The translations under genes were made by a program, and so were the position numbers. Source: Candidatus Thorarchaeota archaeon (GTDB lineage: Archaea; Asgardarchaeota; Thorarchaeia; Thorarchaeales; Thorarchaeaceae). From it: a DNA stretch of 64,000 bases. The notes beneath the pieces are model-generated. The model was not told the origin of the DNA. It did no database searches and worked only from the letters and a program-made list of their open reading frames with translations. Of the stretch, positions 1-64,000 are shown piece by piece. Positions within the stretch are counted from its first letter, which is position 1. Each line of letters begins with the position of its first letter. The stretch is from contig JBHLRQ010000003.1 of NCBI GenBank assembly GCA_048882385.1, forward strand, positions 11,126-75,125. Direction: 5' to 3'.

Positions 1-346
1 CCAAAACTCTAATGACGTCAGTGGCAGTAATTACTCCAATGATGTCGTTCCCCTCAATAACAGGAATGCGTTGTCGTCCAGTTTGATTCATTAAGGTAAC
101 CGCCTGACCAATATCCGCTTCTGGACCTATTGTGACGACTGGTGTTATCATGATGTCCTCTAGAGTGAGAGATTGATATGATTCTTCAGAAAGAAGGTGT
201 GCACTGACCATCTCTCGACGAGTAACCATCCCTACAAGAACATCTGCTTTTGTTACAAGAAGACTCCCTACATCTTCTGCAGCCATTAATTTAGCTGCCT
301 CTTTCACCAAAGTGTCAGCCTCAGCGGTGATGATGAATGTAGTCAT
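1..346 (-). CDS. CBS-domain pair protein, 3' end truncated by window edge
   Basis: Read by hand on the minus strand; ATG at 346-344. Translation begins MTTFIITAEADTLVKEAAKLMAAEDVGSLLVTKADVLVGMVTRREM...GRQRIPVIEGNDIIGVITATDVIRVL, which is typical tandem CBS (Bateman) motif sequence. It is absent from the ORF track because no stop codon falls inside the window. Confidence 0.6.
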   Translation of the reverse strand, partial: MTTFIITAEADTLVKEAAKLMAAEDVGSLLVTKADVLVGMVTRREMVSAHLLSEESYQSLTLEDIMITPVVTIGPEADIGQAVTLMNQTGRQRIPVIEGNDIIGVITATDVIRVL

Positions 347-391
347 GAAGTCCCGTACTTGCAAATTCCTATTCACCTTTGTTTGAGTTTT

Positions 392-1000
392 TCACATTAT
401 AGGGCTCTTGCTTTCTGCAAGTGCTTTGGCCAGTACAACTTCCGCTGTACGTGAAAATACATTGTTAACTTCATCACCAGTCTTGGCTGATGTTTCAAAA
501 TACTCTGACTGGAACCAATCACGTAACATTCTTCCTGGTTCTGTGGGAACCATTCTTTGTTCTACAAGATCGATTTTGTTGGCACTTATTAGAACTGGCG
601 AATCGGGACATACTTCCTTGAACGATTCAAACCAATTATTCATCGCCATGAATGTTTCGGGTCGCGTGACATCATATACGATAATCGCGGCAGATGCTCC
701 CTTCATAAACTGCCTTCTTAACTCTCGATAGGTGGACTGTCCTCCCATATCCCACACATTGAGGCGAACTTTTCGAACCTCGCCTCCTGAGTCTGTCACA
801 TCAACATCTTTGGTGGCAAATGTTGTGCCTATAGTTTGCTTATATTCTTCATCAAAGGCGTTCTCAGTATATCTACGCAGGAGTGAGGACTTGCCCACAG
901 CAGCCTCTCCAAGTAGGACTATCCGAAACTTATACCCCTCAAATCCATCAGACGCACTATTGTCTGGTGAAGCATCTGAAGCATCGTTTCTTTCAGTCAA
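392..1000 (-). CDS. Ras/Rab-like small GTPase (Ras superfamily)
   Basis: G1 P-loop GEAAVGKSS, switch-I Thr in TIGTTF, G3 WDMGGQ (DTAGQ-like), G4 NKID, G5 ETSAK. An N-terminal Ser/Asp-rich extension is present. This family is typical of Asgard archaea. Confidence 0.8.
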   Translation of the reverse strand: MTERNDASDASPDNSASDGFEGYKFRIVLLGEAAVGKSSLLRRYTENAFDEEYKQTIGTTFATKDVDVTDSGGEVRKVRLNVWDMGGQSTYRELRRQFMKGASAAIIVYDVTRPETFMAMNNWFESFKEVCPDSPVLISANKIDLVEQRMVPTEPGRMLRDWFQSEYFETSAKTGDEVNNVFSRTAEVVLAKALAESKSPIM

Positions 1001-1082
1001 TCGAGAGCACTCCAGGTAGTCTCTGTTAGGTCCTACCCAGAATTCTCACGGATTTCATCTTATATCTTTTCTGCGTTTTGTA

Positions 1083-2744
1083 CTACCACTCAGTATTTCT
1101 AGGTATGAGTATCTCAAATGTCACTATTGGATAGGCAATTCCGAAGTTGCTGAGAACCTCAGGCAAAACCTCACCAAGTATCCCAACATTCTTGTCGTTA
1201 ATGATGATTTGAGCTGATCTTCCTTCAATGAAACTAGGATACTTCTTTGGTTTAAACCTGAATTGACTATCAAGACCTAAGTTTCTCAATAGGAATCCTA
1301 TCTCAGTCATAAGAGTCGTTATGTTCACTCTTACATCAGTAATTAATCCACTCACAGTTGGGATTTGGTCTACACGTGTTTCCATTTCCTCATTGGGAAC
1401 AACGATATCGCCAACCTCGAATATCTTCTGTGGATAATCTGCATGTTGATTCTGAGAGGCGAAGTCTAATAAAACGGGAATGAGTGAGTTTCTTAGAACT
1501 GAATAATTGCGACTCTTCGGATTTTCTGTAGTAACTATTGGTTCATTACGAAGCATCTTCTCATTCAGTATTTCTGGTGAGGTCATGATGTAGCTCATTA
1601 TCTCCTGATAACCCATACCTACCATCAGGTCTCTTACCTTGTTTTTGAGTCTGGTAGTATGTGACAACACTCCAGTAGTCATTGTCTGTGGCATTGCTGG
1701 TACAAACCTATCAAATCCATATCCTATGGCGATGTCTTCAATGATGTCCACTGCATGGAGAATATCCATTCTGAATTTTGGAACCTTAACTTGTACAGAT
1801 TTTGATGTTGCATTTCCTCCATATCCCATTCGTTCGAGAGCTTTCACTATCTCTACACCGCCTAGATCAAGTCCTATCATTGACGTAATCTTTTGAATTG
1901 GAATCGTCATCGTACTAGGACTGAAATCTGGGGTTTCATCTGTTGATCCATCTGGATATACCACAGTAACAGACTCTATCTTTCCACCCCTCTCAGCCAG
2001 TGAAGATGTGATTATATTCAATGCTTGGTGAACGGTCAACAAATGGGTTCCAGTAACTTCGATGAACAGATTCTTTGTATCAGTGGTCATGCGACCAAGA
2101 TCATTACTGTTAATGATAGGCGGAAGGCTCAACACCTGATTGTCAGAATCGTAAAGCAGTGGCCATTTCTTGTGAGCTTGAATAATGGGACCAAATTCAA
2201 CACCTTTCTCATGATCACTCATGATTGTAGGGCCATCCATCTCTATTTCATGTCCAAGTGGAACGAACTTGATCTTGTCCGGCGGCTTAGGTCCATAGAT
2301 CACTGGAAACTTGAGCTTGTCATATACGTAAAGACCTATGCTTGCCTTGCTCCTGTTCCTCCCATGTGTTGATGTGAGTGCATCTTGGAGGTGCATATAC
2401 TCCTTGATTAGCTCGTCATCTGAAGGAGTGTCCTTGATGATTGAGCATGCAATGTAAGGTCTAATCTTACTTAATCCCGGTTTGACGATGATTTGTTTTC
2501 CTGATTTCTTGATAGTATATTTCTTGAGTCCTAATTCAAGTCTAAGGAATGATTTGACTGCACGTGCAATACCCTCAGGTGAGAGCATATCCTGACGATC
2601 TGGATTCACCTCTATCTCAATGATGTTTCCCTCGACTTTCTCAACTTCTGCCTTAATGAGAAACAGAGTATCCTCTAGTTTTTCCAAAGTGAGTTTCTTG
2701 CCAATCAATGCGAGGAGGTCATCAATTCTACATTCGACAATCAT
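1083..2744 (-). CDS. pheT: phenylalanine--tRNA ligase beta subunit (archaeal type)
   Basis: About 553 aa, which matches archaeal PheT in length and architecture. It sits immediately downstream of pheS. The likely start is the internal Met (MIVECRIDDLL...) at 2744, which leaves a 5-nt gap after the pheS stop. Confidence 0.88.
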   Translation of the reverse strand: MIVECRIDDLLALIGKKLTLEKLEDTLFLIKAEVEKVEGNIIEIEVNPDRQDMLSPEGIARAVKSFLRLELGLKKYTIKKSGKQIIVKPGLSKIRPYIACSIIKDTPSDDELIKEYMHLQDALTSTHGRNRSKASIGLYVYDKLKFPVIYGPKPPDKIKFVPLGHEIEMDGPTIMSDHEKGVEFGPIIQAHKKWPLLYDSDNQVLSLPPIINSNDLGRMTTDTKNLFIEVTGTHLLTVHQALNIITSSLAERGGKIESVTVVYPDGSTDETPDFSPSTMTIPIQKITSMIGLDLGGVEIVKALERMGYGGNATSKSVQVKVPKFRMDILHAVDIIEDIAIGYGFDRFVPAMPQTMTTGVLSHTTRLKNKVRDLMVGMGYQEIMSYIMTSPEILNEKMLRNEPIVTTENPKSRNYSVLRNSLIPVLLDFASQNQHADYPQKIFEVGDIVVPNEEMETRVDQIPTVSGLITDVRVNITTLMTEIGFLLRNLGLDSQFRFKPKKYPSFIEGRSAQIIINDKNVGILGEVLPEVLSNFGIAYPIVTFEILIPRNTEW

Positions 2745-2749
2745 CGTTT

Positions 2750-4258
2750 TCACCTCACAAAATGGCTCCTCCTGAGCCAATTAAGATCTCTTGAAAACAG
2801 ATCTCTGATGTCGTTTATTCCCATGGAAGCCATATACAATCGTCCAGAGCCAATCCCCCATGCCAGCACAGAGTCTTTGATACCCAATGGTCGTGTAACC
2901 TCTGGTCTGAATATTCCAGAACCTCCTAGCTCAATCCATCCTAGTTTCTCATGTTTTCCAAATGTTTCAACACTCGGTTCTGTGAATGGGAATTGTCCTG
3001 GTTTGAACTTGAGTTTCTCAATGCCAACAGCTTTGCAAATAGAGGTCAAATATCCAAGTAAGTCTCTTAGAGTTAATCCTTTGTCCATTATGATGCCCTC
3101 GCATTGATTGAACTCCTGAGCATGAGTAGCACTGAGAGTTTCACTTCTGAAATTACGATCAATGATGAACATCTTTTGTGGACTCTCTCTATGTTCGTAC
3201 AAATACCTCATTGATACAGGTGTAGTATGAGGTCTTAGACAAAGTCTAGTGGCCACCTCCTCACTATAAGGCCAGTCCCATCCTGTTGAACCTGTATTTC
3301 CTCCGTTCTCATGAACTGCTTTTACAGCTCTGTAGTATTTCTTATCCACAATGTGCCCGTGACTATATGGTGACGCCACTCTGAACTGGTCCTGAACTTC
3401 TCGGGATACATGATCCTGAGGAACGAAGAGTGAATCATGACCCCAAAACTCAGTTTCGACATACGGTCCAATCCATTCTGTGAAACCTAGTCCAACCATT
3501 ATCTCTCTGAGCCAGTCATTGAACTCACCATAGGGATGTTTCTTTCCATAATTGGCATAGACTGGTTGAATATCAACATTGTAGGGTCTGAAGGATTTGC
3601 CTTTCCAGTTTCCGCTAGCAAGTATCTCATGAGTTAGATTTCCTATACCCTCAACACCTGCATCGAGTAACTTTTCAATCTCCCCCTTCTTTGCTCCTAT
3701 CAGCTCAGCTTCAAATGTTTTGGTTACGCTCTCAGAAACAAGTTTTCGCTCTTGAGCCTGTTTAAGAATTGCTGCAAGATTCTGAGGTAATGTTTGCTTT
3801 CCATCTGAGAGCTGTTTCAAGATATCAGTAATCTCTGATACCGGGTTGTCTACAACTGTTCGTAGAACTGTAGATCCTTCTTCTTTGGATATTTGAATCC
3901 ACCCAGTTTTACGAGCCCAATTCATAGCTATTCCTTTTGCTTTAGTATCTAGTCCTGCTCGAGCAACAGCATCATCAAAAGTGGCTTTTCCTCCAAGGTC
4001 CTTAACTCCAAAAAAGAGTCTAACCTCTGGAAGCCCAGATTCAACGTATTCCACTCCTTCACTAGTCAAGGCATATGCCACCTTCTCTTTGGGATGAATC
4101 TGCACAAGACTTCTACTTGCCAGTGAATTAAGGATCGAAGTGACTCTCTCTTCTGCTTGGTCGAGATTCTTTGCAAGTTGAGCTGTGGAAACACGATGAT
4201 CTAGATTGAGTAGTTCTTGTAGTACTATTCTCTCACCTTCAGTCAACTGTTCGCTCAT
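2750..4258 (-). CDS. pheS: phenylalanine--tRNA ligase alpha subunit (archaeal type)
   Basis: 502 aa. N-terminal wHTH-like repeats are followed by a class II aaRS core (FRPYNVDIQPVYANYGK..., GWIELGGSGIFRPEV). It is adjacent to pheT. Confidence 0.88.
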   Translation of the reverse strand: MSEQLTEGERIVLQELLNLDHRVSTAQLAKNLDQAEERVTSILNSLASRSLVQIHPKEKVAYALTSEGVEYVESGLPEVRLFFGVKDLGGKATFDDAVARAGLDTKAKGIAMNWARKTGWIQISKEEGSTVLRTVVDNPVSEITDILKQLSDGKQTLPQNLAAILKQAQERKLVSESVTKTFEAELIGAKKGEIEKLLDAGVEGIGNLTHEILASGNWKGKSFRPYNVDIQPVYANYGKKHPYGEFNDWLREIMVGLGFTEWIGPYVETEFWGHDSLFVPQDHVSREVQDQFRVASPYSHGHIVDKKYYRAVKAVHENGGNTGSTGWDWPYSEEVATRLCLRPHTTPVSMRYLYEHRESPQKMFIIDRNFRSETLSATHAQEFNQCEGIIMDKGLTLRDLLGYLTSICKAVGIEKLKFKPGQFPFTEPSVETFGKHEKLGWIELGGSGIFRPEVTRPLGIKDSVLAWGIGSGRLYMASMGINDIRDLFSRDLNWLRRSHFVR

Positions 4259-4572
4259 ATGTCAATCAAAACTCCTGAAACTGATAGAACCGATTGGGAC
4301 AGACACGCCTCATACTCTCTAATTCTATACAATAAGTGACCCCTTATGGGGTAGTCGTAAATTGGCAGTAATCCATCCGAATCCATCCTGCTTATACAGG
4401 AAAAAATAGCTCACCTTTTTAATGTGTCGCAAAAAGTCAAAATTAGAAGTTTCAAATAACCGCCGCTACGTAATGTTAAAATACACTCAATTGGGAGTTC
4501 CCGTTGGCAGGAAAATACTGCCTCTGATTTTTGATGAAATCAGTGAATCATAAGAGAGTGAAGGTGAAGAAC

Positions 4573-5652
4573 ATGTCAGCGGAGCGACACAGGCTTAGAC
4601 GAAAGGTAGAACAGCTTAAAGCCTACCAAGGACGTCATAGTTCATTCACGACATTGTATGTTCCACCTTCCAAGAACCTCACTGATGTTATCAACTTTGT
4701 AAAGACTGAACTCGCAGGTGCTGAGAACATCAAAAGCAAGGCAAATCGCAAGAATGTATCAGACAACCTTACAGCAATTCTCAGTGAGCTAACGAAAATT
4801 CCTGAAATACCTCAAAATGGTCTTGCTTTCTTCTTTGGAGTTGAAGAGGAAGGTGGCACTGGTAATGATATTAGAGAACTAGTGGTTCCACCCACTCCTA
4901 TATCACAGTTCATTTATCTCTGTGGAAGAGAATTTGTTACGGAAGAACTTGAGAATATGACCAAACCAAAGAGCTTGGTCGTGATAGTCCTGATCGAGGG
5001 CGGGAAAGTTACTATTGGTTACCTTCGTGGAAAACATATGGAACTCGTTCGAGACGAAGATTTCTACATCATCGGCAAAACAAGAGCCGGAGGTCAGAGT
5101 GCAAAGAGGTACATGCGGCTTCGTGAAGAGAAGATGATGGAGTTCTTCAAGTATGTGGGTCGAATGCTCAACAATCTTCTGCTTGAAGATTTAGATAATG
5201 TTGATGCAATTGTACTTGGTGGAAACACAATTCGTTGCCAAGAATTTCTGGAAAAAGGGGACCTCGATTATCGACTTCGGGAAAAAGTAGCTGAAACGAT
5301 CATCCCTGTAAGTATTATCGATGAAACTGGTCTCTATCAAGCAATGAAAGAAGCTTCTCGAGTTCTTCGTGAAACTGAAATCTATGCAGAGCGCCAGACT
5401 TGGGATCAGTTTGTGGAAGACCTTATGAAAGGCCTCAATACTGTGACCTACGGAAAAGACGAAGTCATGAGTGCTCTTCGGCAAGGTCGCGTCGATACTA
5501 TAATGGTACTTGAGGATTTAGCAGACCAAATGGATGAACTTTATGACGAGATCGGAACATATGGTAGCAAAATGTTAGTTTTCTCGAATCAGACAGAATC
5601 TGGAGCGCAATTGAAATCTTTCGGTGGAATGGCAGCGCGTCTACGGTGGTAA
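4573..5652 (+). CDS. prf1: peptide chain release factor aRF1
   Basis: NIKS motif (AENIKSKANR) in domain 1 and GGQ (RAGGQSAKR) in domain 2. Start moved to M15 (MSAERHRLRRKVEQL...TLYVPPS), which matches aRF1 N-termini. Confidence 0.85.
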   Translation: MSAERHRLRRKVEQLKAYQGRHSSFTTLYVPPSKNLTDVINFVKTELAGAENIKSKANRKNVSDNLTAILSELTKIPEIPQNGLAFFFGVEEEGGTGNDIRELVVPPTPISQFIYLCGREFVTEELENMTKPKSLVVIVLIEGGKVTIGYLRGKHMELVRDEDFYIIGKTRAGGQSAKRYMRLREEKMMEFFKYVGRMLNNLLLEDLDNVDAIVLGGNTIRCQEFLEKGDLDYRLREKVAETIIPVSIIDETGLYQAMKEASRVLRETEIYAERQTWDQFVEDLMKGLNTVTYGKDEVMSALRQGRVDTIMVLEDLADQMDELYDEIGTYGSKMLVFSNQTESGAQLKSFGGMAARLRW

Positions 5653-5659
5653 TGAAAAT

Positions 5660-6121
5660 TTAGGCTCTCGGTGGACGCGGAATCTCTCGCAAGGTTTCAA
5701 TGTCTTCAACCCATTTTGCGAGTTCTTCACTAATTCCATTCATGAATGTTAGGAGAGTCTGTTGGTACTTTCGTAAATGCTGTTGTTCTAATTTACTAGA
5801 TTTGGAAACAAAATCTTTGACGCGTTTTGGAAACCCAATAGACCACCTACGAAGCATCAGCTCTGCCTTTCGGTCTTCAAGTACTTTTTTAGCCATTCTG
5901 AGTTTCCTTCTCTTGGTAATCAAATCTTCAAGGAGCTTCTGCATTGTAATCGTGGCTGCAACGAGTTCCTTCGCGTCAAGTTTGCTGTCTTGGTTGCGGC
6001 TTGTGTAGTATACACGCTTTAGATCTCTCTTTGCACTCATTACATGAGTCAAAAGTCTAGTCAATGAATGTACCATGGCACTCTTTCCTTCAGTTATTGA
6101 CGTAAAAAGGTCTGTGTTCAT
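5660..6121 (-). CDS. hypothetical basic (K/R-rich) coiled-coil protein
   Basis: 153-aa ORF with no recognisable motif. It lies 14 nt downstream of the Cas4-like nuclease core gene on the same strand, so it is probably the third gene of that operon. Confidence 0.4.
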   Translation of the reverse strand: MNTDLFTSITEGKSAMVHSLTRLLTHVMSAKRDLKRVYYTSRNQDSKLDAKELVAATITMQKLLEDLITKRRKLRMAKKVLEDRKAELMLRRWSIGFPKRVKDFVSKSSKLEQQHLRKYQQTLLTFMNGISEELAKWVEDIETLREIPRPPRA

Positions 6122-6135
6122 GTATGTCTTACTGA

Positions 6136-6825
6136 TTAAAAAGCCGAGTAATTACATCTGTCCCTGCTATATGGACAAGCTCTACATTTCTCCTTCTCAG
6201 GAGAAGGCTTTGGTTTGCGTCCTCTATACCAAATCTCATCTATCTTTTCGAGAGATTTGATCACTTTATTTGGATCAAATTGGCTAATGTGGATCTTACC
6301 TCCTCCGCAACCCCAACAATCCTTCATGGAGTTGCCTTCCATGCATCTTATTGCCTGATCTTGGAGGCAATAGACATTGATTAGAAGGGTTGTTGAACAT
6401 GAAACGCCGCTCTCATATAGAGCAAGAGCATAAAGCCCCGTTTGAAACATATCTTCAGGTCTTTTATTTTCCGGCAGATATTTGGTTGGAAATTTGTGTT
6501 CAATGATTAGATCAAGTACGGGGGTGTCTTCCCAATGAAATATTGCTCTATCGAATCTTCCAATGAACCGGTATCCTAATGACCTTACAGTTTCTTCTGA
6601 GAATGAATAGTATTGTCCTAAACCCCATCTACTAGGCTTCAAATGAAGAAATTCGTATAAAGTCCAGGGAGCTGGTAATGCCCTACGAATCTTCATCTTA
6701 ACTGTGTAAAACCTTTTTCGATGTTTGAACATGAAGAGGATAACTATGCAACCAAGAACGACTACCCATATCAATAGATTAGCGTAAGCATCCATTTCCT
6801 CACCACAAGATCCACAGTACACCAA
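6136..6825 (-). CDS. Cas4/RecB-family PD-(D/E)xK nuclease core with N-terminal TM anchor and C-terminal Fe-S cysteines
   Basis: Motif II GRFDRAI, motif III VLDLIIEHK (hhhExK), QhxxY motif FQTGLYALALYE, and C-terminal CRACPYSRDRC (Cx2Cx6C). Compare S. solfataricus Cas4: GRADAII, IVIEIKTS, QLQIYLWL, CKYCIFSVIC. A hydrophobic helix LLIWVVVLGCIVILFMF sits near the N-terminus. The track start is TTG at 6825. An in-frame ATG at 6795 (MDAYANLL...) sits 4 nt after the stop of the upstream 88-aa ORF and is the more likely start. Confidence 0.5.
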   Translation of the reverse strand: MVYCGSCGEEMDAYANLLIWVVVLGCIVILFMFKHRKRFYTVKMKIRRALPAPWTLYEFLHLKPSRWGLGQYYSFSEETVRSLGYRFIGRFDRAIFHWEDTPVLDLIIEHKFPTKYLPENKRPEDMFQTGLYALALYESGVSCSTTLLINVYCLQDQAIRCMEGNSMKDCWGCGGGKIHISQFDPNKVIKSLEKIDEIWYRGRKPKPSPEKEKCRACPYSRDRCNYSAF

Positions 6826-7066
6826 GAACTATCGCAACGACTATGATAAGAAGAGGAACTATCTTGGTTTCTTTACTATCAGCTAAGGATGGAACTTGAT
6901 CTGATACAAGTCTATGTAGAACTGTGCCGGTGACGCCTGCATCAGATGATGAATCACCAACTCTCTGTTTCAAGAGAAGTCTGTATTCACATTGAAACTG
7001 CGTTCTTAGATCTGACACCTCTCTAAGCCAATTTTCCGGTCGCCGATCAACCTCTTTCAGTTTCAT
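6800..7066 (-). CDS. small protein carrying the Cas4 N-terminal Cys motif followed by a C-terminal TM helix; split partner of the nuclease core
   Basis: VSDLRTQFQCEYRLLL resembles the Cas4/RecB N-terminal motif (v[ST]DLxxyxxCPR[KR]hhh). The C-terminus IVPLLIIVVAIVLGVLWILW is a TM helix. It is directly upstream of, and out of frame with, the nuclease core ORF. Confidence 0.4.
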   Translation of the reverse strand: MKLKEVDRRPENWLREVSDLRTQFQCEYRLLLKQRVGDSSSDAGVTGTVLHRLVSDQVPSLADSKETKIVPLLIIVVAIVLGVLWILW

Positions 7067-7205
7067 TATCTCTCAGAAATCTGTTTGTGATAGACCTTGA
7101 AAAGCAGCACACTTCTAATCCTATTGATGCAAACAGTAGAGATTCACTTATATTCGATTTTGAGGAGTTTTCTCAAACAGGATTTCGCTACGGAGACAAG
7201 GGCTG

Positions 7206-7628
7206 ATGTCAGACGAAACCTATGAAGGAGCAACTGCCGGACGAGTACTAGTATTTGATGATAGTGAAACCGTGAAATTTCCCGCGGCTTTCAAGAATGC
7301 AATGGGAACAGGTCAAGGCCTTATGGTTCTTGTACACAAGGACCGACTAATCAAGATTTTTCCCCTCGAAACCAACGAGGTTCTATTTCTCAGCCTTGAG
7401 ATTGGAAAGCTAACAAATGATTTCCTAACTAAGCTTTCACAAATCTTCAAGAAATCAGGGCTGGTAGACCTTCTATTTTCGACAGGTGTTTGCCTAAGAG
7501 GAACTAGATGTTTCTATGAGTGTTATTTCAATCCAGCTCAACTCAGTGCGGAACTATCTGAGCTCGAAGACTCATTGAGAGTACTTGATGGTGTACAGAG
7601 AGTAGTTATCAATCAAGTATCCGTGTGA
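7206..7628 (+). CDS. AbrB/MazE-type (swapped-hairpin) DNA-binding domain protein
   Basis: The N-terminal segment VKFPAAFKNAMGTGQGLMVLVHKDRLIKIFPLE fits the SpoVT/AbrB pattern (h.hP...R..hGh..Gd.h.....dg.h.h.P). Its stop overlaps the DedA-like start by 4 nt. Confidence 0.4.
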   Translation: MSDETYEGATAGRVLVFDDSETVKFPAAFKNAMGTGQGLMVLVHKDRLIKIFPLETNEVLFLSLEIGKLTNDFLTKLSQIFKKSGLVDLLFSTGVCLRGTRCFYECYFNPAQLSAELSELEDSLRVLDGVQRVVINQVSV

Positions 7629-8326
7629 GCACTCAAAACTATTCAATCATTGGTGCATTCCACATGCAAGACCTCTTTGTATTCATCACTGAGATGATTA
7701 CTCAGGGATATCTTGGTTTGTTTCTCATATGTTTTGCAATCAATATGATTCCTTTCCTCAGTCCGAGCAACATGGTTCTTGCAGGAGCCGCGGCACTACT
7801 TGTCCCAGAACTTGGATGGATTCAAATTGGTCTGATTGTTGCAATAACTGCAACATTAGCCAAATTCATTCACTATGCTGTTGTTCGTGGATCGCGTGTA
7901 ATGCTCTCTGAAGAACGAGTTAAGATGCTAGAGAATGAGAAGGATAGAGTTCAAAAATGGGGTGCTTTGGCTCTCTTTATTGCGGCTGCATCGCCAGTGC
8001 CGGATGATCCTCTAATCGTCTATGTGGGTCTTACTAAATACAACTCGGTCAAATTTATTCTAAGTTACTTCATTGGTAAGGTTGCAGTTACACTTGCTGG
8101 TGCATTCATCGGATTCGAAACAGCTAATTATTTTGAATCGACACCTATTGTTCTTGCATCAATAGCACTCACAGCAATAATCACTGGCATCCTCTTCAAG
8201 CGTAGGTCCGAGGGCAAGGAATCAGACATGCTTCAAGATATTCTTGAAGAAGAGATCATTGGTGATAATGAATCAAAACAACTTCCTAAAGAAGACGAAG
8301 TATCTGATGAACCAATGAGGAGATAG
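7625..8326 (+). CDS. DedA/VTT (TVP38/TMEM41-like) family membrane protein
   Basis: Polytopic membrane protein with the DedA-like motif ...AAASPVPDDPLIVYVGLTKY and Gly-rich helices. Called from family resemblance. Confidence 0.5.
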   Translation: MSTQNYSIIGAFHMQDLFVFITEMITQGYLGLFLICFAINMIPFLSPSNMVLAGAAALLVPELGWIQIGLIVAITATLAKFIHYAVVRGSRVMLSEERVKMLENEKDRVQKWGALALFIAAASPVPDDPLIVYVGLTKYNSVKFILSYFIGKVAVTLAGAFIGFETANYFESTPIVLASIALTAIITGILFKRRSEGKESDMLQDILEEEIIGDNESKQLPKEDEVSDEPMRR

Positions 8327-8362
8327 AAAATAATCTTCGCATAGTTCGGAATTCTTAAGTGC

Positions 8363-8797
8363 ATGCCTAAGTTTGTCAGAACTATTCTGGTGTCTAAAGT
8401 GACAAGTAAAAGTGTTGCAGAAGTAAAGTGCTCAAAGTGTAAGAATGTCTATGAAGCAGAAGTTATCGACCATATTGATTTGTCTGAAGATCAAGATATG
8501 ATTAAACCACTGAAGGCTGGAAAAGCAAATCGTGTTCAGTGTCCAAAATGTAAGAAGGTCATGTATTTAGATAGAAGTATTGTTGTCAATTTTGAACCAG
8601 AGAACAAGATAGTCGTCTATGATAAAAAAGCAAGATCAAAAGCAGCTAAGGAGAGTCTAATGGAAGATTATCGTAGCGTGATTTCATTCAACGATATATT
8701 GAGTGAGATTGCAGAGGAAACTGAATTTTCCATAATCACTAAGCTTGACCAATTGAAAGCCATGCTTAATGAGTATGTCAAAGTCCATCAGAGATAG
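8363..8797 (+). CDS. zinc-ribbon protein, hypothetical
   Basis: Two CxxC pairs (CSKCKN ... CPKCKK) about 35 aa apart. Otherwise no identifiable domain. Confidence 0.4.
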   Translation: MPKFVRTILVSKVTSKSVAEVKCSKCKNVYEAEVIDHIDLSEDQDMIKPLKAGKANRVQCPKCKKVMYLDRSIVVNFEPENKIVVYDKKARSKAAKESLMEDYRSVISFNDILSEIAEETEFSIITKLDQLKAMLNEYVKVHQR

Positions 8798-8798
8798 A

Positions 8799-9875
8799 CT
8801 ATAACTTTCGTTTTCCTAGAAGGAATTGTTCTACCCATCTCTCAGCTTTGTACATAGTTGTTGGAGTTGGGGGCATTTTGAATCCATATGCAGAAATTGA
8901 CTCAAGAGATCCAGCAAGGCCTCTCTTTAGAGCAAGTTTTGTACCACGTATAGCATCCATGAGAATTGGTCCTGCATTAGGTCCATCAGTCACTTCCATT
9001 CTGATGTCAATCTTGATGGGTGCTCCACCAAACTGACGCCCATTGATGTAGAAATAGGAATCTCGAGCATTGTCCATGAATTCAACCCAATCTGATGAAC
9101 CTGCAACAATAGGTGCATCATATGGAAGGTCTTGTCCTACAGCCTCGCTTTTCACTCCTCTCTTTCTCAAACGACCTCTATAATGAGAATCTATTGATTC
9201 TGCTCCTCCACCAATATCTAGCTGGTAGCTCTTGTCTACCTTCACACCTCTTGAAACTAATAATTGCAGTATATTCCTGTGAAGAACTGTGGAGCCAAGC
9301 TGATCTTGAATGTCATCTCCGACTAACGGGAGTCCTTTCTCTTCAAATTTCTTACTCCATTCGAGATCTGAGGCGATAGGAATGGGTGTGCCATTGATGT
9401 ATGCACAACCCGCTTCGAGAGCCGCATTAGCATAGTACTTTGTAGCTTCCTCTGCAGAACCAGGAATAAGGTTGATGAGAATCTCAGCTCCGGAGTCTTT
9501 GAGAACTTTAGCAACATCGACGTCCTTTGCTTTAGATTCGGTAACAAGCGCCTTTAGCATATCATCAAGACCATCAAGTGCTGGACCCTTCATGACCTCG
9601 ATACCTGTTTTGGGAACCTTTGCGAATGCCATTACATTGTTAGGTTTGGCGAATATCGCATCCGCCAGATCAGTACCTACTTTTGTGTCAGCTACATCAA
9701 AAGCTGCAACAAACTTGATATCCTTGACATGATATCCTGCGAAGTCTGGATGTCCAAGACCTACCATCTGCTTGTCTGCTCGTGCATCTTTGTAGAATTC
9801 AACACCTTGTATAAGTGCACTAGCACAGTTTCCAACTCCAACTATTGCAACTTTTATTCCATTCAAATAAGCCAC
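8799..9875 (-). CDS. myo-inositol-1-phosphate synthase (archaeal type)
   Basis: N-terminal NAD-binding motif VAIVGVGNCASALIQG. About 358 aa, which is typical of archaeal MIPS. Confidence 0.78.
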   Translation of the reverse strand: MAYLNGIKVAIVGVGNCASALIQGVEFYKDARADKQMVGLGHPDFAGYHVKDIKFVAAFDVADTKVGTDLADAIFAKPNNVMAFAKVPKTGIEVMKGPALDGLDDMLKALVTESKAKDVDVAKVLKDSGAEILINLIPGSAEEATKYYANAALEAGCAYINGTPIPIASDLEWSKKFEEKGLPLVGDDIQDQLGSTVLHRNILQLLVSRGVKVDKSYQLDIGGGAESIDSHYRGRLRKRGVKSEAVGQDLPYDAPIVAGSSDWVEFMDNARDSYFYINGRQFGGAPIKIDIRMEVTDGPNAGPILMDAIRGTKLALKRGLAGSLESISAYGFKMPPTPTTMYKAERWVEQFLLGKRKL

Positions 9876-9977
9876 CTCTGGTTCTAGCTTTGCGATTTCC
9901 TGTACATTTCTTATAAGTTATTCTATACACATAGAATAGTTAGGTCCCCGAAGAACTTATGTTGGTATGTTGCACTT

Positions 9978-10233
9978 ATTATGGTTGGACGAAAGGCTTG
10001 CGCTCATATGCTCCCGCGTCATCGAAAGTCGTGGGAATGACGCAACCGCGTTGAAAAAGCAATACGAATGTCCATCTGCAGGGAGATTCGGCTCCTACCC
10101 AATAGGGTTCAGGGAGATGCTGACACAGCGTGTGCATTGGAGCACCACTCATGTTTAAAAGTAAAAGAGGGTGGACCTCGAGCCCGAAAAAGGGCACCAA
10201 GTCTTAGGCGTAAAGCCTTCGTCCACCTTTTTC
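9978..10233 (+). ncRNA. structured GC-rich ncRNA, unclassified; possible SRP (7S) RNA
   Basis: A GC-rich island in an otherwise ORF-free 525-nt gap. The 5' strand TGGTTGGACGAAAGGCTTGCGC (9981-10004) is complementary to the 3' strand GCGTAAAGCCTTCGTCCACC (10208-10227), forming a long closing helix. Internal hairpins are seen (GCGTCAT/ATGACGC, GGAG/CTCC, ACCC-AATA-GGGT, GTGC/GCAC, GCCC-GAAAAA-GGGC). It ends in TTTTT (10228-10232), the archaeal oligo-T terminator. A TATA-like TTATAAG lies at about 9911. The only ORFs across it are short overlapping two-strand ORFs typical of noise. Confidence 0.45.
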
Positions 10234-10399
10234 TAGCAAAACTATCCAGTGGATGAGTTTATAGGCAGTTCAAACAATTCAAAGAACAGCAGTGCCCTCA
10301 AATTGAATCATAAGCTCCAGAGTTCCAGGCACAGCTTTGCGATCACTGAAGAAGATTCTACTTTTGGACGCCTGCAGAACACAGTGAACGTGAGTTATC

Positions 10400-10882
10400 A
10401 TGGGTTATCAAGAGAGAGAACCAATCGAGGCCGTAATTTCTGATCTCAAACCAAGGATGAAGAGTGTTAATATCTCATTCAAAGTTATCGAGAAAGGTGA
10501 AGTTCGAGAAGTAACATCCCGCGCAGATGGAGAGCAACATCGTGTATGCGACACTATTGTTGGAGACAGCTCTGGGAAAGTTACTGTGCCCCTATGGGAT
10601 GCCTCAATTGATGAAGTTGAAGCTGATAAAACCTACAGACTAGAAAATGGATATACTACCCTCTTTCAGGGTCATCTAAGATTGAACATCGGTCGATATG
10701 GTACACTGAAACCAGCTGAGGAAGAGATTGCTGAAATCAACGATGAAGTCGACATGTCTGAGCAAGAACATGAACGCAGACCTCGATACGGTGGTTATCG
10801 CGGAGGCGGACGACGTGGCGGTGGATACAGAGACCGTGATCGTCGTGGTGGCGGCGGACGAGACTTCAGTCGAGGATACTAA
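10400..10882 (+). CDS. single OB-fold ssDNA-binding protein (SSB/RPA-like) with RGG/GAR-like C-terminal tail
   Basis: About 110 aa with an OB-fold-like pattern, followed by RRPRYGGYRGGGRRGGGYRDRDRRGGGGRDFSRGY. Confidence 0.55.
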   Translation: MGYQEREPIEAVISDLKPRMKSVNISFKVIEKGEVREVTSRADGEQHRVCDTIVGDSSGKVTVPLWDASIDEVEADKTYRLENGYTTLFQGHLRLNIGRYGTLKPAEEEIAEINDEVDMSEQEHERRPRYGGYRGGGRRGGGYRDRDRRGGGGRDFSRGY

Positions 10883-10938
10883 TCAGAAATCAATAACCTA
10901 CTGGGTGACGTCGCTACTAGTGATTGTCACCCCATCTA

Positions 10939-12102
10939 CTATTTTGCTAAATTTTCCGCAACAATGTCTACAACATCAACTACCCGTATATTACTCCCTT
11001 CAATCTCAACACCTGCTTTGAGGTTGCTCTCACAGAACGGACATGCTGTTGTAATGATTTCAGCTCCCGCCTCAAATGCAGTTCTTACACGATCTACAGC
11101 CATCCTTTTCGAGAGTTCAGGATCGTATGATCGAAGACCTCCTCCAGCACCACAACACATTGCAGCCTCTCGATTGGTTTCCATTTCTACAAATTCAACA
11201 TTAGGGATCGCCTTTATTATCTCCCTTGGATTGTCATAGACTCCAGCAGCTCTAGATAGATGACATGGATCGTGATATGTTATCTTGATTTTCTTCTCTA
11301 AGGGATTTAATCCGAGCTTCTTTTCTTTGACTATTTCCTGAAGTGCTTCGGTCACATGGAGAATTTCAGGAAGGTGGATATCGAGCTTTGGGTAGTCATT
11401 ACGAAGCGTCTTCAAACAACCTGCACAAGTCACAATAATCTTCTTAGCTCCAGAATTCTTAATGACTTCTGCAAGCTTCTCAGCAATCTTCCTAGCATCG
11501 TTAGTCCTTCCAGTTCGTAACATCACACTTCCACAACAGGGCTCATCCTCGAGGACTGCAAAATTGATGTCAGCCGCCTTGAGAATCTTCACCGTTGACT
11601 TGGCAATATTGGGAAGTCGAATTCCAGCTGTGCAACCAGTGTAGTAGATAACCTCTCCAGCAGAGGGAACTTCGAAACCAACTTCTTTGACCCAATCACG
11701 TTTGAGCTGTGTGTTTTCCTCGTATGGATTGTCGAACTGCATGATTCTCTGTGCAATTACATCACGAGTTTCATTAGGAATGTCACTCAGGACTGCTCTC
11801 ACCTTTTCTAGACATTCTGAGGGATCAAACTCTGCAACACAGATTTCAGTACAATTTCCACACAGTGTACATGTGAACAGCGATTCTGCATTTTCCGAAG
11901 TCTTCTCAAGGGTTCCATCGAGAAGAGCTAGGGCAACCTGTATTCTCCCACGCATGAAGCTGGTTTCAAATCCTTCAGAGTTTCTCCATACAGGACAGAC
12001 TCCATCAAATCCTCTGTCCTCGTAAACTGCATTCCGACAGATGCCACATCTACGACATTGCATCAAGTTCTCGACTAGTTCTTCTAGATCAATCTCCGCC
12101 AT
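10939..12102 (-). CDS. Fe-S oxidoreductase with two 4Fe-4S ferredoxin motifs and two CCG domains (GlcF/HdrD/LutA-like)
   Basis: CRRCGICRNAVYE and CTLCGNCTEIC ferredoxin motifs, then cysteine-rich CCG motifs (YYTGCTAG, HDPCHLS, AMCCGAGGG, TACPFCE). Confidence 0.75.
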   Translation of the reverse strand: MAEIDLEELVENLMQCRRCGICRNAVYEDRGFDGVCPVWRNSEGFETSFMRGRIQVALALLDGTLEKTSENAESLFTCTLCGNCTEICVAEFDPSECLEKVRAVLSDIPNETRDVIAQRIMQFDNPYEENTQLKRDWVKEVGFEVPSAGEVIYYTGCTAGIRLPNIAKSTVKILKAADINFAVLEDEPCCGSVMLRTGRTNDARKIAEKLAEVIKNSGAKKIIVTCAGCLKTLRNDYPKLDIHLPEILHVTEALQEIVKEKKLGLNPLEKKIKITYHDPCHLSRAAGVYDNPREIIKAIPNVEFVEMETNREAAMCCGAGGGLRSYDPELSKRMAVDRVRTAFEAGAEIITTACPFCESNLKAGVEIEGSNIRVVDVVDIVAENLAK

Positions 12103-12104
12103 TC

Positions 12105-13511
12105 TTAGATTCCTCCCAAGACTCCAGGGTTCATAATGTTGTTTGGGTCAATCATGCTTTTGATCTGTTTGAGAAACGCCATGTAATTATCCATTCCTTC
12201 AATGGCATCTTTCCAGTAACCAGAAAGCTTGAAAGGTACAGCACCTGTCTTGAAAAGGCGCTGTGAAAGGTCTCTGTGTGCTTCTCTTATTTTCAGTTCC
12301 TCTTCTCTATCCTGGGGGTCAAAGTAGAGCTGCGGATACCAGTTGTAGGAGGCGTGTCCCGACTGAAATCCTGCAGTATGTCCTAGAATACCATACTCAT
12401 CCATAACTGCCCAGAGAACCTCCATCGACTTGTGCCAATTAATCGGTGTCTGATGATGATACAAGATTCGCCAATGCCAACCATGAACATACGACGATCG
12501 AGCAAGTTCCCGCATACGATCCTCCCACTCACTTTTTGGAAGTTCCTTGATTCCGATAACGTAGCCATCAAGTTGTCTACAGGCATCTTTTGCTGCTTCC
12601 ATATCGCTCTGAAGCTGGTCTTCTCTGATACGACCAACAGCAACAGATACAGTGAATGTAGGCCATTCGTGTTGAGGGACACCATATTCCTCACCAACCA
12701 TATCTAGAAAGAACTCCAGAATTCTCCCTTCATAGATAGCAACCCAAACTGCATTGATATCTTTCTGTTTCAACTCGAGCAAGAATCTTTCAGCTTTCTC
12801 AACTTCACTAAATCCGTAGGTGTTGTAGTCCATATACCTCATTCTTTTGTGTGTCTTCAAAGAAACTTTCGTGATAATTCCGAAACTCCCAAGAGACCCT
12901 ATGAATAATCCAGTGATGTCCGGACCGAAAGAATACCTTAGGAATGGTCCAGGAGCATGGGGATTAGCTTCTGAACCGGTCTGGATAATTGTCCCGTCTG
13001 GTAAGACAACCTCAAGACCCATGACGAGTTCCGCGATGCATCCATAGACTCCGGATCCAAATCCAGCTCCGTTCACCGCAACACATCCAGCTAATGTCGC
13101 GACCAATGAAGACCCAGGATAGAATGGAACCCACAAGTCATGCTTGTTCAGATATTTGTCCAGTTTTCCAAATGTAATTCCCGCACCAACTGTGACAGAT
13201 CTCAGGTCTTTGTAGAGAGTAATCTCATCCAAACGCATTAATTCGACAACTAATCCTCCTGGCTGTGGTATGACCTCTCCTTGAAGACTCGATCCGCCTG
13301 ACCTTGGTGTCACCGCTATCTTGTATTTATTCGCAATCCTGAGGACACCAGCAACTTCCTCAGTCGTGCCAGGTCTAACTACAGCGCCTGGGAGAACTGG
13401 TTCATAGCTCATTGAGGCAGAGGTTGAATAACCAAGGAGGACGTCCTTTCTCGTTGAGATGTTTTCTTTTCCAACAATATTGGATAGTTCTTGTACTAAC
13501 TCCTTATTCAC
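12105..13511 (-). CDS. FAD-linked oxidase (GlcD / D-lactate dehydrogenase-like, PCMH-type FAD-binding)
   Basis: 468 aa with a GlcD-like organisation. It is directly upstream of the CCG Fe-S protein with a 3-nt gap, so the two form an operon. Confidence 0.75.
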   Translation of the reverse strand: MNKELVQELSNIVGKENISTRKDVLLGYSTSASMSYEPVLPGAVVRPGTTEEVAGVLRIANKYKIAVTPRSGGSSLQGEVIPQPGGLVVELMRLDEITLYKDLRSVTVGAGITFGKLDKYLNKHDLWVPFYPGSSLVATLAGCVAVNGAGFGSGVYGCIAELVMGLEVVLPDGTIIQTGSEANPHAPGPFLRYSFGPDITGLFIGSLGSFGIITKVSLKTHKRMRYMDYNTYGFSEVEKAERFLLELKQKDINAVWVAIYEGRILEFFLDMVGEEYGVPQHEWPTFTVSVAVGRIREDQLQSDMEAAKDACRQLDGYVIGIKELPKSEWEDRMRELARSSYVHGWHWRILYHHQTPINWHKSMEVLWAVMDEYGILGHTAGFQSGHASYNWYPQLYFDPQDREEELKIREAHRDLSQRLFKTGAVPFKLSGYWKDAIEGMDNYMAFLKQIKSMIDPNNIMNPGVLGGI

Positions 13512-13538
13512 GATCTTTCCTCCGAGGGTTGGGTGTAT

Positions 13539-13868
13539 TCAGAAGATATGACGAATCTTCATGAGGTCGGAGGCTGATCCTTTGACCTTTAATTTTCGTT
13601 TCAAAAGTGCACTAGCGGCGCTCATTTCCTCTAGGAACAGTTTCCGTATTGTTTCCTCATCACTATTAATTCTCATATCAGGCTCATCTATCGGCCCCTC
13701 GTGTACAGTGATATTGTTGTCCTTGACAACGAAATGGTATTCACTTCCCTCTTTGAGTTGCAAATATGCTGTGCGTTCCCATCCATCGATGGCTTCTTTG
13801 GTTTTCTCTCGTTCGAGTCCGATTACGATTCTCTCTCTCATAAGTTCCAGCAAGTCTTGAGTCATCAC
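13539..13868 (-). CDS. SCP2 (sterol carrier protein-2)-like domain protein
   Basis: The C-terminal pattern ...MSAASALLKRKLKVKGSASDLMKIRHIF matches the SCP2 signature (G.hk.kGd...hhkh..hF). Confidence 0.5.
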   Translation of the reverse strand: MMTQDLLELMRERIVIGLEREKTKEAIDGWERTAYLQLKEGSEYHFVVKDNNITVHEGPIDEPDMRINSDEETIRKLFLEEMSAASALLKRKLKVKGSASDLMKIRHIF

Positions 13869-13934
13869 TTGGCACTCCGGTATTCTCGAATTGAGGAAGT
13901 CCTAGATTTAGTTGTTTCCTTTGGAGTTGAAGGT

Positions 13935-14249
13935 CTACTCATCCCATTTCAAAACCTCAATGAATTCAATTCCTACTCTATGTTCTCCATCAGGAAAATC
14001 AAATGTGTTGAGTTTTACCTTGATTTTTCTACCACAAACTCCTACCATATACATTGACAAATGCACAGGATCAAATTGCTGAAGCACTTCTCTTAGTTTG
14101 AATATCTTCTTGTTCCCAACGTTGTCGAGAGCGAATCTTTCAAGCTCCCCAAACTTTGCTTTCTGAATTGCTTTGACAAGGCTTTCTCTATCATATCCCT
14201 CAATCACTGTGTTTCTCTCCTCTCTCGTTTTTAGAATTCGTAAACGCAA
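13935..14249 (-). CDS. hypothetical protein
   Basis: 104-aa ORF between the SCP2-like gene and eda. No motif recognised. Confidence 0.3.
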   Translation of the reverse strand: MRLRILKTREERNTVIEGYDRESLVKAIQKAKFGELERFALDNVGNKKIFKLREVLQQFDPVHLSMYMVGVCGRKIKVKLNTFDFPDGEHRVGIEFIEVLKWDE

Positions 14250-14251
14250 TC

Positions 14252-14911
14252 CTACTTTCTAAACAGCTTGACAATATCAAGGAATTTTCTGACATTCTCT
14301 GTAATCACATCATACCTTCCTTCCTTGATTGCTTTTTTGTCTGTGATAGCACTGCCTACACCCAACGCAAAAGCGCCTGCTTCTAGCAAAGGTCCTGCAG
14401 TTTCAAGATCCACTCCTCCTGTTGGAACGAGCGGAATCTGAGGTAGTGGACCTTTTATTGCTCTCAGATATGCTGCACCTCCAACATTTCCACAGGGGAA
14501 GACCTTCACAGCATCCGCACCTAATGTGAACGCATCGAAAATCTCTGTAGGTGTTAGAGCTCCAGGAATTATCGGTTTTTTGTGCTTTATTGCTTTTTCA
14601 ATCAGGTCGCGAGAGTAGTTTGGGCTCACGATGAACTCACTTCCTGCGTTGATGACCTCCTCTGCCATCTTTCCATCCACAACAGTTCCAGTACCAATTA
14701 GAACTTTATCACCGAATTTCTCAATGAGCTCTTTTACCACCTCAACTGCACCTGGAACACTCATTGTTACTTCTATAATATTCACTCCTCCATCAAGAAA
14801 TGCATCTGCTACCTTGAATGCTATTTCTGCAGTTTCAACTCGAATAATAGGAATAAGTGCTGTATCATGAATCAGCTTCAGGGCTTTGTCTTTCTCCCAC
14901 ATTTCAATCAC
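14252..14911 (-). CDS. eda: 2-dehydro-3-deoxyphosphogluconate (KDPG)/KHG aldolase
   Basis: Eda-family motifs: IIEVTMSVPGA, PGALTPTEIFDA, KVFPCGNVGG, VPTGGVD. Confidence 0.8.
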   Translation of the reverse strand: MIEMWEKDKALKLIHDTALIPIIRVETAEIAFKVADAFLDGGVNIIEVTMSVPGAVEVVKELIEKFGDKVLIGTGTVVDGKMAEEVINAGSEFIVSPNYSRDLIEKAIKHKKPIIPGALTPTEIFDAFTLGADAVKVFPCGNVGGAAYLRAIKGPLPQIPLVPTGGVDLETAGPLLEAGAFALGVGSAITDKKAIKEGRYDVITENVRKFLDIVKLFRK

Positions 14912-15903
14912 CTATCTATTCGAAGTCCTCTTTCTCTACCTTGGATTAGTTTCTCAACTTCGGATTTGTATACAAATGCAAGATCACCGGGAACAGAATG
15001 TTTCAAAGCCGAGAATGCAGACCCGAAGTCCACAGCCTTTTGAAGGTCTTTCAACTTCAGATATCCATAAATGAAACCAGCAGAGCAGGAATCCCCTCCT
15101 CCTAAACGGTCAATTACCTCTACATCATAGACGGGACTTCTGTAGACTTTTCCATCGGCATAGGCAAAGACTGACCACTTGTTCTGCAAGACACTCGGAG
15201 TTTCTCTCACTGTTATGACAACAACTTCAAAACCAAACTTGTCTGTCAGTTTGGCTGCGACATCCTCGTAGTCCTTACCCTCGATACCGTAAGCAACCTT
15301 CGTATCTTCCTCTGTGGTGATTAGAATATCGATGTTTTCTGAAGCGGGTTCAGTGAATTTCTGAGCTTCTTTTGGAGTCCAGAGCTTTCCTCTATAATTA
15401 ACATCGTAGGACACCTTAGCTCCTTGTTCCTGGGCAATCTTCAACGCTTCACTTGTAGCCTCAGCACAGCTCTTGCTGAGAGCGGGAGTGATCCCACTCG
15501 TGTGAAAGAGCTTTGTTTGTTTCAGAATCTTTGCCCAGTCTACCTCTCCTGGTTTAAGTTTACTAATTGCCGACTCTTTCCTATCATAGATGACTCTATT
15601 TGTTCTGGGAGCTGCACCAAACTCGACAAAGTAGACTCCACAACGACTGTCTGGATCCCATAGTATGTGAGATGTGTCTACACCATGCTCTCGAGCTTTG
15701 TTTCGGATGAAGTGCCCGATAGAATTGTCTCCTAACTTGGTGACATATGCTGAGTTTAATTCTAACCTAGCACATGCAACTGCAACATTCATCTCAGCGC
15801 CACCTGCGTGGGCGTTGAAGCTATGTGTTTGTTCAAAGCGCATAAAATCCGGTGGGGAGAGGCGAAGCATCACTTCTCCAAAGGTGACCACGTCGTAACT
15901 CAT
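14908..15903 (-). CDS. kdgK: 2-dehydro-3-deoxygluconokinase (PfkB/ribokinase family)
   Basis: PfkB-family sugar kinase (FGEVMLRL..., C-terminal GGGDSCSAGFIYG anion-hole motif). Its stop overlaps the eda start by 4 nt. Confidence 0.75.
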   Translation of the reverse strand: MSYDVVTFGEVMLRLSPPDFMRFEQTHSFNAHAGGAEMNVAVACARLELNSAYVTKLGDNSIGHFIRNKAREHGVDTSHILWDPDSRCGVYFVEFGAAPRTNRVIYDRKESAISKLKPGEVDWAKILKQTKLFHTSGITPALSKSCAEATSEALKIAQEQGAKVSYDVNYRGKLWTPKEAQKFTEPASENIDILITTEEDTKVAYGIEGKDYEDVAAKLTDKFGFEVVVITVRETPSVLQNKWSVFAYADGKVYRSPVYDVEVIDRLGGGDSCSAGFIYGYLKLKDLQKAVDFGSAFSALKHSVPGDLAFVYKSEVEKLIQGRERGLRIDR

Positions 15904-15984
15904 CTGTCACAACTCTCAGCCAGTTTAACAATGAATGAAGGTCCTTTAGAAATGTTAAATCTGCCGTTACTACACTTTGAAAGC

Positions 15985-18309
15985 TTAAACATGCTTACTA
16001 GAAAACTCAGTTCTAGCAATGACTTCGTCTTGCACAAATGGGTCTAACTCTATGAAGTACGCACTGTACCCCGCAACTCTAACGATCAAATCTCTATGTT
16101 GTAATGGATTTACTTTTGCGTCTTCTAGGATTTCCCGGGAAACAACATTGTACTGAACATGGAACCCGCCCATACCAAAATACGCATCCACCATACTGAT
16201 AAACTTCTGTCGACGTGCTTCAGTATCAAAGAAGTCTGGGGTGAATTTCATATTATACAATGTACCATTGTAGCATTTTGAGTGGTCTAGTCTAGCCACA
16301 GACTTCATTGCAGCTGTGGGTCCATTAACATCTCTATTTTGCGTCGGTGACACTCCATCAGATAGCATATAGCTCGCCTTTCGCCCATCTGGAGTTGCAC
16401 CAAGTACTTCTCCTTGAGGGATATACATTGATACTGAGAAAAGAGCTCCATGATATGGTCCATTACGAGTGGTCATCCTGTTTTGAATCGATTCGCAGAA
16501 TGCTCTCCCAGTATCTCTGGCTAGAAAATCGACATTTTCAATATCGTTTCCATATTTTGCTGGATCGTTCTCAAACTTAATTCTGAGTTCTTCATTACCT
16601 TCCCAGTCATCTGAAAGAATCTGAAGTAATTTCTCCATCGAGATTTCTTTTTCTTGAAAGATGTATTTTCTAATGATCTCCAAGGAATCTGCAACGATGG
16701 CTACTCCAACACCCATGATTCCTCCAGAGTTATACTTCACTCCTCCTTCCTGTAATGTCTTTCCTGATTCCAAACAGCCCTCGAGAAGAGATGAGATGAA
16801 CGGTGTTGGTGTGTTTTCAGCATGAACTCCTGCAGCAATTCGATCAGCTTGTGTTAGGAGCTCTATTGTGTAGTCAATCTGTTCAGTATATGCGATCCAG
16901 AGTTCATCGAAGGACGTGAATTCTTTTAGATTCCCGGTTTCTTTGCCAACAAGTTCCCCTGTTTTTGGGTCTCTCCCATTATTCAAAGTGATTTCGAGTA
17001 TCTTCGGTAAATTGACATAACCAATATTCTGTCTGGGATCTGATTTCCCGCCAATTATCGGTTCTACACATCCGAGTATTGAGTAATTGTAAGCTTCAGC
17101 TGGATCAGTACCTTTCTCAAGCATCATCGGAATAATGGCCTGATCATTGAAAAGGCCAGGCATCCCAAGACCCTTGGAAATGACTTTTACAACCTGCATT
17201 TTGATGTCATCAGGAGTCTTTTTGTGCCATCTAAATGACACACTAGGTTGAGTGACTCTGATATTTGCTGTCGCTTCCAACACAAGTCTTGTTAGATCGT
17301 TGGTGACATCATTTCCATTTTCATCCTGCCCTCCAATTGTCATATTCTGAAACATCGGATGACCAGCAAAAGCGATACTGTAGTATTCATCTCTCAACTT
17401 GATCAAAGACGTGAATTTTATCCACAGAGTTTCTATCATCTCGAGTGCTTCATCGCGATTCAAACTACCTGATTCAATATCTCTTTCATAGAACGGAAAC
17501 AGGTATTGATCAAATCTTCCAGTTGACATGGAGTGTCCATTAGATTCGGTCTGTATAAGAAGGTGAATGAACCAGAATGATTGTAATGCTTCCTGAAATG
17601 ACTCTGCTGGTTCAGCAGGAACTTTGGCGCAAATTCGTGATATCTCTCGAAGCTCAGCCATTCTCTTTTCATCAGTTTCTTGTTCTGCCATATCTGACGC
17701 AAGCATAGAGAATCTTTCAGCAAACCGAATTACAGCTTCAATTTCAGTCCTCACAGCATTATAGAAAAATGAGTCTTTTTTGTCAATGTCCTGGAGAATA
17801 TCTCTAAGTCCTTTCCTAATTACAGTTTCATAATCTACAATTACATGCCCTATTCCTGTCCCTGGCGATCCAATTGTGAATAGACCTGATTTCGAGGCTT
17901 TGATAGAATCTTGCGGCATAGTTAGGTGGGAAATCTCAGAAGTGCTCTTTCCATTCCAGAAACTAAACACTTCTCGAAGCTTTTTCTTGTCATCTTCACT
18001 GATGACAAACTTCTCTGTTCTCCTTTTATCAAATCGGTCCAACTCTTCCTCAATCCATTTCCAACTATATTCGGGAAACACCTGACATGACCTTGGTGTT
18101 GGACCCATATTCCCTACAATTAACTCCTCAAGTTCAATTCGAATAGTCATATTGTCCAGAACATATGCAAACCCACTTGCAAGACGTGTCATTGTAGGTT
18201 CTGACCAATGCTCCTTCACAAATTCTGTGAAAAGTACTGCACGCTCTGAGGAAATCGTTGGATCAGATTCAAGCATTCTCTGCTTTATCCGGTGGCTCCG
18301 AGATGTCAT
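15985..18309 (-). CDS. glycyl radical enzyme (PFL2 / glycerol-dehydratase-type; single catalytic Cys)
   Basis: C-terminal glycyl-radical fingerprint RVAGYSAYFIELD. A single active-site Cys sits in ILGCVEPIIGG rather than the CC of true PFL. About 774 aa. Confidence 0.85.
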   Translation of the reverse strand: MTSRSHRIKQRMLESDPTISSERAVLFTEFVKEHWSEPTMTRLASGFAYVLDNMTIRIELEELIVGNMGPTPRSCQVFPEYSWKWIEEELDRFDKRRTEKFVISEDDKKKLREVFSFWNGKSTSEISHLTMPQDSIKASKSGLFTIGSPGTGIGHVIVDYETVIRKGLRDILQDIDKKDSFFYNAVRTEIEAVIRFAERFSMLASDMAEQETDEKRMAELREISRICAKVPAEPAESFQEALQSFWFIHLLIQTESNGHSMSTGRFDQYLFPFYERDIESGSLNRDEALEMIETLWIKFTSLIKLRDEYYSIAFAGHPMFQNMTIGGQDENGNDVTNDLTRLVLEATANIRVTQPSVSFRWHKKTPDDIKMQVVKVISKGLGMPGLFNDQAIIPMMLEKGTDPAEAYNYSILGCVEPIIGGKSDPRQNIGYVNLPKILEITLNNGRDPKTGELVGKETGNLKEFTSFDELWIAYTEQIDYTIELLTQADRIAAGVHAENTPTPFISSLLEGCLESGKTLQEGGVKYNSGGIMGVGVAIVADSLEIIRKYIFQEKEISMEKLLQILSDDWEGNEELRIKFENDPAKYGNDIENVDFLARDTGRAFCESIQNRMTTRNGPYHGALFSVSMYIPQGEVLGATPDGRKASYMLSDGVSPTQNRDVNGPTAAMKSVARLDHSKCYNGTLYNMKFTPDFFDTEARRQKFISMVDAYFGMGGFHVQYNVVSREILEDAKVNPLQHRDLIVRVAGYSAYFIELDPFVQDEVIARTEFSSKHV

Positions 18310-18349
18310 CCCTAAATTATCTCACATTTGTATACATTACTTTATCCAT

Positions 18350-19525
18350 CTAGCGGATTTTCAGGAGTTTTGGTAGATATGAATCTAAACGACTCAGAGC
18401 TTCTTCGATTCTCTTTGTAGAAACTGCATAACAGAGTCTTAAAAATCCCTCTCCAAAACTTCCAAAGGCAGAACCATGAACTGTTACAACATTAGTTTCT
18501 TTCAGAATTCTATGAACCAAATCATAGGATTTTATTCCAAAAGCTGAAACATCAGGAAACACATAGAATGCTCCTCCAGGCGGATCCAACTCAACTCCAT
18601 CAATGTCATCAAGTCCTTTTGTTATCAGGTCCCTTCGTTTTTTGAATGTGGCGAGCATATCTCTAATGCAATCTTGCGAACCACTCACTGCAGCTTCCGC
18701 CGCTTTCTGAGCGATTGAAGTTGGCATAGCAATGACATGTTCCTGAAGTTTGGTCATTGCCCCAATGATTTCATGTGGTCCTGTTGCTGCGGCAATTCTC
18801 CATCCAGTCATGGCATATGTCTTAGAAAGTGAAAACACCGAAATGGTTCTTTCTTTCATATCCGGCAATGAACCAATGAATAGTGGTTTCTCATTATCAT
18901 ATCTAAATTTCTCATATGCTTCATCTGCAATCACATAGAGATCGTTCTCCTTGCACACTTCTGCTATGCGTTTCAATTCATTATTGTCGATGACGCCTCC
19001 AGTTGGATTATTTGGAGAATTTAGTACAACCATCTTTGTTTTTGGAGTCAATTTATTCTCGATATCCTCAGCAGTAACTCCGAATCCATGTTCCTTCTTC
19101 AGTTGAACAGATATCGGAATTCCCTCTGCGAGTTTGATATGCGCATAATGACTTACGAAACCAGGATCTGGATATATCACCTCATCTCCTGGATTGATAA
19201 TAACTAAATTAGCAAGAACTAGCGCACCCATACCACCAGCCGTCAGAATCAGTTCGGTTTCAGGATTAGCTTCTATGTCGTTATCACGCTTTAGTTTCTT
19301 CGCAATGGCTTCACGAGATTCAATATACCCAGCATTGTGTGTATACCTAGTATATCCCTCATCTATCGCTAGTTTGGCTGCATCTTTGATGTGCTGAGGA
19401 GTATCAAAATCCGGGATACCCACTGTCATATCAAAAACATCAGTTCGACCAATAATCTTGTTGAAAATCTTGCGAATCTCACTTGCAGGAACATCTACAT
19501 TTCTTTCTGCGAGCAAATGAACCAC
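18350..19525 (-). CDS. class I/II PLP-dependent aminotransferase (aspartate aminotransferase-like)
   Basis: PLP-lysine motif SLSKTYAMTGWRIAAATGP. About 391 aa. Confidence 0.8.
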   Translation of the reverse strand: MVHLLAERNVDVPASEIRKIFNKIIGRTDVFDMTVGIPDFDTPQHIKDAAKLAIDEGYTRYTHNAGYIESREAIAKKLKRDNDIEANPETELILTAGGMGALVLANLVIINPGDEVIYPDPGFVSHYAHIKLAEGIPISVQLKKEHGFGVTAEDIENKLTPKTKMVVLNSPNNPTGGVIDNNELKRIAEVCKENDLYVIADEAYEKFRYDNEKPLFIGSLPDMKERTISVFSLSKTYAMTGWRIAAATGPHEIIGAMTKLQEHVIAMPTSIAQKAAEAAVSGSQDCIRDMLATFKKRRDLITKGLDDIDGVELDPPGGAFYVFPDVSAFGIKSYDLVHRILKETNVVTVHGSAFGSFGEGFLRLCYAVSTKRIEEALSRLDSYLPKLLKIR

Positions 19526-19642
19526 CGACGCAAATTTCTGAGTTCTAACCAGTTTATATAATCTCTCGAATGGTCATTAAAATTTAGGAAAGAATGAAGA
19601 CTCTCAGAGGAGTTTTAAGAAACGAAGACAAACATAGCAGCC

Positions 19643-20116
19643 ATGCCCAATCCAAGCGCAGATGATGTACGGAGAGCCAACATGACAACGCTAGCTGAAA
19701 CACATACAATCTATGTTGAAGCAATTCGTAGTCTAATGGGAGAGGATGGTCTCAAGGCAATCGGTGAAGCCAATCGGCTTCATGGTCTTGAACTTGGGAA
19801 GAACGCTGTTGAGCAGGGAGATCTTCGAGTTGGTGATTTTCGGTCAATTTACGAATTCTTTGAGGGAGCACATTCATACTTTGGATTCAAGCTCTCGATA
19901 GAAGAATTAACCGACAAACGCTTTGATATCAAAGTGACATATTGCCCCTGGCTTGAAGGCTTCAAAAACAAGAATGCGAGTTCAGACATCTGTTGGTGGG
20001 TGACCAAAATAGATGAAGGTATTGGACAAGCAGTGGATCCTGATTTAAGAATGACACTTCCAAAGTGCATGATGCGCGGTGATGAATACTGTATCTATAG
20101 ATGGGAGAAAGAATAG
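19643..20116 (+). CDS. hypothetical Cys-containing protein
   Basis: 157-aa ORF that overlaps the downstream RraA-like gene by 16 nt, so the two are likely co-transcribed. Confidence 0.35.
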   Translation: MPNPSADDVRRANMTTLAETHTIYVEAIRSLMGEDGLKAIGEANRLHGLELGKNAVEQGDLRVGDFRSIYEFFEGAHSYFGFKLSIEELTDKRFDIKVTYCPWLEGFKNKNASSDICWWVTKIDEGIGQAVDPDLRMTLPKCMMRGDEYCIYRWEKE

Positions 20117-20784
20117 CAATGGTGGACAGAAATTCAATTATTGAGAGAACCATGAAACTCTATGTGGCTGCACTATCTGACGCTGCAGATGAGATTGGTC
20201 TCGGACTTGTCTGTATGGATAGGGGAATAATCCCACTAACAAAGAATGTACGAATGGCTGGGTTTGCAAGAACTGGAAAACTAGTACGTTCTCCTGCAAC
20301 TCGACCCTATGATGAAAAACAACTAGATATCTTCATGAGCTTAGCAACAGATGCTATTGATGGTGACATCATTGTCATTGATATGGCAGGAGCAACTGAT
20401 TGTTCAGCCTGGGGTCAGATTCTAACCAAGATTGGGATGCCAAGAGGTGTGAGAGGTGCAGTCGTTGATGGAACATCTCGTGACATCCATGATATTGACA
20501 AGATGAATTTTGCAGTCTTTGCGCGAGGTAGACACCCTGGTACTATGAGAGGTCGTTTGGATATGGAATCTGTCCAGAAGTCTATCGTGTGTGGAGGAGT
20601 AACAGTCAATTCTGGTGATCTGATATTTGGAGATGGTGATGGAGTTGTGGTAATTCCTGCTGACAAGATAGATGAAGTACTTGCTCATGCTGAAGAGGTT
20701 GTAGCAACAGATGGGTGGTGGTCGGACAAACTTGACGAGGGTGAAGATCCCCACGATCTTCACAAAGAGAAACCTATACCATAA
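20101..20784 (+). CDS. RraA-family protein (HMG/CHA aldolase / RraA-like)
   Basis: IVIDMAGATDCSAWG, VVDGTSRD, VNSGDLIFGDGDGVVVIP. These are typical RraA/MenG-fold motifs. Confidence 0.7.
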   Translation: MGERIAMVDRNSIIERTMKLYVAALSDAADEIGLGLVCMDRGIIPLTKNVRMAGFARTGKLVRSPATRPYDEKQLDIFMSLATDAIDGDIIVIDMAGATDCSAWGQILTKIGMPRGVRGAVVDGTSRDIHDIDKMNFAVFARGRHPGTMRGRLDMESVQKSIVCGGVTVNSGDLIFGDGDGVVVIPADKIDEVLAHAEEVVATDGWWSDKLDEGEDPHDLHKEKPIP

Positions 20785-21912
20785 TCAGGATATGGGATAC
20801 ACACCTTTCTTCTTTGCATAATCGTAAAGCTCGAGTATCTTTTCTGGTGTTGATTCTGGTTGAATGTTGTGCGCAGGTGCAAGAATGTATCCACCACCTG
20901 GAGCCAATGCCTTCAGCCTTGTTTCAACCTCCTGCCTGACATCCTCAATGGTTCCCTGAGCTGACATGGCGTGCTGAAGGTCGATACCACCATGAAATGT
21001 GAGTTTCTCTCCGTATTTCTCCTTAAGACTAGCAGAATTCATTCCTTTTGCTAATGGTTGGATCGGATTGAGAATGTCAACATCTACTTCGATTAGGTCT
21101 CCAATCATGGGCTCTATTGCACCGCATGAATGATAGAGTATTTTTATGTGAGGAGCTCTTCGATGAATATCAGAGTAGATTTTCTTGTGTCTGTGTTTGA
21201 CCATTTTTCTATACATTCTTGGACTCATTATCAAACCATCTTGATGTCCTAAATCATCGCCGACTTGAACAATATCCAGATAGTCCCCAACCTCATCCAA
21301 GAATACTCTGTTCAATTCAAGTGCAAGATTCATGCTCTTTTCCATCATTGCTTCAGCAAGGTCTGGTCTTTTGATTAGGTCTACTAGAAATTTGTCAAAT
21401 CCTCTCATGTAATGAGCCACGACTTCAAAAACACCCCAAGGCCCTCCCACCATGCCCACAACACCATAGACAGTTTCTTCGTGGAGATGCTTTGCCCATT
21501 TTGCAACTCCATTCATTTTTGTAGGATCATCGGGATTAATCCAATCAAACTCTTCAACCTCTTCGACTTCCGTAAACTCAGCCCATGGATAATATGTCAC
21601 TTCATAGTATCCGCCAATCAGTTTCATACCACATTTGAATTCGGTTTCAATAGATCCATCAGGTAGTGGACTTGGTTCGAAATCTTCTGATGTCTTCATG
21701 TATACTCTTCGGAAATCAACACTCAACCGTTTTAGTAATTCTTCAGAAGTTTTCCATTCAGACATAATTCCCCATTCTTGAGTTTCAGGTGCAGTGATTC
21801 CCAGATGGTCCCGGAGATTCTCGTATGCCTGAGGCGTGGTCCAGTAATCTAATGGAACCCTGTCCGGTTCTTCGTGGTTGACGGTAGCATGGAATCTCTC
21901 TCTTGGCTTCAT
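20785..21912 (-). CDS. uroporphyrinogen-decarboxylase (URO-D) superfamily protein, MtaA/MtbA-like methyltransferase
   Basis: N-terminus MKPRERFHATVNHEEPDRVPLDYW is typical of URO-D/MtaA proteins. About 375 aa. Confidence 0.55.
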   Translation of the reverse strand: MKPRERFHATVNHEEPDRVPLDYWTTPQAYENLRDHLGITAPETQEWGIMSEWKTSEELLKRLSVDFRRVYMKTSEDFEPSPLPDGSIETEFKCGMKLIGGYYEVTYYPWAEFTEVEEVEEFDWINPDDPTKMNGVAKWAKHLHEETVYGVVGMVGGPWGVFEVVAHYMRGFDKFLVDLIKRPDLAEAMMEKSMNLALELNRVFLDEVGDYLDIVQVGDDLGHQDGLIMSPRMYRKMVKHRHKKIYSDIHRRAPHIKILYHSCGAIEPMIGDLIEVDVDILNPIQPLAKGMNSASLKEKYGEKLTFHGGIDLQHAMSAQGTIEDVRQEVETRLKALAPGGGYILAPAHNIQPESTPEKILELYDYAKKKGVYPIS

Positions 21913-22016
21913 CAGATTTCCTCATTTTTATAATCCATATTAAATTGAGATTAGACCGCAGTCTTTAATTAATCGGTACACTATCTGACATTTCCAGTAT
22001 CAATGGAGAGAATGAT

Positions 22017-23399
22017 ATGGTCAACATCAAGAAGGTTACAACTCTTCTCCAAAAGGTTGTAGCCCCAAGTCGAGTCACTGACAGAAAATTCGACATGCTT
22101 CCTTATAGTCGCGACTTGAGTCCCGCAGACCAAAAGATGCCAACTCATGTTGTGATGCCCGAATCCCGAGAGGAGATTCAAGCTATTCTAAAGATAGCAA
22201 ATGATGAGAATGTACCTGTCTATATCCGTGGTGGTGGTACATCTCATTGGGATGCATACCTCCCACAAGAACCTGGAATCATGCTTGACTTAGGTCGGAT
22301 GAATAAGATCGTTGATATCAACGATAGAGACCTCGTGGCAACAGTTCAACCTAACTGTACTTGGGCCAAACTAGACCAAGAACTACGAAAACAGGGACTT
22401 ACTTACCTCTGCAGTGAGGCTGGTGGACCAGCTATGACGATTGGAGGTTCTGTTATGAAAGCTGGGGGAGGTCCACACTCAACTGCAAAGTTTGGTTTCC
22501 ATGGCAAAGATGACATTGTAACACTTGAAATGGTTCTGCCAAATGGTGACATTGTTGAAACTGGTTCTGCTGCATGGCCAAGTGCAGGAAAATTCAAACG
22601 CCAGTGCCTTGGACCTGACCTTGCTGGGATGTTCATAGGAGCTGAAGGAATTCTTGGAATCTGTACTGAACTCTCAATTCGAATTCGCCCAGTGACTGAT
22701 GTTTCAGAGAGACTAACTGCTACCATGAAAACACTTGATGATGTCATAGAATTTGGTCATTTTATCAATCAACATGTGGGAGATGAATATATGCAGGGCA
22801 TCTATCTGTGGGTAGACCCGTCAGCACCTGATGTATTCTTCTTGATGATGGATATTTTTGGATATGAAAAGGAAATAGTTGTTCACAGAAAGAAGAGGAT
22901 AATAGAGAAACTCAAAGAGTTAGGTGGTGAGATCGGAGACCGTGCGCCAGCAGATGATTATTTCGGGAGGATTCTGACTGGTCTCACAGACTTATTCAAT
23001 ACAGGCGTCTGGCATTTCTTCGGAGCTGGGTCTCTAAGGATTGATGATATAACGTTCCTTTACAAGGTCTGGAAAGAGGAACTGATTGAGAAACGAGGAT
23101 ACACAAAGGCTGGTTTTGGTGGCCAAATACTCCCTAGAGACTGGCTTGCATTCATGGTGACTAATTATAGAGAACCTGAAGAATGGCAAGAACTAGTGAA
23201 GATGGCTGATGAGATAGATGAAATTACTCTAAGAGGCCCAGTCGTCCCGTATGGAATCGGTGGTCGTGATGGGCTTCGAAAATTTGTTGCTGAGAGGGAT
23301 ACAGGTTACTACAGATTGCTAAAGACACTCAAGAAGACACTTGACCCCAATAACATCTTGCAACGAGGAATCTTCATACCTGTGGAGGAATTACGTTGA
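22017..23399 (+). CDS. FAD-linked oxidase (GlcD-like), paralogue of 12105-13511
   Basis: 460 aa with a PCMH-type FAD-binding domain pattern (VYIRGGGTSHWDA...). Its stop overlaps the following CCG protein by 4 nt. Confidence 0.75.
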   Translation: MVNIKKVTTLLQKVVAPSRVTDRKFDMLPYSRDLSPADQKMPTHVVMPESREEIQAILKIANDENVPVYIRGGGTSHWDAYLPQEPGIMLDLGRMNKIVDINDRDLVATVQPNCTWAKLDQELRKQGLTYLCSEAGGPAMTIGGSVMKAGGGPHSTAKFGFHGKDDIVTLEMVLPNGDIVETGSAAWPSAGKFKRQCLGPDLAGMFIGAEGILGICTELSIRIRPVTDVSERLTATMKTLDDVIEFGHFINQHVGDEYMQGIYLWVDPSAPDVFFLMMDIFGYEKEIVVHRKKRIIEKLKELGGEIGDRAPADDYFGRILTGLTDLFNTGVWHFFGAGSLRIDDITFLYKVWKEELIEKRGYTKAGFGGQILPRDWLAFMVTNYREPEEWQELVKMADEIDEITLRGPVVPYGIGGRDGLRKFVAERDTGYYRLLKTLKKTLDPNNILQRGIFIPVEELR

Positions 23400-24592
23400 A
23401 AATCGATGAATACAAGGATATGATCTACGCGTGTGGTAGATGCGAATTCTGCCGAGGAAATGACTACAATGACCGTTGTCCAGAGATCTTCACCCAATAT
23501 TGGGAGTCCTCCACTGCACGAGGTCGAATGGCAATTGCTCGTTCAATACTAGAAGGCAAATTGGACTATTCTGAAGAGCTTGCTGAGAGAATCTTTGGCT
23601 GTTTTATGTGCGGAAGATGCAGAGAAGAATGCAAAAAGGCTGCGCAGATCGATGTGATAGCGATTACAAAAGCGATGCGTCAAGACTTCGTTGACAAAGG
23701 CATCAAGATTCCTGAAGCTGGGGCTAACATGGCTGATACAGTAACCTCCTCTGGTAACATCTTCGCAGATCCTCACAAAGTACACAACAAATGGGCTGAG
23801 GGACTTGAGTTCAAAGAGGGCTCAGGAACACTATTCTACCCTGGTTGTCTGGCCAGTCATCGATTTAAGGAAAAAACTCACATCTTAGTCCAACTTCTTC
23901 AGGCTGCTGGATATAATCTTGACTTCCTGGGTGATGAACAAGACTGTTGTGGGACTCCATATTGGATAACAGGGAAAATGGAAAACGCAACAGAATATGC
24001 CCGGAATTATCTGAAGAAACTACAAGAACGGGGAGTAAAGGAATTAATAACTCCTTGTCCAAGTTGCTTCAGAGCTTTTGATGAAGAGTATCCACATCTT
24101 CTTGGAATAGAGGAGTTTCCAATCAAGATTCGTCACACAAGTGAAGTCCTCCAGGAGATTGTTGATAAGAAGAAGCTGAAACTCAACGTTTCTATAACCA
24201 AAAAAGTAACCTATCATGATCCTTGTGAAATTGGACGATATCGTGACATCTACGAGCCTCCGCGTAGGGTTCTTGAAGCTATTCCGGGAATAGAATTTGT
24301 AGAGATGCGGAAGAACCGTGGACAGGCATTCTGTTGTGGTGGAGGTGGAGGATGTAAAATCATGTTTCCCGAACATTCACAGACTGTATCAAACGAGCGT
24401 ATTCGAAACTTTACAGAAACTAATGCTGAGCTCATGGTAACAATCTGTCCAGCATGTGAAATGAACCTCACACATGGAATGTATGAAGCTGATTTAGATG
24501 TCCGTGTATTGGATGTCGCAGAAATAATGGCAGTTTCAGCAGGAATAGTTGATGCTGAAATCCTAGAGCCCGATTATTTTCCTGAGGATTGA
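23396..24592 (+). CDS. Fe-S oxidoreductase with ferredoxin and CCG domains (GlcF/HdrD-like), paralogue of 10939-12102
   Basis: CGRCEFCRGN, CFMCGRCREEC, FCCGGGGGC, TICPACEMNL. Confidence 0.75.
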   Translation: MKIDEYKDMIYACGRCEFCRGNDYNDRCPEIFTQYWESSTARGRMAIARSILEGKLDYSEELAERIFGCFMCGRCREECKKAAQIDVIAITKAMRQDFVDKGIKIPEAGANMADTVTSSGNIFADPHKVHNKWAEGLEFKEGSGTLFYPGCLASHRFKEKTHILVQLLQAAGYNLDFLGDEQDCCGTPYWITGKMENATEYARNYLKKLQERGVKELITPCPSCFRAFDEEYPHLLGIEEFPIKIRHTSEVLQEIVDKKKLKLNVSITKKVTYHDPCEIGRYRDIYEPPRRVLEAIPGIEFVEMRKNRGQAFCCGGGGGCKIMFPEHSQTVSNERIRNFTETNAELMVTICPACEMNLTHGMYEADLDVRVLDVAEIMAVSAGIVDAEILEPDYFPED

Positions 24593-24623
24593 TTGTGGGC
24601 ATTCTACGCCCCATATCCTCTCT

Positions 24624-24914
24624 TTATCCCCCAACAGCTGCAATCATAAAGACAACCAGGTCGCCTTTCGAGAGTTTTGTTTTATCGCCTTTCTTTGCTA
24701 CCATATTCATTCCATTAACTACAACAATGGCGTCGCGTCTAAGAACTCTCTTTTCAGTATCTTCAAGATACACTTCAAACTGCTCCCCAAATTCTTCGTG
24801 AAGATCATCAATTAGGTCTCTGACCGTAGCATCATCTTTAGTTTCGAATGTGAATTTGTTGTGTTCATCGTACTTGAGACCCTTATTCATTAACTTCACA
24901 AACACTTCTGTCAA
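24624..24914 (-). CDS. MoaD/ThiS-type ubiquitin-like beta-grasp protein ending in Gly-Gly
   Basis: 96 aa with C-terminal ...FMIAAVGG*. The size and the diglycine terminus are typical of sulfur-carrier/SAMP-like proteins. Confidence 0.5.
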   Translation of the reverse strand: MTEVFVKLMNKGLKYDEHNKFTFETKDDATVRDLIDDLHEEFGEQFEVYLEDTEKRVLRRDAIVVVNGMNMVAKKGDKTKLSKGDLVVFMIAAVGG

Positions 24915-25107
24915 CTGTAACCTTCACCACTTGCTCTGTTTAATACATGGTTAAGACTTAAATTAAGTATGTCGCAGTAGTCCTTAGACGCATCGCCCAC
25001 CATTAACCATAATGGATGAGGGTCGGGGCAAGAATCTTAAGCGATTTAGATTGCTAAACGTTGTCGCCCAAAGACGTAGATAAACACTGATACCGGTTGA
25101 GATTGAA

Positions 25108-25890
25108 TTGGCAGGAAAAGCAGCAAAACCGACATTAAGAGAATGGCTCGCTCAGCACGGAAGGAATGAACCTATTCATTACAAAGAGATTGCAGAAGCT
25201 CTTGAGCGGGATCCGGCATCAGTTTCAGCCTCTTTATCAATAGAATGGAAACAAGCTCAGGAAGATAATAGACCTGCGTACTTCGTTCGGACAGGGCCTG
25301 GTTTGTACCAGTATAATGATTTGTGTGAAGGAGCAGTTGATGAAGAGCTGATTTCAGAGGTTAGTGCAAGAGCTGATGACTTTAACCGGGCTACAAGACG
25401 TGAAATGCGTCTTGAGATATCAAAGCTTGATATTGAAGGATTCAATGATTTAGCGAAAATAGTGCTATTGAATGTTCGAGCTCGTGTTGAAGAAGCTGAA
25501 GAAGTTCAGAGATACAATGGAAATGTTGTCTTAGTGACTTCTTGGCGAGATGATGGCGGCAGATCACCTGTTGTAGTCTATGCTAAAAAATGCAGGATGG
25601 ATGAGAAAATCGGTGTTGATCTTATACGTGAGATTCGTGGAACACTTCCTAATTATCAAGCTAACCAGGGTGTTTTGATTACAAACGGTATCGTTTCTGA
25701 TGAAGGCAAACAGGAAGCCCTTGGTTACAGGGAGAAGAATCTGAAGGTATCAGTGCCACCTGTTCACATAATGGATATCGAAATTATTCTCAACGTTCTT
25801 CTAGAGAGCAGAACTGGTGTACGCGCCAAGAGGGTTGAAGTTTTATTGCTGGATATTGACTTTTTCAAACGATTGCGCCATTCAACCTAG
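25108..25890 (+). CDS. restriction-endonuclease-fold (Mrr-cat / PD-(D/E)xK) protein with N-terminal winged-helix
   Basis: VVLVTSWRDDGGRSPVVVYAKKCRMDEKIGVDLIREIRG...NQGVLITNGIVSDEGKQEA fits the Mrr catalytic-domain pattern (D..E.K, then G.hhTt..F). TTG start in the ORF track. It sits as a solitary gene between AT-rich spacers. Confidence 0.5.
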   Translation: MAGKAAKPTLREWLAQHGRNEPIHYKEIAEALERDPASVSASLSIEWKQAQEDNRPAYFVRTGPGLYQYNDLCEGAVDEELISEVSARADDFNRATRREMRLEISKLDIEGFNDLAKIVLLNVRARVEEAEEVQRYNGNVVLVTSWRDDGGRSPVVVYAKKCRMDEKIGVDLIREIRGTLPNYQANQGVLITNGIVSDEGKQEALGYREKNLKVSVPPVHIMDIEIILNVLLESRTGVRAKRVEVLLLDIDFFKRLRHST

Positions 25891-25967
25891 TTGAATTAAC
25901 CTCTTTAACTAGTCGTACTAAGTTAAAGTGGAAGTTAAAGAGAAATTCCGTCAAATGAGATTTTTTT

Positions 25968-25981
25968 ACGTCAATTGACGT
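25968..25981. promoter_or_regulatory. perfect 14-bp palindrome ACGTCAATTGACGT flanked by T-tracts
   Basis: Read directly in the spacer after the Mrr-like gene and before the permease gene. It is flanked by TTTTTTT and TATTTTTT. Confidence 0.3.
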
Positions 25982-26083
25982 ATTTTTTAGAAAAGCTTCT
26001 CTTATCGTGGTTTTCATTCAAATGTTCAACTGATTATAATGACCTGATTCTTTAAATATCAGGAAATGTCTTGTAGTGAACCA

Positions 26084-26110
26084 TCACGATACGATCGTAT
26101 TCTGTCGTGA
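26084..26110. promoter_or_regulatory. nested palindrome TCACGATACGATCGTAT-tctg-TCGTGA
   Basis: Core 12-bp perfect palindrome ATACGATCGTAT (26089-26100) with outer TCACGA/TCGTGA arms. It lies about 30 nt upstream of the permease start. Confidence 0.3.
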
Positions 26111-26137
26111 GAGAGAAAATATAGGAGAACACGCAAT

Positions 26138-27673
26138 TTGAGTGAGGAAGAAAAGCTCCTCTTCGTGCGAGAGAGCTCCGGTCTTGTAAAAGAAGTCGGA
26201 ACTGGTTTTGCCCTTCTTCTCCCCATTGCCCTAACACTCGGACCATGGTTCCACTATTTTGGACCACAGGTCTCCACTTGGTATCCAGGTGCGCATCTAT
26301 TACCAATGTATGCATTGGGTGCAGGAATTGTATTCTTTGAAGCACTTGCACTCATGTGTCTGATGCTTGCCATGCCAAGATCGGGTGCGTCATACCACTT
26401 CACTGGAAGAGGTCTGAGCCCCATATTCGGTGTGATGGAAGGTTGGCGAAGTGTAATTACCAACCCAGTCTTTAGAGGAACTGGAAGCTTTTTCGCTGTA
26501 CAAATATTCGCAGGTGGTTTGACAGTTATTGGAACTGCTACAGGCAATACAACGTTGCTAGCCTTTGCAACATCCCTAGGTGGCGACCTAATAGTATTGT
26601 TCACAGCTGCGGTCTTGATGATTCTTGTCGGATTCATCTTTAGCTATCTCAGTGTAAAATGGCTGGGATGGTTTACGATTATCCTAGGTATCATCAATAT
26701 AGCGGCGTTGCTGGTAGCAGATCTTGTTATGATAGCAACTCCAATAACACAATCAGTCTGGGAAGCTTCGATGGGTTCCGGTAGTTGGGCTCCAATCGCT
26801 GCATTTGACAACTCTGCATATGTGAACTTTGACGTCGGGGCGGTAGGTGGCGCACTCCTCCTAACTGTGGGAGGTATGTGGCCATACCTGATCATGCCCG
26901 TGGCTGGTGAAGTTTCACAACCAAGTAGGAATATTCCACTGAGCAACATCGGTGGCTGGGCTGGCATTGCTGGCTTCTTCCTACTATCAGCATTCGCAGT
27001 TGAGAGCAGCATGGGACCAAACCTATACGGCATCAATCTCGCTGGTGGTGTGTTCCCAGGTTTCGGTAACTACGCAGCAGTCATTCTTGGTGCTAATCCA
27101 CTCGCATGGTTCGTGATCTTATGTCCGGTCTTTGCGAGCGTGTTAGACTCACCGAGTAATGCTCTGTGGGTGACGCGACCAATGCACTCGATGGCTATGG
27201 ACAGATTCTGTCCTGAGGCATTTGCAAGAGTCCATCCGAAGTATCACGTACCACACATTACATTGTGGTTCTGGCTGATTCTTTCAATTGGAACTGTTGC
27301 ATACGCTACAGCTCTGGAACTATTCTTTGGCACTGCACTTGCATCACTGATAGGTGTAGCATATACCTATGTCTTCATACGGTGGCAAATGGCGTTAGCT
27401 GCGGTATCCTTACCGTACTATCGACCGACGCTGTGGGAGCGAAGTGGTGCTTGGAAGATCTTGGGAATACCGTTGATTTCAATCGGTGGACTCGTATCAG
27501 GTGCTATGTTCTTCTGGGCTATCATTGCGTACGTGCCCGGATTGCCTTACGAGGTTGCCTTCACAGTTCTAGTGTACTTCATAGGTCAACTGGCCTACAT
27601 GTACTATGGAGCCAAGAACAAGGCGAAAGGCATCGAGATGTCAGCCATCTTTGGACAACTACCGCCAGAATAA
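26138..27673 (+). CDS. polytopic membrane transporter (APC-superfamily-like permease)
   Basis: 511 aa with about 12 predicted hydrophobic helices. TTG start in the ORF track. The family assignment is tentative. Confidence 0.5.
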   Translation: MSEEEKLLFVRESSGLVKEVGTGFALLLPIALTLGPWFHYFGPQVSTWYPGAHLLPMYALGAGIVFFEALALMCLMLAMPRSGASYHFTGRGLSPIFGVMEGWRSVITNPVFRGTGSFFAVQIFAGGLTVIGTATGNTTLLAFATSLGGDLIVLFTAAVLMILVGFIFSYLSVKWLGWFTIILGIINIAALLVADLVMIATPITQSVWEASMGSGSWAPIAAFDNSAYVNFDVGAVGGALLLTVGGMWPYLIMPVAGEVSQPSRNIPLSNIGGWAGIAGFFLLSAFAVESSMGPNLYGINLAGGVFPGFGNYAAVILGANPLAWFVILCPVFASVLDSPSNALWVTRPMHSMAMDRFCPEAFARVHPKYHVPHITLWFWLILSIGTVAYATALELFFGTALASLIGVAYTYVFIRWQMALAAVSLPYYRPTLWERSGAWKILGIPLISIGGLVSGAMFFWAIIAYVPGLPYEVAFTVLVYFIGQLAYMYYGAKNKAKGIEMSAIFGQLPPE

Positions 27674-27759
27674 ACCAATATAAGTTGAAGAGAGCAGCAA
27701 GCTCTCTTCTTCCCTTTTCTTTTATCAACCATCACAGAAATCCTTGAAACTTCAAAGAT

Positions 27760-28692
27760 TCAGAATTCCTCTTTGAAATCATGGATGGGTGGGAATCTGT
27801 TTCTGCTAGCTTTACTTGAGAATGGCTCGAGCTTATCCCATGACCTATGGAATCTTGCTGGAAATGACCATGGTCTTATCAACAGATATTCTTCGACATC
27901 ATCTGCTGCGTTGTAGGCTTCTAATGCTGACTCAGCTGCTTGTGCAAACTGATGTCGCGCATCATTATCTAAGACCTGTTGACTGAAGACATAGGAGTCC
28001 TCGTACCATTGATATCGAACAACGTATTCATGGTCATCTGGGAAGACACGCTTTATTCTTCTCCAGGGCCAAAAGGTAGACATTTGCTCTAACTGCTCTC
28101 CCGCACCGTAGAAATCAATGGCCATTCCTTCTTTGCAGTATACGTATTCCGGTGGTTTCTCATTGAACTTCGGGTTTGGTTTGTCTGTGCGCCCTTTTCT
28201 GGTCCAATCGTTCCATTCAGCTCGAATCCTACTATACACTTCACAATGGTCGAGAATGTACTTGACCGCTGCAGATGTGCCATGATGAGCCAATCCAGGT
28301 AACGAGGGTCGCTCAAGACGTTCCTCTATCCATGATCTTACTATTGGTACATCTTCAACAGGAATCGTGGACCAGATTGGGAAGACCGCTTTTCCAAAGG
28401 GCATCATGAACAGAAATACGATTCCTGCGGCTGCGACTGGCACGAACTTCTCAGGAATCTCTTCATCAATAGGCCAGGTTTCACCACCTTCTGCAAAATG
28501 AACCTCGGAAACTTCGAATGATATGACCTCATCCCATTCGGCGTCATAGAGTGCAGAGTATACTTTCCTCTTTTTCTCTCGGGGTAGAATGAATCTAGCT
28601 ATGTCCTTATTGATCTGCAACTCATGCATCTTCTCACTGTGTGGACAAATTCCAGTATACTCGACATCTGTCAACCTATCGTCTTTCGTCAT
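27760..28692 (-). CDS. hypothetical Trp-rich protein with one internal hydrophobic helix
   Basis: 310-aa ORF. No motif recognised. Confidence 0.35.
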   Translation of the reverse strand: MTKDDRLTDVEYTGICPHSEKMHELQINKDIARFILPREKKRKVYSALYDAEWDEVISFEVSEVHFAEGGETWPIDEEIPEKFVPVAAAGIVFLFMMPFGKAVFPIWSTIPVEDVPIVRSWIEERLERPSLPGLAHHGTSAAVKYILDHCEVYSRIRAEWNDWTRKGRTDKPNPKFNEKPPEYVYCKEGMAIDFYGAGEQLEQMSTFWPWRRIKRVFPDDHEYVVRYQWYEDSYVFSQQVLDNDARHQFAQAAESALEAYNAADDVEEYLLIRPWSFPARFHRSWDKLEPFSSKASRNRFPPIHDFKEEF

Positions 28693-28833
28693 CTTGGATG
28701 TATCACCCTTGATAGAGCAAGGTCGAGCTGTCAGCTTCTTAAAGATTCTTAAAAGAATACTCCAATGCCATTTTAGAAATCGATACTATTAATTAGCCGT
28801 TCCTACGTGTGAGCAGAGAGAGGACAAACCACG

Positions 28834-29538
28834 ATGAGTCATCGGTCAAAACGTGAAAAACGAAAATTGAGCTTGGAAGAATTCAATTTCGATCCCTCTG
28901 AATTGGATCTGAAGTTTAGTAAGAACCTGCTTACTGTACTAGACGGCTATCGAATAAACCGATGCTATGATCTTGGCTTCATTGACAAGGCAATCAATGA
29001 AGGTAAGGCTCCTCAGAAATTCATCAGGCAGTGGGGGACAATTCGATCTGTGCTACACAAACTCGCTGCCATTGGTCCCAAGGTCGAGGGTGTTGAGTCA
29101 ATGCTAAACAGAAAGCAATACTTCTCATTTGCTTCAATGGCACTGATTACAATTATCGTTCCAATACTTCTTCTCACTTGGGTGTTTCAGTTGGCTTTCC
29201 TTCAAGATTTCTTGGTTCCTCTAGCAATAATCGCAGTCGCGATGGTGATGATTAATTTCTTAGCTGGAGGTGTCTACAATCGTAGAATTGCTTGGGCCAT
29301 TCATGACTATATTGAGGCTAACTCTAATCTTGTTGCTAGGGAACGGAAATATCTTCAGAGGTGGGTACAAATTCTCATCGATCATACAGCTCGAGTGATG
29401 CGAAAGACTGGAGAAGACCCAGAGAAACATCTGATTAAGTTCTTCACTACTGATTATACTGGAATAGATGTCCAACAAGAACCTGGTGGATTCAGAAAGC
29501 ACTATACAGTCATATTAAGATACCCTGCAAAGGATTAG
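28834..29538 (+). CDS. hypothetical membrane protein (2 TM)
   Basis: 234-aa ORF with two hydrophobic helices (ITIIVPILLLTWVFQLAF, LAIIAVAMVMINFLAGGV). Confidence 0.35.
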   Translation: MSHRSKREKRKLSLEEFNFDPSELDLKFSKNLLTVLDGYRINRCYDLGFIDKAINEGKAPQKFIRQWGTIRSVLHKLAAIGPKVEGVESMLNRKQYFSFASMALITIIVPILLLTWVFQLAFLQDFLVPLAIIAVAMVMINFLAGGVYNRRIAWAIHDYIEANSNLVARERKYLQRWVQILIDHTARVMRKTGEDPEKHLIKFFTTDYTGIDVQQEPGGFRKHYTVILRYPAKD

Positions 29539-29581
29539 GCGGCATGAAGGTTAACCTAACTTTATTTAATCCCTAAGAACC

Positions 29582-30697
29582 TTACACGAGTTTCTCAATG
29601 GGCTTGTAGTCTAGATCAAATCCAAAGTGTCGGGGTCCCAAGACCTTGAGTCCTTCTGGATTTCTAAAGATAGATCCTCCCTGCATTCCAATTACGCTGA
29701 CCTTATCCCCTTTTTTGATGTCAGTATTTGTTATAGGTTCTCCACTTTTTTCATCTATTATTTCGATTATATCAGGACTCGTAATCCAGGGTTTTTCATC
29801 CAACCATGTGATATGGTTCTCATTCTTGAACCAGACTTTCATTTTATTTCCAGGTTTTATTCCCGACCCCTTGATCACAGTTTCGCCCCACATATAGCCC
29901 TCTCTGTTCTCCCACCATTTGTCGACTATCTCTCCCCGAAAGAGGATCCATCCTCCGACTTCATCAATTATCTTCTCAGCAGGGTCGTCACCTGATTCTC
30001 TACTCTCTCGAATCAGTCTGCCTACATTGAAGCTCTTTGTCAAGGTTCCTGGTATAATCGCTTTGTGAAAGTCTTTTCCTTGGACTGGAAACGCCACATT
30101 ACCAAGACGCCCCCACGCAACCTCACTAAGCGCCTTTGATAACCTCTCACCCATTTCGTAGTTTATGACATGTTCAACTATACTCTTGTTTCCATACCAA
30201 TCGATAAGTGCCATTGGTGCCATTGAGAATCCAAGCACACAGACAGTGTTCTGACATATCTCTGGAACTGCTCTTCCTGAGTAGTCTCCGTCCACACAGG
30301 GTATTCCATGCTTCACAGCTGCATCTATGGGAGCTGGTGTATTAACACCTCCCAGTTCGAAAGGAGCGACAACTGCAAACTTAACGCCCATATGGTCTTC
30401 AAGAGTCTTCAGACCGACTGCTAGTTCTTTCTCGAAATAGTTCCAGGGAAAACGAGTTCTCAAAGATTCTATCTCTGGTGTTGGAGGAGCAATTGTACCC
30501 GAGTAGTATGCACATGCGACCCAATCGTTGTCTTTTACAGTACTAACATCAACAATATCAATCGTCCTTCCAGCATCAATATGCGGATAGAGCATGTCTA
30601 AACCTAACTGCTTGTCACCACCACCACCAGTTCCAAAGAATGTGCAACCAGTCGTGAGATCATCCACATCATCCCTAGTCTTTAATACAAGAGTCAT
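29582..30697 (-). CDS. DUF917-like protein (GTGGGGD motif family), paralogue of 32777-33895
   Basis: Start moved to the internal Met (MTLVLKTRDDVDDLTTGCTFFGTGGGGDK), which aligns with the paralogue N-terminus MKLSKENAYDMLTGVGILGTGGGGDP. Other shared motifs: PFELGGVNT vs PFELGGTNT, and VDGDYSGRAVPE vs VDGDGLGRSAPE. Confidence 0.5.
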   Translation of the reverse strand: MTLVLKTRDDVDDLTTGCTFFGTGGGGDKQLGLDMLYPHIDAGRTIDIVDVSTVKDNDWVACAYYSGTIAPPTPEIESLRTRFPWNYFEKELAVGLKTLEDHMGVKFAVVAPFELGGVNTPAPIDAAVKHGIPCVDGDYSGRAVPEICQNTVCVLGFSMAPMALIDWYGNKSIVEHVINYEMGERLSKALSEVAWGRLGNVAFPVQGKDFHKAIIPGTLTKSFNVGRLIRESRESGDDPAEKIIDEVGGWILFRGEIVDKWWENREGYMWGETVIKGSGIKPGNKMKVWFKNENHITWLDEKPWITSPDIIEIIDEKSGEPITNTDIKKGDKVSVIGMQGGSIFRNPEGLKVLGPRHFGFDLDYKPIEKLV

Positions 30698-30820
30698 CTT
30701 CGCCAGATTCCAAATTAATTTCTTAAACTGGCTTAAGCTTGCGACTATATATTTCCAATGGAATTTAAAGAAAAAGAGAGTGGAAAGTGCCTTTACACTT
30801 TCCATTTCTAATAGGTACGC

Positions 30821-31762
30821 CTATAGTTCTACTCTGCCAGCTTGGACCTTTCCATCTTCAATTGTAATTAGAAAACCTTTCAGGATTCCCTCTCTGTATT
30901 CTGAACCAGGATTGACACAGAGTGTGCGACCAATCTGACGATATCCTACCGATTCGTGGATATGACCGTGCATTCCTAAAAGAGGTTCATACTTTTCAAT
31001 TACAGCTCTTACCGACTTGCTGCCAACTGGACCAAGAAGCTCATGTGCTCCCGCTTTCATCACTTTATGCTCCTCATCAAGTTGAGGTGCAGTGTCCAAT
31101 CCTGAATTGTGGGGTGGATCATGGAAATTGCAGAGTACATTGGAATAATCATCGGTTTCGAGTCTAGCAAACTCAGCTTCGAGTTTATCCATAAGCTCTT
31201 CATCAGAACATTCTCTGTGGGTGTTCCATGGTGTGGAATTGACCCATTCCAGACTTATCATCGGATAGCCTCTTACATCAACAACTTTCTGAAGAGGATA
31301 GATGACTCTGGGGTCGTTCTTGATAATCTCATCAATTGAATAGTCATCATCGTTTCCTGGATTGACAACAACCATTACTTCTTCAGGAATTTTCTCATTG
31401 GCCATATTCATCCAATTCTGAATTCTCTCGACCATCAACTCTTGAAACAACTTGGTAATTGAACCAGGGGTTTCTCTGAGTTTAGCTAGCTCATTAGGTG
31501 TCAGTATCTTTGGATAATATCCTTCATCTCTTGTAAACTTGAGGAATCTATCAAGATCCTTCTGTTTCTTGAAATCTTTCCTCTTTCCATGGGGCTGTGC
31601 ATACCATCTGTCTTCTTTCTCTTGGATGATTGGCATTATTGCTTTACCAGTGAGGTCTCCACACATCATGGCGACATCAGCTTTGAAAACCTTGGGCGCT
31701 CTGCACATCTTCTCCCAAGTCTGCTCACTTCCGTGTGGATCGGCTGCTAGAAAAATTCTCAT
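30821..31762 (-). CDS. metallophosphoesterase (calcineurin-like)
   Basis: AADPHG, CGDLTG, NPGNDD and GMHGHIHE metal-ligand motifs. Confidence 0.7.
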   Translation of the reverse strand: MRIFLAADPHGSEQTWEKMCRAPKVFKADVAMMCGDLTGKAIMPIIQEKEDRWYAQPHGKRKDFKKQKDLDRFLKFTRDEGYYPKILTPNELAKLRETPGSITKLFQELMVERIQNWMNMANEKIPEEVMVVVNPGNDDDYSIDEIIKNDPRVIYPLQKVVDVRGYPMISLEWVNSTPWNTHRECSDEELMDKLEAEFARLETDDYSNVLCNFHDPPHNSGLDTAPQLDEEHKVMKAGAHELLGPVGSKSVRAVIEKYEPLLGMHGHIHESVGYRQIGRTLCVNPGSEYREGILKGFLITIEDGKVQAGRVEL

Positions 31763-31946
31763 TTCATTACCTCGGGTTATTGTACGTGGGACATCCTTTT
31801 GCTAGTTTAAATCATTAATGGTATAGAGCTATCTCAGCACTTTAATAAGACTTTGAAAAATTGAATATTAACATAGACATGACACAAGATATTAATGTCA
31901 TGCATCACAATCATTGTAGTTATACCGACGACGAGGCACAAAAGAA

Positions 31947-32747
31947 ATGACAGACAAATATGGTCGAATTCTTGACGACTTCATGGATGAAGCATTAAGG
32001 ATTGAGAAGGCTGCAGCTGAATTAGGAATACCACTTAGAGTGATTGGCTGCTTAGCTTTCAGATTGAAGAGCCCTGAGTTCACGGACTTGCATATCAAAA
32101 TGGGCCGTGAAGTAACTGACATCGATTATGTATCCTATTACAAACATCGACAAAAGCTCATCAACCTCTTTCGAGATGACCTTGGATATTACTGGGTGCC
32201 ACCCAGCTTTGCGAGAGCATCTACATTGAGAGATCTTTTCATAGATAAAGAACGCGACAGAAAGATCGATGTATTCTATGATCATTTGGAGTTCTGTCAC
32301 AAGATTGATTTCAAGAAGAACAAACGTCTAGAAGTCGATTCGCCCACAATTCCTTTGGCTGAGTTGTTCTTGGAAAAGACTCAGATTGTTGAGATAAACG
32401 CGAAGGACTTGAAAGATCTGGTAATCACATTTCTAGCACATGATGTCAGTAATCATCATAATGACGAGGATGTAAATGGTGAGTACATCGCAAAGACTCT
32501 TTCTGATGACTGGGGCTTTTATTACACAGTGACTGAGAATATCAAGAAATTCATTAATTTTGTACCCAGTATTACTGAGATTGACCAGAGTCAAAAAGAC
32601 TTGGTGATTTCCAGAGCTAAGAAACTGCATCAGATGATAGAGCATGCTCCCAAGTCTCGAAGTTGGAAGCGTAGAGCTAAGGTCGGTACAAAGCAGCGCT
32701 GGTATAAGTTTGTCCATTCAATGGAAGGAACTCGCGAAGCTAGATAG
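31947..32747 (+). CDS. hypothetical protein (weak nucleotidyltransferase-like N-terminus)
   Basis: RVIGCLAFRL...TDIDYVSY loosely resembles a pol-beta-type NTase G[SC]...DxD motif. The resemblance is not convincing. Confidence 0.3.
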   Translation: MTDKYGRILDDFMDEALRIEKAAAELGIPLRVIGCLAFRLKSPEFTDLHIKMGREVTDIDYVSYYKHRQKLINLFRDDLGYYWVPPSFARASTLRDLFIDKERDRKIDVFYDHLEFCHKIDFKKNKRLEVDSPTIPLAELFLEKTQIVEINAKDLKDLVITFLAHDVSNHHNDEDVNGEYIAKTLSDDWGFYYTVTENIKKFINFVPSITEIDQSQKDLVISRAKKLHQMIEHAPKSRSWKRRAKVGTKQRWYKFVHSMEGTREAR

Positions 32748-32776
32748 ATGAGATACATATGTGAGGTCTTTGAGCA

Positions 32777-33895
32777 ATGAAGCTTTCAAAAGAAAACGCG
32801 TATGATATGCTTACTGGAGTCGGAATTCTCGGAACGGGTGGAGGCGGAGACCCTGTTTCTTTTGGCAAACCGTTGGTAGATTGGGACTATAATAAAGGAA
32901 GAGTCTATGAGATTACGCCGCCAGATGATATCAAAGATGATGCATTCATTGTTTGTGGTGGCTACATGGGCTCAGTCAAAGCATTCACATCAATTGGAGA
33001 CATGCTTGAAGCTTGGGAAACTCGGTATGAGCTCCATGAAGCAATGAAGATTTCAGAACGAATAACTGGAAAGAAAGTAGATCATCTGGTCCCATTTGAA
33101 CTGGGAGGTACCAACACTACCGTAATGCTGTCATTAGCTGCGAGAGCTGGAATCACAACTGTGGATGGAGATGGTCTTGGTAGGTCTGCTCCAGAAACTC
33201 AGATGATTACCTTTGTAGGATATGGAATAGAACTATGTCCGATGCCCGTTGTTTCTAAGAATGGAAGTATCATTATTGTTGACAAGACAACTTCTCCAGC
33301 TCTAGCTGATGAGATCGGACGATTTGCTGTTGTTCAAGATGGAGGTGCAGGTGCGAATAATCACTATTACCAGACTGGTTCACAACTAAAGAAAGCAGTC
33401 ATTCCGGATAGTATCTCTATGTCAGTTGAATTAGGAGCCGCTATACGAGATGCCAATGAGAATAGCAATAACCCGATTGATGCATTTCTTGACAATATGG
33501 GTGGTCAATTTCTAGCTCGAGGAAAGATCGAAGAGGTTAGGGGAGAAGATCGTGCAGGACATTGGCATGTATTGGTTCGAATAAAGTCTGAAAATCTCAA
33601 AGGTCGTTTTGAAATTGTTGTGAAAAATGAATACATGATGGCAATGTCCGAAGGTCAGCCTGTTGTTATGTTTCCCGACCTAATTTGCATGCATGATCCT
33701 GAAACAGGACATGGTATTATGAGCTCTGATCTCAAGAAAGGTTTGGAAGTGGTTGTCACAGCTGTTCCCGCGCATGAGCGACTGCGTTATGCTGGAAGTA
33801 CAGAGATTGGTAAGAAAGCTTTCTCTCCTGAGAGATATGGTCATCCTGAGCTTGAGTACAAGCCAATGGAAGAGATAATAGGGCATCTTCACTAA
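32777..33895 (+). CDS. DUF917-like protein, paralogue of 29582-30697
   Basis: See the paralogue at 29582-30697. Motifs GILGTGGGGDP, PFELGGTNT and VDGDGLGRSAPE. Confidence 0.5.
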   Translation: MKLSKENAYDMLTGVGILGTGGGGDPVSFGKPLVDWDYNKGRVYEITPPDDIKDDAFIVCGGYMGSVKAFTSIGDMLEAWETRYELHEAMKISERITGKKVDHLVPFELGGTNTTVMLSLAARAGITTVDGDGLGRSAPETQMITFVGYGIELCPMPVVSKNGSIIIVDKTTSPALADEIGRFAVVQDGGAGANNHYYQTGSQLKKAVIPDSISMSVELGAAIRDANENSNNPIDAFLDNMGGQFLARGKIEEVRGEDRAGHWHVLVRIKSENLKGRFEIVVKNEYMMAMSEGQPVVMFPDLICMHDPETGHGIMSSDLKKGLEVVVTAVPAHERLRYAGSTEIGKKAFSPERYGHPELEYKPMEEIIGHLH

Positions 33896-33942
33896 CTACC
33901 AGAGTCAGCTATACAAATCATCTGTAAAGGAGACTGATTCAT

Positions 33943-34707
33943 TTGACAAGATTAGCCCTTATTGGTGCAACAGGTATTGATTGGTGGACTGATCCCAAGA
34001 AGAAATCATTTGTTGAACAGCATACTCCGCCAGAATGTGAGATTGGTAACTTCACCCCAAGAAGTGGTACACACAGTGTCGAATCAATGGCTGATGAAGC
34101 ATATAATGCTCCATTCATTTTAGAGCAGATAGTTCGGGCGAACAAAGAGGGCTATGATGCAATTGTAATTGATTGTGCTTGTGATCCGGTTCTTGAGGCT
34201 GGTAGAGAAGTATCTGATGTTCCAGTTATTGGTCCCCGGAACACTGCATTTCATTTGTCTCTTATGCTTGGAACACGTTTTGGTGTGGTGACAGTTCAAG
34301 GTGAATCATTAAAGAAGTGTATAGAACATGGCGTTCGAAAAGAGGGTTTAGACGCCTTCTGTGCTGGAGTTCGTTATCTGAAGATGCCTGTTCTAGAAAT
34401 ATCAAAGAATCCTGCTAATGCTCGGAAACAGATACTTCAGGAGGGTAGAGACCTCATTCAGAATCACGGTGCTGATGTCATTATCCTTGGTTGTACAGCA
34501 CTATCCCATGAAGTAGATCTCAAACCAATTATGGAGGAGCTGAAAGTTCCCATCATTGATCCGTTGGTAGTGGCAATCAAGACTGCATTCATGCTCGTAG
34601 AGTCAGGTCTCTCCCATAGTAAGGTAGCATATCCACACCCTCCGAAGAAGAAAATCAACGAGGCTCCCTGTATAAAGGGTGCTTTTGATGATGTCTTAAA
34701 GGAATGA
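33943..34707 (+). CDS. Asp/Glu/hydantoin racemase family protein
   Basis: AIVIDCACDPVLEAGREVSDVPVIGP and VIILGCTALSHE. Paired Cys-containing motifs such as these are typical of the Asp/Glu/hydantoin racemase fold. Confidence 0.6.
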   Translation: MTRLALIGATGIDWWTDPKKKSFVEQHTPPECEIGNFTPRSGTHSVESMADEAYNAPFILEQIVRANKEGYDAIVIDCACDPVLEAGREVSDVPVIGPRNTAFHLSLMLGTRFGVVTVQGESLKKCIEHGVRKEGLDAFCAGVRYLKMPVLEISKNPANARKQILQEGRDLIQNHGADVIILGCTALSHEVDLKPIMEELKVPIIDPLVVAIKTAFMLVESGLSHSKVAYPHPPKKKINEAPCIKGAFDDVLKE

Positions 34708-34709
34708 AT

Positions 34710-35948
34710 TCATACTCTATTGTTTCTCTTTTCTTTCAATAGAAGTGGAATAATGCCCGCTAAGACTATGATTGATAGCGCAAGGCACATGAGATAGGGA
34801 AGTGCTCCACCAAAATCATCAAGCCATCCTCCAACTATCGGTCCGAGGAATAGCCCAACACCGCCCATACTCTCAACCAACCCTGCATATGCACCTTTCT
34901 CAATCTTGGTTGCTGAAACAATCAGATACAGGGCACCCAAATAACTGAATCCAACTGCGATGCCCGAAATCATCATTGCTATTGTCAACATCCAGAAATC
35001 AATGAAAAAGAAGAGTACACCAGATGAAATGGCAGATAGAACAGCTCCCAGGAGAATGACGGAGCTCATTGATTGTTCAGGAATTCTTGCTGTGATGATA
35101 AAAGCCACCGTTCTAATCCCATTCCAGACAAGAAGCATGTTACCCCAATCTGGTGTAGACAGACCTGGTAATGTTTCTACATATGCTGGGAAGAGAGCAA
35201 GGATGACCGTGGAAATCACACCCCATAGCATAATTGAAAGATATGATGCTATGAATCTTGGACTAGTTTTAGATGGAGTTCCATCACTGATTGAGACCTG
35301 AGATTCAGGAGTATCTTCTATTACTGTTCTTCTTCTTCGATATCCTTGCAGAAATCCACCAATGATTCCGAGCATTATGAATTCTATTGCAATGACAACA
35401 TAGATGCTTGATATAGGACCATAATTACTGTCCATGAATGCAATAACAAATGGACTTAGAATCATTCCAGCACTCCATGCAGTCGAAAAATTCCCTAGGA
35501 CCTCACATTCAGCTTCAGGAGTCAATTCTGCAAGCATCGCCTGGTTTGATGGTGCTATGAAACCATAGACAAATCCTTCGAGTGCCCGAATTGTGATGAG
35601 ATACACTGGAGAGGAGAATGGATTTAGAAAAAGAACTAACACCACGATATACGCGGCGGTGGCAATCATTAGGGCTTTTCGTCGACCAATTCTGTCAGAG
35701 AATCTCCCTCCAAGTGCAGGTGAAATCATATAGACAATCCCAAATGAACCCATTGCCCACCCCATCTCAAAACCGGATCCTCCAAGTTCTCCCACATACC
35801 AGGGAGCAAAGATTTCAGTGGTTCCAAGTGTGAATGTGACGAGGAATGTAGCAATATAAGCAACAAAACGATTCTGTCTTTTCACAGACTCTGGCATATC
35901 TGGTTTCTCATCATCATCTAGGCAGAATGGTTCTGGTGGCTCGAACAT
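34710..35948 (-). CDS. MFS transporter
   Basis: 12 TM helices. MFS signature GGRFSDRIGRRKALM in the TM2-3 loop. Confidence 0.75.
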   Translation of the reverse strand: MFEPPEPFCLDDDEKPDMPESVKRQNRFVAYIATFLVTFTLGTTEIFAPWYVGELGGSGFEMGWAMGSFGIVYMISPALGGRFSDRIGRRKALMIATAAYIVVLVLFLNPFSSPVYLITIRALEGFVYGFIAPSNQAMLAELTPEAECEVLGNFSTAWSAGMILSPFVIAFMDSNYGPISSIYVVIAIEFIMLGIIGGFLQGYRRRRTVIEDTPESQVSISDGTPSKTSPRFIASYLSIMLWGVISTVILALFPAYVETLPGLSTPDWGNMLLVWNGIRTVAFIITARIPEQSMSSVILLGAVLSAISSGVLFFFIDFWMLTIAMMISGIAVGFSYLGALYLIVSATKIEKGAYAGLVESMGGVGLFLGPIVGGWLDDFGGALPYLMCLALSIIVLAGIIPLLLKEKRNNRV

Positions 35949-35961
35949 CTTCTCAATCCTA

Positions 35962-36975
35962 CTATTTCAGCTGATGTGTAAACTCTTCTCCTAGAATCTT
36001 AGCATTATCCACAGGTTCTGTTCCCGGGACGGGGAATGCAACTATTGTGTTTGCGCCTGCATCGATCATTTGTTGAAGCCTTTTAAGACAGGCTTCCTTG
36101 TCGCCAACCAGACAGAGTTCTTTAACGAACTCATCAGTGATGAGCTCTGATAGAAGAGCATTGTCACCCTTCTCTGCTGCCTCGAACATTGCTCTGGTAT
36201 CCTCAGGTTTGACGCCTGCATGTGACATAAGTGGTCCACCTGCTTGAGAATGCGGGAGATATAGCTTGGAGAAATTACGAGCGATATCGATTGCCTTGTC
36301 AAGATCATCATTAATGACCATGGGCATGTATGCTACCATCTCGTAGTCATCTAGGGATTTTCCAACCTTCTTTGCCCCCTTTGCAACTTGGTCCCATGCA
36401 AACTTGACATAGGACGGCGTGCAAAAGATGGATAGAATAACTCCATCGCCAATTTCGCCTGATAGTGCGAGACCTTTGGGACCTTCAAATGCTAAGTAGA
36501 TTGGAACAGTCTTACGAACAGGTTCGAAGACTAGTTTGATGTCTTTCGCAGTGAAGAACTTGTCATCGTGGTTGATGTTCTCTCCTGTCATTATCTTCCG
36601 GACAAGATCAACACATGCACGAGTTCTGGAAAGTGGTTTCTTGTCATAGATACCCATCTGCTCCATCCAGAAAGGCACTCCAGAACCTAGTCCGAAGACA
36701 GTTCTCTTGTTAGACATCTCGTCAATGGTTGCAAACTCCATAGCGATTAATGCTGGATGCCGAGAGTATGGATTCACAACTCCTAATCCAATTCTAATCT
36801 TATTAGTAACCATGGATACTGCTGCCAAATATGGAATGCCACCCCTGAAGAAATAATCCTCAGCAAACCAAGCTGAACCTAGACCTGATTTCTCTGCTAC
36901 CTTTGCTAGCTCAACAGCCTTGCTGACGGGGAAAACACCTGTCATTGCAACACCCAGTTCTTTGAATCCTTTCAT
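35962..36975 (-). CDS. luciferase-like monooxygenase (LLM) family, F420-dependent oxidoreductase-like
   Basis: 337 aa with the LLM/Mer-like pattern (LGVVNPYSRHPALIAMEFATIDEMS...GLGSG). Confidence 0.65.
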   Translation of the reverse strand: MKGFKELGVAMTGVFPVSKAVELAKVAEKSGLGSAWFAEDYFFRGGIPYLAAVSMVTNKIRIGLGVVNPYSRHPALIAMEFATIDEMSNKRTVFGLGSGVPFWMEQMGIYDKKPLSRTRACVDLVRKIMTGENINHDDKFFTAKDIKLVFEPVRKTVPIYLAFEGPKGLALSGEIGDGVILSIFCTPSYVKFAWDQVAKGAKKVGKSLDDYEMVAYMPMVINDDLDKAIDIARNFSKLYLPHSQAGGPLMSHAGVKPEDTRAMFEAAEKGDNALLSELITDEFVKELCLVGDKEACLKRLQQMIDAGANTIVAFPVPGTEPVDNAKILGEEFTHQLK

Positions 36976-37021
36976 TTTTTATCACACTCGTCAATAAGAA
37001 AAGAAGAGGGGACGGACTCCC

Positions 37022-38947
37022 CTACTCCTTTGGCAACAGACCATGCTTTTCCAGATGGTCTGCAACATCCTTGAGACCGAGCTTTTCCAGAGTCTTCCTA
37101 TATGGCCAACTAGTCTTAGGATCCCATTCATGCAAAGCATAGTATTGGTCTAGTGCATTATCTAGTTCCTGTTTGGAATTGGTTTCTCCTTTCAGTGGAC
37201 CACTTGCGGCTCCTTCATTCATGAGTCGCCATGGAAGATTGTCGTGTTCTCGAGTTGCGCCTCTTGTTACATTGAACGCTTTCTCAAGAGTACAGACACG
37301 ACGCCCTGTGAGCATCATCTCTTCTTCTGTCATCTCTATCCCTGTGGCTGCTCCATAGAGTCGAGCCATGTTGTCTGGATTAACTCCGAAAGCCGCAGTT
37401 GATGTGAACACGCAGAATCCGAGTGCCTCAGTAATTTCATAGCAGTCTTCATGCCAACGGACAATTTCCGCTCTAAACTCTGTGAAGTGTGAGGATGCCC
37501 ATTTCTTATCGCCTGTCAGTTTCTCGATTAATTCAACTGCTTCTGGGCTAGAGCCAAACTCAGCAAATGTTTCTGTCATGAGGTGGTCATTTCCTCTCGG
37601 ATTGACAGCAAAGGCTAATGCATATGCTTTGGCAGATCTGGTTTCAACGTTTGACTGTTCAAGCCCTTTCTTATTCATTATTGCCCATTTGTAAGAATCC
37701 TGACCAATTTTCTGGGTGGCAATCTTTAATCCATCTGCAAGAAGATTACCAAGGTTCCCATCACGGAATGCCATTTTCTCAACGGTCTTCTTGACCTCCT
37801 CTAGTTTGCCCCAATCGAGCTCAAGTCCATCAGTATCTTCCAAACTAAGTGCGCCTCTCAGATAACTCTCTATAGCCCATTGTGACACTGTACCTGCTGT
37901 GATTGTATCTAGTCCCAGTCGATTACAGATTTCGTTTAGAATTAGAACCCCTTCTGTGTTAATGATTCCTGGACCATTTCCTAGTGCTCCGAAAGTTTCG
38001 TATTCTGGTCCTCCGCTTGCTAATCCCTCGTTTGGTCCTTTTGGAATCACAGAGTATCGGTGGCACCCAATAGTGCACCCAAAACACGCTACACGTCGCT
38101 TTAGATATCCCAGCTCATTCAACGCCTGTCCAGTTATTGGATACACATTCTCAGTGTATCCTGTCTGCCAGTTTTTGCCTGGAAATGCATGCATCTCGTT
38201 CACAGCACTGATTGAACCCGATGTTCCAAATTCATGTAATCCTTGGGCACCACTGTCAGCTCGAAGATTCTCACGCATCTCCTCTGCAATCTCTGCAAAC
38301 TTCTTGGGGTCTTTTACCCGAACTGGTTTCGTGCCTTTCACACTAATAGCCTTCAGATTTTTCTTCCCCATTACTGCTGCGCCTCCACCACGCCCAGCGG
38401 CATGATAGAGTGAACAATGGATTGAAGCTGCCCTAACAAGATTCTCTCCTGCTGGACCAATGTATAGCCCTCGGGTATCTTCTCCATGCCATTTTTTCAG
38501 GAGAGCATCAGTTTCGATAATATCCTTGCCCCACAGGTCTTTCGCGCTAAGAATCTCAACCTTGTCATCTTCAATATTAATGTAAGATGGTTCTTTAGCT
38601 ACTCCATGTACAACAAGATGGTCATAGCCAGCATACTTGAGTTCTGCACCCCAATGACCTCCAGTGTTACTCTTCAAATAAAGCCCAGTTGTACAACCCA
38701 CTGTGGTAACTGAAGTACGACCCGAAGCGGGTGCGGTGGTTCCAGTAACAGCTCCCGGTGCAAAGACGATAATGTTTCTTGGATCATCCCACGTTATGTC
38801 TGGATTCTTACAATAGTCCCATAGGAGTTTAGCGTTGATCCCCCTTGAGCCAACATACAACCTTCTCCATTCCTCTGGAATGTCCTCAGTCCAAATCTTT
38901 CCGTTGCTCAAGTCAACATGCAGTATCTTCCCTTGATGTCCGTACAT
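37022..38947 (-). CDS. aor: aldehyde:ferredoxin oxidoreductase (tungsten-containing AOR family)
   Basis: 641 aa. The AOR N-terminal (MYGHQGKILHVDLSNGKI...) and C-terminal domains are present. A polyferredoxin gene follows. Confidence 0.85.
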   Translation of the reverse strand: MYGHQGKILHVDLSNGKIWTEDIPEEWRRLYVGSRGINAKLLWDYCKNPDITWDDPRNIIVFAPGAVTGTTAPASGRTSVTTVGCTTGLYLKSNTGGHWGAELKYAGYDHLVVHGVAKEPSYINIEDDKVEILSAKDLWGKDIIETDALLKKWHGEDTRGLYIGPAGENLVRAASIHCSLYHAAGRGGGAAVMGKKNLKAISVKGTKPVRVKDPKKFAEIAEEMRENLRADSGAQGLHEFGTSGSISAVNEMHAFPGKNWQTGYTENVYPITGQALNELGYLKRRVACFGCTIGCHRYSVIPKGPNEGLASGGPEYETFGALGNGPGIINTEGVLILNEICNRLGLDTITAGTVSQWAIESYLRGALSLEDTDGLELDWGKLEEVKKTVEKMAFRDGNLGNLLADGLKIATQKIGQDSYKWAIMNKKGLEQSNVETRSAKAYALAFAVNPRGNDHLMTETFAEFGSSPEAVELIEKLTGDKKWASSHFTEFRAEIVRWHEDCYEITEALGFCVFTSTAAFGVNPDNMARLYGAATGIEMTEEEMMLTGRRVCTLEKAFNVTRGATREHDNLPWRLMNEGAASGPLKGETNSKQELDNALDQYYALHEWDPKTSWPYRKTLEKLGLKDVADHLEKHGLLPKE

Positions 38948-38950
38948 TTT

Positions 38951-39457
38951 TCACACCGCCTCCTTCTTCAAATCACGATATGCTGCCATTCTCACAGAAC
39001 GAAGTTTCTTCTTTGCCTTGAGTGCATCCTCTGTATCTTTCACCCAAGTAAGTGCCTCTGGTACACAATGCTTAGCACAATAAGGATCGCCTCCACATAA
39101 ATCACAAAACATTGGCTGTTTTGATTCAGGATGCAATCTTATTGCGTGATAGATACAGGCTTCAACACATGCACCTTGAGAAGTACAGAGTTTGTCATCT
39201 AATGTGATTATCCCTGTTTTTTCATCTCTTGATAGCGCACCATTTGGACAAGATGCAACACAAGGGTGAGACTCACATTGTTCACACACAAGCTGCACTC
39301 CAAGTGCAATGTCCTCCTTCTTCAGAATCTTTATTCTTCCTCTTGCAGGGTCGAATAGAGCATCCTTTGTAAGAGAACAAGCAAGAGAGCACTGCTTACA
39401 TCCTGTGCACTTGTCCATGTCTATAAGTAGCAGTTTCTCCATTTTCATTCCATCCAA
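38951..39457 (-). CDS. 4Fe-4S polyferredoxin (AOR electron-transfer partner)
   Basis: Four Cys clusters (CTGCKQCSLAC, CEQCESHPCVASCP, CTSQGACVEAC, CDLCGGDPYCAKHC). Confidence 0.75.
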   Translation of the reverse strand: MDGMKMEKLLLIDMDKCTGCKQCSLACSLTKDALFDPARGRIKILKKEDIALGVQLVCEQCESHPCVASCPNGALSRDEKTGIITLDDKLCTSQGACVEACIYHAIRLHPESKQPMFCDLCGGDPYCAKHCVPEALTWVKDTEDALKAKKKLRSVRMAAYRDLKKEAV

Positions 39458-39727
39458 ACGTGAGATTGTTAAAGTAAAATCACCATGATTTAACTCACAT
39501 TAAAATCCTCCCGTTCTCGTTATGTTCCTCTATACACTTCGTTTGATGTTTCAAATGCCCTTAGATGCCTGTAAAATGTTATTTCCACTTCTAGATGGAT
39601 TGCACATCGGATACCTCACTCGATATTGCTTTAATACGATTTAACTTGATTTCTGAAAATAGTTTAACAAAGTAGTTTCTTTACCAGATACGATAGGTTT
39701 TAAGACACCCACAAGAGAGAGCCTATT

Positions 39728-40285
39728 GTGTTCAAAGTGAATGGAGACGAAGGACGACCAAAGTACTATGACGAACTTTCTGTTGAAGAAATGGCAAGTT
39801 CAAGTGATATCCGTGAAGGGGTATCCATGCTCCTCTCTCATCACCCCCCCTCAATGTATGGACATTGTCTTCGTCTTACAATACTGGGAAGATCCATCTA
39901 TTTCTGTGGACGTTGTACTGGAATTTATAGCGGTCTAGGTCTAGGTCTCTTGACTCTCTTCATTTTCCGAATTCAACTAGAACCTGATTACCTTTGGTTC
40001 TTCATCTCAGTCGTTCTGGGATATACAACAATAGTTGACTGGATGAGTCAAAGGTTGACTCCTCGCAAGACAACGAATTTTGTTAGGGCTTCAACAGGTT
40101 TTATGAGTGGACTAGCCCTTGCGATCATTTTCTATCTGGCAAACCTGTTCTTTATGCTTGTAGCTCTCGCTTCGATGAGTGCATCGGTTGGAATTGTAGG
40201 TATTATCGAGAATCGACGACGATCTTCCTATTACAAGGAGATTCAAGAAGAACTGGATGCATCTTCTGAAGATACTGATTCCTAA
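39728..40285 (+). CDS. membrane protein, DUF2085-like
   Basis: CGRCTGIYSGLG motif (CxRCxGxY) followed by hydrophobic helices. The family is named from memory. Confidence 0.4.
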   Translation: MFKVNGDEGRPKYYDELSVEEMASSSDIREGVSMLLSHHPPSMYGHCLRLTILGRSIYFCGRCTGIYSGLGLGLLTLFIFRIQLEPDYLWFFISVVLGYTTIVDWMSQRLTPRKTTNFVRASTGFMSGLALAIIFYLANLFFMLVALASMSASVGIVGIIENRRRSSYYKEIQEELDASSEDTDS

Positions 40286-40354
40286 TGCGTACAAATCTTC
40301 ACCATGCCAAAGCGTTTTATCTTGGATTTTTTTCTCTCAGTCTTGTGACTTGGA

Positions 40355-41491
40355 ATGATTCCATTTACAAAACCTATCATTGGCGATGAAGAAAAAGAAG
40401 CTGTTTCTCGAGTCTTAGAATCTGGAATGCTGGCAGAAGGAAAGGTTTCTAGGAATTTTGAAAAACTGTTCTCAGATTACATAGGAACTAAGTTTGCTAC
40501 TGTCACCTCTAATGGTACTACAGCTCTAAGTACGGCTTTGGAAGCGATGGATATTCAGCCGGGTAATGAAGTGATAACCTCACCATTCACATTTATTGCT
40601 TCAGCTAATTCAATCGCCATGTTGGGGGCGATCCCTGTCTTTGTGGACATAAATCCTGATACATACAATATTGATCCCGAGTTGATTGAAGAAGCAATAA
40701 CCGAGAAAACTCGAGCAATAATGCCTGTCCATATCTTTGGTCTTCCTGCAGACATGAAACACATTCTTGAGATTGCAGAGGCACACGACCTCCTTGTGCT
40801 AGAAGATGCATGCCAAGCTCACGGAGGTGAGATAGAGGGTCAGAAAGCTGGTTCTTTTGGAGATGCTGCAACCTTCTCGTTCTATGCGACGAAGAATCTC
40901 ATGACAGGTGAGGGTGGTATGGTCACCACAAACAATGAAGAACTCTATGACAAAATGCTAATGATCAAAAATCATGGACGTGGTAAAAAGGGCGGTTATA
41001 GCCATTATAGGATTGGATATAACAATCGAATGATGGACATTGTATCTGCCATCGGTGTGGTTCAATTAAAGCGACTACCTGATCTAGTAATACAGAGACA
41101 GAAGAACGGTCAAGAGTTCAATGACTTCTTTGCTGAATTTGATTCAATCAAACCTCAGGTCGAAGAACCTGGCTTCAAGTCTGGTTACCATCTTTATGCT
41201 CCTCGTTTGTTCTCAGAGAAAATAGATAGAGATGGACTTGTCAATGCACTGCGAGATGAGGGAGTTGGATCTCGAGCAGTCTATGCACTTCCCTGTCATA
41301 AACAAGACACGTACTTAAATATCAATGACTGGCGCTGGGCAAAATTTGTTGACTATCCTGACTATTCTGCAATGACTCTACCAGTTTCAGAGGACATTGG
41401 ACTCAGGCACTTCGATATACCTGTTCATCCTAGTTTGACTGCAGAGGAAAAAGAACACATCAAGACTGCGTTCCGCAAAATCCTAGGCTAA
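40355..41491 (+). CDS. DegT/DnrJ/EryC1/StrS family PLP-dependent sugar aminotransferase
   Basis: N-terminus MIPFTKPIIGDEEKEAVSRVLESGML... and internal FSFYATKNL (PLP-Lys region). Confidence 0.8.
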   Translation: MIPFTKPIIGDEEKEAVSRVLESGMLAEGKVSRNFEKLFSDYIGTKFATVTSNGTTALSTALEAMDIQPGNEVITSPFTFIASANSIAMLGAIPVFVDINPDTYNIDPELIEEAITEKTRAIMPVHIFGLPADMKHILEIAEAHDLLVLEDACQAHGGEIEGQKAGSFGDAATFSFYATKNLMTGEGGMVTTNNEELYDKMLMIKNHGRGKKGGYSHYRIGYNNRMMDIVSAIGVVQLKRLPDLVIQRQKNGQEFNDFFAEFDSIKPQVEEPGFKSGYHLYAPRLFSEKIDRDGLVNALRDEGVGSRAVYALPCHKQDTYLNINDWRWAKFVDYPDYSAMTLPVSEDIGLRHFDIPVHPSLTAEEKEHIKTAFRKILG

Positions 41492-42138
41492 TTATTTTCA
41501 AAATAAGAGAGAATTGAACGCAGGTCATTCGATTCTATAGTGATTGATGCTGCATCACTCACAATCTGGTCTACTGGATTAAAAGCTATACTGAATGCTG
41601 ATACTTTAAAAAGTTCGATGTCATTCAAACCATTTCCAACGCTCGCGACACTTTGCTTTGAATAACCCTTATCCTCAATATGCCGCAAAATCGTTTCAGC
41701 CTTCTGAGGACCATCCATGAAGTACTCCACAGAACTATCATGGACACCATCCCTGGAACCAAGTATGTTCGAATATGCAAAATCAAGATTCAATCTCTTC
41801 ATCAACGGTGTCATAAAGAATTGACTGACCCCGCTTGATATGCTTCCAACTTCGTATCCCCTTTTCCTTAGTGTGGAAACAGTATCCTCCGCTCCAGTCA
41901 TCAGTGGAAGTGTTTCAACTAGATAATCATAACTTCCATCCACTGCAACACCCTTCCAAATCTTTGCTCCTTCGATAACCAACTCTTCGAATGTCATCCT
42001 TTCTTTTTCCATTCTCTGAAATAATGACAGATATTTCTCAGCAAGACCCAATTGCTGACCAATTAAAAAGGATGCATTTTCTCCGTCAAATAACACACCA
42101 TCTAAATCAAGCGTAATGATTCTGATTTCTGAGGTCAT
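41488..42138 (-). CDS. HAD-superfamily hydrolase (phosphoserine-phosphatase-like)
   Basis: HAD motif I ITLDLDGVL and motif IV GNGLNDIELF. Confidence 0.7.
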   Translation of the reverse strand: MTSEIRIITLDLDGVLFDGENASFLIGQQLGLAEKYLSLFQRMEKERMTFEELVIEGAKIWKGVAVDGSYDYLVETLPLMTGAEDTVSTLRKRGYEVGSISSGVSQFFMTPLMKRLNLDFAYSNILGSRDGVHDSSVEYFMDGPQKAETILRHIEDKGYSKQSVASVGNGLNDIELFKVSAFSIAFNPVDQIVSDAASITIESNDLRSILSYFENN

Positions 42139-42167
42139 GTTGATACTAAATCCTTCATTGTTAACTG

Positions 42168-43373
42168 ATGGCGGCTACACTAGTAACAGTAATTATCACT
42201 TTTGATTCACTTCAGCATGCGATGAACATAATCAGGAAAGGTGGACTTGGCTCTATAAACGAGATAAAGAAACGTTTCAGAAAAGAACGATCTGAAGAAG
42301 ACCTCCAATTTGAAATAGGTCGCATGAACCGTGACATTCTGAAACGTATGTTCGTGGTTGCAGGTAAAGTGGGAAGCGACAACATTACTCGGTATGAAGC
42401 GAAAGCAAAGAAGCTAGGCTGCGATTTTATTGCAGAGGAGGGTCGTTCGTGGATTCTAACACAAAAAACCATTCGTGAAAACTATGATCCTTCATATCAC
42501 AGAGGTGTTCTCCTAATTGGAAACAACAAGGAGCTGCCTGCTACACAGATATCATATCAAAATACCTATGCTTTCACAGACTTCTTTCTACAAGACCTTG
42601 ACGGAGATTCCATTCCAGAATTTCCAATTGGAAGAATCTTTGGTCCTCCTGAAACTGTATTATATCATATGGACCCATTCATTGTTGATAGTAACATTGC
42701 TATAGTGTTTGACAGTCAACCTGAGAGATCTGATAAACACGTAAAGGGTCTAGCAGCTCTTGGATTTGATGTTGAAGTTCTAAATCGTTATACTAATGAT
42801 GAGTCTAAACTACTTGCTATGAGTGAGTTCATTCTCCAATTCTCTGATGGTGTATTCACTGCACGTATACACGGGACACCAGATCGTTGGGCTACTCACA
42901 ACTCTGTTATTCTTAGTCATGACCAAGCTGCCTCCATAAAATTTGAGGGCTATCCAGTGATATACTCTGAAGCTTGTAGTACTGCTCAAGAAGGTCCTCT
43001 TCTGAAAGCATTTCTGAATCAGGGAGCTTCGTACATTGGTGCGACATTAGACACCATGAACAATGTCGAGCCATTCAACGATTGGAAAATGTGCCCCTAT
43101 TGTGATGGTTGGAAATTTGGTTTTCTAGACGAGCTGGATTCGCATGAATTGATTGGAGAAGTAAAGGTGTCTGTTGATAAGGCTCTGACTGAGCATCTTG
43201 ATTCCAAATACCTCGTGGAGATAGAAAAAATCCGCAAGGGAGAAACCACAGAATTAACCCAAGACCCAGCGGTTTCAGTAATAGAATGGGTCTTATTTGG
43301 AAATCCCATACGTAGCACAACTGTTGGCCCAAATGCAAATTATACCCCTGGTCTAATTGCTGTAGATACATAA
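42168..43373 (+). CDS. hypothetical protein with possible clan-CD (caspase/gingipain-fold) peptidase core
   Basis: Strand-His-Gly (VFTARIHGTPD) followed 36 residues later by strand-Ala-Cys (PVIYSEACSTAQ). This matches the His/Cys dyad arrangement and spacing of clan-CD peptidases. Confidence 0.35.
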   Translation: MAATLVTVIITFDSLQHAMNIIRKGGLGSINEIKKRFRKERSEEDLQFEIGRMNRDILKRMFVVAGKVGSDNITRYEAKAKKLGCDFIAEEGRSWILTQKTIRENYDPSYHRGVLLIGNNKELPATQISYQNTYAFTDFFLQDLDGDSIPEFPIGRIFGPPETVLYHMDPFIVDSNIAIVFDSQPERSDKHVKGLAALGFDVEVLNRYTNDESKLLAMSEFILQFSDGVFTARIHGTPDRWATHNSVILSHDQAASIKFEGYPVIYSEACSTAQEGPLLKAFLNQGASYIGATLDTMNNVEPFNDWKMCPYCDGWKFGFLDELDSHELIGEVKVSVDKALTEHLDSKYLVEIEKIRKGETTELTQDPAVSVIEWVLFGNPIRSTTVGPNANYTPGLIAVDT

Positions 43374-43374
43374 T

Positions 43375-43797
43375 CTATTTTGACCTTGAACGCATCATAG
43401 CACCAAGAAATCCACCAAGAGCACCCATTAGAGCCATGAGAATGACCGCAGTCACTATTGTCAGATAGTCTGTAGTAAAACCAGTCAAGTACTCAGTAAC
43501 TAGTAGGATTCCTGTATATGATATTAGGGCTCCCATGAAGCCAATAAAAGATGAAACTATCTTTGCTTCCTGAAAAAGGTAACCAACGACCAGACCCACT
43601 ACCAAGGGAGTAAAGAGTGCCAAGATAATGAAAAAACCTAGATTCAAACCGATTGCTGCAAGAATCATTAAAAAGAATCTACCAGCTTGCGAATCCAATA
43701 GTGAAGTTGACGTGGTCACTTCTAGACCTCTTCTCTCACAGATTTCGCTGTGGTTATAACAGTGATGTTCTGTTGGTTCAAATGAGTAAATTGTCAT
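43375..43797 (-). CDS. small membrane protein (3-4 TM), hypothetical
   Basis: Hydrophobic helices fill most of the 140 aa. The true start may be the internal Met (MILAAIG..., 43668), because the track start at 43797 would overlap the divergent alkA-like start by 16 nt. Confidence 0.4.
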   Translation of the reverse strand: MTIYSFEPTEHHCYNHSEICERRGLEVTTSTSLLDSQAGRFFLMILAAIGLNLGFFIILALFTPLVVGLVVGYLFQEAKIVSSFIGFMGALISYTGILLVTEYLTGFTTDYLTIVTAVILMALMGALGGFLGAMMRSRSK

Positions 43798-44681
43798 TTA
43801 ACATCAAAGTTCCAGAAGGATATGACCTTCTCTCATCTATACATTCCTGGATCTATCCAGATATTCAGCCTGTTCCTGAACAAACAGGATCAGATTTCTT
43901 TGGTCGTATATACACTCTAAATGATGAGGATGTAGCATTACTTATCAAACAGCAATCTCCTGGGGAGAACCTTCAAGTTAGATTCTCTGAATGCAATGTT
44001 ACTCGAAAGCATCTGAAAGCACTGGTTGAAAGAGTTCTTGGCTTCAAAATCTCATTCGAAGATGCTATTGAACAAATGAGTCATGACTCAACTATATCCT
44101 TCCTTGTTGAGAAAGTGGTAGGAATAAGACCTTACATGTCGCCAACGCTTTTCGAAGCTTTGATTAAAACAATCATTCAGCAACAGGTTTCGTACAGAGC
44201 AGCTAACATATTTACAAAGAGAATGGTTGTTGGTCTTGCCAGCCCAATATCTCATGAGAATCAATTGTTTTATCATTTTCCAGATGCAATAACAATATCT
44301 AATGCTGGTGTCGCTGGAATCAGAGAATTTGGATTTGGATATAAATCTGAATACATCCATAATGTAGCAAAGCTTGTTGCAAATGGAAGTTTAGATATAG
44401 ATTCAATGATGGATGAAACATATGAATCAGTACTTGCAGCACTGAAACCCATTAGAGGAATTGGTCAATGGACTGTGGATGTGTTATCACTTGCTGGTCT
44501 AGGAAATTTCGAAGTATTCCCATATGGTGACCTTGTGATTCAGAAGATTATGGGACGGTTATACAATAAAGGAGAAAGAATGACGAAGAAACAGGTTCAA
44601 GAACACGCAACAATATGGGGTGAATCTGGAACAAAAATACTATACTTGCTGATGAGTGCAGAGGTTCTGGGTTTATTCTGA
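43782..44681 (+). CDS. DNA-3-methyladenine glycosylase II / HhH-GPD base-excision repair protein (AlkA-like)
   Basis: HhH-GPD motif LKPIRGIGQWTVDVLSLAGLGNFEVFPYGDLVIQK (Gly/Pro-rich hairpin plus catalytic Asp). Start moved to the internal Met at 43782 to avoid a long overlap with the divergent gene. Confidence 0.7.
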   Translation: MSKLSFNIKVPEGYDLLSSIHSWIYPDIQPVPEQTGSDFFGRIYTLNDEDVALLIKQQSPGENLQVRFSECNVTRKHLKALVERVLGFKISFEDAIEQMSHDSTISFLVEKVVGIRPYMSPTLFEALIKTIIQQQVSYRAANIFTKRMVVGLASPISHENQLFYHFPDAITISNAGVAGIREFGFGYKSEYIHNVAKLVANGSLDIDSMMDETYESVLAALKPIRGIGQWTVDVLSLAGLGNFEVFPYGDLVIQKIMGRLYNKGERMTKKQVQEHATIWGESGTKILYLLMSAEVLGLF

Positions 44682-44751
44682 AAAGGCCCGCGGAAAACCC
44701 ATAAAAGGCACTCAGTTGAAAATTCAGATTGATAACGCTGGTGAAATATAA

Positions 44752-45909
44752 TTGTCTAAGGTTGGGACGAAGAAGAACACAAAACTGTGGCGAATTAGAT
44801 CCATGTTCCTAAAGGAACTGAAACTAATTCAGAATGACAGGTTTGCATTACTATTGATCTTTATTCTTCCAACTATGATAATGGCAACCATGTATATCGC
44901 AACAAATCCAAGTGGTATAACTGTAATTCCAGAAACTGGAAAGAATCCAGATGCTGCACGAATTGGAGTTATTGACCTAGATACGACAAACACATTTCCA
45001 ACACAGGACCTCTCTGAAAATTTCACTTGGTATCTGACTAATGATCCTGACTTCATTGTACAAGTATTTGAGAGTGAAGTTGAGGCGTTAGACGCTTTAT
45101 ACTTTGACAGAGTGAATGCTTTTGTTGTCATACCGTACGGATTTGAAGGAAACATTACCAATGATATTCCTGCATTTGTGGACATTCATGTAAGTAGCAC
45201 AGATCTGGAAGCTCAGATGTCCATTACTTCTAAATTCAGTAGTGTGGTACATGATTTTCGTCAAGACCATGGGTGGTCACAGCGAGAGATTTCTACAGAT
45301 ATGTTCTCTGAGTTTCAACCACCAGGCGGTGGGGGTTTTGAGGCTACATTCGGTGTCTTCATGATTGTTTTTGCTGTATTCATCGCAGTGGCTGCCACAG
45401 CAGCTCAAGCCATCGTTGGAGATATACCACTCAATCGTATGTTGCTGACACCGGCAACAAAGATGGAAGCTATAATTGCAAAAGTCTTAGCATATTTTGT
45501 CGTTGGAATGTTCCAAACTCAATTCTTACTAATTCTATGGCAGCTCCTCTTCAACATAGATGCATGGGCAGTATATCATATATTGAATTTTGTACTTGCA
45601 CTAATGTCATTTTCAGGTGCTGCTCTTGGTGTCTTAATATCTACAGTAGTAACAACTCGTCTCCAAGCCAATCAATCATTTCTCTTCTTGCTGTTTGGTT
45701 CTGTTATAGTAGGTACTGGTTTCATTGATGTGGGTCTGGTTGATGACTACTATCCTCTCAACCTCGGAAGAGTAATGATGACCGATACTGCTTTCAAGGG
45801 TGTTGACATAATTGAGTTCATTGATGAGATCAACATTATTCTCTTTATGTCGCTGATTTTCATTCTAGTAGCTTGGCTCATCTTTGTCAGAAAAGATACA
45901 CTTGCTTGA
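44752..45909 (+). CDS. ABC-2 type transporter permease
   Basis: N-terminal cytoplasmic segment, TM1, a large extracytoplasmic domain, then 5 TM helices. This is the ABC-2 permease architecture. Confidence 0.5.
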   Translation: MSKVGTKKNTKLWRIRSMFLKELKLIQNDRFALLLIFILPTMIMATMYIATNPSGITVIPETGKNPDAARIGVIDLDTTNTFPTQDLSENFTWYLTNDPDFIVQVFESEVEALDALYFDRVNAFVVIPYGFEGNITNDIPAFVDIHVSSTDLEAQMSITSKFSSVVHDFRQDHGWSQREISTDMFSEFQPPGGGGFEATFGVFMIVFAVFIAVAATAAQAIVGDIPLNRMLLTPATKMEAIIAKVLAYFVVGMFQTQFLLILWQLLFNIDAWAVYHILNFVLALMSFSGAALGVLISTVVTTRLQANQSFLFLLFGSVIVGTGFIDVGLVDDYYPLNLGRVMMTDTAFKGVDIIEFIDEINIILFMSLIFILVAWLIFVRKDTLA

Positions 45910-45986
45910 TTTGCTCTCTTCCAAATTTCGAGGCAAGACCCTTAAGTCTGAATGTAGATATCTGAAATTTGGAGGTCTGATAATCT

Positions 45987-46190
45987 ATGAGTGTTGTGAA
46001 AGTAATCGAACTTATTGGAGAGTCCCCTAATAGCTGGGAGGAAGCTTGCAAGAACGCATTGACAGTTGCAGCGAAGAGTGTCCGTGGAATTGTAGGAATC
46101 GATGTTGATCACTTTACGTGTAAAGTCGAGGACAACAAAGTTGTCGCCTTCCGAGCTAATATCAAGGTGGCTTTCAAGTACGAAGCATGA
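45987..46190 (+). CDS. dodecin (flavin-binding)
   Basis: 67 aa. MSVVKVIELIGESPNSWEEACKNALTVAAKSVRGIVGIDV...KVAFKYEA matches the dodecin size and pattern (VIE..G.S.......A...A...). The family identity is recalled from memory. Confidence 0.6.
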   Translation: MSVVKVIELIGESPNSWEEACKNALTVAAKSVRGIVGIDVDHFTCKVEDNKVVAFRANIKVAFKYEA

Positions 46191-46265
46191 AATTCGCTAG
46201 TCTACGCTTTCATTCTCGTACCATCTTAAGGGGGACTTGAGCAGAATCAGGTCCCTCAATACTTC

Positions 46266-47075
46266 TCAAAAACCTAGACTTGCTAGGATGATGACCACTG
46301 CATTGTTTACACCGTGCGCAACTGATGGTCCAATGATATTGTAATTTCTTCTTTGTGCCAAGTCACCAAGGAAAAGTCCTAGTATGAATCTTGCTGGAAG
46401 TCCAATCATGTCCAGATGGATTATTCCAAATATGAAACTCGTGATGACGAGGGACAGCAGTCGATAGCTCGAATTTCCTTGACTCCTGAAGTATATCTCC
46501 ATCCTTCTTTGAAGGAAACCCCGAAACATTACTTCCTCGGTGAATCCTACAAAGACAAACATGACGATTACCCAGAGAACTAGTTCAAATGAATTTCTAG
46601 CTATAAGAAGCTCCTCACCAGAAGAGATTGGTCCTGTAATGGTGCTGATAAACCAAGTTACTACAATGTTTGCACCAAGCATTAATGCACCTATAACTAT
46701 GCCAAGACCGATATCTACTCCAGAGATCATGTTTTTGATTCCTATCGATGAAATGGGAAGTCCATTTTTCCGGACATAGTAAATAGGTGGAATTACAAAA
46801 GCAATCTCTGCAACAGTCAGAATCAATAGTGCATTTGGATCAATGTAAATGGTCCCCGAATTGAAATCAATATAGATTAGGTCTGGGTATGCCATCATTG
46901 GTACCATTATGATAATTGTAAACAATACCAATAAGACCATTCCAAGAGCGGTTAGGCCAAGAACGCCAACCATACGTCCTCTTTCAAAATCTCTTTCAAA
47001 ACGAGTTCCGGGTTCAAAAATCCCGATTCCTTCTGCTTCTTCAAGTTCAAATGCATCAGGGTCGTCCATGACCAA
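46266..47075 (-). CDS. CPBP family intramembrane metalloprotease (CAAX protease/Abi-like)
   Basis: Motif 1 EEVMFRGFLQ, motif 2 FIFGIIHLD, motif 3 VAHGVNNAVV. The likely start is the ATG at 47069 (MDDPDAF...) rather than the track's TTG at 47075. Confidence 0.75.
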   Translation of the reverse strand: MVMDDPDAFELEEAEGIGIFEPGTRFERDFERGRMVGVLGLTALGMVLLVLFTIIIMVPMMAYPDLIYIDFNSGTIYIDPNALLILTVAEIAFVIPPIYYVRKNGLPISSIGIKNMISGVDIGLGIVIGALMLGANIVVTWFISTITGPISSGEELLIARNSFELVLWVIVMFVFVGFTEEVMFRGFLQRRMEIYFRSQGNSSYRLLSLVITSFIFGIIHLDMIGLPARFILGLFLGDLAQRRNYNIIGPSVAHGVNNAVVIILASLGF

Positions 47076-47082
47076 TTATTGC

Positions 47083-47101
47083 AACCTCAGGTTGTGAGGT
47101 T
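47083..47101. promoter_or_regulatory. inverted repeat AACCTCA-N5-TGAGGTT in the 5' region of the CPBP protease gene
   Basis: Seen in sequence. A related copy CACCTC-N6-GAGGTCG lies at 47201-47219, just upstream of the subtilisin GTG start. Confidence 0.3.
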
Positions 47102-47226
47102 TAGTAGTGGAATTAAGGATTTGGATTCCTTCATCAACCTGATTGCTCTTTCCAACAGACTTTATGAGGTAAGATTTTTGTAGATATACCTAAGAGATAC
47201 CACCTCTGAGTTGAGGTCGAATAGTC

Positions 47227-49236
47227 GTGGATGAAGGTAGAGCGCCTAAGAAGCGTAGAGGCACATTTCTACTTTTCACCACAATTCTTGTTGTAGCGAC
47301 CATCACAGGGTTGTATGCCATTCCTCCATCTTTTACTGTTCCAGATCTTTCTGTGCGAGTAGCAGTGATTGACTCTGGCATCAATACTGATCAAGAATTA
47401 GAAACTAGAGTAGTTGCAAGTAAGAGTTTCATTAATACAACATTCGGCTATACTGGAGATGATAACTCAACTACTGACAGCAGTCCCAGTAACATTGCTC
47501 ATGGAACCTATATTGCCAAGATTATTGCCTTGGAAGCACCAAATGTAGCTATAGTGAATGCAAAGGTTGTTTCCGAGAATAATGTGGCAACACCATTAGG
47601 TATTGTTGAAGCCATTCGATGGGCAGTTCAGGAGGAGAATTGCAGCGTAATCAACCTCAGTCTTGGTTTTTCGCCAATACTTGATGATTTTGTGAGGTCT
47701 ACAATTCAATGGGCTTTTCAACATGGTGTTTCAATTGTTGCTGCTGCTGGGAATGATGGAGAAAATGGTATATCTGGAAGCTCGGTTGAGTCCCCTGCTA
47801 TATATCCTGAAGTGATTGCGGTAGGGGCACTTGACGAATCAAATTCCCTCTATTCTTTTTCATCGATAGGTCCATTGAGAAACCGCATTGTTAAACCTGA
47901 TATTTCAGCCAGTGGATTCTACAAGGACAGCAGACTGACAGTTGTTGGAACAAGTTTTGCGGCTCCTATTGTAGCAGCAGGGATAGCGCGAATTATTGCA
48001 CATTGCATTAGCAATGAATGGAGTTGGACTCCGGGAATGATAAAAGCAGCAATAATGATCAGTGCAGCTAAACTTCCATATGAAGAATGGGAGGTTGGAG
48101 CAGGTCTTTTTGATCTCGAAACCGCTTTTATCTATATCAACAATGCGCAGAAACCAGAAGGTCTTCCTCTAATCGCTGCTATAACTCCTACAGAGAGTCC
48201 TTTCTCTTTCGAGAGATATTTTATCAATCATACTACAAAGATACCTGTATCAATTTTCACTAGCAACCTTGTGACTTTCAATCTAGCTTATAGAGGCGAT
48301 GACAGTGAATGGCTTCGTGGACCATCAACAGTCACTGTGAATCAGTCAGGTATATTCACTCTTGACTTGAAAGTAGTTGCTAACAATACATTAGTGGGTC
48401 TTGAGGCTTTTATTTCTCTATATGCCTCTGGATATTTGAATATGCGATTTGAAATGGAATTTGATGCTCGAGCTGCCTACAAGGAGATTGCTTTAGATAT
48501 CAGTCATACTTCTTGGTCAATTGACTCATCGTATGGTCAGTTCCGGGAACTCTATCGAATGTTAACAAAATTTGGCATTTCTGTAGATGAACTAAGATAT
48601 CCTGAGAACCTCACAACTAGCGTTCTCTCCTCCTATGATGCAGTTTTCGTTCTTGATCCCTGCGCTTGGGATTATGTGGTTGATAATGATGGCTACTCAT
48701 TTTCGAGGACTGGAGTTTTCTCCTACAGCTCGGAAGAAATTGCGGCGTATGTTACCTACTACAATCAAGGTGGGAATCTCTTCTTCGCAGCACTATCTAA
48801 TTCGAGTATAGATCAGCAAAGTGCAAATGACTTGTTCACTCAGTTCAATCTAACCCTCAACAATGATTATGTTCCGGTAATTACGATTGCTATCAATGGC
48901 ATGGTTTCAACCGAACTGGTTACCAAAATGGTGGATCATGTCATAACTAGGAGGATTGATTCATTTGATTATAATGGATGTTCACTGAACTATACAGGCG
49001 ATGCCTATGAAATTGCATGGGTTGAGGTGATGCAACGATATGAAAATGGAACACAATATACTCAAAAAAAGACAGTTCTGGTGGCATCCGAGAATAGTCA
49101 CGGAGGCAGATTCATAGCTGCAGGTAGTAATTTCTTCTTAGATAATTGGGCTCTTAGCAACAGGTACAGATCTGACCAAAATCTCAAACTAGTATTGCAA
49201 TCCGTTTATTGGCTGTTGGACATCTTGAATGATTAG
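47227..49236 (+). CDS. subtilisin-like serine protease (peptidase S8) with N-terminal signal/anchor and long C-terminal extension
   Basis: Catalytic triad contexts VAVIDSGIN (Asp), HGTYIAKII (His) and GTSFAAPIVAAG (Ser). GTG start. Confidence 0.85.
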   Translation: MDEGRAPKKRRGTFLLFTTILVVATITGLYAIPPSFTVPDLSVRVAVIDSGINTDQELETRVVASKSFINTTFGYTGDDNSTTDSSPSNIAHGTYIAKIIALEAPNVAIVNAKVVSENNVATPLGIVEAIRWAVQEENCSVINLSLGFSPILDDFVRSTIQWAFQHGVSIVAAAGNDGENGISGSSVESPAIYPEVIAVGALDESNSLYSFSSIGPLRNRIVKPDISASGFYKDSRLTVVGTSFAAPIVAAGIARIIAHCISNEWSWTPGMIKAAIMISAAKLPYEEWEVGAGLFDLETAFIYINNAQKPEGLPLIAAITPTESPFSFERYFINHTTKIPVSIFTSNLVTFNLAYRGDDSEWLRGPSTVTVNQSGIFTLDLKVVANNTLVGLEAFISLYASGYLNMRFEMEFDARAAYKEIALDISHTSWSIDSSYGQFRELYRMLTKFGISVDELRYPENLTTSVLSSYDAVFVLDPCAWDYVVDNDGYSFSRTGVFSYSSEEIAAYVTYYNQGGNLFFAALSNSSIDQQSANDLFTQFNLTLNNDYVPVITIAINGMVSTELVTKMVDHVITRRIDSFDYNGCSLNYTGDAYEIAWVEVMQRYENGTQYTQKKTVLVASENSHGGRFIAAGSNFFLDNWALSNRYRSDQNLKLVLQSVYWLLDILND

Positions 49237-49616
49237 AGCAATGGTGCAATTTTCTCGACAGCAGTGTTTGCCGCGTATACGAGAAGACCTGTCTTTATTC
49301 CCTTGCTTGCTGCAAGTACCAAGATTGCTTTTTCACCAGCGCTTTTCATTATCATAAGACCTTTCTCGTTCGTCATAAGTATCTCTTCTAGAGTACCCTG
49401 ATCCATTCTTTCTGCAGCCAAGTCCGCAACTCCAAGAATTGACGCGGCCATAGCAGCAATCTCTGCTTCTTCAAGACCTTGGGGTACAGCTGAAGCGATT
49501 GGAAGACCTTCTTTTGATAGAAGCATCCAGGCTCGAATACCTGCAGTAAGCGCTGTGGCTTCTTCCATAATTTGTCTTAGCTTCCCTTGTAATTCTTCGA
49601 AGCTAGGATCAAACAT
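49233..49616 (-). CDS. roadblock/LC7 (MglB-like) domain protein
   Basis: 127 aa with the roadblock pattern (...AWMLLSKEGLPIASA...KGLMIMKSAGEKAILVLAA...). Confidence 0.6.
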   Translation of the reverse strand: MFDPSFEELQGKLRQIMEEATALTAGIRAWMLLSKEGLPIASAVPQGLEEAEIAAMAASILGVADLAAERMDQGTLEEILMTNEKGLMIMKSAGEKAILVLAASKGIKTGLLVYAANTAVEKIAPLL

Positions 49617-49780
49617 TATGGGTGGTCACTCCTTTCTCTCACTAGGATGGTTGTGATTTGTAGATGCGCATTAATAAAGTTTAGTTGCTGGGGCCAGTTC
49701 CATCATTCTAGAGGGCAAATGCTACATATTGATAGGGAAGGAACTTCATTATGTAGACAAAGAATACGGATGGTCATCAA

Positions 49781-50389
49781 TTGGTTCACAAACTTGGATC
49801 ACTTAGTGAGAACAATTCTACTCTTGGTTGGAAAAAAGGCGTCAGAGTACTTGGTGTGTCTGAGAGTTTTGAAAAGTCTGCATCAAAAAGCGTCCTAGCT
49901 GGCGTCATCATGCGAGCAGATATTCGAATTGATGGCTTTGGTGTATGCTTTCCAACGATTGGTGGAACTGATTCTACTACTGAGCTATTGTCGCTTTATT
50001 CAGATTTGAAGAGAGAGGATATTCGTGCCTGGATGCTTGGAGGAAGTGTTATCTCCTGGTTCAATATTATTGATATCAAAACACTACACAAGAAGACTAA
50101 GATCCCGGTTATCTGTATATCCTATCATCCTTCTGAAGGAATTGAGAAGTATTTGCATGAGTACTTTCCAGAGGATTCTAATGAACGACTCGAGCTCCTC
50201 AAATCAAGCGGTGATAGAGTTGAGGTCCAACTATCTACAGGACATTCAGTCTTTCTTATCGCAGTGGGCATAAGTGTAACGCGCGCAAGGAAACTTGTTG
50301 ACAAATTCACAATTGATGGAAGAGTTCCTGAACCCATTCGTGTTGCCCGTACAATTGCAGCTGGCCTTCAACGAACCTTGTCATTATGA
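49781..50389 (+). CDS. UPF0215/DUF99 family protein (archaeal, predicted nuclease fold)
   Basis: VRVLGVSESFEK...LAGVIMRADIRIDGFGV...IGGTDSTTEL parallels the DUF99 pattern (GhDDS.F...hhGVhhRg..hDGh....t.dG.D.Te). The family name is recalled from memory. Confidence 0.5.
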   Translation: MVHKLGSLSENNSTLGWKKGVRVLGVSESFEKSASKSVLAGVIMRADIRIDGFGVCFPTIGGTDSTTELLSLYSDLKREDIRAWMLGGSVISWFNIIDIKTLHKKTKIPVICISYHPSEGIEKYLHEYFPEDSNERLELLKSSGDRVEVQLSTGHSVFLIAVGISVTRARKLVDKFTIDGRVPEPIRVARTIAAGLQRTLSL

Positions 50390-50401
50390 GGAAACTCAAT
50401 A

Positions 50402-51064
50402 CTACTTTCTACTGATTTCATCAAGTTGAATCCCCCTCTTCTTGGCATTATTCAAATGCTCCATGTATAGTTCCCAAAATATAGATGATATAATAGGGAT
50501 GTCTAAGAGATCAAGTCTTTCATGACTGGAAAGGAAGAATTGATTGAGAACTTCTGGAGAAACTCCTGATGTTTCAAGTGCAAGAGCATGGATGAGCATG
50601 TCCAGTACATCTGCACCCATTACTATTCTACTCTCAACTGTTTTTGCTTTCTCCATTTCATCCCATAGTTCCAGTATCCAGGATTCAAAACTGGATTTTG
50701 TCTTAGCAATTTGTGAAATCGCATCTCTTTCCAGTTTTTTCTTAATCCTTGCCAAATCATCTCCCCCACTTTTTGATACTGAATGTGGTATATCAGAAGT
50801 AAGTGCTTCAGGAAGGTCATGAATCAGAGCCATAGATATGACCTTACTTTGATCAACAATCCCGTCACAATCAATCATTTCTCTCGAGATTAGCAAAGAC
50901 AGAATTGCCGTTCCATAGGAATGCTCACTCACTGATTCAGATTGTGAGTGATTTACTCCTACTAAAGCCCAACCTGTTCTATTCACTCTTTTCAAAGTTT
51001 CACTATATTTCACCAGATGAATAATTTCTTTCACAGCTTTCATTTTTTGAAGCTCCTGGCTCAC
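50402..51064 (-). CDS. HD-domain phosphohydrolase (YfbR-like 5'-deoxynucleotidase)
   Basis: ESVSEHSYGTA (His) and ALIHDLPEALTSDIP (HD) motifs. Confidence 0.7.
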   Translation of the reverse strand: MSQELQKMKAVKEIIHLVKYSETLKRVNRTGWALVGVNHSQSESVSEHSYGTAILSLLISREMIDCDGIVDQSKVISMALIHDLPEALTSDIPHSVSKSGGDDLARIKKKLERDAISQIAKTKSSFESWILELWDEMEKAKTVESRIVMGADVLDMLIHALALETSGVSPEVLNQFFLSSHERLDLLDIPIISSIFWELYMEHLNNAKKRGIQLDEISRK

Positions 51065-51120
51065 TTGTTTTCAAAAAGAGAAAAAGTGGAGGACTTGAGC
51101 CTCCATAAAACGACCAGTAT

Positions 51121-52272
51121 CTAAGGTAGAGTGCTTTCTACGATTATCGAACCATTTACAATGGCGGATCGGTAATCAATAGTTACATTCAACATGAAGT
51201 CTGTTACCCACAAATCACTTCTGAACTCTAAAAGGTCCGAGAGTTCAACACCATCATTTTCTAGATTGTATTGATCTGTGATGCCACCCTCAAATGCGAA
51301 CCATAATGTTGCATTTATCACCCTAGCAATTGCTAGATCTGAACGAGGAACAACACTAGCAACAATCCATGATGGACCTGCAGCAATGTTAATATCTGGA
51401 TTCCCAAGATAGTTCTGATCGCCCTCTGCAGCGATCACAAAGGGTTCTCTTCCAGCGATGTCAGAAAAGTATGTTGAATTCGCCCTATCCATAGCAGTTC
51501 TTACTCCCATAATGCTTCCTCGTACAGGAGCATAAATCACTGTTGCATTTCCTTGTAAAGGACTGAATATAGAATACGCTAAGGTCTCAGCGGTGGCAGT
51601 ATCATTGAAAGAACCAACATATTCTGCTGGTAATAATGTTACATTTAGGTTGTATGTCGTGTTTGCATGCTCAAGTCCCTGTATGAATCCTGCAATCAAT
51701 CCTTCTACAGTTGAATCACCCTCAACTGAACCAAGGATTCCGACAATATTACTTCTATTGACATTACCAGTAGCCAAGAAAGCAGCAATAGATCCTGCAA
51801 GAAATGCGGCTTCATGTTGAGCAAATGTTGCTGCCGCAACATTGTCTAAAGCCAATGATGGAACTCCTCCAATCAAAGCAAACTTTTGATTCGGATAATT
51901 ACCTGCAGCATCAGTTATTGCGCCACTGAGTCCATCGCCGATAGCGATGATGAGGTCGTGTGTCCCAGCTGCAGCTATACTTTCCATCGTGTCTCTCGCT
52001 TCTGCAGCAGTATTTTCAACAATGAAATCATAGTTTACAACAACGTCAACATCCTCCAAGCCCTCGTAAGCTTGGTCTGCCATGCTCAAATCTCCAAATC
52101 CTGGATCCAGAACCACGATAGCAATGTTTGAAGGAGCATACTGATTAGTTATAAAGACAAATCCGCCGACTGCGGCAAATACTAGTATCACAATGATAAA
52201 GGATGATATCACGCCTGACCTTGAGCTCAAAATCATGCCTCCGGGGTCGTTAGCCTCGATGCTTTTGACCAT
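51121..52272 (-). CDS. BMP-family (Med/PnrA-like) ABC transporter substrate-binding protein with N-terminal signal anchor
   Basis: FAQHEAAFLAGSIAA and GILGSVEGDSTVEGLIAGFIQG fit the Bmp/PnrA basic-membrane-lipoprotein family pattern. An N-terminal hydrophobic helix is present. Confidence 0.65.
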   Translation of the reverse strand: MVKSIEANDPGGMILSSRSGVISSFIIVILVFAAVGGFVFITNQYAPSNIAIVVLDPGFGDLSMADQAYEGLEDVDVVVNYDFIVENTAAEARDTMESIAAAGTHDLIIAIGDGLSGAITDAAGNYPNQKFALIGGVPSLALDNVAAATFAQHEAAFLAGSIAAFLATGNVNRSNIVGILGSVEGDSTVEGLIAGFIQGLEHANTTYNLNVTLLPAEYVGSFNDTATAETLAYSIFSPLQGNATVIYAPVRGSIMGVRTAMDRANSTYFSDIAGREPFVIAAEGDQNYLGNPDINIAAGPSWIVASVVPRSDLAIARVINATLWFAFEGGITDQYNLENDGVELSDLLEFRSDLWVTDFMLNVTIDYRSAIVNGSIIVESTLP

Positions 52273-52376
52273 AGATAAAAACTTGTTGCTCTAAGAAGGT
52301 TATACTCCATAGAAGGGTTTTCATTGGTCTTTTTGGACATGTTTCCAAATAGAGCATCAGTTATAAATACGGACGC

Positions 52377-53129
52377 ATGACTGAACACGAGCTAACAACG
52401 CAGGTGTATACAATGCCAGGAGAAACACTTGGAGAGGTAGCTGCTCTATTAGAAGAAACTCTCAAAGTGCATAGGTCTGTGAAGAATGCGGTATTATGTA
52501 CCAAAGAAGGCGTTGTCGTTGCAGCTGTAGCTCGCGATGGAGAAACAGACCCTAGGTTGGTAGCCACTGTTTCTTCAGCGCTAGTCTGGGGTGGTGCCTC
52601 TGCACTAACTCATCTCAAGGCTTCTGGTCCAACACATTTAATTCATACGACAACTATTGAACGGATTTTGACTATTGTTCAACCCCATTACCATCTTGTT
52701 GTAATAATTTCACGAGCTGATGATGCTGGATTAAACTTGGAGTCCCTAATACCTGCTTTCCAGTCACTTTCCACAAGGATGGAGCTTGTTATGGGGTCGA
52801 CAATAGCATTTGGGAAACAAACAATCTTAGGCACGATTGTTGAAGAAATTCCTGAAGTAACACAAGGCATTCTACTCACCATCGATGGCCTACCATTAGG
52901 ATCGGTAGGCTTCAAAGATGAAGTTGAAGTTGCAGCACTGGCTGGTGCACTCTTTGCCAATGGTCTGACTTATTCTGAAGTGACAAATACAATTTCTGTT
53001 GACACAACAGGAACTAGACTACTCATCACGAGAGTCGATGAATCACGTCTTCTAGCAGTAGTTTGTCAAGGTCTCAATCCTGAAGAAATGACTCAAAAAA
53101 TCAGACTACTTCTCGATGGTGTGGCTTAA
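52377..53129 (+). CDS. tandem roadblock/LC7 domain protein
   Basis: Two repeats, each with the roadblock pattern (AVLCTKEGVVVAAVA... and GILLTIDGLPLGSVG...). Its stop overlaps the convergent regulator gene by 4 nt. Confidence 0.5.
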   Translation: MTEHELTTQVYTMPGETLGEVAALLEETLKVHRSVKNAVLCTKEGVVVAAVARDGETDPRLVATVSSALVWGGASALTHLKASGPTHLIHTTTIERILTIVQPHYHLVVIISRADDAGLNLESLIPAFQSLSTRMELVMGSTIAFGKQTILGTIVEEIPEVTQGILLTIDGLPLGSVGFKDEVEVAALAGALFANGLTYSEVTNTISVDTTGTRLLITRVDESRLLAVVCQGLNPEEMTQKIRLLLDGVA

Positions 53130-53833
53130 CCACCGCCAGCTTCAGCTTTTTCGGGCTTGAATTCTGTCTCAATCCCATCGTCGTCAATGAATTGAAATTC
53201 CCAGTCTGTAAGATTAATGGTTATGAAGCAGTCTTTTCCTCTTTCAGGACAATCAATTCTAATTGTAACATGGTCTGGCGTTGTTTCTCGGATTTCTGGA
53301 TTCAAACAACCATCTTCAAGTTTTTCCATTAGAAAGAGTACATATGCTTCAGTAATTGTGTTTAGACTGCCCTTCAATAGCAATTCTCCCAAATCATCCA
53401 AATAGTGCCTTTTCTTGCGTCCCTCTCGAACCACTTTGATTAAACCGACTTCCTCCATCCTTGAGATATGCCATCTCACGGTATCATGGTGTACTCCAAG
53501 CGATTCAGCCATCTGTTCTTGGTAACAACCCGCATTATTTACTACAAAAGCAAATACTTTCTGAGCTGTGTCACTTCTCATCGTTAGGTATGCCATTTCC
53601 GCCTCTTGAGATCTTAGCATTCTTGGATAGTAGAGTCGCTTTCCAGCAAACTTGATTGATTTGACAAGCCCTTCTCTTTCTAGAATTCTTAGATGCCATG
53701 TAAGAGTGCCAAGAGGTGAAGAGAGAATATCAACTAATTCTAATAGATACGTTCCTGGATTTTCACAGAGTACCTGGTAGAGCTCACGCCTAAATGGGTG
53801 AAGAAGCAATGCCATTCTCTTTTGTCTTCCCAT
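53126..53833 (-). CDS. transcriptional regulator with two winged-helix (ArsR/MarR-like) domains
   Basis: Two repeats of the HTH-wing pattern (LELVDILSSPLGTLTWHLRILEREGLV and QMAESLGVHHDTVRWHISRMEEVGLI). Confidence 0.55.
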   Translation of the reverse strand: MGRQKRMALLLHPFRRELYQVLCENPGTYLLELVDILSSPLGTLTWHLRILEREGLVKSIKFAGKRLYYPRMLRSQEAEMAYLTMRSDTAQKVFAFVVNNAGCYQEQMAESLGVHHDTVRWHISRMEEVGLIKVVREGRKKRHYLDDLGELLLKGSLNTITEAYVLFLMEKLEDGCLNPEIRETTPDHVTIRIDCPERGKDCFITINLTDWEFQFIDDDGIETEFKPEKAEAGGG

Positions 53834-53981
53834 GGATGGGTCCTCTCAACTCTCTCAACAATCATTTGACTTCGGCGATATAATTGCTTCGCCTCAGTGT
53901 ATTCGTGCACTTGTTACCCGTACGGAACTCTTAATTACCAAACTTGATAGAAAAGCCACGTTCCTGAGGTGAAGGAGCAAC

Positions 53982-55817
53982 TTGTGCGGAATCACTGGTA
54001 TCGTTACTTACGATAGCGATCGTATTGGTGAGCTTCTCGTAAGGTGCAGTAGAAAGCTTACTTACAGGGGTTATGATTCAGTTGGTGTTGCTGCTGTTCG
54101 TGATGGAAAGGTCGATTTGAGGAAAGAGGTCGGGACTATCGATGAAGTTGATCAACTTCTTGGTCTCTCAAATATGAAGGGAGATAGAGGTATCGCTCAA
54201 CTCAGATGGGCAACTTATGGAGCACCAACCAAGATCAATGCACAACCCCACTTTGGATGTGAGGAAGTTTTCTATGGCGCCCATAATGGGAACATTCACA
54301 ACTATGTTGAATATAAACAGGAATTAATTGAAACAGGTCATATTGTTCGTTCCGAGAACGATGGTGAATTATGCGTACATGCTGTTGACAAGTATTATGA
54401 TGAAACTGGCGGCGACATGTTGGAAGCTATTCGGCTCTCAACACAAGATTTGAAGGGAGCCTATGCGTTTGCTGTAGGACGAGCCGATGAGAATGAAATA
54501 TACGCAGTTAAAATGGGATCCTCTTTAGTTGCTGGAGTTGCCAACGGAGCAACAATAGTTTCCAGTGATCTTCCATCTGTACTTCCTCTCACAAACAATG
54601 TTGTCTACCTTGCAGATGGAGAAATGTTAATTCTGACACATGATGAGGTCAAAGTTTACAACATCGAAGATGGAAAGCAACTTGACCGATCACCTGAAAT
54701 TTCCAATGTTGATGCACGAGCAGCTGAGAAGGGCGGTTATCCGCATTTCATGCTCAAAGAGATCAACGAACAACCAAAAGTTGCTCAGGATGTATTAGGG
54801 CTTCTAGAAAGTGCGAAGAGTGAGGAATGGCTACAACTCATTGAAGAAGCATCTAAGCATTATATTGTTGCGTGTGGCTCTTCATACAATGCAAGTATAT
54901 TGGGCACCTACTACTTCAACCGACTGGCAGGTATACCGATGTATCATGCTCTTGGTGGCCAGTTTCAATCACAATATGGAAATACGATGGACGATGAAAC
55001 ACTCAGCATTTTGGTTTCTCAGAGTGGAGAAACAAAGGATATTCTTAATGTTCTCAAACATGCCAAGGAGAATAATCTTGGAAAAACGTTAGGAATCCTG
55101 AATGTTATCGGAAGCACATTGATGTTTCAATCTGACTCGTATATTCCAATGGCTTGTGGGTATGAAGTCAGTGTTCCTGCAACGAAGACATACTATTCAC
55201 AGAGCATAATCTTTGCGTACTTGGCCGCAAAACTGGGAGAGCGAAATGGTACGATCGACAACTCTGAAGCAAAGCAGTTCATTGACAAGCTCCATATTGA
55301 ATTACCACGACTTACGCAGACAACGATTGATAGAACTGGTATTCTCGCCAAGAACTTGGCAAGGACCATCATGAATGTCAAGGACCTCTACTGTTTAGGT
55401 TATGGTTTCACAGACGGTGTTGCTCGGGAGGGAGCACTCAAAATAAAGGAGATTTGTTACAACCACTGCGAGGGAATGTACTCATCGGAATTCAAGCATG
55501 GACCACTTAGTATTGTTACCAAAAACTATCCAGTGATTTTTGTATCGACAACGGAAGACTCCTGGATGGTCATCAACCACATTAACGAAGTTCGAGCTCG
55601 CCATGGACGAACCATCATTGTGGGAGAGCTTGAAGAAACACTTACACCATACGTAGATGATAAGAACGACTACCTAATAGTACCTAAATCAAATGTGTTA
55701 TTGAATCCAATATTGGATGTAATTCCACTTCAACTCTTGAGTTATTTCCTTTCAGTTGATTTAGGAATCAATCCTGATTTGCCTAGGAATCTCTCAAAAA
55801 CCCTGACTGTTGACTAG
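53982..55817 (+). CDS. glmS: glutamine--fructose-6-phosphate aminotransferase (isomerising)
   Basis: Begins M-CGITGIV, where the catalytic Cys must be residue 2. The start codon is TTG followed by TGC. C-terminal tandem SIS domains are present, and the protein ends ...PRNLSKTLTVD. Confidence 0.9.
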   Translation: MCGITGIVTYDSDRIGELLVRCSRKLTYRGYDSVGVAAVRDGKVDLRKEVGTIDEVDQLLGLSNMKGDRGIAQLRWATYGAPTKINAQPHFGCEEVFYGAHNGNIHNYVEYKQELIETGHIVRSENDGELCVHAVDKYYDETGGDMLEAIRLSTQDLKGAYAFAVGRADENEIYAVKMGSSLVAGVANGATIVSSDLPSVLPLTNNVVYLADGEMLILTHDEVKVYNIEDGKQLDRSPEISNVDARAAEKGGYPHFMLKEINEQPKVAQDVLGLLESAKSEEWLQLIEEASKHYIVACGSSYNASILGTYYFNRLAGIPMYHALGGQFQSQYGNTMDDETLSILVSQSGETKDILNVLKHAKENNLGKTLGILNVIGSTLMFQSDSYIPMACGYEVSVPATKTYYSQSIIFAYLAAKLGERNGTIDNSEAKQFIDKLHIELPRLTQTTIDRTGILAKNLARTIMNVKDLYCLGYGFTDGVAREGALKIKEICYNHCEGMYSSEFKHGPLSIVTKNYPVIFVSTTEDSWMVINHINEVRARHGRTIIVGELEETLTPYVDDKNDYLIVPKSNVLLNPILDVIPLQLLSYFLSVDLGINPDLPRNLSKTLTVD

Positions 55818-55818
55818 G

Positions 55819-56232
55819 CTACTCCTTAGCGCCTCCAGATTCCCCAATTCTCAAAGCTCTCATAGCATCAGATGTAACTGATCCTGAATCAAACCCGTCT
55901 CTAATGTCTACTAAATCCGCATCACTGATTTCCATAACATTGAGGAGTTCATGACGGTCATCTAGAGTCCATTGGCCATAGACAGATAGACCATTCTCAG
56001 TTTCACATTCGAGAAGTCCGATGGTTCCTGTACTAGTCCACCAACTAAGGCACTTGACTGTATGTCCTAAGTCTGCAAGCATCTCAGTCCATAATTGCTT
56101 CAAACGAGTTGGTCCATACTTGTTTCGAAAAGCTATCAAATAGTTTCCTTTGTTTCCTTTCAACTTTTGATTGATGACATCAATCTCCTCTTCAGAGAAA
56201 AGTTTCATAAAACTCACAAATTGAGAGAACAT
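55819..56232 (-). CDS. hypothetical protein
   Basis: 137-aa ORF between glmS and the ATP-grasp gene. No confident motif. Confidence 0.3.
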   Translation of the reverse strand: MFSQFVSFMKLFSEEEIDVINQKLKGNKGNYLIAFRNKYGPTRLKQLWTEMLADLGHTVKCLSWWTSTGTIGLLECETENGLSVYGQWTLDDRHELLNVMEISDADLVDIRDGFDSGSVTSDAMRALRIGESGGAKE

Positions 56233-56261
56233 AAAAGCTCCTCGTTATGGATAAAGATTGA

Positions 56262-57173
56262 GTGGTTTTATTGGAATCAAAAGGTATACCAAAGATTGGA
56301 CTCTTCTCTTCCGATCCTTGGTCAAGAAGAGCTCAGGGTCTTGAAACCGCATTTCGAAACCTTGGAATAGATGCCATGCAAGTGATTCCTTGGAAAGTTT
56401 CCAGATGGGGGAGCACAGAAAAGCATGAAATCATTCAAGACAAAACTGATCTCTCAAAACTGGGATTGCTCTTTGTACTAGATATTGGTGCAAATGATAT
56501 TGGTACATTCTTCAATCGTGTTGGTCTATTGTCGGCACTCACAGAGATGGGTGTCATCGTTGTGAACTCTGTATCATCAATTCTTCTTATGAGAAATAAA
56601 GCTGAAACCATGAGACGGCTGATTTCAGCTGGATTACCAGTTCCTGAAACCCTTATCACTGAATCGATAGATGATGCTGCGGAATTTGTAAGAAGGCACT
56701 TCCCTTGCGTATTAAAACCAATCACAGGATTTGGGGGTATAGGAGTTCAACTGATAGAACGCGAGTTTGATTTGGAAAACATCTATGACTATCTGAAATT
56801 TCATAGTCAGATGTTTGGTAAAGGAGCGTATCTTCTTCAGGAGTATGTCAAGAGTCCTGGCTATGATATTCGCGCTTTGGTTCTAGATGATGAAGTGATA
56901 ACGACAATGCGGCGTGTTGGCGGTGAAGGAATCACAACAAACATTCATAGTGGAGGTGTACCAAAGAAAAACACGACAGATGTCAGTGATCTTTCAATTC
57001 GAGCTGCTAAGTCAGTCAAGGGACGTCTTGTTGGAGTTGACATCATACCTGATGAAGATGAAAAACTATGGGTACTTGAGGCGAATGCCACTCCTGGATG
57101 GAACGGGCTTCAACAGGTGACTAATTTTGATATCTCCAGTCGTATTGCTCAGTCTCTAGCAGAAACCTTTTAA
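56262..57173 (+). CDS. ATP-grasp ligase, RimK/alpha-L-glutamate-ligase family
   Basis: RimK-like organisation (...VLKPITGFGGIGV..., ...LVGVDIIPDEDEKLWVLEANATPGW). Confidence 0.7.
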   Translation: MVLLESKGIPKIGLFSSDPWSRRAQGLETAFRNLGIDAMQVIPWKVSRWGSTEKHEIIQDKTDLSKLGLLFVLDIGANDIGTFFNRVGLLSALTEMGVIVVNSVSSILLMRNKAETMRRLISAGLPVPETLITESIDDAAEFVRRHFPCVLKPITGFGGIGVQLIEREFDLENIYDYLKFHSQMFGKGAYLLQEYVKSPGYDIRALVLDDEVITTMRRVGGEGITTNIHSGGVPKKNTTDVSDLSIRAAKSVKGRLVGVDIIPDEDEKLWVLEANATPGWNGLQQVTNFDISSRIAQSLAETF

Positions 57174-57273
57174 GAGAGCACTTGGGGTGGCCACATGTTC
57201 ATGCACCCTTTGGGTGACGAAATCCGTCCTGCTAAGCAGGGCCAGCAAAACGAAATTCTGAGGTTTACAACCT

Positions 57274-58356
57274 TTGACAGAAGCCGCTGAAGCCAAACCA
57301 GAAGATGTTGAGTTTCTCCGCGCGAAACTAAGAGAACTCAAGACCCAAGCCCGTGATGAACTTGAGGTTCTCAGACGCGATCGGGATCAAATGCGGGAAT
57401 ACAAGACAATACGTGATGAGCATAACAAAGAAGTCCGTGGACTCATAGAATCCGTTAAAGCAGAACGTGAAGAACGAGACCGGATTAACAAAGAAATCTC
57501 TGATGCTAAGGATCGTAGAACAGCTATTCATGCACAGCTAAAAAGTTTGTATGACGAAATTCGAGAGCTACGGAGCAATCTTGTTGGTAGTCCATCGACT
57601 GACCAACGAAGAATGATGCGTCGTGTTGAAGAACTGGAATGGCGTCAACAAACAGACCAACTTACAAGAGATGAAGAACTCTCTATTGTTGAAGAGATTG
57701 CTAAGATTGAAGCAAAGCTTGTGAAGATTGGTCAAGAAAAGGAGAAACAAGATAAAATCAGCGAGAAACGAAGACTCGCTAGAAAACTCAAGGAAGAGGC
57801 TTCTGAAGCACACGAGAAAGTCATCGAACTTTCAGAGCAAAGTCAGATACACCATCAAGAAGTTGTACGTATCAGACCAACACTTGAAGAGTATAAGAAA
57901 TCCGCTGACACTGCCCACAAGAACTTCGTTGAATGGCTTAAAAAGGTCAAAGACGGTGAAGGCAAGCTCAAAGAGCTTAGAACACAAATTGAAGAAATTC
58001 AAGGAAAGCTTCGCAAGTTTACCGTTGAGAAACGAGATATTGAACAGAAAGAGATGCGTGATCAACAACGAGCTCAAGAACGTGAGCGCACAGATGCCGC
58101 TGTTGAGAAGCTACAATCTGGAAAGAGACTTACTTTTGATGAGTTCATCTTAGCACAACGTCAAGTTACTGATGACAAGAAAAAGACTCAGAAGGGTAGA
58201 AAACGTGGAAAGGAACCCGAACCCGAACCTGATGTCGAATCTGAGTCGGAAACTGAAACCGAACCGGTTGAAGCTAACATGCCAGAGTCTGAGCCCGATG
58301 TAGAAGAACCCGAGGCTACTGTGGAAGATCTAGTGGAAGATGGACCTGAGGAGTAA
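57274..58356 (+). CDS. charged coiled-coil protein with acidic EPEPE/ESE C-terminal tail
   Basis: About 300 aa of K/E/R-rich heptad-like sequence, then EPEPEPDVESESETETEPVE...EDLVEDGPEE. Confidence 0.5.
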   Translation: MTEAAEAKPEDVEFLRAKLRELKTQARDELEVLRRDRDQMREYKTIRDEHNKEVRGLIESVKAEREERDRINKEISDAKDRRTAIHAQLKSLYDEIRELRSNLVGSPSTDQRRMMRRVEELEWRQQTDQLTRDEELSIVEEIAKIEAKLVKIGQEKEKQDKISEKRRLARKLKEEASEAHEKVIELSEQSQIHHQEVVRIRPTLEEYKKSADTAHKNFVEWLKKVKDGEGKLKELRTQIEEIQGKLRKFTVEKRDIEQKEMRDQQRAQERERTDAAVEKLQSGKRLTFDEFILAQRQVTDDKKKTQKGRKRGKEPEPEPDVESESETETEPVEANMPESEPDVEEPEATVEDLVEDGPEE

Positions 58357-58408
58357 ACCACATAGTTGGATGGCACCTAATAACCAGGTTTGAAAATAGG
58401 AGGGCATA

Positions 58409-59671
58409 GTGATGAGTAGTAGGAGTCAGAGACCTGTTGGTAAACTCTCTGCAACTACTATGTTCTATATCCTTGCACTTGGTTCCGGCGTTATGCGAAC
58501 ATTTTCCGTTGTATTTGATATTGTTGCTCTCAATACTTCGGAGATTGATGTTCTGACATATGGTTTCCTTGCTCAATGGACGAGTTTCACTGTGACTTTT
58601 GCAGTAGTTGCTGTGCTCAGTATTAGAAGGAAAACTAACGGGAAGAAACGTGCATTGGGTTATAGTCTTGATCCTGATTTTGACAAATTGCGACTTCTAC
58701 CTAGAAAACCAATGCTCTACATTGCCATCGCTGGCGTTTTTGCTGGAATCTCAACTGTATCATATTATGTAATTTCAGGAATATCAGATGCCACAAATGT
58801 TCTGCCATACGGTCAGCTTGTAATCATCTATCTCTTGATTGCGGACTTGATGGCTGAAAAAGACACACCAACCATCATTGAGATTCAGTCAATCATCTCT
58901 ATCCTATTCGGAGTTCTTTTAGTCGGTGCCAATCCGGGAGGCTTTGATGCTCTAACACTATTGATAGTTTTGGGACCATTGAACGTATCTTCAGCAATTG
59001 TTACATATTATCAGCGAAAAACAAAGAGATATGAAATTCGCCCAGGCCTACGTGTTGATTCTCTGAACATGAGAGTCTGGAGTCTTCTAGTTCTGAATCT
59101 TGTACTAAGCCTCTTCACTTTGCCATTCTTGACTCCGGTTTCTTGGGAAGTGATGATAACCAATTTTGGTCCTTTGTCTGGACTTATGGTTGGAACCTCT
59201 CTTGCGACATTCCTATCCATTGTCATGTATATTCGCGCGTTGGGTAGAGGTTCTATGGCGGTCGTGAATTCCCTGTCTGCGATATCTGTAGTTCTTGGGA
59301 TTCCTGTTACACTACTTGGAAACATGGTAGTTCCTGGAGCTTTTGGTGTTATTGATGCAGATTCATTCCTTTGGTCTCTCAAAATTTTTGGTGTTGTACT
59401 TGTTTTGATTGGGGTCATAGCCTTACAGGCATCTGATGTGCGATCAATTGTTTTGATTAAAGTGAAACCATTGACAGGAGATCTCATACCACTACTGTTT
59501 GATGTAAAGGGAGTAGAAACAGCGGCTGCACTTGCTGGTAGACATGACTACATTCTCACAATTAAAAGTCGGAACTTAGCAAAAACTCGTTCATTGATAC
59601 TGAAAAGAATTCAGAAAATACCAGGAATAGCTGATGTTGAAACCCTTGTTGTGATTAAAGATTATAGATAA
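58409..59671 (+). CDS. DMT/EamA-like polytopic membrane protein fused to a C-terminal Lrp/AsnC-type RAM (ligand-binding) domain
   Basis: About 10 TM helices. The C-terminal 75 aa (VLIKVKPLTGDLIPLLFDVKGVETAAALAGRHDYILTIKSRNLAKTRSLILKRIQKIPGIADVETLVV) aligns with the next ORF, which is a RAM domain. Confidence 0.5.
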   Translation: MMSSRSQRPVGKLSATTMFYILALGSGVMRTFSVVFDIVALNTSEIDVLTYGFLAQWTSFTVTFAVVAVLSIRRKTNGKKRALGYSLDPDFDKLRLLPRKPMLYIAIAGVFAGISTVSYYVISGISDATNVLPYGQLVIIYLLIADLMAEKDTPTIIEIQSIISILFGVLLVGANPGGFDALTLLIVLGPLNVSSAIVTYYQRKTKRYEIRPGLRVDSLNMRVWSLLVLNLVLSLFTLPFLTPVSWEVMITNFGPLSGLMVGTSLATFLSIVMYIRALGRGSMAVVNSLSAISVVLGIPVTLLGNMVVPGAFGVIDADSFLWSLKIFGVVLVLIGVIALQASDVRSIVLIKVKPLTGDLIPLLFDVKGVETAAALAGRHDYILTIKSRNLAKTRSLILKRIQKIPGIADVETLVVIKDYR

Positions 59672-59688
59672 AAAAAGGAGATAGATAA

Positions 59689-59940
59689 ATGACAGACAAA
59701 GTTTTGGCATATGTGCTGATGGAGATTGAAATCGGAAAGACTGATGATGTTGTACAACAACTCAGACAGATTGAAGAAGCCACAAAAGTGGCAGTCACCA
59801 CCGGGTCATACGATATAGTCGTATTATTGGAGGCAAACAACCTAGAGCATCTCTATGAGTTGACGGTACAGCGAATCCACAAGATTCCTGGAATCAAAGA
59901 CACTCAGACTGCAGTTGTTGAGAAAATCATGTCACTCTAA
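59689..59940 (+). CDS. stand-alone Lrp/AsnC C-terminal (RAM) domain protein
   Basis: 83 aa. The ...AYVLMEIEIGKTDDVVQQL...VAVTTGSYDIVVLLEANNLEHLYELTVQRIHKIPGIKDTQTAVV pattern is the AsnC_trans_reg fold. Confidence 0.55.
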   Translation: MTDKVLAYVLMEIEIGKTDDVVQQLRQIEEATKVAVTTGSYDIVVLLEANNLEHLYELTVQRIHKIPGIKDTQTAVVEKIMSL

Positions 59941-60014
59941 GTCCGTAATCAATTCCTCGTCAATCACGTTTTTATCTTGCCAAGATAATAAATCTACCAG
60001 GGAAGTGGTTTGAA

Positions 60015-60956
60015 TTGGAAGAGGTTACTATTTCTGGACTAACTAAAAACTTCGGAGACCTTGTTGCTGTTGATCATATGGAACTGAGTATTCCAGCTGG
60101 TACAATCTTCGGGTTGTTGGGACCCAATGGTGCTGGTAAATCAACAACAACACGCCTTTTGAGCACACTTCTACGACCAACAGATGGTACTGCAGTTGTC
60201 AGTGGTCATGATATTCTAATGGAACCGGTACGTGTTCGTGAAATAACTGGAGTGCTGCCAGAGGAAAGCAATCATACTATCTATCCGACATTGACTACAT
60301 ATGAAAATCTGCAATACTTTGCTAGGCTGTACGATGTTTCAGAGGAAGATATCCCCGATAGGATTGAAGAACTACTCAAGTTCATGGAATTATGGGATCG
60401 AAAGGATGACAAAGCTGGCGAGTTGAGCACAGGAAACCGGCAACGACTTGCATTGTGTAGGGCAATTCTTCATAGACCCAAGGTACTGCTTCTTGATGAA
60501 CCCACAAGTGCTTTGGACCCGATTGCTGCTAAACGTGTCCGCGAGCTAATACTCAGCCTTTCTCACCAGTATAAACAAACGTTCTTCATAAACTCACACA
60601 ACCTTCCTGAAGTACAAAGAGTCTGTGATAGAATTGCAATAATCGATAAGGGAAAGATTCTGCTTCAGGGAAATACCCACGAACTACGTTCAACGTTATT
60701 GGCAAAACAGGAGTTTCGAATTAGAATCGTAGGAGATGTTGAACAAGCTAGTTCTATTGCAAAGTCAATGAATTTTGTTCAAGAGGTTAAACTAGAAGTT
60801 GATTCGATATTAGTCACCATTGAGAATCCTACTGAGAATAACTCCACCTTGATGCAATCTCTATTATCTGATGGTATAAAGATTATAGAATTTGCCGAGG
60901 AAGAAGCATCACTTGAAGACCTCTATCTTGAGGTTGTCAAAGGAGGTAATGAATAA
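60015..60956 (+). CDS. ABC transporter ATP-binding protein (ABC-2 type)
   Basis: Walker A GPNGAGKST, signature LSTGNRQRL, Walker B LLLDEPTSALD. TTG start. Confidence 0.85.
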   Translation: MEEVTISGLTKNFGDLVAVDHMELSIPAGTIFGLLGPNGAGKSTTTRLLSTLLRPTDGTAVVSGHDILMEPVRVREITGVLPEESNHTIYPTLTTYENLQYFARLYDVSEEDIPDRIEELLKFMELWDRKDDKAGELSTGNRQRLALCRAILHRPKVLLLDEPTSALDPIAAKRVRELILSLSHQYKQTFFINSHNLPEVQRVCDRIAIIDKGKILLQGNTHELRSTLLAKQEFRIRIVGDVEQASSIAKSMNFVQEVKLEVDSILVTIENPTENNSTLMQSLLSDGIKIIEFAEEEASLEDLYLEVVKGGNE

Positions 60957-61717
60957 TGGCATTCAGTAAATCATTGATTGTAGCAAAAACAGACCTCAAG
61001 ATGGCTTTGAAGGTAAGCTATGTTAAATATGGATTGGTTCTAGTTGCAGCGGTCGGTCCGATAATGATTCTTTTACTCGTAGGTTTTCTTGCTTTTACTG
61101 CCCCAGCTGCAGAGGCAGTATTTGTACTACAACTCATGAGTCCAATTATCTCACCAATGATTGGTGTGTTTGCAATAATCCCGGCATCTCTCATTGCTGC
61201 TAACTCTTTAGTAGGAGAGCGTGAACAGAACACTCTCGAACCTCTCCTTTGTACTCCTTTAACAGACCGAGAACTACTCATTGGAAAAGTTCTCAGCTCA
61301 TTCATTCCAAGTATGGGGCTACTGCTAGGCTCAATATTGATTACAGAGATTGGAACCACCATTATGTTCATGATCTCTGGTCTACCACTAATCCTATTTC
61401 CCGATATACAAGGTCTGTTTCTACTCTTAGCCGCAGGACCTCTTATGATTCTTGCAATGAACTCCATAATGATACTCATTAGTGGTAGAGTGAGTCGTGT
61501 CTATGAAGCGTATCAAACTTCTGGAGCAACTGTAATGGTATTCATTCTACCAATGCTTTTGCCCATGGTTACCCTTGATGCTACAGGTGCGATGGATCCA
61601 AATGCAGTTCTGTTGACAAACCTAATTACTATCCTAGTTGCAGCAGTCCTGTTTGTGGTGACATGGGCATTAGCATTTAGTAGATTCAACAGAGACCATA
61701 TGGTTTCACTTGTTTAG
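60956..61717 (+). CDS. ABC-2 type transporter permease
   Basis: 6-TM permease translationally coupled to the ATPase (ATGA overlap). Confidence 0.6.
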   Translation: MAFSKSLIVAKTDLKMALKVSYVKYGLVLVAAVGPIMILLLVGFLAFTAPAAEAVFVLQLMSPIISPMIGVFAIIPASLIAANSLVGEREQNTLEPLLCTPLTDRELLIGKVLSSFIPSMGLLLGSILITEIGTTIMFMISGLPLILFPDIQGLFLLLAAGPLMILAMNSIMILISGRVSRVYEAYQTSGATVMVFILPMLLPMVTLDATGAMDPNAVLLTNLITILVAAVLFVVTWALAFSRFNRDHMVSLV

Positions 61718-61750
61718 AATAGTAAAGAGGGCATTGCCCTCTATTTCCAT

Positions 61751-62278
61751 TTATTCCCTTATCTTTTTCAAACCAGATGGATATCGACCTGCGAGATCCC
61801 TATAGATAGCTTTGAATCTAGAGAGTTCTTCTTTGTGCTTCTCTTGAACATCTCCTATTTCTTTTGCTGGGACTCCAACAACAATTCTTTCATCTAGAAT
61901 CTCAAAACGTGCTCTAACAACTGCACCTTCCCCAACAATACACCATTTTCCAACAATAGCGTAATCTGAAACGATGGCTCCCATTCCAACAACTGCTTCA
62001 TCTTTGATTGTCGCGTTGTGAACAATGCATCCATGTCCAAGGGTGACATTATTCCCAATTACTGTAAGCTCCTCTGGTCGCGCATGAATGATGACATTAT
62101 CCTGTACACTGCATCCATCGCCAATCCTGATTTCTCCATAATCTCCTTTCACAACTGCCCCCGGAGCGATATAGCATTCCTCTCCAATCGTCACCTTTCC
62201 AATTACAGATGCTGAGCTGCTCACATAAGATGTCTTTCCTATTATTGGAACTCGTCCTTCGAATTCATAAATAGCCAT
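61751..62278 (-). CDS. gamma-class carbonic anhydrase-like / hexapeptide-repeat (LbH) protein
   Basis: Repeated [LIV]G..h..I hexapeptides and metal-His residues in the IIHARPE...LGHGCIVHNA context (PaaY/YrdA-like). Confidence 0.75.
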   Translation of the reverse strand: MAIYEFEGRVPIIGKTSYVSSSASVIGKVTIGEECYIAPGAVVKGDYGEIRIGDGCSVQDNVIIHARPEELTVIGNNVTLGHGCIVHNATIKDEAVVGMGAIVSDYAIVGKWCIVGEGAVVRARFEILDERIVVGVPAKEIGDVQEKHKEELSRFKAIYRDLAGRYPSGLKKIRE

Positions 62279-62420
62279 AGAAACACCACTTTCTGTTACA
62301 GAATAACTCAGTTATTAGCTTGAAGGTAGCTGAAATGAGAATACACCCCTCTCCGAAACGTTAATGTTCTGGCTTACCAAAGGTTCTGTATCATCACTAT
62401 TCGGTAGAGGATGCTAAACC

Positions 62421-62804
62421 TTGAATAATGAAGAAACTCAAATCTTTCCAATTCTGAGGGGCGAGTCTGTCAGTGAGAGTGGAGAGTTTTCTGGTAGAGC
62501 TGTAATCATTTGCGAGCCTGATGATCTCACACGTGATTGGGCTGAAGACTCCATTGCAATATTGCATAAGGATCTGGAATTATATTTCACCGAAAATCCT
62601 GCCGCTCTGGATTCCCTCTTCAAAGTAGTGACTGCTGTTCTCGCAGAATTCGGAGAATCGATTAGTCCTTTTGCATCATATGCAACTCAACATGGAGCAA
62701 TCGCAGTAATAAAGGTCGGCGATGCTACGCATGTTCTTGAGGATGACATGCATATTCGTGTGGAAGCAATCGAGAATCAGGGCGATGTTTACTTCATTGA
62801 TTAA
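62421..62804 (+). CDS. hypothetical protein
   Basis: 127-aa ORF with no confident motif. It weakly resembles a PEP-utilising-enzyme mobile domain around TQHGAIAVIKVG. Confidence 0.3.
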   Translation: MNNEETQIFPILRGESVSESGEFSGRAVIICEPDDLTRDWAEDSIAILHKDLELYFTENPAALDSLFKVVTAVLAEFGESISPFASYATQHGAIAVIKVGDATHVLEDDMHIRVEAIENQGDVYFID

Positions 62805-62886
62805 CCATCAATACGATATTTCGGGGTCGCTTTAATCAGCAAGGCTTTATGCTACTCTTTGACGGTGAGAGTAAGAGGCAAACTGC

Positions 62887-63909
62887 ATGCGCCGATTGGA
62901 GGAGGAGTCCACTAGGAGACAGATTGTTGTGGATAGGTCTGCGGCTCGAATGAGTCACCTCAAAACTTTGGCTTTTACTCTTCTCATGACTTCAGTCTAC
63001 ACAGTGTTTCTCTGGTTCCTGTGTTATACTAGACCATCAGTAGCTTCCTCTCTCCTATTATTTGGTTCTCAAATTGCAATTGGTTTTCCTGCAACTCGTG
63101 CATATTATGAATGGGGGATTTCCAATAAAGAGAAACTACATTTTCTAGATCCAGCGAAAATGAACGGAAAAGGGAAGCAACTTGAAATAGACATTCATCT
63201 GGGAGACCTGGCTTTATTGTTTGAGAAAATGCAGCTCAAGGTCAATAAATACGACAAGGGAAGCTTCGATGACCTTAATGATTTGGCGTGGTTTGGTATC
63301 TTTGTTTGGTCGGCACTCTCATCATCACTTTTCTTTCTCAATATCGGCGGCTATCCCATCTGCATTGGTGGTTCGTTAGTTCTAGTTTTGACCTGTACTG
63401 CGAGTTATTTGAGTGGTTATTGGAAACAGAGAAACCAGTCTTTTGAGGATGATTTGAATCATCTTCAGTATTACGTTGAGAAACGCTACAAAGACTTGGA
63501 TGAGCACTTGCCTAGGAAAGGTTCACGGATCTACATTCAAATGGTGAAGAAAAGGAGGAAATTTGTTCTAACCGACTTCAGTATAGAGATCTCATTAGGA
63601 GGTAATAATGCCATAGAATACCACATGGGCTTGTCATCAACAGAGAAAGAGCGTATCTTAGTTAAGGCTGAGGATGCAGTTTTGAATCGAATATACAATA
63701 GAACAAAAGAAATGCCGGCTTTTGTTGAAAATGGATGGGTTATTGAACGAATAATGACTTTATCCGGTCCAATTGTTCGGATACTAAATCAGTCATCGGA
63801 TTTCTCTCTATTGAATAGAGTATCATACATCAAAAGCCCCTCAATCATAGATGAATCCTCAATAATTGTGGAAACCATCTTTTCCAATGTGTTGAAGTTT
63901 GCATCTTAG
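62887..63909 (+). CDS. hypothetical membrane protein (4 TM in N-terminal half)
   Basis: 340-aa ORF. Hydrophobic helices at aa 25-45, 60-80, 125-145 and 150-170. No motif recognised. Confidence 0.35.
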   Translation: MRRLEEESTRRQIVVDRSAARMSHLKTLAFTLLMTSVYTVFLWFLCYTRPSVASSLLLFGSQIAIGFPATRAYYEWGISNKEKLHFLDPAKMNGKGKQLEIDIHLGDLALLFEKMQLKVNKYDKGSFDDLNDLAWFGIFVWSALSSSLFFLNIGGYPICIGGSLVLVLTCTASYLSGYWKQRNQSFEDDLNHLQYYVEKRYKDLDEHLPRKGSRIYIQMVKKRRKFVLTDFSIEISLGGNNAIEYHMGLSSTEKERILVKAEDAVLNRIYNRTKEMPAFVENGWVIERIMTLSGPIVRILNQSSDFSLLNRVSYIKSPSIIDESSIIVETIFSNVLKFAS

Positions 63910-64000
63910 AATCATTGAACTCATAAGTGGAATCTATTACTAAACGAGTCATTCTATACCATAAGCTCTAAGACGCTACCCGTAAACACATTAAACGAGG

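Follow-up and report, generated by a model that had tools for sequence, protein, structure and literature searches.

To our knowledge, members of the Cas4/EXO5/AddB/Dna2 class of Fe-S nucleases are soluble single domains. Within one and the same chain, the Fe-S cluster acts as a 'staple' between the N-terminal helix and the C-terminus. In eukaryotes, EXO5 processes flaps or 5' ends in the course of replication or repair, and the nuclease domains of AddB/AdnAB, Dna2 and the nuclease-bearing DinG are soluble and helicase-fused. Single-chain prokaryotic EXO5/Cas4-like relatives of about 250 aa carry the IMG label 'Cas4 (RecB family)'. Solo-Cas4 is found outside CRISPR loci (Hudaiberdiev et al., 2017, PMC5704561), and the words 'transmembrane' and 'split' are absent from that phylogenomic study. 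A membrane-bound anti-phage nuclease, SNIPE, has been described in E. coli (Saxton et al., 2026, PMC13190303). A literature search for split or membrane Cas4, or for EXO5 in Asgard archaea, found nothing relevant, and we know of no earlier description of a two-gene, membrane-anchored member of this enzyme family.

The locus reported here lies on the minus strand of a 64-kb window (the whole stretch of Thorarchaeota DNA that was analysed), and its three ORFs have the coordinates first given for them. orfA (6800-7066) encodes 88 aa, a putative tail-anchored small subunit bearing the N-terminal portion of the nuclease domain; orfB (6136-6795) encodes 219 aa from its ATG, a putative signal-anchored large subunit with the nuclease core, an alternative start being the TTG at 6825; orfC (5660-6121) lies downstream of orfB. 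At the gene junction (6793-6806, minus strand) TGG is followed by the orfA stop TGA (6802-6800), the 4-nt spacer GGAA and the orfB ATG (6795-6793), in agreement with the preliminary description of a start codon 4 nt past the stop of the small ORF; the reading frame of orfB is offset by +1 from that of orfA. Translation of orfB is probably coupled to that of orfA, since a Shine-Dalgarno-like (SD-like) GGTGAGG (6804-6798) overlaps the orfA stop. SD-like motifs are found 5' of about half of the ORFs in the window. The best explanation of the whole, and one that we regard as reasonably probable, is that orfA and orfB each encode half of a single EXO5/Cas4-type PD-(D/E)xK nuclease with an Fe-S cluster. 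The two pieces would apparently have to come together on the inner side of the cell membrane to form the enzyme.

Taken together, orfA and orfB provide a catalytic D ... (D/E)xK on a restriction-endonuclease-like fold, and the cysteine pattern of the Cas4/AddB/Dna2/EXO5 clade (one N-terminal and three C-terminal cysteines) is present, but on two polypeptides; the cluster itself is predicted. All of the motif residues given below are invariant among the 31 distinct genomic orfA/orfB pairs over which invariance was scored. In orfA, the first Fe-S cysteine, C26, belongs to VSDLRTQFQCE (6986-7018, minus strand) and aligns with the invariant first cysteine of the single-chain relatives and with residues 51-69 of human EXO5 (VTDLATQNWCE); the cysteine that the preliminary description had placed in a separate 88-aa upstream ORF of another frame is this one. 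Further along orfA, the RecB-type motif I GTVLH (6914-6928, minus strand) contains G47 and H51, which align to the invariant G59 and H63 of the single-chain relatives, and H51 is taken by us to be a metal ligand, from knowledge of the RecB/Cas4 family. The remaining motifs are in orfB and occur in the order first read, as a full Cas4/RecB set: GRFD (motif II, D82; 6550-6561), EHK (motif III, E99 and K101; 6493-6501), QTGLY (the QhxxY motif, Q118 and Y122, aligned to EXO5 FQVSLY; 6430-6444) and CRACPYSRDRC with the C-terminal Fe-S cysteines C204, C207 and C214 (6154-6186), all on the minus strand. The last of these aligns to EXO5 KCRTCTYA-DIC and to the C240/C243/C249 triad of the single-chain relatives. 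An extra, lineage-specific Cys4 of orfB, C143-x7-C151-x8-C160-x2-C163 (6307-6369, minus strand), is also invariant in 31/31 pairs, and its sequence would make a second metal site possible.

Profile searches place the pair in the same class. Against a gathering cut-off of 22 bits for PDDEXK_1 (PF12705), orfB alone scored just below it (21.2 bits), orfA and orfB joined scored above it (24.1 bits), and the joined sequence with the transmembrane region deleted scored 23.7 bits; matches to this family were found in 11/24 and 7/21 family members. The PADLOC Cas4 profile matched at E 4e-8 and TIGR00372 at E 3e-6, the latter with 27.1 bits against a curated cut-off of 65, and PF01930 (Cas4) was likewise below its cut-off (15.8 against 22.7 bits). 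Of the original Cas4-like label, the assignment to Fe-S PD-(D/E)xK nucleases was thus borne out, whereas the Cas4 cut-offs were not reached and, as judged from sequence, the closest characterised relative is EXO5 and not canonical Cas4. Exo5 (PF09810, cut-off 25 bits) matched only three of the 21-24 family members (best E about 1e-4), and the Pfam search gave no Exo5 match for the orfA and orfB of the source locus; the nearest single-chain relatives pass that cut-off with 31-38 bits.

Profile-profile alignment suggests how the two ORFs fit together. With hhalign, orfA 13-56 aligned to residues 25-68 of the single-chain relatives (probability 92.9%, E 3.8e-7) and orfB 42-219 to residues 72-254 (probability 99.4%, E 4.8e-21), so that by sequence the two proteins tile one soluble single-chain EXO5/Cas4-type nuclease of about 250 aa, with the hydrophobic pair described below falling between residues 68 and 72 of that chain. 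Human EXO5 was matched in three collinear pieces by the transmembrane-deleted profile, including orfA 12-30 to EXO5 51-69 at E 0.0054; the orfB profile alone matched EXO5 at E 0.094. An AF2 model of an artificial orfA-orfB fusion, built from unpaired homologues that MAFFT had aligned with the N-terminal helices of orfB on the orfA helix columns, had a pLDDT of 78, with the core above 90, and Foldseek related it to EXO5 (8e-5) and Cas4 (1.5e-4). Its pLDDT is below 50 at orfA 30-67 and at the last residues, and 63-71 over the C-terminal cysteine region, and for this reason the model does not show a convergence of the four cysteines or of H51.

Hydropathy and the AF2 helices together suggest that orfA and orfB are single-pass membrane proteins, each with one hydrophobic helix of about 20 residues oriented according to the positive-inside rule. 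The predicted C-terminal transmembrane helix of orfA, IVPLLIIVVAIVLGVLWILW (6803-6862, minus strand), has a KD19 mean (Kyte-Doolittle mean over a 19-residue window) of 3.23 and corresponds to AF2 helix 69-88 in the numbering of the fused orfA-orfB; that of the orfB N-terminus, followed by a K/R-rich stop-transfer stretch, ANLLIWVVVLGCIVILFMF-KHRK (6715-6783, minus strand), has a KD19 mean of 2.76 and corresponds to AF2 helix 93-112. The same windows recur in every family member, which upholds the earlier observation of a helix in both ORFs: in orfA there is one at the extreme C-terminus (KD19 mean 2.0-3.5, with a tail of 0-2 residues), and in orfB one at the extreme N-terminus (KD19 mean 1.9-3.3), with 1-10 residues before it and K/R after it, including 8 K/R in the 15 residues past the helix in the source orfB. 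The two helices are located exactly at the break in the nuclease chain. The transmembrane pair also gave weak Pfam matches to holin, TrbC and ABC_membrane, which were rejected as hydrophobic-helix noise.

An ORF downstream of orfB was found in 31 of 36 loci; none was recovered in the other five, where in most cases the contig ends soon after orfB. orfC (minus strand) measures 153 aa from the ATG at 6121, and its conserved start probably lies further in, at the ATG at 6076, which leaves a core of 138 aa. The '153-aa basic coiled-coil protein' of the preliminary description is indeed basic (pI 10.3), with a C-terminal IPRPPR tail, but it was modelled by AF2 as a four-helix bundle (pLDDT 90.6) and not as a long coiled coil. 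Its 155 homologues (64-94% identity) show the same synteny. No specific match was obtained for orfC: Pfam and NCBIfam were empty, the PDB profile search returned only a designed homeodomain (E 0.05), and the Foldseek matches of the orfC model were all generic helical bundles, none better than E 0.09. A JGI label of 'RNA polymerase subunit F' on one homologue was rejected given this lack of Pfam, NCBIfam and specific structural matches. orfC is lineage-specific and a likely partner of orfA and orfB.

The orfA/orfB split is genuine and old, as had been preferred at the outset. Protein searches recovered 46 orfB homologues and 30 orfA homologues (75-105 aa), nearly all of the same lengths as the source proteins and down to about 40% identity, and restricted to Thorarchaeia-type MAGs, a single Asgard class. 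In 35/35 related loci orfA lies directly upstream of orfB, so that homologous split pairs do occur in other genomes, and among these loci neither gene was found apart from the other. A stop codon and 2-6 nt separate the two genes, with one exception, a 4-nt overlap. In the source locus no more than 4 nt and a shift to the +1 frame lie between the two ORFs, as a single-base indel would produce, and the split might on that account be a MAG artefact or a recent frameshift pseudogene in which the real gene is one ordinary Cas4-like ORF. We give this a negligible probability, since the layout recurs in 35 independent assemblies from many studies at identities down to about 37-40%, every junction has both a stop and a start codon, the frame relation varies (20 loci at +1, 14 at +2 and one at 0), and lengths are tightly kept (82-89 aa for orfA, 215-221 aa for orfB). 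In addition, a fused protein of about 300 aa was absent from the hits of the orfA and orfB protein searches and from the 21 cluster representatives (112-252 aa, E<1e-30) retrieved from a library of 1.84 billion representative proteins. Reading the two ORFs as one would not restore an ordinary soluble Cas4 either, since both hydrophobic helices remain. Some orfB homologues of 254-261 aa, considered as possible fusions, were rejected as start-codon miscalls overlapping orfA in another frame.

Programmed recoding, by ribosomal frameshift or TGA read-through, would instead join both ORFs into one polypeptide, a nuclease with a transmembrane hairpin in its interior. The very short spacer and a TGA stop in 32/35 loci are in keeping with this, as is locus L030, in which the two ORFs share a frame with only TGA and 6 nt between them. 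The possibility is nonetheless a very slight one: no single recoding event could serve the whole family, because frame relations differ between lineages, no conserved slippery sequence was found at the junction, two loci have a TAA stop, and orfB has its own start codon at every locus, ATG in most, with an SD-like GGTGA 5' of it. It is also conceivable that orfA, a small membrane protein, is unrelated and does nothing to complement orfB, the latter acting alone or being an inactive nuclease relic. The orfA profile alone retrieved only noise from the PDB (TetR, E 0.6) and a weak Pfam Dna2 match (E 0.027), and AF2 placed orfA 30-67 with low confidence. Against this, orfA aligns to precisely the N-terminal segment that orfB lacks, collinear with EXO5 51-69, its invariant residues are the first Fe-S cysteine and the motif-I glycine and histidine of the family, and it keeps company with orfB throughout; a relic is unlikely given that all of the catalytic residues of orfB are invariant. 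An unrelated orfA is consequently regarded as very improbable, and the reading of orfA and orfB as two halves of one nuclease is retained below.

When compared with the closest described systems, the Thorarchaeota proteins share with EXO5/DEM1 (PF09810; human structures 7LW7-7LWA), their best PDB sequence match, collinearity over three motifs, and with EXO5-type relatives the motif order V[ST]DLxxQxxCE, GxxxH, D, ExK, QxxxY and CxxCx5-7C. EXO5 is a single soluble polypeptide with the N-terminal motif, whereas here that motif is in orfA, the enzyme is encoded by two genes with two hydrophobic helices inserted at the break, and an extra invariant Cys4 is present; moreover, the family is below the Exo5 gathering score, is confined to Thorarchaeia-type MAGs and has orfC downstream. 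Likeness to Cas4 (PF01930, TIGR00372) lies in the PADLOC match, and solo-Cas4 also lacks a CRISPR context, but orfA and orfB remain under the curated cut-offs, have the EXO5-type N-terminal motif and are split and, by prediction, membrane-anchored, and their locus shows no association with cas1/cas2 or a CRISPR array. Unlike AddB/AdnAB, Dna2 and DinG, they have no helicase and have predicted membrane anchors. The likeness to SNIPE is one of functional analogy only, with no homology claimed: SNIPE is a bacterial single protein with other domains in defence contexts, whereas the Thorarchaeota genes belong to the core genome.

The absence of CRISPR array, cas1 and cas2 from the window, reported previously, was supported by the present survey. 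No direct-repeat families within 150 nt were found in the window, which has only one 40-nt tandem repeat, and none of its 61 ORFs of at least 90 aa matched Cas1, Cas2 or an effector; the flanks of the related loci were also free of other cas genes. The 2023 PADLOC library gave no match other than Cas4, and no defence genes adjoining the source locus were identified with Pfam and PADLOC. A syntenic block of PheRS, aRF1, orfC-orfB-orfA, DedA and CpXC is present in all loci. Pfam matched the neighbouring DedA membrane protein (DedA/VTT) and zinc ribbon (CpXC) as first annotated, whereas the 140-aa neighbour called 'AbrB-like' had no Pfam match and in NCBIfam only PRK08577 (E 0.0012), so that this annotation was not upheld. 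The divergence of orfB follows that of aRF1 (r = 0.78, n = 23), and mean identities of 43% for orfA, 50% for orfB and 82% for aRF1 indicate that the nuclease genes evolve faster than their neighbours; either an arms race or weak constraint would fit. Vertical inheritance and synteny mark the locus as a block of the core genome and not as a mobile defence island, and this context does not favour the defence function that was suggested earlier.

As to assembly, an ancestral single chain may have been interrupted by two hydrophobic helices after the motif-I helix (GxxLH), the gene then having been broken between them. orfA would be tail-anchored, its cytoplasmic N-domain (about 60 aa) leading into a single transmembrane helix that stops 0-2 residues short of the C-terminus; orfB would be signal-anchored in an N-out/C-in topology, with 1-10 residues outside, the transmembrane helix, the K/R stretch and a cytoplasmic core. 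We infer that the helices pair antiparallel in the membrane and so join the halves on the cytoplasmic face, where both chains would contribute to the four-cysteine metal site (C26 of orfA with C204, C207 and C214 of orfB) and to the catalytic site (H51 of orfA with D82, E99, K101, Q118 and Y122 of orfB). Neither orfA alone nor orfB alone would be expected to form an active nuclease. Heterodimer formation, bridging by the Fe-S cluster and topology are proposed on these grounds, and a substrate and biological role may be suggested in the same conditional sense: by analogy with EXO5 and Cas4, the activity should be that of an end-dependent ssDNA, flap or 5'-end nuclease, and a tether at the inner membrane face would limit it to DNA ends appearing there.

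The role that we consider the likeliest is the degradation or processing of linear DNA that enters the cell when a virus delivers its genome, or by conjugation or uptake; the chromosome, having no ends, would be spared. This proposal is tentative, with the balance somewhat against it, and it is weakened by the vertically inherited core-genome context, which is unlike that of a defence island. The same two-piece membrane nuclease might otherwise have a housekeeping role in flap or 5'-end processing, acting in replication or repair at membrane-attached chromosome sites. The position of the genes among translation genes (PheRS, aRF1) in a vertical block, the lack of adjacent defence genes, the status of EXO5, the nearest characterised relative, as a genome-maintenance enzyme and the RPA-like OB-fold genes that adjoin a single-chain Heimdallarchaeota relative would all suit this role. 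A membrane tether is hard to rationalise in a general repair enzyme, however, orfA and orfB evolve far faster than the flanking housekeeping genes, and the restriction of the family to one Asgard class indicates that the nuclease does not meet a universal need; overall, the housekeeping role appears rather doubtful. A fuller version of the proposal on incoming DNA, which we consider speculative and rather unlikely as a whole, would have the nuclease active only once the tail-anchored and signal-anchored subunits meet in the membrane, the inter-subunit Fe-S cluster and composite active site forming an assembly (possibly redox) switch. Linear DNA ends would then be destroyed or processed while crossing the membrane. 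This would be a counterpart in archaea, derived from EXO5, of self/non-self discrimination by location, and orfC would be a regulator or DNA-binding partner of the nuclease.

If the two-piece reading is true, an Fe-S staple and a catalytic metal site would join two membrane proteins into a natural split enzyme, the first membrane-tethered member of the Cas4/EXO5/AddB/Dna2 class. With such a split design, what the cluster does for the structure can be tested directly, as without the cluster no heterodimer would be expected. The split nuclease is also a conserved, lineage-defining trait in an Asgard class about whose cell biology very little is known, and if it acts on incoming DNA, location-based immunity or DNA-uptake processing would be extended to archaea.

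The minus strand of the window carries a run of three ORFs: orfA (7066-6800, 88 aa), bearing the N-terminal Fe-S cysteine and motif I; orfB (6795-6136, 219 aa counted from its ATG), the nuclease core; and orfC (6121-5660, 153 aa, or 138 aa from a conserved internal start at 6076). The source is a Candidatus Thorarchaeota MAG; ACFFE6_04505 and ACFFE6_04510 at NCBI match orfA and orfB, in that order, at 100% identity. All the nuclease motifs listed in the preliminary description were found in the window where it had placed them. After the orfA stop codon, TGA (6802-6800), come the four nucleotides GGAA and the orfB ATG, in the +1 frame relative to orfA. An SD-like GGTGAGG (6804-6798, minus strand) overlaps this stop and precedes the orfB ATG by 2 nt; such motifs precede around half of the window ORFs, and translational coupling of orfA and orfB may reasonably be supposed.

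The split between orfA and orfB is real. Thirty-seven related loci were collected. Wherever sequence precedes orfB, at 35 loci counting the window, its immediate upstream neighbour on the same strand is an orfA homologue; the homologous split pairs sought in related genomes were present at all 35. The orfB homologues (n = 46) are nearly all 211-230 aa and those of orfA (n = 30) nearly all 88-89 aa, with identity falling to about 40%. The stop at the junction is TGA in 32 loci and TAA in two, followed after 2-6 nt by a start codon, with one GTGA overlap; orfB is offset from orfA by +1 in 20 loci, by +2 in 14 and by 0 in one. The layout recurs across independent assemblies, keeps its stop and start codons, and occurs in three frame relations; on these grounds an assembly error as the source of the split is excluded, and a family-wide programmed frameshift or read-through joining the two ORFs is very unlikely; the genuine two-gene split favoured in the preliminary description is thereby upheld over a frameshift artefact. 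Run exhaustively against 1.84 billion representative proteins, a profile reached E<1e-30 for only 21 clusters; these are 112-252 aa long, and none has the length of a fusion. The few database entries of 254-261 aa were rejected as fusions, being start-codon miscalls that read over orfA in another frame. Individual loci vary: orfA is shortened to 53 aa in L025 (353-1244), possibly by a frameshift in that MAG; orfA and orfB share one frame in L030 (3872-4799), with only TGA and 6 nt between them; and the orfA stop and orfB start overlap (GTGA) in L033 (3840-4757).

Direct HMM matches are consistent with a nuclease identity but weak. Alone, orfB scored 21.2 bits against Pfam PDDEXK_1 (cut-off 22) and E 0.015 against Cas_Cas4, while orfA matched the Dna2 N-terminal region at E 0.027; matches to PADLOC Cas4 (4e-8) and TIGR00372 (3e-6) were also obtained. 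Of the Cas4/PD-(D/E)xK assignment proposed earlier, the PDDEXK_1 part stood, with joined orfA and orfB clearing the cut-off at 24.1 bits, and the Cas4 part fell short of the curated cut-offs. Beyond the family, profile searches reached soluble proteins that consist of one chain, about 250 aa long, named 'Cas4 (RecB family)' in IMG and including one from a Heimdallarchaeota MAG, which score above the Pfam Exo5 cut-off and also match PDDEXK_1. In profile-profile alignments, orfA 13-56 corresponds to residues 25-68 of these relatives (probability 92.9%, E 3.8e-7) and orfB 42-219 to residues 72-254 (99.4%, E 4.8e-21). Since the two alignments tile the single chain, orfA and orfB together span it end to end, with orfA 57-88 and orfB 1-41 inserted at a single site behind the motif-I helix. 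This comparative tiling we take as the decisive evidence for identity. A chimera profile with the TM segments deleted matched human EXO5 in three collinear pieces (E 0.0054 vs 0.094 for orfB alone), one aligning orfA 12-30 to EXO5 51-69 (VTDLATQNWCE). P0102 (236 aa; Heimdallarchaeota contig JADCLS010000004.1, L038 859-5711), the closest EXO5-like single chain from an Asgard genome, is encoded immediately downstream of two RPA-like (OB-fold) genes, and its gene overlaps one of 573 aa without known function; this neighbourhood points to a replication or repair setting for the unsplit enzyme.

The orfA and orfB of the window were modelled as a fusion in AlphaFold2 with unpaired homologues; mean pLDDT was 78, rising above 90 across the orfB core. 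Foldseek against the PDB returned human EXO5 (8e-5), type I-C Cas4 (1.5e-4), and also MGME1, Dna2 and AddB; the predicted fold can be assigned securely. The model is poor at orfA 30-67 and at the C-terminal cysteine region, so neither the cluster site nor the placement of H51 can be read from it. Invariant residues in 31 distinct pairs are R15, L20, Q23, C26, G47 and H51 of orfA, and G79, D82, E99, K101, D115, Q118, Y122, C204, C207, P208 and C214 of orfB. The motif-I histidine is a metal ligand in RecB/Cas4-type nucleases; if that holds here, the two chains would jointly form the active site as well as the Fe-S site. Outside the canonical cluster ligands, a second Cys4 motif, C-x7-C-x8-C-x2-C (C143, C151, C160 and C163 of orfB; 6307-6369, minus strand), is invariant in 31/31 pairs and may be a zinc site or second cluster site. 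Some single-chain relatives (P0100, P0106 and P0113) carry a CxxC...C...C insert at this position.

The TM helix described for each of orfA and orfB was borne out by hydropathy in every member and by the model. A single 19-residue stretch (Kyte-Doolittle mean 2.0-3.5) is located at the extreme C-terminus of orfA, with 0-2 residues beyond it, and one (1.9-3.3) at the extreme N-terminus of orfB, with 1-10 residues ahead; the model folds them as a helical hairpin (residues 69-88 and 93-112, fused numbering). Lysine and arginine follow the orfB helix, making up 8 of the 15 residues after it in the orfB of the window. Three considerations, namely the positive-inside rule, a DNA substrate and the dependence of Fe-S assembly on the cytoplasm, lead us to infer that both soluble halves lie on the cytoplasmic face.

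orfC was found downstream of orfB in 31 of 36 loci, the other five being mostly contigs that end soon after orfB. Its 155 homologues (64-94% identity) come, where a source is named, from Thorarchaeota-type MAGs, one labelled Odinarchaeota. The protein is basic (pI 10.3) and is modelled with confidence as a four-helix bundle (pLDDT 90.6) with a conserved C-terminal IPRPPR tail; sequence and structure searches gave no specific relative. The simplest guess is that orfC partners or regulates the nuclease. Between orfB and the conserved start of orfC lies an in-frame N-terminal extension containing NTDLFTS (6077-6121, minus strand); it is conserved among the window, L007, L008 and L014, is missing from more distant loci, and represents an alternative start or else a nucleotide element under conservation, such as an orfC promoter.

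The surrounding block comprises PheRS-alpha, aRF1, orfC-orfB-orfA, an MFS gene in some loci, a 140-aa protein, DedA/VTT and a CpXC zinc ribbon, with orientations kept in essentially all loci. Divergence of orfB and aRF1 is correlated (r = 0.78, n = 23), and orfA and orfB (mean identity 43% and 50%) evolve faster than orfC (65%) or aRF1 (82%). The locus is a vertically inherited core-genome neighbourhood, not a defence island. As previously noted for CRISPR array, cas1 and cas2, no CRISPR-like repeats were found in the 64-kb window and no Cas1, Cas2 or effector genes among the 61 ORFs scanned. The 140-aa protein (7206-7628, plus strand), divergent from orfA, is present in every block and as conserved as aRF1 (61-93% identity); its former 'AbrB-like' label was not confirmed: Pfam gave no match, and NCBIfam gave PRK08577 ('hypothetical protein', E 0.0012) alone. 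Single-ORF PADLOC matches among the 61 ORFs were to Csa3/CasR/CARF-type regulators (~1e-11), mad3 (3e-29), mad8, AriA, IetS and subtilase, and a defence-like or signalling gene may lie elsewhere in the window. The sole tandem repeat is intergenic and T-rich (25949-25988; 20-nt unit, 1.9 copies).

By sequence comparison, the family appears to belong within the Fe-S PD-(D/E)xK clade, its nearest kin being EXO5 and the single-chain relatives of EXO5 in prokaryotes. It scores below the curated cut-offs of both Exo5 and Cas4 and lacks CRISPR association, and is not classed as Cas4 proper. Split or membrane-anchored members of this clade are not described in the Cas4 phylogenomics survey (PMC5704561) or the PD-(D/E)xK superfamily survey (PMC3424549), the latter mentioning transmembrane elements generically only. 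Relative to these two surveys, the nuclease type would be known and the split, membrane-anchored layout new.

We propose that two bitopic membrane proteins, orfA and orfB, would rebuild one EXO5/Cas4-type Fe-S nuclease at the cytoplasmic face of the membrane, and consider this two-piece architecture highly probable. A housekeeping role in genome maintenance is equally permitted by the core-genome context and EXO5 kinship, and the Heimdallarchaeota single-chain relative adjoins RPA-like genes; we regard this role as rather unlikely. EXO5/Cas4 enzymes are end-dependent, and a tether would hold the enzyme off the bulk chromosome; for these reasons action at the membrane on the linear ends of incoming viral, conjugative or environmental DNA is tentatively favoured. 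In bacteria the membrane-bound nuclease SNIPE cuts injected phage DNA (PMC13190303), which offers a precedent, by analogy only, for the action on incoming DNA that the orfA/orfB nuclease may perform.

Follow-up and report, generated by a model that had tools for sequence, protein, structure and literature searches.

Between the gene for myo-inositol-1-phosphate synthase (MIPS; 8799-9875, minus strand) and a single-OB-fold gene of the Sulfolobus SSB/human SOSS-B1 type (10400-10882, plus strand), the Thorarchaeota DNA analyzed here (a stretch of 64 kb, hereafter the window) has a gap in which the original prediction placed an unannotated structured noncoding RNA (ncRNA) of about 255 nt, possibly the SRP RNA. 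The questions that this locus raises are whether the gap holds a genuine RNA gene, where its transcript would begin and end, and whether the RNA belongs to a known class. The gap is real and measures 524 nt from the MIPS start (9875, minus strand) to the start of the OB-fold gene (10400), and short open reading frames (ORFs) on both strands do overlap the RNA segment. A sharp rise in GC content had also been claimed; the segment is indeed enriched (0.49 to 0.54), but only moderately so compared with the adjacent spacer (0.35) and the flanking genes (about 0.43 to 0.45).

The RNA gene and its predicted transcript ends

With the MIPS protein as the query, we collected 67 loci from contigs that represent each species by one genome. 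Some 55 of these loci are from Thorarchaeota, with MIPS identities of 72 to 94% that place the window itself in this Asgard lineage. The loci were searched for the RNA by BLASTN, iterated nhmmer, and a covariance model. A full-length RNA, one copy per locus, is present in 50 Thorarchaeota species genomes, one further copy is incomplete at a contig end, and the 64-kb window holds no second copy. Moreover, an exact-pattern scan of metagenome contigs returned 34 matches, 20 of which are full-length family members according to the covariance model, and viral contigs scanned for the RNA pattern returned none. Four Thorarchaeota loci with sufficient flanking sequence yielded no RNA, even by unfiltered covariance model scoring, and in these lineages the RNA may be dispensable or may have been relocated. 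Across the MIPS-anchored loci and the one exact-pattern scan that we sampled, the family is so far restricted to Thorarchaeota.

Conservation, covariation, a promoter of its own, and the lack of a coding signal all bear out the proposal of an unannotated structured ncRNA, with a size that we refine to about 245 nt between two predicted transcript ends. We are highly confident that a genuine new structured RNA gene lies at 9986-10233 on the plus strand, where the gene and its signals are arranged as follows:

9949-9964, plus strand: predicted promoter of the RNA gene, with a purine-rich BRE-like GAAGAA, a TATA-like box CTTATGT (9956-9962), and GG, recognized as a conserved block and by the position of the box
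9973-9984, plus strand: putative proximal A/T-rich promoter element, ACTTATTATGG in the window and ATACAATAT in most relatives, seen as a conserved A/T-rich stretch that spans -12 to -4 when the upstream regions are aligned on a common anchor
9986-10233, plus strand: RNA gene, with a full-length covariance model match of 252 bits, homologues at 70 loci, and covariation
10225-10233, plus strand: unpaired 3' tail, ACC and then a U-run in which transcription presumably terminates, with CCACC in most copies and a T-rich flank

The most divergent copies still carry the promoter block, in the form CTTAATTGG, and in 62 of the 63 distinct copies a YTTAWNN box begins at -31 to -29, counted from the G that opens GGACG. 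This BRE/TATA geometry matches the canonical archaeal layout and therefore places the predicted start at about 9986/9987, at the base of P1, the terminal helix; the same TATA-to-start spacing leads us to regard 9949-9964 as the likely promoter, and the A/T-rich block just upstream of the predicted start may play a proximal promoter role. A start at 9978, as had been proposed, does not hold, as the conserved RNA begins only at about 9986/9987 and the outermost TGGT/ACC pairing, which only the window copy has, falls before the predicted start. The TATA-like TTATAAG that had been assigned to the RNA does exist (9911-9917), but it cannot serve this gene because, at about 75 nt upstream, it is too far away, and it stays with MIPS where the RNA is absent.

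At the other end, the TTTTT run that had been noted after the RNA is found at 10229-10233, and the 12 nt past CCACC contain a median of 5 T, compared with a background of 26% T. Termination in this U-run would be a plausible 3' end, although a less certain one than the start.

Fold and covariation

The plus strand of 9978-10233 folds at -99.8 kcal/mol, compared with -74.0 ± 5.1 kcal/mol for dinucleotide shuffles (z = -5.1; none of 200 shuffles folds as well), and the fold of the minus strand gives z = -3.9. From a plain MAFFT alignment of all 50 sequences, RNAalifold retrieved no more than the invariant helices, since the alignment had misplaced the variable ones. We derived a consensus from 22 closer sequences, built from it the covariance models R1 and R2, and aligned all copies to these models. 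The overall fold, P1 to P8, consists of a long terminal helix that closes a multi-junction core, with about 14 helices, nearly all of them covarying:

9987-10004, plus strand: P1 5' strand, comprising P1a (GGACGA, 9987-9992), P1b (9996-9997), and P1c (9999-10004), paired with 10207-10224
10009-10014, plus strand: P2 5' strand UGCUCC, paired with GGAGCA at 10139-10144
10015-10044, plus strand: P3 hairpin GCGUCAU.../...AUGACGC, with 10 of 10 pairs changing on both sides
10047-10132, plus strand: P4 stem, 10047-10053 and 10058-10060 with 10119-10121 and 10126-10132, with 10 of 10 pairs changing on both sides
10065-10090, plus strand: P5 hairpin CGAAU-G-UCC/GGA-G-AUUCG, 99% paired, with 7 of 8 pairs changing on both sides
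10093-10115, plus strand: P6 hairpin UCCU-ACCC/GGGU-(UCA)-GGGA, with P6a 100% paired and 4 of 4 pairs changing on both sides
10145-10174, plus strand: P7 hairpin CCACUC/GGGUGG, 96 to 97% paired, with mostly G-U variation
10167-10179, plus strand: near-invariant 13-nt block GAGGGUGGACCUC, kept in at least 45 of 50 genome copies
10183-10194, plus strand: P8 hairpin CCC-GAAAAA-GGG, with 3 of 3 pairs changing on both sides
10207-10224, plus strand: P1 3' strand GGCGUA ... GC ... UCGUCC, the partner of 9987-10004

Pair statistics were computed from 63 distinct sequences aligned to the covariance models, and 51 sequences gave a similar outcome. Standard pairs occupy 93.2% of cells, a percentage that is inflated by the fitting of the alignments to the model structure, compared with 40 to 47% when the 3' partners are slid by 1 to 3 columns. 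Changes on both sides occur in 55 of 65 pairs among the 63 distinct sequences, and the covariation score is 0.396, compared with 0.082 or less in the slid controls, with none of 500 column shuffles reaching the observed values. The model pairs rank top in an all-against-all mutual-information scan, with those of P4 among the top signals, and single-sequence minimum-free-energy folds of divergent members give the same architecture. That the covariation signal is real despite the model-fitted alignments is supported by the slid controls and by the mutual-information scan.

The pairing of the two ends of the RNA, for which GGACGAAAGGCUUGCGC and GCGUAAAGCCUUCGUCC had been named as partners, is conserved in related genomes and covaries across homologues, as 12 of the 14 pairs of P1 change on both sides, the remaining 2 are invariant, and 89 to 98% of cells are paired. 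P2 changes on both sides in 5 of 6 pairs, is 92% paired, and also appears in the single-sequence folds of divergent members. The GAG within its 3' strand GGAGCA has two possible partners, GCUC in P2 or CUC at 10177-10179; we favor P2 tentatively, as its compensatory changes are more numerous than those of the GAG/CUC alternative, which shows mostly G-U variation, but little covariation bears on this choice and the covariance models differ by only about ±4 bits. The loop of P3, AAAGUCGUGGGAA, is kept in closer relatives only, and in distant members the sequence of P3 is wholly different and the hairpin is still formed.

P4 encloses a three-way junction with P5 and P6, two hairpins with distinctive unpaired elements. 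P5 holds a conserved purine-purine mismatch that itself covaries, from G.G (32) to A.A (8), and P6 carries a near-invariant 3-nt bulge, UCA, at 10109-10111. The most conserved string of the family, GUUCAG, also belongs to P6, and its TTCAG is invariant in 50 sequences. P7 is the weakest helix by covariation and has an A-rich loop of about 18 nt with a conserved AUGUUCA. The 13-nt block GAGGGUGGACCUC can enter three mutually exclusive pairings (P7, GAG/CUC, and a local GAGG/CCUC hairpin) and is a candidate functional site. The GCCC-GAAAAA-GGGC hairpin described in the original prediction (10182-10195) is real and covaries, having changed from CG to GC in 12 sequences. In particular helices, the bulge, and the mismatch, sequence conservation exceeds what pairing alone demands.

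A pairing of the 3' tail GUCCACC with an internal GGUGGAC was rejected as a conserved element, since the tail variants CCCCA, UCU, and UCC are uncompensated, and the mutual-information scan yielded no multi-pair candidate for extra pseudoknots. Separately, the scan contains one isolated signal at 216/326 (G-U/A-C).

Neighboring genes and known RNA classes

All 70 copies of the RNA sit in one syntenic block, in the order VTT-domain gene, CpXC gene, MIPS, the RNA, an optional SSB gene, and a convergent HdrD/GlcF-like Fe-S gene. The RNA always adjoins MIPS and is divergent from it, and the two remain neighbors across MIPS identities of 72 to 94%, even with a gene inserted between them, as might be expected if the RNA were a regulator that acts in trans on inositol-phosphate or lipid metabolism. 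We nevertheless regard such a regulator as improbable, as the whole block is syntenic and the linkage may thus be merely positional, the MIPS and RNA transcripts are not predicted to overlap, and the fold is far more elaborate than a base-pairing regulator requires. Nor is there evidence of a shared operator. The spacer does contain a perfect palindrome, TTCTAT-N4-ATAGAA (9921-9936), beside the TTATAAG box, but its distance to MIPS is fixed at almost every locus, even where the RNA is missing and, in one case, where it lies about 700 nt away. Because the palindrome tracks MIPS whether the RNA is present or not, we assign both elements to the MIPS promoter and reject co-regulation of MIPS and the RNA through this N4 site. 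As far as tested, the linkage between the RNA and MIPS is only positional, and no gene for a partner protein is encoded near the RNA at the locus.

The gene on the other side raises the possibility of a cis-acting 5' leader or riboswitch, as the SSB-type OB-fold gene has the same orientation as the RNA, begins 168 nt downstream of it in the window, and follows it in about 22 of 49 genome loci, and as a terminal helix followed by a T-run looks terminator-like. We hold this to be very unlikely, because about half of the loci have nothing downstream on the same strand and because the SSB gene has a box of its own. At the loci without a same-strand gene, the RNA ends about 25 to 50 nt from the stop of the convergent HdrD-like gene and is still fully conserved, and wherever the SSB gene is present, a conserved TATA-like box, GAGTTTAWAGG, lies between it and the RNA.

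As to known RNA classes, no family of Rfam 15 (4,227 families, Archaea_SRP RF01857 and RNaseP_arch RF00373 among them) gives a match at the gathering score anywhere in the 64-kb window. At E ≤ 10, there were no matches on the 571-nt region 9850-10420 and none at the position of the RNA in nine divergent homologues. Taken together, the prospects of a divergent SRP or RNase P RNA are very slight.

RNase P RNA, which had been offered as a fallback, deserves attention because reduced archaeal forms (type T, of Pyrobaculum) went undetected for years. The RNA resembles archaeal RNase P RNA (type A, RF00373, and the reduced type T, RF02357) in its multiple helices and junctions, terminal helix, conserved junction nucleotides, and housekeeping-like promoter and gene, and the AAAGUCG in the P3 loop of closer relatives is reminiscent of the CR-I sequence GAAAGUCC. 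However, neither the gathering score in the 64-kb window nor E ≤ 10 gave an RNase P match, and at the latter threshold the archaeal, type-T, nuclear, and bacterial families and RNase MRP were all without a hit. AAAGUCG occurs in the closer subgroup alone, its place in distant members being taken by unrelated sequence, and none of the family-wide conserved blocks looks by eye like CR-I or CR-V, the universally conserved blocks that form the P4 pseudoknot of RNase P RNA. The mutual-information scan, moreover, shows no multi-pair long-range pseudoknot of the P4 type, and the order of elements misfits that of RNase P RNA, with a single-stranded conserved block before the first hairpin. A reduced or divergent RNase P RNA is thus highly improbable.

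The suggestion of an SRP RNA fares even worse, although several properties of the RNA would be compatible with a highly divergent archaeal SRP (7S) RNA (RF01857): the similar size of about 245 nt, the pairing of the 5' and 3' ends, a free-standing gene with its own promoter and a T-run at the end, and a presumed abundance. Neither the window copy nor the nine divergent homologues match an SRP family at the gathering score or at E ≤ 10. The string GGAGCA resembles the 3' side of SRP helix 8, but it forms the 3' strand of P2, with UGCUCC as its partner, and the small hairpin GUGC-AUUGGA-GCAC that the window alone could form is neither conserved in relatives nor covarying. The two strings that had been likened to the strands of 4.5S helix 5 are not paired with each other, as CUCCCGCGUCAU falls in P2/P3 and CAGCGUGUGC in P4, each with other covarying partners, and there is no long helix 5. 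The helix 8 motif that could not be located in the original prediction, a hairpin with a GNRA tetraloop and conserved internal loops to which SRP54 binds, is likewise absent from the covariation-supported topology, which has no pair of helices 8 and 6 and no Alu-domain signature, and the RNA has a multi-junction core rather than a rod that ends in helices 6 and 8.

A small protein encoded here, with a merely incidental RNA structure, can be dismissed almost outright. ORFs of 62 to 73 codons do lie over the RNA region on both strands, and some frame is open for at least 60 codons in 81% of the homologues, but each frame is broken in some homologues (minimum open stretch, 14 to 24 codons). Of the 780 indel runs counted against the window, 693 have lengths that 3 does not divide, and the substitutions compensate for one another within base pairs. 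The 63-codon plus-strand ORF, moreover, opens at 9967, before transcription is predicted to start.

Several further candidates were considered and rejected. ARAGORN finds no tRNA or tmRNA in the window, and there is no T-arm beside the 3' strand of P1. The strings AUCUGCAGG and GUUCAGAGA resemble the Q and R elements of group I introns (RF00028), in which P/Q and R/S form P4 and P7, but here they belong to the loop of P5 and the stem of P6, with covarying partners elsewhere, and the family gives no Rfam match. By eye, the UCA bulge is not part of a K-turn, as it is flanked by covarying Watson-Crick pairs; no bulge-helix-bulge motif is present in the model structure; and the U...A required for a T-loop lacks conservation. 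Mimicry of an anti-Shine-Dalgarno sequence by the CCACCU tail is speculative and without support.

A Thorarchaeota RNA of complex fold

At the level of sequence comparison, the analysis establishes the conservation and structure of the RNA and its independence from neighboring genes and excludes SRP RNA, RNase P RNA, tRNA, tmRNA, and coding sequence. The evidence favors the "novel RNA" that had been listed as an alternative, consistent with the absence of an Rfam match, and a full-text search of the literature found no description of the Thorarchaeota RNA or of new Asgard RNA families. Our results lead us to consider it likely that the locus encodes a free-standing ncRNA, so far specific to Thorarchaeota and absent from Rfam, that acts in trans, probably as the core of a ribonucleoprotein.

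In this proposal, the BRE/TATA-type promoter at 9949-9964 would drive the RNA, with transcription starting at the base of P1 and ending in the T-run past CCACC. The long, interrupted P1 joins the ends of the molecule, and inside it P2 encloses the hairpin P3 and the stem P4; P4 in turn bears the strongly conserved hairpins P5, with its covarying mismatch, and P6, with its invariant UCA bulge, and P7 and P8 come next. Because the fold is closed and multi-junction, because conservation goes beyond the needs of pairing, and because the promoter is of a housekeeping style and the single copy is inherited vertically, we infer that the RNA acts in trans as a stable molecule. The core of a ribonucleoprotein would be its most likely role, and the UCA bulge, the purine mismatch, and GAGGGUGGACCUC may be sites of contact with a protein, a ligand, or tertiary partners within the fold. 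Taken on its own, the ribonucleoprotein role is one that we put forward tentatively; a ribozyme or a ligand-binding RNA is less likely than this and on the whole doubtful. More tentatively still, the RNA could be the founding member of an undescribed class of Asgard RNAs with a complex fold, a ribonucleoprotein subunit or else a ribozyme or ligand binder, in which the UCA bulge, the G.G/A.A mismatch, and GAGGGUGGACCUC would form the active or binding site.

To our knowledge, new classes of large, intricately folded RNAs are rare, and in archaea we know of almost none beyond rRNA, tRNA, RNase P, SRP, and guide RNAs. Comparably complex RNAs have mostly proved to function as ribozymes, as ligand sensors, or as ribonucleoprotein cores, and the RNA described here therefore points to an unrecognized piece of the cell biology of Thorarchaeota, which belong to the Asgard archaea, the archaeal group closest to eukaryotes. 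The comparative support is unusually clean, with conservation through a whole Asgard lineage, and it yields a testable target in the form of a covariance model, together with predicted ends of the transcript and nucleotides that are candidates for function. The case further indicates that Rfam-based annotation misses real, conserved RNA genes in Asgard MAGs.

Among known systems, a comparison can also be made with the large orphan structured ncRNAs of bacteria, namely, OLE, GOLLD, HEARO, ROOL, and the raiA motif, all of them Rfam families that were found by comparative genomics before a function was known and for which ribonucleoprotein or ribozyme roles are suspected. The Thorarchaeota RNA shares with these their restriction to a lineage, an intricate fold, many covarying helices, and conserved unpaired nucleotides. 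In contrast to these bacterial or phage RNAs, it is archaeal (Asgard), is smaller than most of them, has no Rfam match to them, and shows no linkage to mobile elements or to a gene for a partner protein. Within the archaea, a further parallel is offered by HgcC, HgcE, HgcF, and HgcG, the GC-rich ncRNA genes that Klein, Misulovin, and Eddy reportedly described in AT-rich archaea in 2002. Like these, the RNA gene is free-standing and forms a GC-enriched, structured intergenic island in an archaeal genome of lower GC content, while it is unrelated to them in sequence (no Rfam match), comes from another phylum, exceeds them in size, and is far better supported by comparative evidence.

Alternative pairings and repeated motifs within the RNA

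The RNA contains a near-invariant 13-mer, GAGGGUGGACCUC (window 10167-10179), for which we found three mutually exclusive pairing options:

with CCACUC, forming helix P7
between its CUC and the GAG in the P2 strand GGAGCA
as a local hairpin, GAGG/CCUC

The 3' tail of the RNA, GUCCACCU, is complementary to the 13-mer as well, and among the homologues no variant of the tail was compensated within the GAGGGUGGACCUC/GUCCACCU pairing. The alternative pairings of the 13-mer may be a sign that the RNA switches between conformations, or that the 13-mer serves as a binding site.

Two other short motifs recur in the RNA (plus strand):

10026-10030, AAGUC in the loop of hairpin P3
10199-10203, AAGUC in the junction after hairpin P8
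10107-10111, GUUCA in hairpin P6
10152-10156, GUUUA in the loop of hairpin P7, where most homologues carry a second copy of GUUCA

These doubled AAGUC and GUUCA motifs may be paired binding sites. The one mismatch of hairpin P5 (window 10070 and 10085) covaries, being G.G in 32 sequences and A.A in 8, which suggests that it is a conserved non-canonical purine-purine pair.

Loci that lack the RNA or differ in layout

Upstream of the myo-inositol-1-phosphate synthase (MIPS) gene, no copy of the RNA was found in four Thorarchaeota loci (L021, L035, L041, and L042), even with unfiltered scoring by the covariance model of the family. The MIPS proteins of these loci are 74-81% identical to that of the window, and the spacer upstream of MIPS in L041 is just ~130 nt long. 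At these loci, the RNA has been either lost or relocated. One clade (L024, L048, L055, L026, L071, and L093) carries a hydrophobic ORF between the RNA and MIPS:

L024 3218-3859, inserted hydrophobic ORF of 213 aa

In this clade, the RNA promoter block is retained next to the RNA, and the MIPS palindrome described below was not detected.

Predicted promoters of the flanking genes

A conserved TATA-like box, GAGTTTATAGG, lies ~25 to 30 nt past the end of the RNA, and a second conserved block, AACAGCAGTGCCCT, is located close to the implied transcription start of the SSB-type OB-fold gene at 10400 (both in window region 10255-10299). Together, they point to a predicted promoter of its own for this gene, which would then have a 5' UTR of ~110 nt, an unusually long leader.

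The annotated MIPS start is a GTG (9875, minus strand) that overlaps a Shine-Dalgarno-like GAGGTG string; because many tblastn matches to MIPS begin only at residue 4, the true start codon may be the TTG at 9866-9864 (minus strand). Two adjoining elements lie upstream of MIPS:

9911-9917, TTATAAG
9921-9936, perfect palindrome TTCTAT-N4-ATAGAA, ~50-60 nt from the MIPS start

The palindrome occurs exactly only once in the whole 64-kb window, and almost every Thorarchaeota locus has it at a constant distance from MIPS, also where the RNA is absent. The palindrome and TTATAAG are probably a transcription factor operator and the MIPS TATA box, respectively.
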